Shown here: positions 1 to 4,705 of the stretch, piece by piece | Numbering within the stretch: position 1 is the stretch's first letter | Layout: the number at the start of each line of letters is the position of its first letter | Virus record (IMG/VR): IMGVR_UViG_2698536677_000018 | Location: 1-4,705 of that record | From: a virus | Lineage: Duplodnaviria > Heunggongvirae > Uroviricota > Caudoviricetes | DNA length: 4,705 nucleotides | Reading direction: 5' to 3' (one strand) | Position numbers and translations under genes: made by a program | Notes under the pieces: model-generated | Told to the model about the DNA's origin: nothing | The model's input: the letters and a program-made list of their open reading frames with translations, nothing else | Databases searched by the model: none

Positions 1-46
1 TGGTATTGCTGTGGCCGGTGATAAAAAGAAACAGCCTGCATAATGC

Positions 47-73
47 TTGATTTTTTTGTTTGCTGTTTATTAA
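47..73 (+). promoter_or_regulatory. Candidate sigma70 promoter (-35 TTGATT 47-52, -10 TATTAA 68-73), possible late promoter analogous to lambda pR'
   Basis: Hexamers read directly from sequence. Spacer is only 15 nt and the -10 lacks the conserved final T, so the match is weak. Position just after an upstream stop codon and ~200 nt upstream of a strong terminator fits lambdoid late-leader layout. Confidence 0.2.
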
Positions 74-252
74 AAACACTTCTGCATGGTGAATCCCCCT
101 GTGCGGTGGGGCAATCAGCAAGAAGGAATATGGGGTAATCGCGGATTCAGGTGCTGATACTGAATTCACCGGGAGGCACCCGGCACCATGCTTTGCCACA
201 AAAGTGTTATTTCTGTTTTTCTCAAACTATCATCGTTATCCCTTTATTTTCG

Positions 253-278
253 GCTGCGCATGGCGCGGCTTTTTTTTT
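253..278 (+). terminator. Rho-independent terminator (7-bp GC-rich stem GCTGCGC/GCGCGGC, 3-nt loop, 9-T tract)
   Basis: Stem 253-259 pairs with 263-269 (one G-U pair), followed by T run 270-278. Seen directly in sequence. Confidence 0.6.
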
Positions 279-351
279 ACGACCAGCCACTGGCAGATGG
301 TCATCCTGTGATTTGATTCCGCTTCCGGCTTTTTAACTCTGTTCCTCTACA

Positions 352-357
352 CGGGAG
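352..357 (+). promoter_or_regulatory. Shine-Dalgarno sequence (GGGAGA) for the esterase gene
   Basis: GGGAGA lies 7 nt upstream of the ATG at 365. Confidence 0.6.
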
Positions 358-364
358 AAATTCG

Positions 365-2656
365 ATGTCGATTAAACATTATGATGTTGTCAGGGCGGCG
401 TCGCCGTCAGACCTTGCGGAAAAGCTGACACACAAACTGAAAGAGGGCTGGCAGCCATACGGCGGACCGGTTGCCATTACGCCGTACACACTGATGCAGG
501 CGGTGGCTATTGAAGGAGAGCCACAGGTCGGCCCTTCATCTGAGCCGGATTGGTACTACGTCATCGTACTGGCCGGGCAGTCCAATGCCATGGCTTACGG
601 TGAAGGGCTTCCGCTGCCGGATTCATACGATGCTCCGGATCCGCGCATTAAACAGCTGGCGCGCCGCAGTACAGTTACGCCGGGTGGGGCTGCCTGCAGA
701 TATAACGATATTATTCCGGCTGACCACTGTCTGCATGATGTGCAGGATATGAGTACGCTGAATCATCCGAGGGCTGACCTGAGCAAAGGGCAGTACGGCT
801 GTGTCGGCCAGGGTTTACATATTGCCAAAAAACTGCTCCCGTATATCCCGAATAACGCGGGGATCCTGCTGGTACCATGCTGTCGTGGTGGTTCGGCATT
901 TACCCAGGGCGCGGAGGGGACATTCAGCGAGTCCACGGGGGCCACAGCAGAAGGTGATGTGGTGGTCAGTGGTGCAACTGAGCCGGAGTGGTACTACGTC
1001 ATCGTACTGGCCGGGCAGTCCAATGCCATGGCTTACGGTGAAGGGCTTCCGCTGCCGGATTCATACGATGCTCCGGATCCGCGCATTAAACAGCTGGCGC
1101 GCCGCAGTACAGTGACGCCGGGCGGGGCTGCCTGCAGATATAACGATATTATTCCGGCCGACCACTGCCTGCATGATGTGCAGGATATGAGTACGCTGAA
1201 TCATCCGAAGGCAGACCTGAGCAAAGGGCAGTACGGCTGTGTCGGCCAGGGCTTACATATTGCCAAAAAACTGCTCCCGTATATCCCGAATAACGCGGGG
1301 ATCCTGCTGGTACCATGCTGTCGTGGTGGTTCGGCATTCACCCAGGGCGCGGAGGGGACATTCAGTGCGGACACGGGGGCCAGCCAGGATTCGGCACGCT
1401 GGGGTGTGGGTAAACCGTTATATCAGGACCTGATTGCGCGCACTAAAGCTGCATTACAGAAGAACCCGAAAAATGTGTTGCTGGCGGTGTGCTGGATGCA
1501 GGGAGAGTTTGACATGAGCGCCGCCACCCACGCACAGCAACCTGCGCTGTTTACAGCCATGCTGACACAGTTTCGTGCTGACCTCTCCGTGTTTAACGCG
1601 CAGTGCCATGGTGGCAGTGCTGCAGATGTGCCGTGGATTTGTGGTGACACGACGTATTACTGGAAAAATACATACGCTACCCAGTACGACACCGTGTACG
1701 GCGGGTATAAAAACAGGGAGAGTGAGGGCGTTTATTTTGTGCCCTTCATGACAGACGGTAACGGCGTCAATACCGCCACTAACGCGCCGGCAGAAGATCC
1801 GGATATTCCGGCATCAGGATATTACGGTGCGGCATCGAGAACGAATGGAAACCAGGTATCATCAAACCGCCCGACACATTTCAGTTCATGGGCGCGCAGG
1901 AGCATTATTCCGGATCGTCTGGCAACCGCTATTCTGAACGCAGCCGGGCGCACCTCAGCCTTCATCAGTGGTAAGGCACCGGAAATCAAACCCTCGCCCG
2001 GCGGCAACACGCCATCGGGTCCGTCTGCAGATACGTCCGTTCGCACAATCTCCCTGCTGCCGGCAGCCGGAGAGGCTGCTGCGCAGGGCTGGAGCATTAA
2101 GGATGGCGGAATTCAGTTGTCAGATGGTGTATTTAAGATCACCAAGCAGAGCAATAAAACCTGGTCCCTGACGCATCCGGTGGATGACGCAATTACCCTG
2201 CTGACACAGGGCGGCAGACTGACCTGTAAGTTCCGCCTGTCAGGCGCACTGACCAACAATCAGTTCGGGCTGGGGATTTATCTGTATACGGATGCTCCCG
2301 TTCCTGATGGTGTGGCGATGACGGGTACCGGTAATCCGTTCCTGATGTCGTACTTCACTCAGACCACTGACGGCAGAGTGAATCTGATGCATCACAGGAA
2401 AGCCGGAAACACGAAGCTGGGGGAGTTCGGCGATTACGGTAACGACTGGCAGACGCTGGAGCTGGTGTTCACCGCCGGCAGTGCCACGGTTACTCCGAAA
2501 CTGAATGGAGTGGCTGGCCCGGCATTCCAGGTTATAAAAGACAGTCTGACACTGGGGCTGAATGCGCTGACGCTGACGGATGTTACAAAAAATGCAGCGT
2601 ATGGCGTTGAGATAGAAAGTCTGGTGCTGGAGATAAATGCACCGGCATCATCATAA
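365..2656 (+). CDS. nanS-p: Prophage NanS-p-type sialate (9-O-acetyl-Neu5Ac) O-acetylesterase, SGNH/SASA-family, with N-terminal DUF1737-like region and an internal duplicated segment
   Basis: 763-aa uninterrupted ORF with good SD. N-terminus [21 protein letters not shown]... and the [11 protein letters not shown] motif are recalled as characteristic of the esterase ORF found upstream of the lysis genes in Stx-type prophages. The GQSN block occurs twice (around aa 71 and aa 217). Confidence 0.8.
537..944 (+). repeat. Direct repeat copy 1 inside the esterase CDS (encodes about aa 58-194, including the GQSN motif)
   Basis: Aligns base-for-base with 975-1382 at a 438-bp in-frame offset. The 391-bp core 537-927 vs 975-1365 shows 9 mismatches (~98% identity). 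Confidence 0.9.
975..1382 (+). repeat. Direct repeat copy 2 inside the esterase CDS (encodes about aa 204-340, including the second GQSN motif)
   Basis: Same alignment as copy 1. The copies are separated by a ~30-bp unique linker encoding ...[17 protein letters not shown]... Confidence 0.9.
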
Positions 2657-2741
2657 AAAGTGAGCCAGTCAAATGGAAGGTATCGTTAAACTCACCGGTA
2701 GTGTCAGTGGGTCGTCTGAGACGCCTGCATGAGTTATCAGA

Positions 2742-2771
2742 GCCATCAGTAGTTAACTGGTGGCTTTTTTA
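2742..2771 (+). terminator. Rho-independent terminator between the esterase gene and the holin gene
   Basis: Stem GCCATCAG (2742-2749) pairs with CTGGTGGC (2757-2764) with one G-U pair, loop TAGTTAA, then TTTTTT at 2765-2770. Confidence 0.6.
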
Positions 2772-2805
2772 TTGTTGTCAGCTTCCGGATAACGGGAGAC
2801 GGGGT

Positions 2806-3021
2806 ATGTACCAGATGGAAAAAATCACAACGGGTGTGTCATACACCACGTCAGCGGTGGGGACGGGATACTGGTTACTGCAGCTGCTGGACAAAGTCTC
2901 TCCGTCCCAGTGGGTGGCGATAGGTGTGCTGGGGAGTCTGCTGTTTGGCCTGCTGACGTATCTGACTAACCTGTATTTCAAAATCAGAGAGGACCGGCGT
3001 AAGGCGGCGCGGGGAGAGTAA
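2806..3021 (+). CDS. S: Class II holin (S21-type pinholin), 71 aa, with dual-start motif M1-Y-Q-M4
   Basis: Translation [71 protein letters not shown] closely matches phage 21 S as recalled (...[14 protein letters not shown]...[22 protein letters not shown]). GGAGA SD upstream. The six-frame ORF starting at 2701 would run through the terminator hairpin, so the ATG at 2806 is preferred. Confidence 0.85.
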
Positions 3022-3025
3022 AGTG

Positions 3026-3370
3026 ATGAATAAAAAATACGAACTGGTTGTTAAAGGGATAAATAATTACCCGGATAAGATTACTGTTACTGTGGCACTG
3101 GAAATTGGTGGGTATCCGTCACTGTTGTTGCCATATGTGGCGATTAGTCTTGACCGTACTGAAGGTGCCACGCTGGAGTTTTACGAAGCTGAGGCGAAAA
3201 AGCAGGCGAAGCAGTTTTTCATGGATGTTGCTGCCGGGTTATGTGAAGGGGATGGTCCGTTGCCGGAAAAGCGGCCCATCATTTTAGAGGCGCAGGATGT
3301 GTTGATAACCTACAGAGGAAAACTACCGGGAATAATTACTGGTTCTCTGAAGACTCCACCGCTGGCCTGA
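3026..3370 (+). CDS. Conserved hypothetical lysis-cassette protein, 114 aa, soluble; possibly DUF1327/YdfR-like
   Basis: ORF with strong SD (GGGGAGAG 3011-3018) that starts 5 nt after the holin stop. Its position between holin and endolysin matches the slot of ydfR in the E. coli Qin prophage as recalled. No transmembrane segment or recognisable catalytic motif. The family assignment is from memory, not a search. Confidence 0.55.
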   Translation: MNKKYELVVKGINNYPDKITVTVALEIGGYPSLLLPYVAISLDRTEGATLEFYEAEAKKQAKQFFMDVAAGLCEGDGPLPEKRPIILEAQDVLITYRGKLPGIITGSLKTPPLA

Positions 3371-3420
3371 AGACTTAACATATCCAGGGATTTGAAATCG
3401 ATAAACCCTGATAAATATCC

Positions 3421-3957
3421 ATGAACGCAAAAATCAGATACGGCCTGTCGGCTGCCGTTCTGGCGCTGATTGGTGCAGGGGCGTCTGCGCCTGAAATCCT
3501 CGACCAGTTTCTTGACGAAAAAGAAGGTAACCACACCACGGCATACCGTGATGGTGCGGGGATCTGGACCATCTGCCGCGGTACCACCCGAGTGGATGGT
3601 AAACCTGTCGTCCCGGGCATGAAGTTGTCGAAGGAAAAATGCGACCAGGTTAACGCCATTGAACGTGATAAGGCGCTGGAGTGGGGGGAGCGCAATATTA
3701 AAGTACCGCTGACCGAACCCCAGAAGGCGGGTATCGCGTCATTTTGTCCTTATAACATTGGCCCCGGTAAGTGTTTCCCGTCTACGTTTTACAGACGGAT
3801 TAATGCAGGTGATCTAAAAGGTGCCTGCGAAGCGTTCGCTGGTGGATTAAGGACGGTGGCAGAGACTGCCGTATCCGCTCAAATAATTGCTACGGTCAGG
3901 TATCCCGGCGAGACCAGGAAAGTGCACTGGCGTGCTGGGGAATTGACAGGCAAGTAG
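3421..3957 (+). CDS. R: SAR endolysin (T4-lysozyme-family, phage 21 R-like), C-terminal ~40 codons apparently frameshifted
   Basis: N-terminal Gly/Ala-rich signal-anchor-release segment YGLSAAVLALIGAGASAP. Catalytic triad spacing E-x8-D-x5-T in KEGNHTTAYRDGAGIWT matches phage 21 R (LEGVSYIPYKDIVGVWT). After ...GDLKGACEA the called frame gives FAGGLRTVAE..., unlike the family, while the overlapping frame encodes RWWIKDGGR...SRRDQESALACWG, which resembles phage 21 R (RRWTYAGGK...TRREIEREVCLWG). Confidence 0.75.
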   Translation: MNAKIRYGLSAAVLALIGAGASAPEILDQFLDEKEGNHTTAYRDGAGIWTICRGTTRVDGKPVVPGMKLSKEKCDQVNAIERDKALEWGERNIKVPLTEPQKAGIASFCPYNIGPGKCFPSTFYRRINAGDLKGACEAFAGGLRTVAETAVSAQIIATVRYPGETRKVHWRAGELTGK

Positions 3958-4041
3958 AATATTTTGCTGAAAATGACGTTGGTCAACGCGGGTGGGTAAC
4001 ACGAAATCCTGCGAACTGGCAAAAGCTAAGTGAATAAAAGT

Positions 4042-4080
4042 AAAACCTCGTTTGTTGGCCGCAAACGGGGTTTTGTGTTT
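4042..4080. terminator. Strong bidirectional rho-independent terminator hairpin (13-bp stem, 7-nt loop, T-rich tracts on both sides)
   Basis: AAAACCTCGTTTG (4042-4054) pairs with CAAACGGGGTTTT (4062-4074) with one G-U pair, followed by TTTTGTGTTT. The A-run on the 5' side gives a U-tract on the reverse strand. Confidence 0.65.
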
Positions 4081-4143
4081 CTGACCTTGAGTAAGGCAAA
4101 GGAGAACATAGGAAAGTATAAACGAATTCTGTTGAGATTGACT

Positions 4144-4290
4144 ATGAAAGACGGCCTTGAACTGAAAGCGCCTGTAACTGATGACGTCAGCAGAGCGCTG
4201 GCTTTTGCTATTAAGTGGGTGGCGGTCGGTATTGCTGTGTCTCCGATGCTGTATGGGCTGGCAAAACTGGTCATTGCGTTGAAATCGTGA
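4144..4290 (+). CDS. Hypothetical small membrane protein (48 aa, one predicted TM segment)
   Basis: First ATG in the 4030-4290 open frame lying downstream of the terminator hairpin. C-terminal hydrophobic stretch WVAVGIAVSPMLYGLAKLVIAL. No convincing SD within 5-10 nt of the ATG, so support is weak. Confidence 0.25.
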   Translation: MKDGLELKAPVTDDVSRALAFAIKWVAVGIAVSPMLYGLAKLVIALKS

Positions 4291-4302
4291 AGAGGATTAA
4301 GC

Positions 4303-4413
4303 ATGTCAGACAAGCTCATAACGCTGGCGAAGATCCTCTGTGTAATCGTCGGCATTTCATTTTCACTAATATGCTGGTTGCTATTTGCTTTTCCACTGCC
4401 TGGCGCGTCTTAA
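4303..4413 (+). CDS. Hypothetical small hydrophobic peptide (36 aa, single TM-like segment)
   Basis: ATG at 4303 preceded by GAGGA (4292-4296) at 6-nt spacing. Translation MSDKLITLAKILCVIVGISFSLICWLLFAFPLPGAS. Too short to appear in the supplied ORF track. Confidence 0.35.
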   Translation: MSDKLITLAKILCVIVGISFSLICWLLFAFPLPGAS

Positions 4414-4443
4414 CTTTGTCAGGGCTGGTGGGGTGAGGGGGAT

Positions 4444-4705
4444 ATGAACCGTGTTCTGTGTGTGGTGATTATTGTCCTGCTGGTAGCCTGTGGTGCGCTT
4501 GGTCTGGGGCTGAATCATTACCGCGATAACGCCATTACCTACAAAGCGCAACGCGATAAAAAAGCCAGTGAGCTAAAGCTGGCGAACGTGACAATTACTG
4601 ATATGCAGGTACGCCAGCGTGATGTCGCTGCACTTGATGCCAGATACTCGAGGGAATTAGCCGATGCGAGAGCTGAAAATGAAACTCTGCGTGCTGATGT
4701 TGCCG
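4444..4705 (+). CDS. Rz: Rz inner-membrane spanin (i-spanin), lambda-type, 5' partial (runs off the window end)
   Basis: Translation [87 protein letters not shown] is near-identical to lambda Rz as recalled (...[64 protein letters not shown]). N-terminal TM segment then coiled-coil region. GAGGGG SD upstream. Confidence 0.9.
4665..4705 (+). CDS. Rz1: Rz1 outer-membrane lipoprotein spanin (o-spanin), embedded in the +1 frame of Rz, 5' partial
   Basis: ATG at 4665 in a different frame from Rz encodes [13 protein letters not shown]..., matching the lambda Rz1 start MLKLKMMLCVMMLP as recalled. Only 13 codons lie in the window; the true start could instead be the Met at 4680. Confidence 0.6.

Follow-up and report, generated by a model that had tools for sequence, protein, structure and literature searches.

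The stretch of DNA analyzed here (the window, 4,705 nucleotides) carries a nanS-p gene in a lambdoid prophage late region, followed by holin, YdfR, lysozyme, and Rz genes; all of the features described below are on the plus strand. NanS-p esterases enable Shiga-toxin-producing Escherichia coli to utilize the O-acetylated sialic acids of mucin, and the prophage gene nanS-p is well described and known to be highly recombinogenic. The upstream neighbor is the 3′ end of a DUF3927-family gene (positions 1–50), recognized through the 99.7% identity of window positions 1–364 with positions 2501–2864 of the annotated prophage L002, in which the DUF3927 coding sequence occupies 2383–2550. Downstream of nanS-p are a class II holin gene of the P21 S type (2806–3021; Pfam PF04971, 112 bits) and a YdfR/DUF1327 family gene (3023–3370; PF07041, 150 bits), both also annotated in L002, a phage lysozyme gene (3421–3957), and the 5′ part of an Rz-type lysis gene (4444–4705; PF03245, 59 bits), which runs off the window. 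The annotated prophages L002, L003, L005, L006, and L008 are collinear with this arrangement. The lysozyme gene is frameshifted: in alignments to L002 and L008, a 1-nt deletion after position 3834 alters the frame of the last ∼40 codons (the best genome matches have 202 nt in the indel region, as compared with 201 in the window), and Pfam PF00959 matches only residues 33–140.

The nanS-p open reading frame (365–2656, stop codon included) encodes 763 amino acids arranged as a DUF1737 domain, linker A, an orphan half SASA domain, linker B, a complete SASA domain, and DUF6645. Pfam searches with the whole protein, a check that the first-pass annotation had proposed, gave 56 bits for DUF1737, 62 bits for SASA in two stretches, and 65 bits for DUF6645; the PDB matches are 3PT5 (NanS; E = 8e-121) and 6YP6 (NanS-p C-terminal domain; E = 1e-29). 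The DUF1737 domain (374–511, residues 4–49; PF08410, 56.3 bits with a cut-off of 24) is of a type that serves as a capsid-binding decoration domain in gp84 of phage phi24B, forming hexamers on the phi24B capsid (bioRxiv 10.64898/2026.04.10.717836). The complete SASA/SGNH esterase domain (977–1939, residues 205–525) aligns with residues 16–332 of 3PT5 and, with SGNH block definitions for 3PT5 taken from PMC10792757, contains block III as MQGEFD (residues 378–383) and the block V histidine as His505; MQGEFD (at residue 378) and THFS (at residue 504) each occur once in the 763-residue protein. The C-terminal lectin-like jelly-roll domain (2063–2641, residues 567–759) matches 6YP6 with an E-value of 1.2e-29 and DUF6645 (PF20350, 65.5 bits) over residues 613–723, and has been described in NanS-p as a carbohydrate-binding module (PMC10462455, PMC8065619).

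The combination of an N-terminal DUF1737, a NanS-like SASA/SGNH domain with blocks I, II, III, and V, and a C-terminal lectin-like jelly roll identifies the gene product by homology as a NanS-p esterase, as does the place of the gene in the late region of a lambdoid prophage, with the Q/tRNA (or stx) region on one side and the holin S gene on the other; 9-O-acetyl sialic acid esterase activity is predicted. The same domains, the same SGNH block variants, and the same late-region position upstream of the holin gene are found in NanS-p of 933W (Z1466) and phi24B (vb_24B_21/gp84). Chromosomal NanS (YjhS) of E. coli, the protein in 3PT5, also has GQSNA, RGGSAF, MQGEFD, and the block V histidine (xSHFS in NanS, PTHFS here), but it is without DUF1737, the lectin-like domain, and the repeated half-domain. 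NanS-p proteins have one esterase domain in ∼616–657 residues, and the published ones have 636–657 (PMC10462455), whereas the window protein has 763, with an additional 146 residues consisting of a linker and half of an esterase domain. The extra length sets the protein apart in its architecture; its homology to the family is unaffected. The first-pass annotation had calculated that removal of 146 residues would leave ∼617, and the closest single-copy relatives examined do have 616–617 residues.

The additional residues arise from a direct repeat, in which the segment 540–944 occurs again at 978–1382, at an offset of 438 bp (146 codons), with 392 of 405 positions identical and no indels; a ∼400-bp repeat with this offset inside one open reading frame had been noted at first pass and is borne out. 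Tandem Repeats Finder reports it as 540–1382, period 438, 1.9 copies, 96% matches, 0% indels, and a score of 1595, and a repeat search gave the same start-to-start spacing of 438. The repeat is in frame because 438 is 3 × 146 and because it lies wholly within the single open reading frame 365–2656. Aligned in register, the copies differ at 13 of 405 positions (96.8% identity), of which 8 are synonymous and the other 5 result in four residue changes (D/E, R/K, E/A, and S/D), and the longest identical runs common to both reach 125 bp. At this level of identity, the repeat cannot have originated by chance. Copy 1 (540–944, about residues 59–193) contains block I as GQSNA at residues 71–75, including Ser73, and block II as RGGSAF at residues 174–179, but is without blocks III and V; copy 2 (978–1382, residues 205–340) contains the same motifs at residues 217–221, including Ser219, and 320–325, and runs on into the rest of the domain. 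The repeated unit had been identified earlier as the nucleophile-bearing part of the esterase, and block I is indeed doubled, but the unit holds block II in addition and is not block I alone. Between the copies lie 33–34 nt (944–977) that do not belong to the repeat; they are the linker that a second allele type natively has between its domains.

Judged by its motifs and profile matches, copy 1 forms an orphan half-domain that precedes a complete esterase and lectin module, as had been proposed initially: the alignment with 3PT5 is limited to residues 205–525 and so leaves copy 1 out, and the Pfam SASA profile, with a cut-off of 24.8 bits, gives copy 1 by itself just 19 bits, over only positions 4–97 of its 226. 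In structures predicted from 30-sequence alignments, the full 763-residue protein has a mean pLDDT of 61.9 and the B part alone, a control without copy 1, has a mean of 71.6; both confidences are low to moderate, and the models are uninformative about folding. In the full protein, the pLDDT is ∼44 for copy 1 and ∼54 for copy 2, and the region corresponding to copy 2 has ∼62 in the control. The predicted secondary structure of copy 1 has the same pattern as that of copy 2, at lower confidence, with the half-domain laid out as a first strand carrying Ser73, a long excursion, a helix, and a second strand carrying block II.

The relationships of the DNA on the two sides of position 943 are different. 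The left arm (1–943, allele type A) consists of the upstream region and nanS-p codons 1–193, ending in FSESTGA and including linker A; it aligns with H211/H212 as one ungapped piece at 99.8% identity, with 529 records at 99% or more, and is also 99.66% identical to the L002 gene (over 365–943) and 99.68% identical to L009 of O145 RM9872. The right arm (944–4705, allele and prophage type B) consists of all of nanS-p from B codon 48 onward, followed by the lysis cassette; it aligns with O145:H28 RM12761/RM13516 as a single collinear piece that begins exactly at 944, with 98.6% identity overall and only five mismatches in the bins covering 944–2799. From 944 onward, nanS-p is 99.5–99.7% identical to the type B allele, including 99.5% (99.48%) to L010 of RM9872 over 944–2656 and 99.5% to L007 over 944–2256. 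Linker B (944–977) is the native DUF1737-SASA linker of type B, being 100% identical to positions 142–175 of the L001 gene; the 28-mer 944–971 is native in 618 records, and in the L001 protein TLMQAI stands directly before the linker B sequence. At the novel junction (943/944), ACGGGGGCC is joined in frame to ACAGCAGAAGG, the letters being GGGGCC on the left and ACAGCAG on the right, and comparison with the native continuations of both alleles indicates a microhomology of 1 nt (A); the junction-marking k-mer is ACGGGGGCCACAGCAGAAGG. Relative to their closest relatives, there are no indels in 1–943 or 944–3834.

All 13 differences between the copies are standing polymorphisms among six single-copy alleles, and neither copy has any private change. 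Divergence after duplication is excluded as their source, since each is a known polymorphism. Copy 1 is nearest in haplotype to L002/L005 (2 mismatches) and copy 2 to L006/L003 (3–4 mismatches), and the complete genome of O145 RM9872 contains both parent-like alleles, at 99.68% (A) and 99.48% (B). The apparent parents are single-copy nanS-p alleles of non-Stx lambdoid prophages, encoding 616–617 residues and 99.5–99.8% identical to the left and right arms, respectively; examples are WP_049029101.1 (L002), WP_025380391.1 (RM12761), and WP_000143049.1 and WP_025404270.1 (RM9872). The single-copy alleles have one copy of the 540–944 segment, and none has GGGGCC joined to ACAGCAG. A simple tandem duplication within one allele does not fit either, as the copies represent two natural haplotypes and the arms continue into different prophage backgrounds. 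The original description of the locus as a duplication of the gene's own sequence is thus not upheld; from its alignments, the gene appears to be a chimera, in which two natural alleles meet at positions that are not homologous.

The same architecture was sought elsewhere. Probes of 161 and 54 nt spanning the junction gave no match to it across 5,426 complete E. coli genomes, in line with the earlier supposition that the two-copy form is not common in the family, nor in any phage or plasmid record. Exact 34-mer and 20-mer scans for the junction in genome (including species-representative), viral, and metagenome contigs produced no true match; the sole 20-mer match is a chance one, in the high-GC contig L004, which shows no similarity to the window. 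The exact 763-residue protein is not among ∼15 billion sequences, a full-length protein search did not find the same architecture, a junction-peptide search was negative among the just 36 short candidates that it gathered, and the 135-residue unit, searched against 1.84 billion cluster representatives, retrieved no protein with the architecture of the window. Proteins matching the unit in two stretches were single domains split by the aligner, P0171, a distant homologue whose half-domain is interrupted by a large insertion, or P0056, which has a perfect 100-residue repeat. No report of an internal NanS-p duplication was found in the literature searched. The 763-residue variant is a singleton in all collections searched.

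We consider it probable that the gene is a hybrid nanS-p allele, produced when two co-linear lambdoid prophage genomes with different nanS-p alleles were joined once, in frame and without homology. It is doubtful, but by no means negligible as a possibility, that the join is instead an artefact of assembly, scaffolding, or chimeric reads, in which A-type and B-type paralogous prophage loci of one genome were placed end to end, so that an overlap of ∼405 bp was doubled and the true genes are ordinary ones of 616–617 residues. The co-residence of parent-like alleles in one complete genome (O145 RM9872) keeps such a mis-join possible, and there are up to 15–17 nanS-p-like places per genome; the singleton status of the variant in every collection points the same way, and the two further private indels of the window (3835 and 4369–4370) could equally mean an imperfect sequence. 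Draft assemblies do make false tandem repeats in nanS-p. Over-long nanS-p entries (BDHX01000150.1, which is L007, and P0001, P0002, P0056, and P0059) resemble the window gene in that in-frame internal repeats lengthen the open reading frame, but what they contain is head-to-tail units of 85–100 residues (255–300 nt) with 100% identity, whereas the window has a single repeat in 4.7 kb, with a 438-nt period, 13 differences in 405 nt, two haplotypes, and a 34-nt foreign linker. L007, the sole contig inspected at the DNA level, has four perfect tandem repeats of 277–300 nt in 7.8 kb and is clearly an assembler artefact, which the repeat in the window does not resemble. Joins made by graph-based assemblers or by PCR template switching fall inside sequence that both partners share, but here the joined positions are non-homologous and have 1 nt in common; the left break (943) is just 10 nt past the last allele-specific SNP (933), the right break lies within a stretch of strong A/B difference (90.8% identity upstream of the break), and neither would seem to be where a repeat-induced contig end is expected. 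The reading frame is also kept across 763 codons. The non-homologous junction and the lack of likeness to the known family artefact favor a real molecule.

Two other explanations were considered. An intragenic tandem duplication in a single B-type allele, through slippage or unequal sister-strand exchange, could have been followed by gene conversion that replaced either the 5′ end and copy 1 or copy 2 and the downstream sequence. Copy 1 has 3 mismatches to the B-linker allele L001, almost as few as the 2 that separate it from A-type alleles, and the nanS-p family is highly mosaic, but this route requires at least two extra recombination events, with one crossover confined to the 10 nt between the SNP at 933 and the junction at 943, or a whole-copy conversion; a single A × B join accounts for all of the observations, with each arm continuous with its own flanking DNA, so that the intragenic route is very unlikely. 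It is extremely unlikely that the protein is a selected new architecture in which the half-domain has a function; it might, for instance, complement the C-terminal half within a domain-swapped capsid oligomer or serve as a longer spacer projecting the esterase from the virion. Preservation of the frame and of both Ser-containing blocks would suit such a role, and DUF1737 hexamers like those on the phi24B capsid would bring copies close together, but no search produced a second occurrence, there are no private substitutions to indicate age or adaptation, the frameshift in the adjoining lysozyme suggests a decaying prophage, and direct repeats of 405 bp that are this nearly identical should be unstable, in keeping with RecA-dependent recombination in general. 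The best reading is therefore a rare non-homologous recombinant of two prophages, with a mis-join artefact also possible; the window holds a well-known gene in a structural form met with once, which may be an assembly error and does not amount to a new class of protein.

In a recombinant formed by a single join, the type A arm, from the upstream DNA through codon 193, would have been joined to the type B arm from codon 48 onward, placing the left break 146 codons downstream of the right break; because of this displacement, the protein would contain two versions of the linker and of the initial ∼135 residues of the SGNH esterase domain. Under any model, a join has a 1-in-3 chance of being in frame. 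The intact B module, equivalent to native NanS-p minus DUF1737, would probably carry catalysis. Copy 1 would be unable to form an active site by itself, since it is without block III, the histidine, and three of the five core strands; it may be a poorly folded spacer of ∼146 residues, and could compete for the C-terminal half of the fold. It is unlikely that the repeat is both real and expressed and represents a natural partial-domain duplication caught soon after its origin, with two N-terminal SGNH halves competing for one C-terminal half, either within the chain or between chains of a DUF1737 hexamer. If it were so, this virulence-associated phage enzyme would illustrate, in a living system, the duplication step through which proteins evolve by permutation-by-duplication and domain swapping.

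A real junction would mean that prophages residing together can recombine in ways other than homologous exchange and that non-homologous joins can make in-frame, domain-level variants, and it would supply a ready-made construct for studying how the SGNH fold tolerates a redundant half-domain. Over-long NanS-p database entries may best be regarded as assembler artefacts together with, at most, rare true variants, with a new architecture to be recognized only given read support. With identical runs as long as 125 bp in both copies, a collapse to a 617-residue single-copy A/B allele through RecA-dependent recombination should occur readily. The join would thus probably represent a recent, rare, and neutral to slightly harmful event, in a prophage that also has a frameshifted lysozyme gene.

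The gene at 365–2656 is nanS-p, in the late region of a non-Stx lambdoid prophage, an identification that follows from its domains, its structural matches, the genes downstream of it and the collinearity of the entire window with annotated lambdoid prophages of many E. coli genomes. Pfam places DUF1737 at aa 4–49 of the 763-residue product, SASA in two stretches and DUF6645 at aa 613–723; the E. coli NanS structure 3PT5 aligns to aa 205–525 only (E = 8e-121), and the crystallized NanS-p C-terminal domain 6YP6 to aa 567–759. Downstream lie a class II holin gene, a YdfR/DUF1327 gene, a phage lysozyme gene and the start of an Rz gene. Terminator-like GC-rich hairpins with T runs flank nanS-p on the plus strand (252–280 and 2739–2777), and these predicted terminators are consistent with Q-antiterminated late transcription; a scan for such hairpins returned 8 in the window versus 4.4 ± 2.0 expected. 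This kind of gene is already well described: NanS-p proteins have three domains, are active 9-O-acetyl sialic acid esterases and occur as several alleles per STEC genome (PMC8065619), those of Stx phages are 636–657 residues long (PMC10462455), and the DUF1737 domain of phi24B gp84 is a hexamer bound to the capsid (2026 preprint, bioRxiv 10.64898/2026.04.10.717836).

Tandem Repeats Finder returned a single array at 540–1382 (period 438, 1.9 copies, 96% matches, 0 indels), lying wholly within the ORF, and the 438-nt spacing was also returned by a second repeat search of the window. In register, copy 1 (540–944) and copy 2 (978–1382) differ at 13 of 405 positions (96.8% identity); 8 of the differences are synonymous and the other 5 produce 4 conservative residue changes. 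Since 438 nt corresponds to 146 codons, the reading frame is kept. The repeat is confirmed and is far beyond chance, and the first-pass annotation, which had noted a direct in-frame repeat of about 400 bp at a 438-bp (146-codon) offset inside one ORF, described it correctly.

With the SGNH blocks taken as listed for 3PT5 (I, GQSNA; II, RGGSAF; III, MQGEFD; V, His; PMC10792757), blocks I (aa 71 and 217) and II (aa 174 and 320) are present twice, block III (aa 378) and the block V His (aa 505) once. Copy 1 alone covers positions 4–97 of the 226 in the Pfam SASA profile and scores 19 bits, below the cut-off of 24.8 bits. In predicted models each unit would contribute two of the five core strands, strands 1 and 2, with a long excursion and then one helix between them. 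The blocks, the span of the 3PT5 alignment and the copy 1 score bear out the earlier description, an orphan half-domain with the nucleophile in front of a complete domain, to which the repetition of block II is to be added. The block V sequence (aa 502–505, nt ∼1868–1879) is RPTH. Among the Stx2a-phage NanS-p proteins in PMC10462455, RPTH is reported for a single one, the divergent protein of prophage 86; the rest have RSSH or RASH.

The 34 nt between the copies (944–977, shown as 12 residues) do not belong to the repeat; a second type of allele has them natively as its linker between DUF1737 and SASA (as in the 18 residues after TLMQAI in a 616-residue gene product), and they differ from the 18-residue linker before copy 1. 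The arm to the left of the join (1–943, type A) matches 529 complete-genome records at 99% or better, the closest of them as a single ungapped stretch at 99.8%, and the right arm (944–4705, type B) matches the O145:H28 RM12761/RM13516 prophage in one collinear piece that starts exactly at 944, with only 5 mismatches in the bins covering 944–2799; the same B allele is present at 99.5% in the draft contig BDHX01000150.1 and in strain RM9872. All 13 inter-copy differences are polymorphisms among six natural single-copy alleles, relative to which neither copy has a private change. The linker, the arm matches and the shared polymorphisms therefore indicate that the protein is A(1–193) joined to B(48–617). 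At the join, native A reads GGGGCC/AGTCAGG, native B GCGATT/ACAGCAG and the window GGGGCC/ACAGCAG, a homology of one shared nucleotide. One nonhomologous crossover between two co-linear prophage genomes would account for all of these features, whereas duplication within one allele followed by conversions would need extra events and a crossover confined to a 10-nt interval. The complete genome of O145 RM9872 (NZ_CP028379.1) holds both parent-like alleles in opposite orientations, an A-type left arm on the minus strand (2.55 Mb; 99.68% identical to 1–943) and a B-type gene on the plus strand (1.40 Mb; 99.48% identical to 944–2656). An IS3 element comes after the A-type copy.

Two-copy NanS-p is not a common form of the family. 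Of the 1,392 genomes matched over the full length, the best 40 all have a match that spans 1,854 nt, equivalent to a single copy. A 54-nt probe centered on the junction, which only a contiguous junction could seed across, was searched against complete genomes of E. coli (5,426), phage records (50,697) and plasmids (72,556); it matched nowhere over the junction, and only through its native right half. Exact junction 34-mers and 20-mers were absent from collections of species-representative genomes, viruses and metagenomes; a single 20-mer hit was to an unrelated high-GC contig. The exact 763-residue protein was not found among about 15 billion sequences, and among the matches listed from 1.84 billion cluster representatives no protein contains the unit twice in full. 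This chimeric allele is a singleton in a well-known prophage gene that is highly recombinogenic, and the genome, phage, plasmid, viral, metagenome and protein collections gave no evidence of its spread or selection. A distant homologue of 1108 residues (P0171) has the N-terminal half of SASA split by an insertion of ∼330 residues (between unit residues ∼79 and ∼61–128, protein residues 168 to 498); it has the look of a domain inserted naturally into the same half-domain, a region that thus appears tolerant of large insertions.

The chimera probably represents a real recombinant, an assembly artefact being the distinctly less likely reading but one to be taken seriously. Artefacts do occur in this family: the 7.8-kb draft contig carries four perfect tandem repeats of 277–300 nt (2142–2694, 3057–3606, 4468–5042 and 6217–6810), two of them inside nanS-p, and these are clearly an assembler artefact and the source of a 709-residue database protein (P0002). 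Like P0002, the over-long proteins P0001 (707 residues), P0056 (638) and P0059 (730) have perfectly identical head-to-tail repeats of 85–100 residues (255–300 nt), which in these three fall in a different part of NanS-p in each, and since the pattern is the same, most over-long NanS-p entries in public protein sets are probably artefacts. The repeat in the window differs from these in every respect: its period is 438 nt, its copies are 96.8% identical and of two haplotypes, and a foreign linker lies between them. Its join also lies outside shared sequence, whereas the chimeras made by graph assemblers, overlap errors and PCR template switching arise within such sequence. Elsewhere, the window aligns with its nearest relatives without indels over 1–943 and 944–3834. 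However, the junction occurs nowhere else in the collections searched, both parents can share one genome, so that a blunt contig-to-contig join is possible, and there are two further private indels in the window; an in-frame join, moreover, is only a 1-in-3 event.

Residues 194–763 correspond to a native NanS-p that lacks DUF1737; esterase activity is therefore expected in this B part, where Ser219 and His505 would serve. Copy 1 alone could form no active site; it is likely to be a spacer with little order, or else to compete for the C-terminal half. Mean AlphaFold2 pLDDT is low for the full protein (61.9), copy 1 (about 44) and copy 2 (about 54), versus about 62 for the same region as copy 2 in a control model lacking copy 1. 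The copies share identical runs (125, 86 and 40 bp) that are ample for RecA-dependent recombination to delete one of them; the variant would accordingly be expected to be unstable and of recent origin. The lysozyme gene (3421–3957) carries a private 1-nt deletion after 3834 (GAAGCG[A]TTCGC, outside any homopolymer), which shifts the frame of its last ∼40 codons; several genomes and plasmids have an intact allele that is otherwise identical (202 versus 201 nt, 99.5%). The deletion suggests that the prophage is decaying and defective in lysis, or else that the sequence contains an error. Relative to two annotated relatives (L002 and L008) there is a 2-nt (TA) insertion at 4369–4370, inside a 43-residue hypothetical ORF directly upstream of Rz, and relative to L008 a few indels lie close together in the intergenic sequence at 3974–3985.

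Follow-up and report, generated by a model that had tools for sequence, protein, structure and literature searches.

NanS-p proteins are encoded by lambdoid phages of STEC and EHEC strains (933W L0105/Z1466 family; phi24B gp84), in which the gene is located upstream of the holin gene in the late region and the presence of multiple alleles per genome is typical. The NanS-p of Stx2a phages is 645 aa long (PMC10462455), and catalytic roles have been assigned to the Ser of the GQSN block and to the His of the RxxH motif (PMC9063846, PMC10462455). For phi24B, a preprint proposes that gp84/NanS-p undergoes autoprocessing at SSP-containing linker motifs placed just after the capsid-binding DUF1737 (10.64898/2026.04.10.717836). 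The locus studied here shares with these systems the DUF1737, SASA, and DUF6645 jelly-roll domains and the position upstream of the holin gene. It differs from them in the size and content of the predicted product: a 763-aa form with two GQSN blocks is found only in this scaffold.

Two known types of event produce structures that resemble this one. Lambdoid phages are mosaics, and where illegitimate recombination has left a joint, parentage changes abruptly at a single nucleotide and homology is essentially lacking, as is the case here; however, real joints are continuous and inherited, whereas the joint described below contains a gap symbol and occurs in a single draft record only. The second type is technical. 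Scaffolders record overlapping contigs as negative gaps and can insert gaps between contigs that overlap (PMC5368935). The resulting artefact, in which overlapping contig ends are left unmerged, has several traits in common with our locus: a gap character at the join, homologous sides offset so as to mimic a tandem duplication, a multi-copy paralogous prophage gene, a single occurrence in databases, and a short scaffold. The difference is that the two ends here come from two paralogs (30/438 differences), so the scaffold is also chimeric. On the evidence given below, the apparent in-frame duplication is almost certainly an artefact, produced by joining the contigs of two paralogs end to end over a gap of one N.

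The long reading frame and its internal repeat

The window, i.e. the whole 4,705-nt stretch of viral DNA that was analysed, contains a 763-aa ORF at positions 365–2656 of the plus strand. The ORF has matches above the cut-offs to PF08410, PF03629, and PF20350, with DUF1737 (aa 4–49) followed by SASA (SGNH type II) and DUF6645. From its domain architecture and position the gene is a NanS-p, i.e. a predicted prophage sialate O-acetylesterase. The real nanS-p alleles at this locus type are 616–617 aa long. In the 763-aa ORF, the GQSN nucleophile block is present twice (aa 71–74 and 217–220), and the WMQGE block (aa 377–381) and the catalytic-His block RPTH (aa 502–505) are present once each. Residues 205–525, with the full catalytic domain, align to residues 16–332 of E. 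coli NanS 3PT5 (E=8e-121), which corresponds to the second copy of the repeat described below plus the sequence downstream of it, and the C-terminal domain aligns to NanS-p 6YP6. If such a protein existed, the first copy would be an orphan N-terminal piece of the catalytic domain with a second GQSN block, without a WMQGE or catalytic-His block of its own. The AlphaFold2 model of the product has a mean pLDDT of 57, and the values fall below 50 over residues 28–205, the region of the first copy, because no homolog aligns there; the model is thus uninformative.

The nanS-p gene is followed by a lysis cassette, and the same context was found in all the single-copy loci used for comparison (L001–L009). 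On the plus strand, the cassette comprises a class II holin of the P21 S type (2806–3021; PF04971, E=1e-32), a DUF1327/YdfR-family gene (3026–3370; PF07041), a phage lysozyme gene (3421–3957), and the 5' part of the Rz lysis gene (4444–4705; PF03245), cut by the end of the scaffold. The lysozyme gene carries a 1-nt deletion after position 3834 (GCG[A]TTCGC), which alters the C-terminus by replacing its last ~40 residues. Exactly the same lysozyme product is encoded by 12 contigs, which represent at least nine other assemblies as well; thus, the deletion genuinely marks a lineage and does not stem from an error of sequencing. The prophage that carries it is probably decaying.

The ORF contains a direct repeat with a start-to-start spacing of 438 nt, corresponding to 146 codons. 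The true repeat units span 507–944 and 945–1382, are placed exactly head to tail, and differ at 30 positions overall. The first ~33 nt of the units, belonging to the inter-domain linker after DUF1737, differ at 17 positions, and the last 17 nt at four. The base-by-base comparison of 540–927 with 978–1365 gave exactly nine mismatches (at 550, 676, 685, 721, 730, 771, 775, 814, and 901). Seven of these are synonymous changes at third positions, and two replace an amino acid: GAT/GAG (D/E; codon 548–550 vs 986–988) and AGG/AAG (R/K; codon 770–772 vs 1208–1210).

An earlier note on this DNA had described seven synonymous and two conservative changes among nine mismatches, and this partition was confirmed. 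The note counted the nine over a 391-bp core, which is correct for 540–927 but not when the core is set as 537–927 (391 nt), where a tenth mismatch appears at 539/977 (S/T). Similarly, the R to K change is real, although it had been placed near 769–771 vs 1207–1209 instead of at the codon given above. The note had also argued from the mismatch between 945–974 and 1383–1412 that the flanks do not behave as a simple tandem duplication: the exclusion of a replication slip holds, but that pair of segments is uninformative, and the informative pair is 507–539 vs 945–977.

Following its suggestion to compute dN/dS between the copies, we applied the Nei-Gojobori method to codons 542–928 and obtained eight synonymous and two non-synonymous differences, with dS of 0.092, dN of 0.0068, and omega of 0.075. 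Under random placement, the probability of seven or more synonymous differences out of nine is 0.001.

The source record and the junction at position 944

An exact look-up of the unusual lysozyme product led to the record CYFX01000100.1, a 4,705-nt scaffold of the draft assembly GCA_001285605.1. The window is this entire scaffold: the genes are called at the same coordinates, including the 763-aa gene at 365–2656, and 4704/4705 positions are identical. Record and window disagree only at position 944, where the former has N and the latter A. At the junction, the record reads …gggggccNcagcag…, or, with the gap marked, …GGGGGCC[N]CAGCAGAAGG…; the sequence on either side of the join is …ACGGGGGCC-x-CAGCAGAAGGTGATG…. 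Apparently, Ns are converted to A when such windows are prepared, a step that makes scaffold gaps invisible and gives rise to ORFs whose continuity is false. The exact look-up of the 763-aa product found nothing, since the recorded product has an X at residue 194. A literature search found no paper on the accession or on the assembly pipeline behind CYFX01000100.1.

The scaffold gap at 944 thus divides the record in two. Contig A (1–943, plus strand) contains the 3' end of a DUF3927 gene and, past an intergenic region, the 5'-terminal 579 nt of a nanS-p allele that has linker type A (see below) and the O157-type signature "FSESTGA". Contig B (945–4705, plus strand) contains a nanS-p allele with linker type B from ORF position 143 to the stop codon, followed by the holin, DUF1327, and lysozyme genes and the start of Rz. 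The first repeat unit is the end of contig A (507–943, ORF positions 143–579 of the linker-A paralog) and the second is the start of contig B (945–1382, ORF positions 143–580 of the linker-B paralog), both on the plus strand; the 763-aa ORF reads through the gap. The earlier note had named chimerism near 975 or 1383 as an observation that would overturn its reading. Chimerism was indeed found, but at 944 and at neither of those positions.

Both sides of the gap match ordinary single-copy loci in one piece. Window positions 1–944 match loci of B19374, CD45, O145:H28, and others at 99.7–99.8% identity (two mismatches in the best case), and positions 945–4705 match an ordinary prophage of O145:H28 RM12761 at 98.6%. 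Within the second part, positions 945–1420 are 99.8% identical to the single-copy allele of O26 RM8426 (best match, one mismatch), and the allele of strain 98E11 has three mismatches to the gene of contig B between ORF position 143 and the stop codon. Every alignment to the eleven loci that we fetched breaks exactly at 944: alleles with linker type A match 1–944 and resume at 975, and alleles with linker type B match from 944 on. No allele in the complete genomes matches either unit at 100%, so that the two paralogs from which this strain's units derive were not themselves observed.

The junction did not recur in any of the collections searched. Among 5,426 complete E. coli genomes, no record covered at least 80% of the junction query, and the best whole-gene matches span 1,854 nt, not 2,292 nt; the picture was the same in 50,697 phage records, where the junction was not found. 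The exact junction 41-mer had no match in IMG/VR and the GTDB representatives, and the exact 26-mer none in the JGI metagenomes. A 19-mer was absent from IMG/VR and gave 16 chance matches (at most 25 nt, in unrelated organisms) in the GTDB representatives and JGI metagenomes. Furthermore, no homolog of ~763 aa was present in a set of 5.8 billion proteins.

Parentage of the two units and origin of the join

Sequence similar to nanS-p occurs at a median of two and at up to 15 places per genome in the 5,426 complete E. coli genomes. The single-copy alleles (L001–L009) have one of two sharply different types of DUF1737-SASA linker, A and B, and in the window type A precedes the first copy and type B the second. 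Unit 1 (507–944) has two mismatches to the linker-A alleles L006, L008, and L009, which carry the "FSESTGA" signature, and 28–29 to the linker-B alleles L002, L003, and L007. Conversely, unit 2 (945–1382) has 28 mismatches to the former and 2–3 to the latter. Since 30 sites separate the two units and only about two separate each of them from a distinct single-copy allele, the copies are not each other's closest relatives. Of the 30 sites at which the units differ, 29 show both states in ordinary single-copy alleles, in matching haplotype blocks. In strain E2865, an allele with the signature of copy 1 and an allele with the linker of copy 2 occupy two separate prophages, located at 0.909 Mb and 2.508 Mb.

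On this comparison of alleles, the mostly synonymous differences between the copies reflect variation that already stands among functional paralogs, not divergence within one gene. The pattern of selection that the earlier note had read in the copies is therefore genuine (omega as above), but it accumulated between paralogs and not inside one gene. Its proposal that the extra copy came from recombination with a paralogous allele is to be divided in the same way: the copies do come from different paralogs, each with its own best match as the note had suggested checking, but what lies between them at 944|945 is a scaffold gap of one N, and a biological joint is not supported.

The sequence of events was most probably the following. 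Several lambdoid prophages reside in the E. coli genome, and each brings a nanS-p of its own; as these copies are ~93–99% identical, the assembly breaks inside nanS-p. One contig (1–943) ends at ORF position 579 of the linker-A paralog and another (945–4705) begins at position 143 of the linker-B paralog. A scaffolding or gap-closing step, presumably on read-pair evidence, then set the two contigs side by side; as the ends differ at 30 of ~438 positions they could not be merged, and a single N was left, which later became A. The frame is kept, 438 being a multiple of three, and this gives an uninterrupted 763-aa ORF with an apparent duplication of 146 codons. SSPACE and GapFiller leave a single N in such cases of overlap. 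In the sister assemblies that carry the lysozyme marker, the contigs end at or before the holin gene or inside the 3' end of nanS-p, which identifies nanS-p as a repeat-induced break point. We infer that GCA_001285605.1 was built from short reads, and that a joining program acting on read pairs caused the join. Mis-traversal of a De Bruijn graph was considered as the cause and set aside, as there is no shared k-mer at the join.

It is possible, although we hold this only tentatively, that the two contigs are true neighbours. The true gene would then be a single-copy hybrid, with 1–506 and 1383–4705 belonging to the same prophage and one of the contig ends wrongly extended during gap filling with reads from another paralog; the duplication would still be an artefact. 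Coherently with this, the scaffolder did link the two contigs, and the removal of either unit leaves a gene of the usual 1,854 nt that closely resembles known alleles, with 15 mismatches to L001 when unit 2 is deleted and 18 to L002 when unit 1 is deleted. On the other hand, read-pair links are unreliable in repeats, and the sequence does not separate a join within one prophage from a join between two.

A real chimeric partial duplication hidden behind the N is very improbable. It would require two lambdoid (pro)phage genomes to have undergone one illegitimate recombination at a microhomology of 1 nt, joining position 580 of the linker-A allele to position 143 of the linker-B allele and duplicating 146 codons in frame; the N would then be no more than an uncalled base. 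Two sides of different allelic parentage do meet at one sharp point, as in the joints for which lambdoid phages are known. The 438-nt offset is in frame and the A that replaced the N is the base that both parents carry beside the join, although these two features, to be expected of a real joint with 1-nt microhomology, are also likely by chance (about 1/3 and about 1/4, respectively). However, the only record with the junction is a 4.7-kb scaffold of a draft assembly with an N exactly there, the junction was found nowhere else in the genomes, phage records, IMG/VR, GTDB representatives, metagenomes, and protein set, and similar joins in another draft assembly (L010, described below) are clearly artefactual. 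Moreover, a direct repeat of 438 nt with ~93% identity between its copies would not be stable. If the duplication were real, it would be a freshly formed lambdoid mosaic joint, not yet resolved, that duplicates the N-terminal part of the SGNH domain.

A tandem duplication that arose inside a single allele, whether by slipped replication or by unequal exchange of sister chromatids, and was followed by divergence under purifying selection or by gene conversion, would account for the head-to-tail layout, the period that is a multiple of three, and the synonymous excess, but its probability is negligible given the N at 944, the 17 differences in the first 33 nt with both versions being common population alleles, and the matching haplotype blocks in which both states pre-exist. 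In particular, divergence after duplication was ruled out by the presence of both states at 29/30 sites in single-copy alleles, and duplication followed by gene conversion is unparsimonious, as the conversion tract would have no more than the 11 nt from 933 to 944 in which to end.

Overall, what would mark a genuine intragenic tandem duplication is lacking here: the junction is interrupted by an N, it does not recur, and the copies are not each other's closest relatives. What was found is what a scaffolding artefact leaves, i.e. an N at the join, two sides that are each collinear with single-copy loci, and a draft scaffold in a repeat-rich region. The 763-aa ORF is thus probably fictitious and its product not a real protein.

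Under the reading as a scaffold join, the duplication has no biological significance, and its value is that of a warning. When single-N joins in draft scaffolds are combined with a silent change of N to a base, unmerged ends of paralogs can mimic an in-frame duplication with synonymous divergence and a long ORF. In draft assemblies, any tandem repeat inside a multi-copy prophage gene is suspect, and Ns are worth keeping or flagging; the public record CYFX01000100.1 itself gives the spurious 763-aa gene call.

Other irregular nanS-p records

Several other records of this gene family show unusual structures, and internal duplications different from that of the window are present in several long homologs from draft assemblies. 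The draft locus L010 (BDHX01000150.1, GCA_003113535.1), which covers the same prophage region, has at least four tandem duplications, each of ~275–295 nt, at joins, plus a 7.8-kb skip. The join points are at 2415, 3330, 4755, 5409, and 6512; one of them adjoins an N and the others are clean. The NanS-p predicted from this locus (P0002, 709 aa) is spurious, and its N-terminus is chimeric. Unlike in the window, the duplicated copies in L010 are internally identical. The duplications at its joins show that duplication artefacts do occur in drafts of this multi-copy gene.

Two NanS-p proteins from databases contain in-frame internal duplications. In P0001 (707 aa, UniRef), a segment of ~100 aa, or 300 nt by projection onto the gene of the window, is present twice ("CWMQGEFD…NTATNAP"), and in P0059 (730 aa, nr) the segment "TTYFWKQ…SSWARR" is present twice. 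Their read-length-like sizes suggest that these are similar assembly artefacts. For the junction of the P0001 type, the search of complete genomes gave two-piece matches with normal layout in all 8 records listed (of 8 + 1,071).

Fusions were also observed in public assemblies. P0024 (912 aa) is a NanS-p fused to a C-terminus similar to phage head proteases, P0028 (752 aa), encoded in a 6.6-Mb contig, is a NanS-p fused to a tail-fibre C-terminus, and P0046 (682 aa) is a NanS-p fused to a fragment with molybdopterin-oxidoreductase Pfam domains (PF14710, PF00384) at its N-terminus. These three may be deletion joints or further assembly chimeras.

Finally, we made two minor observations on nanS-p alleles. 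Linker type A contains the motif "PSSEP", and type B is without SSP; considering the motifs proposed for phi24B, the two linker types might differ in autoprocessing. The paralog L005 of strain E2865 (NZ_AP018808.1, 909334–911198) carries a 14-nt insertion, GGCTTACGGTGAAG, which is a local tandem duplication that causes a frameshift, and the gene is annotated as a pseudogene in this finished genome.

Follow-up and report, generated by a model that had tools for sequence, protein, structure and literature searches.

YdfR of Escherichia coli K-12 (b1555, P76160), encoded by the Qin cryptic prophage in the order essQ–ydfR–rrrQ–rzpQ, belongs to the same protein family, PF07041 (DUF1327), as the protein considered here, which is encoded at positions 3026-3370 of a 4,705-nt stretch of viral DNA (IMGVR_UViG_2698536677_000018:1-4705), in what follows the window. 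In both cases the gene occupies the slot between an S21-type holin gene and a lysozyme gene and uses a start coupled to the end of S. The two proteins are 46% identical, without gaps, over residues 1-74 (BLASTP, E 2e-22), and nothing can be aligned beyond residue 74: from about this point K-12 YdfR, 103 aa long, ends in the unrelated tail EKLSEKVESYLQHQYSFKIENPANKHERPHHKYL, the stop of its gene overlapping with the start of R, whereas the window protein carries a middle module and its gene is followed by a 50-nt spacer.

The sole experimental study bearing on function in this family concerns the K-12 allele. In the genomic two-hybrid screen of Gopel et al. (RNA Biol 2026), codons 1-72 of K-12 ydfR came up on three occasions (PMC13232886). 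Bacterial two-hybrid assays gave a signal with Rne 1-597, the catalytic half of RNase E, both for YdfR residues 1-72 and for a fusion of the whole protein; a short-linker fusion did not score with full-length Rne (PMC13232886). Upon purification of Strep-YdfR, FLAG-tagged Rne 1-598 was found in the eluate (PMC13232886). DNase-resistant nucleic acid co-purified with YdfR, a contaminant as the source of this RNA not having been ruled out by the authors, and IPTG-induced over-expression of ydfR affected only a small number of transcripts and left growth unimpaired (PMC13232886). The contact with RNase E is reported for the K-12 allele only, and with over-produced fusions (PMC13232886). Two large screens also mention the gene: the Keio ydfR mutant figures, unvalidated, in the raw lists of a CPRG envelope-permeability screen (PMC3879167 supplements), and ydfR is listed with a 3-fold higher streptomycin MIC, without follow-up, in a genome-wide antibiotic-survival screen (PMC12924614). 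In the literature search, the term 'DUF1327' was met in one paper, as an annotation label only. Gene and family are both catalogued, and therefore already known as objects.

Protein modulators of RNase E comprise the host proteins RraA and RraB, the adaptor RapZ, Dip of phage phiKZ and Srd of phage T4. K-12 YdfR compares with these as a small protein reported to contact RNase E, and the part contacted is, as for RapZ, the catalytic N-terminal half. Antiholins and other holin regulators, such as lambda S107, S21-71, T4 RI and P1 LydB, form a second group of known systems, the described examples being membrane-embedded or periplasmic partners of the holin, or else holin isoforms. The DUF1327 gene likewise adjoins a holin gene and is made at the same time, but its product has no membrane or signal segment, and relatives are also found outside lysis cassettes. 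Finally, morons are extra genes located at late-operon junctions, a concept due to Juhala/Hendrix that has been summarised for Stx phages (PMC8065619); bor and lom of lambda are named lambdoid examples of such junction genes. [quoted passage not shown] As it is co-oriented with the late operon and translationally coupled into it, one would expect its expression chiefly in lytic growth.

The locus and the encoded protein

The window is a lambdoid late region with, in order, an esterase gene, the holin gene S, the DUF1327 ORF, the lysozyme gene R, two small ORFs and the start of an Rz-like gene at 4444. The features on which the following relies are these:

365-2656: NanS-p-type sialate O-acetylesterase, with DUF1737, SASA and DUF6645 domains
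2806-3021, + strand: S holin, S21-type class II (pinholin type), 71 aa; PF04971, 112.3 bits, and PHROG holin families
3013-3018, + strand: Shine-Dalgarno sequence GGAGAG, inside the last S codons; GGAG at 3013-3016, 9 nt before the ATG
3026-3370, + strand: DUF1327/YdfR-family ORF, 114 aa; ATG at 3026, TGA at 3368-3370; PF07041; PHROGs 406, 2091 and 1085
3026-3250, + strand: conserved core, residues 1-75; predicted beta strands 5-14, 18-27 and 37-43 and long helix 50-74
3251-3361, + strand: middle module DGPLPEKRPIILEAQDVLITYRGKLPGIITGSLKTPP, residues 76-112; low-confidence structure, pLDDT 35-49
3356-3366, + strand: junction repeat CCACCGCTGGC, breakpoint relative to locus L015, where the distal copy reads CCACCACTGGC
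3371-3420, + strand: 50-nt spacer between the DUF1327 ORF and R, with no recognisable Shine-Dalgarno sequence
3421-3957, + strand: R, phage lysozyme with an N-terminal hydrophobic, SAR-like segment; PF00959, matched over residues 33-140 only

Some features of the window lie outside this set. The sRNA STnc100 is found at 55-227 (+), upstream of the esterase gene (Rfam RF02076, 100.8 bits against a gathering score of 47). A strong terminator-like hairpin with a T-run at 2739-2767 (+) lies within the late operon, about 40 nt 5′ of the S start, and presumably needs Q-mediated read-through. Between R and Rz, the small ORF 4030-4290 (phrog_1115) encodes a hydrophobic segment at its C-terminus; the RefSeq start of its homologue corresponds to an internal MGKYKR. 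A second terminator-like hairpin, AAAACC.CGTTTG...CAAACGGGGTTTT, is located at about 4044-4075 in the 5′ part of this ORF, just after R.

The DUF1327 ORF is intact over its 114 codons. Its ATG is separated by 4 nt (AGTG) from the TAA (3019-3021) of S, the gene that provides the coupled start; the original prediction of a 114-aa ORF beginning 5 nt after the S stop (3021 + 5 = 3026) behind a strong ribosome-binding site is therefore accurate, GGAG being present upstream. The proposal that a profile search would return DUF1327 proved equally correct: with a gathering cut-off of 25, PF07041 is matched at 149.6 bits and an E-value of 2.9e-44, and residues 1-112 cover profile positions 1-92 of 93. 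The three PHROGs matched by the ORF (406, 2091 and 1085) are all families of unknown function, and no NCBIfam model for the DUF1327/YdfR family was found. RefSeq holds an identical protein, WP_021569237.1, under the name 'YdfR family protein', and a 100% identical copy occurs in E. coli 97-3250, flanked by a class II holin and a lysozyme. In Stx1a, Stx2c and some Stx2a phages (H-19B, BP-4795, YYZ-2008, Stx2a_WGPS2, Stx2_EH2201), the hypothetical protein between S and R is 98% identical to the window protein over 114 residues. Relative to the Stx-phage consensus, the window allele carries K2N and D37Y, both at variable positions. Position and flanks of the gene in these phages are as in the window, but their R is intact whereas that of the window is frameshifted. 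The DUF1327 ORF is a genuine gene and not a chance reading frame, because the family is conserved down to ~30% identity, its predicted fold is confident (pLDDT 90) and the dN/dS of the core is ~0.26-0.30.

The prediction of a soluble protein devoid of transmembrane segments also stands. The highest 19-residue Kyte-Doolittle mean is 1.29, as compared with 1.83 in the S holin, from which we conclude that no membrane segment is present; in the predicted structure the hydrophobic stretch forms beta strands within a soluble domain. The core is predicted by AlphaFold2, using a diverse alignment, as a beta-beta-beta-alpha unit in which three strands pack on the helix (mean pLDDT 90, pTM 0.78), while residues 76-114 are modelled at pLDDT below 50. 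In the family alignment M1, Y53 and E54 are invariant. An acidic core (pI ~5) is followed by a basic tail (pI 8.4). In Escherichia the core exists as two alleles, MNKKYELVV... (the window type) and MTQ.YEL.V... (the K-12 type). Its dN/dS is 0.26 between mEp460 and K-12 and ~0.28-0.30 between the window type and mEp460, the latter for a pair in which dS is saturated.

The family as a whole is modular, with a core of ~75 residues, the middle module and, in forms of 176-197 aa, a helical C-terminal extension. According to the alignments, the middle module (EKRPIILEAQ..ITY.GKLPG.ITGSLKTPP) is present in the window protein and absent from K-12 YdfR and from core-only homologues. Clear purifying selection was not seen in this module, in which very few substitutions are available. 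It was also considered as an independent family, but every match is a fragment or a deletion variant. Across the family the C-terminal parts are mosaic, and databases hold many truncated or frameshifted variants. Pfam returned no informative domain for the C-terminal extensions of the 176-, 183-, 195-, 206- and 287-aa forms, so that guilt by fusion offers no clue. Database entries joining the protein to a holin, ANT or Rz1 domain appear to be artefacts of frameshifting or assembly. The gene encodes a small, soluble, cytoplasmic protein whose core is conserved and whose tail is variable and probably flexible.

Comparison with known folds and families yielded no relatives. For the full-length model the best matches had E-values of 0.13 in the PDB (Foldseek) and 0.0035 in BFVD, and for the confident core model the best PDB match had an E-value of 0.26 (Foldseek), nothing falling below 1e-3 in any of these searches; a profile search of PDB sequences gave no match at E≤1. 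Matches to UvrC, RNase-H-like and tyrosine-phosphatase folds are weak and reflect only the generic beta-beta-beta-alpha motif. RraA, RraB, RapZ and Dip were absent from the 50 matches listed by Foldseek for the DUF1327 models, and from the search of PDB sequences. PADLOC-DB 2.0 gave no match at E≤0.1 for the window protein, the 176- and 183-aa forms or K-12 YdfR. The DUF1327 protein thus lies outside every antiholin, RNase E-regulator and defence family tested.

Distribution, genomic position and allelic forms

The family has very few members: when 1.84 billion representative proteins were searched exhaustively with a profile, 87 were retrieved at E≤1e-3, the named sources being Escherichia, Shigella, Salmonella and Yersinia. 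Within E. coli it is common at the DNA level, since 3159 of 5426 complete genomes (58%) contain homologues, often more than one copy and at up to 8 places per genome. Among phage records, a DUF1327 homologue is found in 101, as against 436 with an S21-type holin homologue, 335 of which have no DUF1327 gene. One of the phages devoid of the gene is VT2-Sakai (933W type), in which R starts 4 nt after the S stop, that is, in the very slot taken by the DUF1327 ATG in the window. The end of S, including GGAG, is common to VT2-Sakai and the window; the same Shine-Dalgarno sequence therefore serves R in phages without DUF1327, and in the window R is displaced 400 nt downstream. The gene also stands out from its neighbours in composition, with a GC content of 46.7% and a GC3 of 47.0%, compared with 54.6% and 69.4% for S and 54.2% and 56.4% for R. 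A consensus scan of the + strand flanking 3026-3370 found no promoter-like site and no convincing terminator, weak internal hairpins only, which implies that the gene rides on the late transcript.

Three arrangements of the R start were observed when the window (3371-3420) was compared with loci L014 (2716-2721) and L003 (6055-6060): coupling to S (VT2-Sakai), overlap of the ydfR stop with the R start in ATGA (K-12), and a 50-nt spacer without recognisable Shine-Dalgarno sequence (window type). The insert may thereby change the S:R ratio. In the DNA alignment, the 50-nt spacer is the same as the stretch found 5′ of R in the 183-aa form, and its last ~15 nt match the 3′-terminal codons of K-12 ydfR, in which the stop overlaps with the start of R.

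When one genome per bacterial species was scanned with a narrower alignment that recovers Escherichia-type loci only, six loci came up, from E. coli, E. albertii, E. ruysiae and a Veillonella MAG contig. At all six the order is S, a 4-nt gap, the DUF1327 ATG and then R, with nucleotide-exact spacing. The Veillonella case (JAGZPX010000007.1, MAG: Veillonella parvula; L027) is an S–ydfR–R cassette 99% identical to K-12 YdfR, and is probably an E. coli contig mis-binned into the MAG. A Salmonella member of 195 aa lies between a holin of a different family (PF16080) and a lysozyme. The most distant members, by contrast, are core-only proteins of 72-99 aa that are ~30-35% identical, and all six of those located one by one (P0200, P0210, P0170, P0179, P0218 and P0172; P0210 from Yersinia rochesterensis) are encoded in lambda-like tail modules, not in lysis cassettes, at the M-like/L-like, L/K-like NlpC/P60 or I/J junctions:

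L004 4001-4486, L007 4001-4529, L008 4001-4506, L017/L019 3501-4321 and L021 511-966: core-only DUF1327 genes in tail modules

As a consequence, the consistent association with lysis cassettes that would be expected of antiholins does not hold for this family, whose Escherichia and Salmonella members sit between S and R and six distant ones in tail modules. The presence of relatives among tail genes makes a dedicated holin or endolysin regulator unlikely.

A further recurrent feature is a small convergent ORF (70-182 aa) directly 3′ of the DUF1327 gene and often overlapping it, which was found in 8 of 12 distinct contexts. These contexts include all tail-module cases, phage Evi, the 183-aa E. 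coli form and BL21; two of the six loci from the species scan have such a partner as well. In phage Evi the order is S, a core-only gene of 72 aa, a convergent ORF of 98 aa and then R. The partners, which are acidic, soluble proteins, are distributed over different PHROGs (6806, 2572 and 25324). No similarity among them and no Pfam match were detected, and PADLOC had no match for the eight convergent partner ORFs. Many copies, among them those of the window, K-12 and mEp460, have no convergent partner. In E. coli, the overlap is seen in lysis cassettes at the following loci:

L015 498-1257, L022 1678-2260 and L009 2501-3040: lysis-cassette loci with convergent overlap (phrog_2572, phrog_25324, WP_000370546.1)

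One of these loci relates directly to the window. Alignment of the DNA shows that the window allele equals the 183-aa allele of L015 minus ~480 bp, a segment that comprises the C-terminal extension and a convergent ORF of 86 aa. It is owing to these missing ~480 bp that the window has no convergent ORF. As the breakpoints fall at CCACCGCTGGC and CCACCACTGGC, the window ORF takes its final two codons and its stop from DNA that is spacer in the longer form.

The prophage copy represented by the window is decaying, with a frameshift in R, a 2-nt insertion and a duplication in the esterase gene, while the DUF1327 ORF is intact. In an alignment with two close relatives, R lacks 1 nt between 3834 and 3835; its last ~38 residues are thereby replaced, and divergence is elevated downstream of the deletion. 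Adding one base to R restores ...IRWWIKDGGRDCRIRSNNCYGQVSRRDQESALACWGIDR, the usual C-terminus, yet reading then runs past the usual stop. Judged from its sequence, R is probably a pseudogene in the window, and this prophage copy may therefore not lyse; the SAR endolysin that had been expected downstream is present as a lysozyme gene with a SAR-like segment, but in a broken state. Near 4369 (4364-4377), the window reads CACTAATATGCTGG where a relative has CACTA--ATGCTGG, and this 2-nt insertion alters the C-terminal half of a small hydrophobic ORF (4303-4413, phrog_4906) between R and Rz. Within the esterase ORF (365-2656), a tandem duplication with a 438-bp period keeps the reading frame, the copies at 526-825 and 964-1263 being 95% identical; the protein counts 763 aa, as against 616 aa in the close relative L001.

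Alternative explanations

The original prediction read the conserved position between holin and endolysin as the sign of a lysis regulator. The position is indeed recurrent (six of six Escherichia-type loci, and Salmonella), but the gene is optional, as shown by the 101 records with the gene against 436 with the holin type, and the functional reading is not supported. Under this reading the protein would be made in step with the holin and would act on it from the cytoplasmic side, for instance through the basic cytoplasmic tail at the C-terminus of S; pinholin triggering would be delayed or sharpened as a result, and with it the release of the SAR endolysin. The invariant coupled position right after S in Escherichia and the use of the same slot behind the PF16080 holin in Salmonella are what one would expect from such a protein, as is the pairing of an acidic core (pI ~5) with a basic holin tail. 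The nucleotide-exact S/R slot and the Salmonella case could accordingly reflect a lysis-related role. The presence of the Keio ydfR mutant in the raw envelope-permeability lists points in the same direction, but the entry is unvalidated, and a kan cassette between holin and endolysin would be an obvious source of polar artefacts; we consider that it is likely to represent a polar effect on rrrQ. About three quarters of the phage records with the same holin, VT2-Sakai included, do without the gene, and its product has no membrane segment. The GC3 of 47%, as against 69% for S and 56% for R, the tail-module location of all six distant homologues and the lack of a growth defect on over-expression of K-12 ydfR (PMC13232886) also weigh against control of lysis; a modest role in its timing is, in our view, unlikely. 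The position in a lysis cassette is not to be read here as a lysis function, given that tail modules harbour relatives of the gene and that it is missing from most phages with this holin.

Opposite-strand genes are unusual in lambdoid late operons. The convergent ORFs may therefore hint at an accessory module of two genes, in which DUF1327 would normally be paired with a variable convergent gene, perhaps cargo expressed in the lysogen (exclusion, defence or toxin-antitoxin-like) and silenced by antisense late transcription; the window would then be a relic that lost the partner through the 480-bp deletion. Indeed, a convergent ORF recurs in 8 of 12 contexts, in tail modules and lysis cassettes alike, and at two of six Escherichia loci; several partners fall into recurrent PHROGs (6806, 2572, 25324), and the window allele is precisely a paired allele minus partner and C-terminal extension. 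On the other hand, the partners share neither mutual similarity nor a match to defence models or Pfam, some of the small ORFs could be artefacts of gene calling, and the partnerless copies in the window, K-12 and mEp460 retain an intact core under purifying selection. This explanation, too, appears improbable.

A selfish or neutral insert whose protein has no significant function, acting only in cis by displacing R from the S-coupled start and so lowering endolysin translation relative to the holin, would be in line with the coupled R start of phages lacking the gene and the 50-nt spacer without recognisable Shine-Dalgarno sequence before R in the window, with the highly mosaic C-terminal parts and the many truncated or frameshifted database variants, with the middle module showing no clear constraint and with the decay of the prophage itself (R frameshift), but is very improbable in view of a core conserved to ~30% identity across genera, with a confident fold and a dN/dS of ~0.26-0.30, of homologous DNA at up to 8 places in each of 3159 among 5426 complete E. 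coli genomes, and of core-only copies that persist in quite different operon positions.

An accessory late gene and its possible contact with RNase E

The DUF1327 gene is an optional and horizontally mobile insert with an S-coupled start on the late transcript, and encodes a soluble protein of two parts in which the core is the selected, conserved unit. It is very probably a non-essential accessory gene and not a core component of lysis. The explanation that we tentatively favour, and to which we would give nearly even chances, is that of a moron-like accessory late gene whose core is aimed at a cytoplasmic host factor, possibly RNase E. Slotted into the lambdoid late operon, the gene shares with the lysis genes a transcript from the Q-dependent late promoter, and its translation begins at the S-end-coupled start, the site used by R in phages without DUF1327. 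The core would most likely serve as a binding module for a cytoplasmic host component; RNase E, contacted through its catalytic N-terminal half and perhaps with RNA involved, is the one partner to which experiments point. In this case host or phage RNA decay, rather than holin or endolysin activity, would be adjusted late in infection or in lysogens.

The RNase E part of this explanation is considerably more doubtful than the accessory nature of the gene. The view that no gene at this position had been functionally described is now out of date, residues 1-72 of K-12 YdfR having been found to bind the catalytic half of RNase E (PMC13232886). This interacting segment coincides with the conserved core and is 46% identical to the window protein, which might by homology bind RNase E as its K-12 counterpart does, with RNA decay as its biological role. 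Conversely, the core is acidic, which is atypical of RNA binders, and as neither sequence nor fold resembles any solved structure, nothing structural supports the link. All in all, RNase E is a somewhat unlikely candidate for the relevant target.

It is tempting to go one step further, into what we consider a distinctly improbable scenario, and to imagine DUF1327 as a phage-borne RNase E adaptor, kept in a fixed ratio with the holin by the S-coupled start, that would reprogramme RNA decay during the final minutes of infection; it might, for example, shield the very long late transcript, with the stx mRNA of Stx phages, or shut off transcripts of the host. The full form of the protein would work with, or guard, the variable convergent cargo gene. 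If this were true, more than half of E. coli genomes would contain a host-takeover factor of prophage origin belonging to a class so far overlooked.

The main value of the present analysis lies in the negative result on the lysis-regulator idea and in the pointer to the RNase E report. In many Stx1a and Stx2c phages the DUF1327 gene adjoins those for toxin and lysis. If the contact with RNase E is real and general, a phage factor would be acting on the central RNA-decay enzyme while toxin and lysis genes are being expressed, and this could affect Stx yield and burst.

Follow-up and report, generated by a model that had tools for sequence, protein, structure and literature searches.

The window analyzed here, the whole stretch of 4,705 nt, comes from a lambdoid, Stx-phage-like prophage and carries its late/lysis region; its features are collected in Table 1. 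A class II holin gene lies upstream of the endolysin gene R, an Rz gene is present, and two small open reading frames (ORFs) separate R from Rz. The same order of class II holin, ydfR, R and Rz is found in R21-type cassettes. No damage is apparent in the holin, in YdfR or in the part of Rz that the window covers, so that the cassette is not uniformly degraded. In complete E. coli genomes, intact prophages carry Q, tRNAs, TerB, DUF3927, the esterase, the holin and YdfR, then a 177-aa lysozyme, followed by two small ORFs, Rz, PerC and the terminase.

Table 1. Features of the window, with positions counted from its first nucleotide
Feature	Position	Strand	Evidence
SASA/NanS-p-like esterase	365-2656
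Class II (S21-type) holin of 71 aa, seemingly intact, the pinholin that belongs to the cassette's endolysin	2806..3021	+	PF04971; 68/71 residues identical to WP_000284510.1
YdfR/DUF1327 gene between holin and R, as in relatives	3026..3370	+
R as called: phage-21-type SAR endolysin (GH24, Phage_lysozyme), frameshifted, 178 aa	3421..3957	+	ORF list, PF00959, NCBI entry
Native part of R, codons 1-138: SAR domain, E35/D44/T50, lysozyme core to GACEA	3421..3834	+	Alignment with 3hde_A and RrrD 4zpu_A
Linked missense V89G (GTG>GGG, T>G at 3686), deletion haplotype only	3685..3687	+	Alignment
Deletion site, one A absent (GAAGCG^TTCGC)	3834..3835	+	Single gap column against 6 relatives
Out-of-frame tail, 40 codons (FAGGLRTV...GELTGK), and TAG 3955-3957	3835..3957	+	Translation
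C-terminal codons of the ancestral gene (family residues 140-177), shifted to the -1 frame: RWWIKDGGRDCRIRSNNCYGQVSRRDQESALACWGIDR	3837..3950	+	3hde_A, Pfam
Lost stop: CAA where the intact family has TAA; older lesion, common to the 99.7% relatives	3951..3953	+	Alignment with six relatives
28-codon read-through extension (QVEYFAENDVGQRGWVTRNPANWQKLSE) of the frame-restored gene, to TAA 4035-4037	3951..4037	+
Terminator-like hairpin with A-tract/T-tract flanks	4041..4075	.	Fold -18.3 kcal/mol, z = -3.3; minus-strand terminator match
Rz (spanin, Phage_lysis), 5' part, runs past the window end	4444..4705	+	PF03245; 85/87 residues identical to intact relative

The called ORF of R (3421-3957, plus strand) encodes 178 residues ending in ...GACEAFAGGLRTVAETAVSAQIIATVRYPGETRKVHWRAGELTGK before its stop codon. 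Residues 1-138 are native and residues 139-178 are out-of-frame: the native part closes with ...DLKGACEA, after which FAGGLRTVAETAVSAQIIATVRYPGETRKVHWRAGELTGK is read in the called frame. The conserved C-terminus of the family (RWWIKDGG...SRRDQESALACWGIDR) is retained in the -1 frame from 3837, and this frame, following a TGA at 3810-3812, reads SKRCLRSV-RWWIKDGGRDCRIRSNNCYGQVSRRDQESALACWGIDR... and stays open to a TAA at 4035-4037. The codons for the residues GAC occupy 3820-3828, with merely 8 nt (3829-3836) before CGC-TGG-TGG. An earlier note on this DNA had set out these frames, stops, coordinates and the 8-nt count, all of which match the sequence, and had proposed that one base is missing within 3829-3836. 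We aligned window positions 3421-4045 with R of H-19B, Stx2_EH2201, UTAK-6 (chromosomal), ML35, B19374 and the 2013C-3264 plasmid. The coding part of this alignment with phage-21-type relatives contains exactly one gap column, an A missing between 3834 and 3835, in agreement with the proposed location; the window reads GAAGCG-TTCGC where six of six relatives read GAAGCGATTCGC. The same one-base gap is the sole indel with respect to ML35, and its position is unique because the lost A lies outside any homopolymer. The deletion-bearing sequence within 3800-3870 is GCGTTCGC.

By descent, the 178-aa product is a member of the SAR endolysin family of phage 21 R, Stx-phage R and RrrD/RrrQ. It shares with R21 (phage 21, PDB 3HDE/3HDF), H-19B R, RrrD and RrrQ the GH24 domain, the Gly/Ala-rich SAR helix and E35/D44/T50 at identical positions; its DNA is ~90% identical to that of H-19B R and 97% identical to that of intact copies in chromosomes (177 aa). 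The catalytic triad shows the spacing Glu-8 aa-Asp-5 aa-Thr, and its three residues match those of 3hde_A. A Gly/Ala-rich segment at approximately residues 8-23 (GLSAAVLALIGAGASA) aligns with the SAR segment of R21 and is the putative SAR helix. What sets R apart from the R21 family is that out-of-frame sequence takes the place of the final 39 residues of the fold and that the family stop is also lost. PF00959 matches residues 33-140 of R over profile positions 2-105 of 125, with 71.7 bits against a cutoff of 22.3 (E = 9e-20). When the missing base is restored, the match widens to positions 2-125 of 125 with 85.6 bits, an intact 177-aa relative scoring 90.4 bits. The frame-restored protein also aligns with the phage 21 lysozyme 3hde_A from residue 5 to residue 163 of 165, taking in GAC-xxx-RxW, RR-E and the terminal xWG, and the restored C-terminal stretch (3837-3950) covers profile positions 106-125. 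Because a single restored base recovers the full Pfam and PDB alignments, the gap is more than a chance feature of the comparison. In the expressed frame, the full C-terminal part of the fold (RxW, RR-E and xWG helices) is absent after residue 138, and 20 of the 125 profile positions are missing. Translation and alignments thus bear out the earlier description of a gene that keeps its SAR domain and E35/D44/T50 while its conserved C-terminus is swapped for an out-of-frame tail. Since the complete GH24 fold is lacking, we file R as a pseudogene of the family and not as a working member. A single-sequence AlphaFold2 model of the 178-aa product has a mean pLDDT of 41.3, too poor to interpret.

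A further lesion lies at the end of the gene. Intact relatives end in ...TGC TGG GGA ATT GAC AGA TAA (CWGIDR and stop), whereas the window and its 99.7% identical relatives read ...GAC AGG CAA GTA G.. at the same place (3945-3953 being GAC AGG CAA). Columns 529-536 of the alignment accordingly read GACAGATAAGC in UTAK-6, Stx2_EH2201 and H-19B, and GACAGGCAAGT in the window, ML35, B19374 and 2013C-3264. Because the stop is CAA, restoring the frame would yield a 205-aa read-through form and not the 177-aa family protein. This 205-aa parent protein is present on 57 contigs. The allele that encodes it, carried by ML35, B19374 and the 2013C-3264 and 2014C-3061 plasmids, is 99.7% identical to the window over 620 nt. 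It shares with the window the TAA>CAA change, a frameshift in a downstream small ORF, and the remnant of PerC, nleH' and espS; its reading frame is undisturbed, and the 1-nt deletion, V89G, 4048 C>T and 4100 G>A are found in the window but not in this allele. PGAP annotates the lysozymes of ML35, B19374 and the 2013C-3264 plasmid as pseudogenes. A C>T change at 3955, part of the same substitution cluster as the stop loss, makes the TAG at 3955-3957 that terminates the shifted frame, and owing to this fortuitous stop the frameshifted ORF is deceptively normal at 178 aa. The older TAA>CAA loss and the coincidental length had been overlooked by the earlier note, as had the setting of the gene in a remnant bounded by insertion sequences (IS).

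Within 3945-3957, three substitutions fall in six bases (AGATAAGC to AGGCAAGT), both removing the R stop and creating the TAG of the shifted frame. The 3' untranslated stretch at 3958-4030 likewise belongs to a divergent allele and includes a 1-nt indel relative to UTAK-6. The distribution of changes across 3945-4030 may point to a patch acquired by recombination, more than to point mutations that arose independently.

A sequencing or assembly error, the true genome having the A and a continuous (205-aa) R, is an explanation that has to be considered for any such lesion in a short draft contig, and the window is one (E. coli assembly GCA_001285605.1, CYFX01000100.1, 4705 bp). The deletion is also absent from all 5,426 complete E. 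coli genomes, in which the top match, at 99.7% identity, has one additional base, and an exact-pattern scan for the deletion junction gave no match in a collection that holds one genome per species and is therefore little informative. Against an error, the exact 178-aa product is encoded by 11-12 contigs, which come from different WGS projects and at least 10 assemblies, and by an IMG/VR contig; the carriers include projects with the prefixes JNQZ, NJVM, NJVR, NKPE, CYAI, CYFX, CYEY, CYFP and CAJQVU and an ENA metagenome assembly, and GCA_000704425.1 and GCA_002461025.1 are among the carrier assemblies. The protein has been deposited at NCBI under several accessions, as “prophage lysozyme (endolysin)” and as “phage lysozyme family protein [E. 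coli 2-427-07_S4_C1]”. Where an extra base restoring one continuous frame would have spoken for an error, the same deletion is instead present in at least 10 separate assemblies. All eight contigs that were compared base by base carry the deletion together with three linked substitutions, 3686 T>G (V89G), 4048 C>T and 4100 G>A, the derived state of each being scored relative to ML35. Those eight contigs vary elsewhere, with synonymous changes in R and a differing hexamer copy number in ydfR; that the differences inside R are synonymous only is forced by the exact-protein look-up and carries no evidential weight. Because the contigs share linked bases yet differ elsewhere, the deletion behaves as an inherited haplotype. 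The missing A, moreover, is not within a homopolymer, and the same accession series contains normal calls of the parent allele without the deletion: both the 205-aa and the 178-aa alleles occur in one submitter's series (CTT...), which argues against a pipeline artefact. Given the many assemblies and the linked haplotype, we discarded sequencing error, whose probability we regard as very small. Judged from the assembled sequences, the lesion is a real inherited allele and not a one-off error.

The parent allele resides in an IS-bounded remnant of ~5 kb that comprises the holin, ydfR, R, small ORFs, Rz, PerC, an nleH pseudogene and espS, and that is located on 94-101-kb plasmids or, in the chromosome of ML35, beside a traJ fragment. 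The parent-allele remnant loci of the 2013C-3264 plasmid, ML35 and B19374 lack terminase and structural genes. Deletion-bearing contigs have the same downstream genes as the parent allele, and two near-identical contigs, L008 and L009, are IS-bounded and without terminase. Contig L009 is 99.9% identical to window positions 2437-4705 and continues at 99.4% identity through the ML35-type remnant of PerC, nleH', espS and IS3. The window itself stops inside Rz and has the esterase gene, not an IS element, upstream; because its own sequence ends in Rz, we infer its remnant status from the near-identity to L009. Further lesions in the same lineage include a 2-nt insertion in the ORF at 4303-4413, an ATG>ATA change at 4108-4110 and the nleH pseudogene. 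The IS-bounded fragment that carries either allele also encodes a PerC-family regulator and the type III secretion system (T3SS) effector gene espS.

Could the open -1 frame be more than a leftover? The conserved C-terminus lies in a frame that is still open across 3813-4037, and either a -1 ribosomal slip or transcriptional slippage might restore it, so that some active endolysin would be made. A short A-run (CTA AAA G, 3814-3820) is positioned between the TGA at 3810-3812 and the deletion, where a rare, unprogrammed slip is conceivable. However, 3813-3840 contains no X XXY YYZ heptamer and no A or T run of six or more, the only run being one of four A, and all aligned relatives have one continuous frame. 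Because every relative encodes R in a single frame, there is no ancestral recoding device. The shifted product would, in addition, still contain six wrong residues and the 28-aa read-through extension, and the open -1 frame is what a recently shifted gene leaves behind. Programmed frameshifting was rejected on the lack of a slippery heptamer or long homopolymer and on the single frame of the relatives, and we consider recoding of either kind to be extremely improbable.

It is also conceivable, but highly unlikely, that the 138 N-terminal residues and the new tail form a working protein under selection, such as an attenuated lysozyme, a membrane-tethered peptidoglycan binder, or a product that is dominant-negative toward the endolysins of co-resident phages. 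The intact SAR domain and catalytic triad would suit such a role, and the allele has been long-lived enough to sit on slightly different flanking haplotypes. The tail itself argues otherwise. A search of its 40 residues against 5.8 billion proteins revealed no homologous family, only two short fragments of 59 and 60 aa which are themselves out-of-frame calls on other R genes; intact homologues that share the FAGGLRTV...GELTGK ending, the finding that the earlier note had named as contrary to a deletion, are absent from the same 5.8 billion proteins. The loss of 20 of 125 profile positions, the decay of adjoining genes in the same lineage, and the rarity of the allele (11-12 contigs, against 57 for the parent and hundreds for the intact forms) likewise weigh against a new function. 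The narrower proposal that the SAR-anchored 138-residue core with its new tail has been kept for a benefit to the host, within a remnant that carries an effector gene, is very unlikely. If it were true, the product could lessen lysis by co-resident lambdoid prophages, as a decoy in the periplasm or as a dominant-negative, or it could serve as a tethered peptidoglycan-binding module.

The reading that we prefer, and hold to be very probable, is that R became, in two steps, a pseudogene of a SAR endolysin of phage 21 type, within an E. coli lambdoid prophage remnant that is itself decaying. The order of alleles runs from 177 aa through 205 aa (stop loss) to 178 aa (1-nt deletion with V89G). The first step was the change of TAA to CAA in an ancestor common to ML35 and the 2013C-3264 plasmid, giving rise to the 205-aa read-through allele. 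In the second, a sub-lineage lost one A between 3834 and 3835, linked to V89G and two nearby substitutions, so that translation exits the lysozyme fold past residue 138 and adds 40 unrelated residues before reaching the fortuitous TAG. In SAR endolysins, the SAR helix tethers the exported enzyme, inactive, to the energised inner membrane, and depolarisation by the pinholin frees the helix, which joins in refolding to the active enzyme (PMC6116005). Any 178-aa product would still be predicted to be exported and SAR-tethered. It is most likely misfolded and non-lytic, since ~39 final residues of the GH24 domain (RxW / RR-E / CWG helices) are missing. Because the remnant has no terminase or structural genes and no longer makes phage, its lysis function may be free of phage selection, and the loss of an endolysin able to lyse the host on membrane depolarisation could be neutral or mildly beneficial.

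Frameshifts, deletions and IS insertions are common in the lambdoid prophages of E. coli (PMC2669165), and the defective lambdoid prophages of EHEC and EPEC, such as the Sakai Sp pool, resemble the present remnant in carrying these lesions together with T3SS effector genes (PMC2669165). All 11 lambdoid prophages of Sakai are reported to keep the full lysis gene set (PMC2669165); unlike in these, the endolysin itself is damaged here. The finding is ordinary stepwise decay of a prophage gene and not a new type of enzyme. It provides a clean, small example of ordered decay, stop loss followed by frameshift, in an IS-bounded remnant that carries an effector gene. To automatic pipelines R seems intact, because its length is near normal (178 against 177 aa), it is Pfam-positive and it has been deposited as an endolysin; the 178-aa R should carry a pseudogene label. 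The deletion haplotype may also serve as a lineage marker for carrier strains.

Several other features of the window vary between relatives or lie near R. The earlier note had placed a terminator directly after the TAA at 4035-4037, taken as the end of the corrected gene: the hairpin is real (4041-4075), but the TAA of the restored frame is not the endpoint of the family. In the deletion haplotype, 4048 C>T turns a C-G pair of this hairpin into U.G. Promoter and terminator scans of the window gave counts at the level of shuffled sequence except for this hairpin, and an Rfam scan found nothing near R, its only match being STnc100. This sRNA (RF02076) is matched at full length at 55-227 on the plus strand, upstream of the esterase, with 100.8 bits against a gathering score of 47. 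Downstream of R, the small hydrophobic ORF at 4303-4413 contains an AT insertion (~4369-4370) relative to UTAK-6 which reduces it from 43 to 36 aa; the insertion is common to the ML35 lineage, where PGAP labels the ORF as frameshifted. The 60-aa ORF at 4108-4290 begins, in the window and in ML35, with ATA where relatives have ATG; some assemblies call it from an internal ATG at 4145, with a length of 48 aa. Upstream, ydfR has two copies of a TTACTG hexamer at ~3080-3091 in the window and six in L008 and L011, two contigs that share the R deletion with the window; the difference of 24 nt is in frame and corresponds to a YdfR of 114 aa versus 122 aa. As assembled, the esterase gene contains an apparent in-frame tandem duplication of 438 nt at 540-1382 (1.9 copies, 96% match), which doubles ~146 residues in the N-terminal half of the esterase domain and lengthens the protein to 763 aa, as compared with 616-617 aa in relatives from complete genomes.

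Follow-up and report, generated by a model that had tools for sequence, protein, structure and literature searches.

On balance, the DNA between the endolysin gene R and the spanin gene Rz in the analysed stretch (4,705 nt, further referred to as the window) is best read as a decayed version of an accessory cassette that is common, can be exchanged between phages and occupies the R–Rz slot of phage-21/Stx-type lambdoid prophages. It comprises the 486 bases (positions 3958–4443) that separate the end of the R reading frame (3957) from the Rz ATG (4444). The proposed layout of the cassette is R 3’-UTR, intrinsic terminator, short leader with a ribosome-binding site, ORF1, ORF2 and Rz, where ORF1 (48 or 60 aa) and ORF2 (43 aa) would lie close together and each encode a tiny protein that crosses the inner membrane once. 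The first-pass annotation had described an R–Rz segment of ~490 bp with a terminator, a Shine-Dalgarno sequence, a palindrome and two small ORFs; all these elements are present in the sequence, and the segment is non-random. Alignment with relatives shows three defects in the window copy: the upstream ATG of ORF1 is gone, ORF2 contains a +2 frameshift, and the R gene is broken. ORF2 and R are probably non-functional in this copy; ORF1 could still be made from the ATG at 4144.

Extent and spread of the segment

The segment was found by megablast, at a coverage of at least 80%, in 990 of 5,426 complete E. coli genomes, and it is ~90% identical in the PhiR12/PhiR5 phages, which are viable. In intact relatives two hypothetical proteins are annotated here, WP_001303555.1 (60 aa) and WP_001280929.1 (43 aa). 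From end to end, the window segment aligns collinearly with this intact two-gene module. A nucleotide search with the segment was among the checks proposed in the first-pass annotation; it yielded the intact module. The module is already catalogued, as hypothetical proteins throughout RefSeq, and has no novelty at the sequence level; the copy in the window is decaying. In the sources searched, ORF1 and ORF2 are named only hypothetical or transmembrane protein, with no assigned function. Literature searches on the R–Rz slot, the Sakai locus tags and small lysis regulators found nothing relevant, and an Rfam scan of the whole window (E ≤ 1) gave no match in the slot.

Of the two boundaries drawn initially, the right one stands. 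It is set by the 5’-part of the Rz i-spanin gene (4444–4705, plus strand; Pfam PF03245, Phage_lysis, 6.6e-16), which runs off the end of the window and is annotated as a lysis protein in relatives. The left edge at 3958 is not native, since it is a by-product of a −1 frameshift in R (an A is missing between 3834 and 3835). Alignments with ML35, PhiR12_3, H-19B and EC20017429 identify R (3421–3957, plus strand) as a defective gene of a phage-21-type SAR endolysin. The frameshift, present in the window copy alone, replaces the last ~40 residues. The native stop codon TAA of relatives corresponds to positions 3951–3953, where the window has CAA, a change common to ML35; the R copies of ML35 and of the plasmid are marked as pseudogenes by PGAP. 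The frameshift at 3834/3835 could be a sequencing or assembly error. The closest relatives of the window copy sit among IS elements.

The gap between R and Rz had been called non-canonical. No gap is present in K-12 Qin, where the equivalents of R and Rz (rrrQ and rzpQ) overlap, but a gap is normal for this phage group: R and Rz are separated by 297 bp in H-19B, by 993 bp in 933W and by ~490 bp in many E. coli prophages. Since R and Rz overlap in Qin, the cassette is dispensable. The label of cargo is appropriate, given that the accessory genes are absent from Qin and the contents of the slot differ among related phages. These comparisons indicate that the slot is recombination-prone and that its contents are exchanged between phages.

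When the 933W slot was compared with that of the window, only segment positions 1–89 (80% identity) and 346–479 (83.6%) matched, and the middle 256 nt were unrelated. Thus 933W and the Sakai prophages Sp6, Sp10 and Sp12 share with the window the slot itself, the left arm, and the right arm with an ORF2 homologue directly upstream of Rz. They differ from it in that an ant cassette of ~760 nt replaces the terminator and ORF1. An antirepressor-like gene in this slot of some Stx-type prophages had been mentioned at first reading, and this is confirmed: ant lies between R and Rz in 933W, Sp6, Sp10 and Sp12. The 933W homologue of ORF2 (44 aa), located between ant and Rz, is unannotated in AF125520 (locus L010, ~3435–3569). 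Its Sakai equivalent is annotated as a 48-aa hypothetical protein (ECs_1966, ECs_5713, ECs_5732).

Other phages combine the same parts differently. H-19B and many Stx2a/Stx2c phages have an R 3’-UTR, hairpin and AAGGAG site identical to those of the window, and the H-19B gap, like that of the window, carries a small tail-anchored membrane ORF. Unlike in the window, it is the only one, ORF2 being absent from the 297-bp gap, and it belongs to a different family, PHROG 6632, annotated as unknown function. The slot of STEC1589 is a mix of a 6632-type ORF, ORF2 and an ORF1 fragment. In Salmonella prophages, the lysozyme gene is followed by the hairpin with a compensatory change in the stem, then by ORF1 and Rz, with no ORF2.

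Several features were observed in the rest of the window. The sole significant Rfam match is that to the prophage sRNA STnc100 (55–227, plus strand; 100.8 bits, E = 6.4e-22), which is accompanied by a terminator-like hairpin at 252–270. A NanS-p-like SASA esterase gene (365–2656, plus strand) contains an in-frame tandem duplication: the 300-nt copies (526–825 and 964–1263) are 95% identical and lie 438 nt apart, and the product has 763 aa versus ~616 aa (1,851-nt genes) in close relatives. The intergenic region between the esterase and holin genes (2657–2805) contains a terminator-like hairpin at 2739–2767. The PasA/PasC sRNAs are placed at the esterase–holin intergenic position in a preprint, the match to the window being by position only; the Pas sRNAs are located near the esterase and holin genes and thus outside the R–Rz slot. 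The real holin of the window is encoded by an S21-type gene at 2806–3021 (PF04971, 1e-32). A YdfR/DUF1327 gene (3023–3370, plus strand) lies between the holin and the endolysin, so that the lysis cassette has two accessory insertions in all.

The terminator and the two small ORFs

The left arm of the slot is the R 3’-UTR (3958–4040, plus strand). It is conserved, was aligned in 32 variants including Salmonella, and shares 80% identity with the corresponding end of the 933W slot. It contains the motif GG(A/G)TAACACGAAATCC at 4002–4017 and a variable patch at ~3975–3998. Across these 32 variants, from E. coli to Salmonella, the sequence GGATAACACGAAATCC (in the window, GGGTAACAC...) does not change; it can form a short stem-loop, and the 20 nt preceding it are highly variable.

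The hairpin occupies positions 4041–4080, with the stem formed by 4041–4055 and 4061–4075 (15 pairs), the loop at 4056–4060 and a T-tract that extends to 4080 (UUUUGUGUUU). Folding of the region gives −21.5 kcal/mol (z = −2.2). A hairpin forms on the minus strand too, where it is followed by the U-tract ACUUUUAUU; the hairpin is bidirectional because of the A-tract on its 5’-side. The predicted folds of both strands therefore agree with the strong bidirectional terminator described initially. With a G+C-rich stem-loop followed directly by a U-tract, the hairpin has the predicted structure of an intrinsic (Rho-independent) terminator. A consensus scan of the window flagged a minus-strand terminator-like site inside the hairpin (inner stem 4067–4049, 6 pairs), and in a relative (L004) the full hairpin was flagged. 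The hairpin is kept in 32 distinct variants, where the loop is variable and the stem shows UG/UA/AU wobble or compensatory changes. It is present in cassettes of the ORF1 and H-19B types and absent from the ant type (no comparable strong hairpin was obtained by folding the 933W slot); hence it travels with the small-ORF cassettes.

Downstream of the hairpin, an AAGGAG ribosome-binding site (4099–4104, plus strand) is followed in the window by AAC ATA. That no canonical start codon follows this Shine-Dalgarno sequence had been noticed before, and the comparison with relatives accounts for it. Among 86 related loci, 82 have ATG as the codon three nucleotides after AAGGAG/GGGAG; only the lineage of the window has ATA (4108–4110) there, so the ribosome-binding site is orphaned by a change in the former start codon of ORF1. 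In ML35, PGAP starts the 60-aa protein WP_072164699.1 at the position equivalent to 4108.

The two small ORFs with hydrophobic segments, also described earlier, were recovered at 4144–4290 and 4303–4413. ORF1 (4108–4290, plus strand; open frame in the window 4144–4290) encodes a predicted small single-pass membrane protein of PHROG 1115/4493/3246, with a polar N-terminus and a hydrophobic C-terminal half. Its long form has 60 codons, and a 48-aa core starts from the ATG at 4144. In the PHROG comparison the 48-aa form gives E = 2.7e-32 and the extended form 5.9e-44; the families are annotated as unknown function. No match to ORF1, ORF2 or the H-19B ORF was found in scans of Pfam, NCBIfam and PADLOC (E ≤ 1), and ORF1 and ORF2 showed no homology to holin, antiholin, spanin or defence families.

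Selection on the ORF1 core (residues 13–60) was estimated by comparing E. coli copies, Salmonella lysis-slot copies and Salmonella copies from the tail end of prophages. There are ~21 synonymous versus 6.5–15 non-synonymous differences; pN/pS equals 0.11–0.25 in the annotated frame and exceeds 1 in both other frames. For the first 12 codons of the 60-aa form, pN/pS between genomic contexts is ~1. A (G)GAGG site located 5–6 nt upstream of the internal ATG is kept in every genomic context. Given this site and no constraint on the leader peptide, the 48-aa core from ATG 4144 is probably the main, real product of ORF1. At the same time, the ORF1 leader hardly differs between E. coli and Salmonella, although pS of the core is ~0.56. 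A further constraint may therefore act on the nucleotide sequence itself; it lies outside the preferred explanation.

Two other candidate features in this region were rejected. The perfect 8-bp palindrome TGACGTCA exists, at 4182–4189 and not at 4185–4192 as given at first. The window contains 20 perfect 8-bp palindromes versus ~18 expected, that is, the chance level; this one lies within ORF1 codons and is not conserved, PhiR12_3 having TGACATCA. A 109-aa ORF on the antisense strand (4355–4026) is a by-product of the sense frame, on which selection acts; stop-free stretches antisense to the ORFs also occur in relatives.

In Salmonella, GER2 and Sakai Sp4 the ribosome-binding site serves an upstream ORF of 8 codons, which is followed by a 26-nt hairpin-containing stretch; the E. 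coli form of the locus does not have this stretch. The latter form looks like a deletion that fused the ATG of the upstream ORF in frame to ORF1. The 26-nt stretch, located between the ribosome-binding site and the ORF1 leader, contains an AGGGA...TCCCT hairpin. The region with the 8-codon ORF and this stretch was located at ~2975–3010 in L092/L093 and at ~2660–2690 in L009 (GER2), and is also found in L103 (Sakai Sp4).

The ORF1 family is narrow, since an exhaustive HMM search with the ORF1 profile matched only 24 of 1.84 billion cluster representatives, all of them from Escherichia or Salmonella prophages. A scan of GTDB genome contigs with the ORF1 alignment gave 43 pattern matches, none of which was confirmed. 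Homologues of ORF1 also follow tail-fibre genes at the ends of Salmonella prophages, sometimes as tandem paralogues. Such copies have a bidirectional terminator upstream and, in the copy that was scanned (L095), another terminator downstream. Their location identifies ORF1 as mobile accessory cargo, and its occurrence outside lysis cassettes weakens the case for a dedicated role of ORF1 in lysis. In L097 (2856–3168) and L098 (165–528), the tandem paralogues come after an SASA/DUF6645 esterase gene and tail-fibre-associated genes, at the very end of the prophage, and adjoin host genes.

The footprint of ORF2 (PHROG 4906; intact form 43 aa, WP_001280929.1) is 4303–4436 on the plus strand. A 2-nt insertion at ~4369–4372 (+2 frameshift) leads to a 36-aa product ending at 4413; the intact frame would stop at 4434–4436, 7 nt before the Rz ATG. 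The insertion is common to the ML35 and EHEC plasmid copies, which are labelled frameshifted by PGAP. The window form matches PHROG 4906, annotated as unknown function, with E = 3.4e-12, and the intact form does so with 2.5e-27. Homologues of ORF2 were found only in E. coli, all named hypothetical. Between several alleles pN/pS is 0.09–0.21, and between the two main allele groups it is 0.4–0.55; in most of these comparisons the annotated frame has the lowest value. About 13 of the 84 copies surveyed are frameshifted or cut short. These broken copies and the higher pN/pS between the groups indicate that the constraint on ORF2 is modest. With pN/pS far below 1 in the annotated frames only, both ORF1 and ORF2 are under purifying selection and encode protein, ORF2 being the less constrained of the two.

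Expression and role of the cassette

ORF1 and ORF2 would most likely be expressed from the late pR’ transcript by Q-modified RNA polymerase reading through the hairpin. In lambda, RNA polymerase modified by Q reads through terminators in late transcription. In viable phages Rz, the terminase and the structural genes lie downstream of the hairpin, hence late transcription must pass it. The location of Rz and the packaging genes, together with the negative scan for a plus-strand promoter-like site upstream of ORF1, points to late pR’ expression. In the lysogen, the hairpin would stop non-antiterminated transcription from upstream promoters and thus provide insulation. Both proteins would be dispensable accessories that share the inner membrane, and the time of synthesis, with the pinholin, the SAR endolysin and the i-spanin. 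Our best guess for their function is fine-tuning of lysis; it is a tentative one, only slightly ahead of a role in lysogen benefit or exclusion.

The latter role corresponds to a possible, if doubtful, alternative: ORF1, and perhaps ORF2, would be expressed in the lysogen from an own weak promoter active in the prophage state, with the host inner membrane as the place of action and superinfection exclusion or another lysogen benefit as possible roles. Morons of this lysogen-benefit or exclusion kind are expressed from the prophage, as HK97 gp15 and lambda bor and lom. A moron, as introduced by Juhala and Hendrix, is an extra gene between genes that are adjacent in related phages, with its own σ70 promoter and a downstream terminator. 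The segment had been called moron-like, and the part concerning position holds: the cassette, dispensable and exchangeable, lies between genes adjacent elsewhere, and homologues of ORF1 are found at two classic moron sites, the R–Rz slot and the prophage end after the tail-fibre genes. It resembles bor, lom and HK97 gp15 in being extra DNA that encodes small membrane or envelope proteins, in occupying more than one moron site, and in a slightly lower G+C content (0.44–0.47 in the slot versus 0.50–0.55). The terminators on both sides of the tail-end copy agree with this alternative as well. What fails is the own promoter and the downstream terminator. The consensus scan found no plus-strand σ70-like site between the terminator and ORF1 (4076–4143 in the window) or in relatives, in either genomic context. 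There is no hairpin between ORF2 and Rz; the only terminator is upstream of the ORFs, and ORF2 runs straight into Rz. No PADLOC defence model was matched.

It is unlikely that the terminator, leader and ORF1 constitute a self-contained mobile type I toxin-antitoxin module, a proposal that would explain both the same arrangement at two unrelated prophage sites and the near-invariant leader; the same low probability applies to the milder version, in which ORF1, ORF2 and the ORF of H-19B together make up an overlooked class of small membrane proteins that regulate pinholin/SAR-endolysin lysis in Stx phages. As a specific mechanism for the window, which we consider very unlikely, ORF1 would be a membrane toxin whose translation-initiation region is covered by a cis-antisense RNA of ~75 nt, transcribed from a minus-strand promoter (−10 TATACT, 4120–4115) and ended by the hairpin (4075–4041). 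The cassette has in common with hok/sok, symE/symR and zor/orz a small protein (48–60 aa) with a hydrophobic C-terminal half, a conserved leader, tandem paralogues, and a possible short cis-antisense RNA over the initiation region of ORF1. The minus-strand TATACT site is the only promoter-like match near ORF1. A site with the same −10 box is found at the corresponding position of the Salmonella tail-end copy, an unrelated context, and each of the two sites lies ~70–85 nt away from a bidirectional terminator; on folding, the predicted RNA forms two hairpins (z = −2.3 and −4.6). However, promoter matches of this quality (9 of 12 positions) occur at the chance level, with 4 found versus 4.2 expected in the window. 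The −10 box overlaps conserved Lys-Tyr codons, so its conservation is confounded. Unlike the known systems, the cassette lies at a late-operon site and has a putative antisense RNA only, matching no Rfam antitoxin family, and the topology of ORF1, with a polar N-terminus and a C-terminal membrane segment, is different. The Hfq-CRAC table of Tree et al. (PMC4104026, Table S2), mapped on Sakai Sp4, Sp6, Sp10 and Sp12, has no sRNA peak in any R–Rz slot; the peaks in these prophages are downstream of Rz or near the esterase.

That the ORFs are spurious, and that only the terminator and the 3’-UTR of a non-coding spacer matter, is highly improbable. The ORFs are indeed very short and damaged in the window, the start codons assigned to them differ between gene callers, and no curated family (Pfam, NCBIfam) is matched. 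Against this stand the low pN/pS of the ORF1 core, based on 21 synonymous differences, and of ORF2 alleles, as well as the reading frames and lengths of the ORFs, which are kept across E. coli, Salmonella and 933W. The earlier suggestion that the segment is what a deletion left of a larger gene is refuted. The candidate for such a gene, the 933W-type antirepressor, fills the same slot between common flanks in 933W, Sp6, Sp10 and Sp12, yet a tblastn search with 933W Ant gave no match in the slot, and blastn to 933W matches the flanks only, with an unrelated middle and no ant-derived sequence. Moreover, the module to which the segment corresponds collinearly is intact and subject to purifying selection.

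Implications for Stx-type phages

The practical value of the finding consists in three corrections: the start codon of ORF1, the unannotated ORF2 homologue of 933W, and the pseudogene status of R in the window. Small-protein families PHROG 1115, 4906 and 6632 rotate through the R–Rz slot in thousands of pathogenic E. coli genomes, and no studies of them were found in the literature searched. In Stx-type phages, the timing of lysis governs the amount of Shiga toxin and phage released. Hence an additional membrane protein made together with the pinholin, the SAR endolysin and the spanin is a candidate modulator of release. If the slot proteins do form a class of small membrane regulators of lysis, they would affect the timing of toxin release.

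Follow-up and report, generated by a model that had tools for sequence, protein, structure and literature searches.

The open reading frame at positions 4303-4413 of the DNA described here, referred to as ORF B, is very probably a frameshifted pseudogene allele of a conserved 43-codon gene, lying in a lysis cassette that is itself decaying. The DNA, hereafter the window, is a stretch of 4,705 nucleotides from the late region of a lambdoid prophage. Judged by the pattern of substitutions among its alleles, the intact form of ORF B is a real coding gene under purifying selection, and virtually every Stx phage and roughly one fifth of complete E. coli genomes have it directly upstream of the spanin gene Rz. 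The feature in the window corresponds to a previously annotated pseudogene allele from a catalogued family labelled 'unknown function'.

The window copy carries little weight by itself: it adds a further inactivating lesion to a prophage lysis cassette in decay, and the allele is already listed as a pseudogene in RefSeq. It would represent a natural loss-of-function allele if intact ORF B is indeed an accessory lysis protein. The family is more interesting, as a conserved 43-residue membrane protein encoded before Rz in Stx phages and left unannotated in 933W. Stx is released by way of phage lysis, and an overlooked part of the Stx lysis cassette would therefore be worth attention.

Organization of the window

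The following features were assigned in the window.

365-2656: NanS-p-type esterase gene
2806-3021, plus strand: class II holin (pinholin) of phage-21 type, with a dual start at 2806 and 2815 (Pfam PF04971, E = 8e-33)
3026-3370, plus strand: YdfR family (DUF1327) gene between holin and endolysin, from a profile match
3421-3957, plus strand: endolysin R, R21-like, Phage_lysozyme family with an N-terminal SAR region; a pseudogene, from profile and homologue comparison
4041-4075, no strand assigned: terminator-like hairpin between R and ORF A (-18.3 kcal/mol, z = -2.4)
4108-4290, plus strand: ORF A, small membrane protein, PHROG 1115; the phage ATG at 4108 is ATA here, and an in-frame ATG lies at 4144
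4292-4296, plus strand: Shine-Dalgarno sequence GAGGA of ORF B, in the shorter spacer variant GTGAAGAGGATTAAGC; most alleles have GTGAAGGGAGGATTAAGC
4303-4413, plus strand: ORF B, window allele, 36 codons; very probably a frameshift-truncated copy of a 43-codon gene, PHROG 4906
4303-4368, plus strand: authentic codons 1-22 of ORF B (MSDKLITLAKILCVIVGISFSL), identical to intact alleles
4369-4370, plus strand: 2-bp insertion, an AT/TA duplication changing CTAATG to CTAATATG, from alignments; its placement is ambiguous within 4368-4372
4369-4413, plus strand: out-of-frame tail ICWLLFAFPLPGAS and premature TAA; PHROG 4906 matches residues 1-28 of 36
4371-4436, plus strand: displaced authentic 3' part of ORF B, 21 residues and TGA, in another frame and without a Shine-Dalgarno sequence of its own
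4444-4705, plus strand: 5' part of Rz (inner-membrane spanin), running off the end of the window

Damage to the cassette extends beyond ORF B. In the endolysin gene R, a 1-nt deletion between 3834 and 3835 scrambles the last ~40 residues, V89 has been replaced by G, and the stop codon TAA has become CAA; the lost stop is common to E. coli ML35, in which R reads through to 205 aa. ORF A, which in phages encodes 60 aa from its ATG, has the ATA start in both the window and ML35, and PGAP still annotates the 60-aa product (WP_072164699.1) from that ATA. With R shifted out of frame and deprived of its normal stop, and with no ATG left at the phage start of ORF A, the cassette of the window is regarded as decaying as a whole.

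The hairpin at 4041-4075 lies inside the late operon. It is symmetric and looks bidirectional, with A-rich sequence before it and T-rich sequence after it, and its minus-strand version was called by a scan. Homologues conserve the hairpin with a perfect stem, in which a C-to-T change in the window has produced one G-U pair.

Elsewhere in the window, a 438-bp stretch of the esterase gene is duplicated in tandem and in frame within the region 526-1401; the copies start at 526 and 964 and show 95% identity across the 300 nt that were scored. The product, a SASA esterase of the NanS-p type, has 763 aa and repeats about 146 residues in its N-terminal part. On the minus strand, positions 4026-4355 hold a 109-aa ORF antisense to ORF A and to the start of ORF B, which no annotation uses. 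It is most likely a shadow ORF, because it shares its third codon positions with ORF A, a register known to contain few stops.

The window allele of ORF B

Translation of 4303-4413 on the plus strand gives exactly MSDKLITLAKILCVIVGISFSLICWLLFAFPLPGAS, and the GAGGA at 4292-4296 is followed 6 nt further on by the ATG; a preliminary description of this DNA had claimed this ORF, with a GAGGA at ideal spacing. The same description called the peptide hydrophobic, and its best 19-residue Kyte-Doolittle segment (residues 11-29) scores 2.69, which is strongly hydrophobic. Its placement of the ORF between endolysin and Rz also holds, with the endolysin at 3421-3957 on one side and Rz from 4444 on the other, and the 12-nt gap that it noted after the stop of the 4144-4290 ORF, with both ORFs in one frame, is true for the window. 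The longer form of the Shine-Dalgarno spacer was found in 61 of 85 loci and the shorter form in 22, two loci being too short upstream for scoring; the shorter form is also seen with intact 43-aa alleles. ORFs of at least 25 aa number 56 in the 4.7-kb window, and the length of ORF B is not beyond chance. The frame is taken as real because of its homology to PHROG 4906, not because of its length; the family profile matches the 36-aa peptide with E = 3.4e-12, over residues 1-28 only.

The extra 2 bp after codon 22 were seen in alignments with ML35, with the phages PhiR12_3 and PhiR5_2 and with IMG/VR loci. The window product consists of 22 authentic and 14 out-of-frame residues, the last 21 residues of the intact form being replaced, and its premature stop lies 23 nt ahead of the normal stop. 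Deletion of the 2 bp in silico restored a 43-aa protein that ends at the TGA at 4434-4436, and PHROG 4906 matches this repaired form end to end with E = 2.5e-27. The displaced authentic tail also forms the end of a program-listed ORF at 4215-4436. As regards membership in PHROG 4906, the window copy has both the profile match and a location right before Rz within a pinholin/SAR-endolysin cassette, and it lacks the attributes of a full-length member, namely W33, L36, G40 and G43 and a stop at the Rz start.

The window-type allele bears the PGAP label 'hypothetical protein, frameshifted' in ML35, in a 2013C-3264 plasmid and in B19374. The closest DNA matches to the window are E. coli ML35 (99.5%), B19374 and several plasmids of 60-100 kb. 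Across 5,426 complete E. coli genomes, an exact 61-nt probe spanning the insertion site hit 15 records for the insertion allele; minus the 2 bp, the same probe hit 409 for the matching intact allele. The three insertion-allele records that were inspected (ML35, the 2013C-3264 plasmid and B19374) have in common a single IS3-bounded remnant with the order holin, YdfR, lysozyme pseudogene, ORF A, ORF B pseudogene, Rz, PerC, NleH pseudogene and EspS, and its sites are virulence-type plasmids and two chromosomes. Copies of IS3-family elements bracket the remnant from holin to EspS in the ML35 chromosome, the 2013C-3264 plasmid and the B19374 chromosome, as if it had been mobilised like a composite element.

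Several other readings of the ORF B sequence were rejected. Programmed frameshifting or phase variation at the AT repeat was discarded because the repeat comprises just two units and the allele does not extend beyond a single remnant lineage. A lipoprotein was discarded for want of a lipobox around C13, and a cleavable signal peptide on account of an overlong h-region and an unconserved residue at -1.

Codons 20-23 of ORF B read TTT TTA GTC ATG (FLVM) in 933W-type alleles and TTT TCA CTA ATG (FSLM) elsewhere. The four nucleotide changes within six bases of the 933W-type alleles coincide with the spot of the 2-bp insertion in the window, and these codons may be a local mutational hot spot.

The intact gene and its family

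In 80 IMG/VR loci, and in PhiR12_3 and PhiR5_2, two phages that form plaques, ORF B is 43 codons long. The relatives obtained by searching 5.8 billion proteins fall into 115 clusters, every one from E. coli or Shigella; their modal length is 43 aa, a length that stays steady across diverged C-terminal variants. The invariant residues of the family include M1-L5, F20, S21, W33, L36 and G43, and G40 is nearly invariant. An exhaustive profile search of 1.84 billion representatives gave 28 matches, all in the same narrow family and none a distant relative, and a scan of genome contigs for relatives gave two spurious hydrophobic matches only (Tumebacillus and Oscillospiraceae). ORF A and ORF B had no match above noise in Pfam, NCBIfam or PADLOC, and their PHROG families are both annotated 'unknown function'. 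Two possible origins of ORF B, as a paralogue of ORF A or as a duplicate of the N-terminal TMD of Rz, which looks alike by eye, were rejected as BLASTP gave no alignment in either case. A full-text literature search with the peptide sequences found no paper carrying the ORF B sequence, and neither ORF A nor ORF B is mentioned in a survey of Stx-phage lysis cassettes (PMC8136144) or in what a literature search on ydfR and endolysin brought up.

The PhiR12_3 allele and a window-like intact allele differ by 11 synonymous changes and one non-synonymous change (Sd = 11, Nd = 1), which gives a pN/pS of 0.03 in the ORF B frame, with values above 1 in the other two frames. By our own binomial estimate, 11 synonymous changes out of 12 have p ~5e-6 under neutrality. 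Pairwise ratios fell below 1 in all 15 comparisons among six alleles, that of 933W included. Alleles P0062 and P0081 carry the same 2-bp insertion as the window together with an 11-nt deletion 12 nt downstream, by which the conserved C-terminus is regained in a 40-aa protein. These two cassettes have an undamaged endolysin (177 aa), ORF A and Rz (155 aa); the called holin is only 38 aa long and is followed by a 213-aa ORF.

The frame-restored 40-aa alleles lie at 2099-2221 of locus L086 and at 2410-2532 of locus L087 and have two different C-terminal variants. The presence of the insertion and the 11-nt deletion in two C-terminal backgrounds points to compensation and subsequent recombination.

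From the family alignment, AlphaFold2 predicted a single continuous helix over residues 2-38 with a pLDDT of 89.5. Going by K4 and K10 and the positive-inside rule, the likeliest topology would be a single pass with the N-terminus inside and the C-terminus outside.

Genomic context of ORF B

ORF A lies directly upstream of ORF B in all 84 loci with enough flanking sequence, and a SAR lysozyme is encoded upstream in 78 of 78. Rz follows ORF B directly in 65 of 71 loci and lies further downstream in the other six. At the junction, the ORF B stop either overlaps a GTG start of Rz (GTGA) or precedes an ATG by 7 nt. Among the exceptions, locus L016 has a 311-aa DNA methyltransferase gene (4140-5075) between ORF B and Rz, 7 nt past the ORF B stop, as do L017-L019. 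In locus L082 (2426-2646), ORF B is followed by an N-truncated second ORF A of 40 aa, the GTG of which overlaps the ORF B stop, and a 28-aa hydrophobic ORF, MSAELIRAMAFAIRIVAIAVLVWAIRWW, lies between this second ORF A and Rz; it has an AFAI motif like that of the ORF A TMD.

Phage records that encode full-length ORF B number 276, among them 933W, phi24B, Min27, P27, Stx2 phage 86 and Shigella Stx phages, and most of these records leave it unannotated. In 933W it occupies AF125520.1 27435-27566 (locus L092), in an unannotated 153-nt gap between ant and Rz. Phages of the 933W type have ant in place of ORF A and retain ORF B. Because ant-bearing phages lose ORF A and keep ORF B, the latter travels with Rz and not with ORF A. 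The Qin prophage of K-12 carries R and Rz genes from these same families, rrrQ overlapping rzpQ directly, and a check of Qin for ORF A, ORF B or named homologues (ynfQ, ynfR) found none of them. ORF B is considered accessory and not required for lysis, because the R-Rz module of Qin does without ORF A and ORF B. The insertions of ant (in the 933W type) and of the DNA methyltransferase gene mark the R-Rz interval as a hot spot for cargo insertion.

Proposed role of the intact protein

From its position, its strand and its tight coupling to Rz, a function of intact ORF B as a small lysis modulator is plausible. The protein would be expressed late, sharing the Q-dependent late transcript with S, R and Rz, and its stop is expected to overlap or abut the Rz start. 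It would insert in the inner membrane with its N-terminus inside and its C-terminus outside, and would act there as a non-essential lysis accessory, for example by tuning pinholin triggering, the SAR endolysin's release or the function of the spanins. Late synthesis of the intact protein along with S, R and Rz, its residence in the inner membrane and its modulation of a membrane step of lysis are put forward tentatively; that it is an accessory lysis peptide, made with Rz, which tunes the timing of lysis and the release of Shiga toxin is a more doubtful proposition. It is from position that the lysis-accessory role is read, because the annotations all state 'unknown function' and the full-text search found no publication with the sequence.

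Alternative explanations

Two other readings concern the ORF as it stands in the window. The preliminary description suggested that 4144-4290 and 4303-4413 could be two pieces of one disrupted longer gene, a notion that draws on their common frame and 12-nt distance in the window and that is scarcely credible in the light of other alleles. It is refuted because the 14-nt spacer of most alleles (59 of 84 loci, against 12 nt in 25) sets ORF A and ORF B in different frames; moreover, a TGA stands between them in every locus, they belong to separate PHROG families (1115 and 4906), no fusion of the two occurs in the 115 protein clusters, and 933W-type phages carry ORF B behind ant, without ORF A. 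The comparison with homologues that had been proposed for a continuous 4144-4413 ORF yielded no continuous frame among the 84 loci and no fused homologue. It had also been thought that the 36-aa peptide might be functional as is, either as a type I-like membrane toxin or as a self-standing lysis modulator. A translatable gene for a single-helix membrane peptide does lie in the lysis cassette, with a good Shine-Dalgarno sequence and ATG and a hydrophobic stretch of membrane-spanning length, but what the window holds is a truncated allele of a 43-aa gene, and a function of the 36-aa form in its own right is very unlikely. Conservation is limited to residues 1-22, the tail belongs to a rare lineage (15 records against 409) of degraded remnants in which the gene is annotated as a pseudogene, and the exact 36-aa product has no entry in an index of 153 billion genes. 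The toxin version shares with type I toxins the small size and the single hydrophobic TMD (2.69 over residues 11-29, and the predicted helix 2-38 of the intact form), whereas the scans gave no sign of an antisense RNA antitoxin, an own promoter with an independent unit or a known family, and the proposal is unsupported. Scanning of 3900-4705 gave no promoter-like site on the plus strand, the minus strand had none over or downstream of ORF B, Rfam returned no family at E <= 1 for the same interval, and no described toxin family rose above noise in Pfam or NCBIfam. The truncated peptide is most likely non-functional; it may have a residual membrane effect, which is conceivable because the out-of-frame tail is still hydrophobic and of membrane-spanning length.

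For the intact gene, it could be argued that the region does not code for protein and that the conservation reflects expression signals of Rz, such as its ribosome-binding site or mRNA structure, the ORF being incidental. The 3' end of ORF B does overlap the ribosome-binding site and start of Rz, the family is narrow (the 28 matches among 1.84 billion representatives) and many phage records leave ORF B without annotation, but this explanation is highly improbable: the ratio of 11 synonymous changes to one non-synonymous change is peculiar to the ORF B frame, the 43-aa length is kept over diverged C-termini, a compensating indel brings the frame back, and the Shine-Dalgarno sequence and ATG are retained where the upstream gene differs. 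It is also unlikely, though less so, that intact ORF B has nothing to do with lysis and is cargo, for instance a superinfection-exclusion gene or another membrane moron in the R-Rz hot spot. ORF B could be cargo because the R-Rz interval hosts the unrelated ant and DNA methyltransferase genes, and both the terminator-like hairpin after R and the Qin lysis module without ORF B agree with it; on the other hand, no promoter-like site lies upstream on the plus strand, ORF B is tightly packed against Rz on the late strand, and it has no PADLOC defence match.

Comparison with known systems

The nearest relatives are the intact members of PHROG 4906, which correspond to the 43-aa 'hypothetical protein' of RefSeq from lambdoid and Stx prophages of E. 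coli and Shigella. Their first 22 residues are identical to those of the window copy, and they share its Shine-Dalgarno and ATG context and its place directly upstream of Rz. The window copy differs from them by the 2-bp insertion and by the loss of the conserved C-terminal 21 residues, which include W33, L36, G40 and G43.

Type I toxins (such as Hok, Ldr, Ibs, TisB and ShoB) resemble ORF B in having fewer than 60 aa and a single hydrophobic helix. ORF B differs from them in that the scans showed no antisense RNA, independent promoter, structured leader or family match for it, and in being embedded in a polycistronic late operon. Holins and antiholins, such as S68/S71 of phage 21 and LydA-D of P1 (PMC9025707), are, like ORF B, small hydrophobic proteins of the lysis cassette, and they are late proteins acting at the inner membrane, as ORF B would be. 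Neither Pfam nor PHROGs links ORF B to a holin family, a single helix is predicted for it where class II holins have two TMDs, and its cassette already has a dual-start holin of the S21 type.

The 'releasin' gp25 of phage Mu (DUF2730) is an accessory, non-holin lysis factor of 99 aa, with its N-terminus outside, its C-terminus inside and a cytoplasmic domain of 73 aa (PMC9239132). Like ORF B, it is a small inner-membrane protein with a single TMD, encoded near a SAR endolysin and spanins. ORF B, in contrast, has 43 aa with almost no soluble domain and matches neither DUF2730 nor any other Pfam family; its cassette additionally has a pinholin, and the topology of gp25 is opposite to the one predicted for ORF B. 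Mu gp25 is the nearest functional analogue of ORF B, from a different family.
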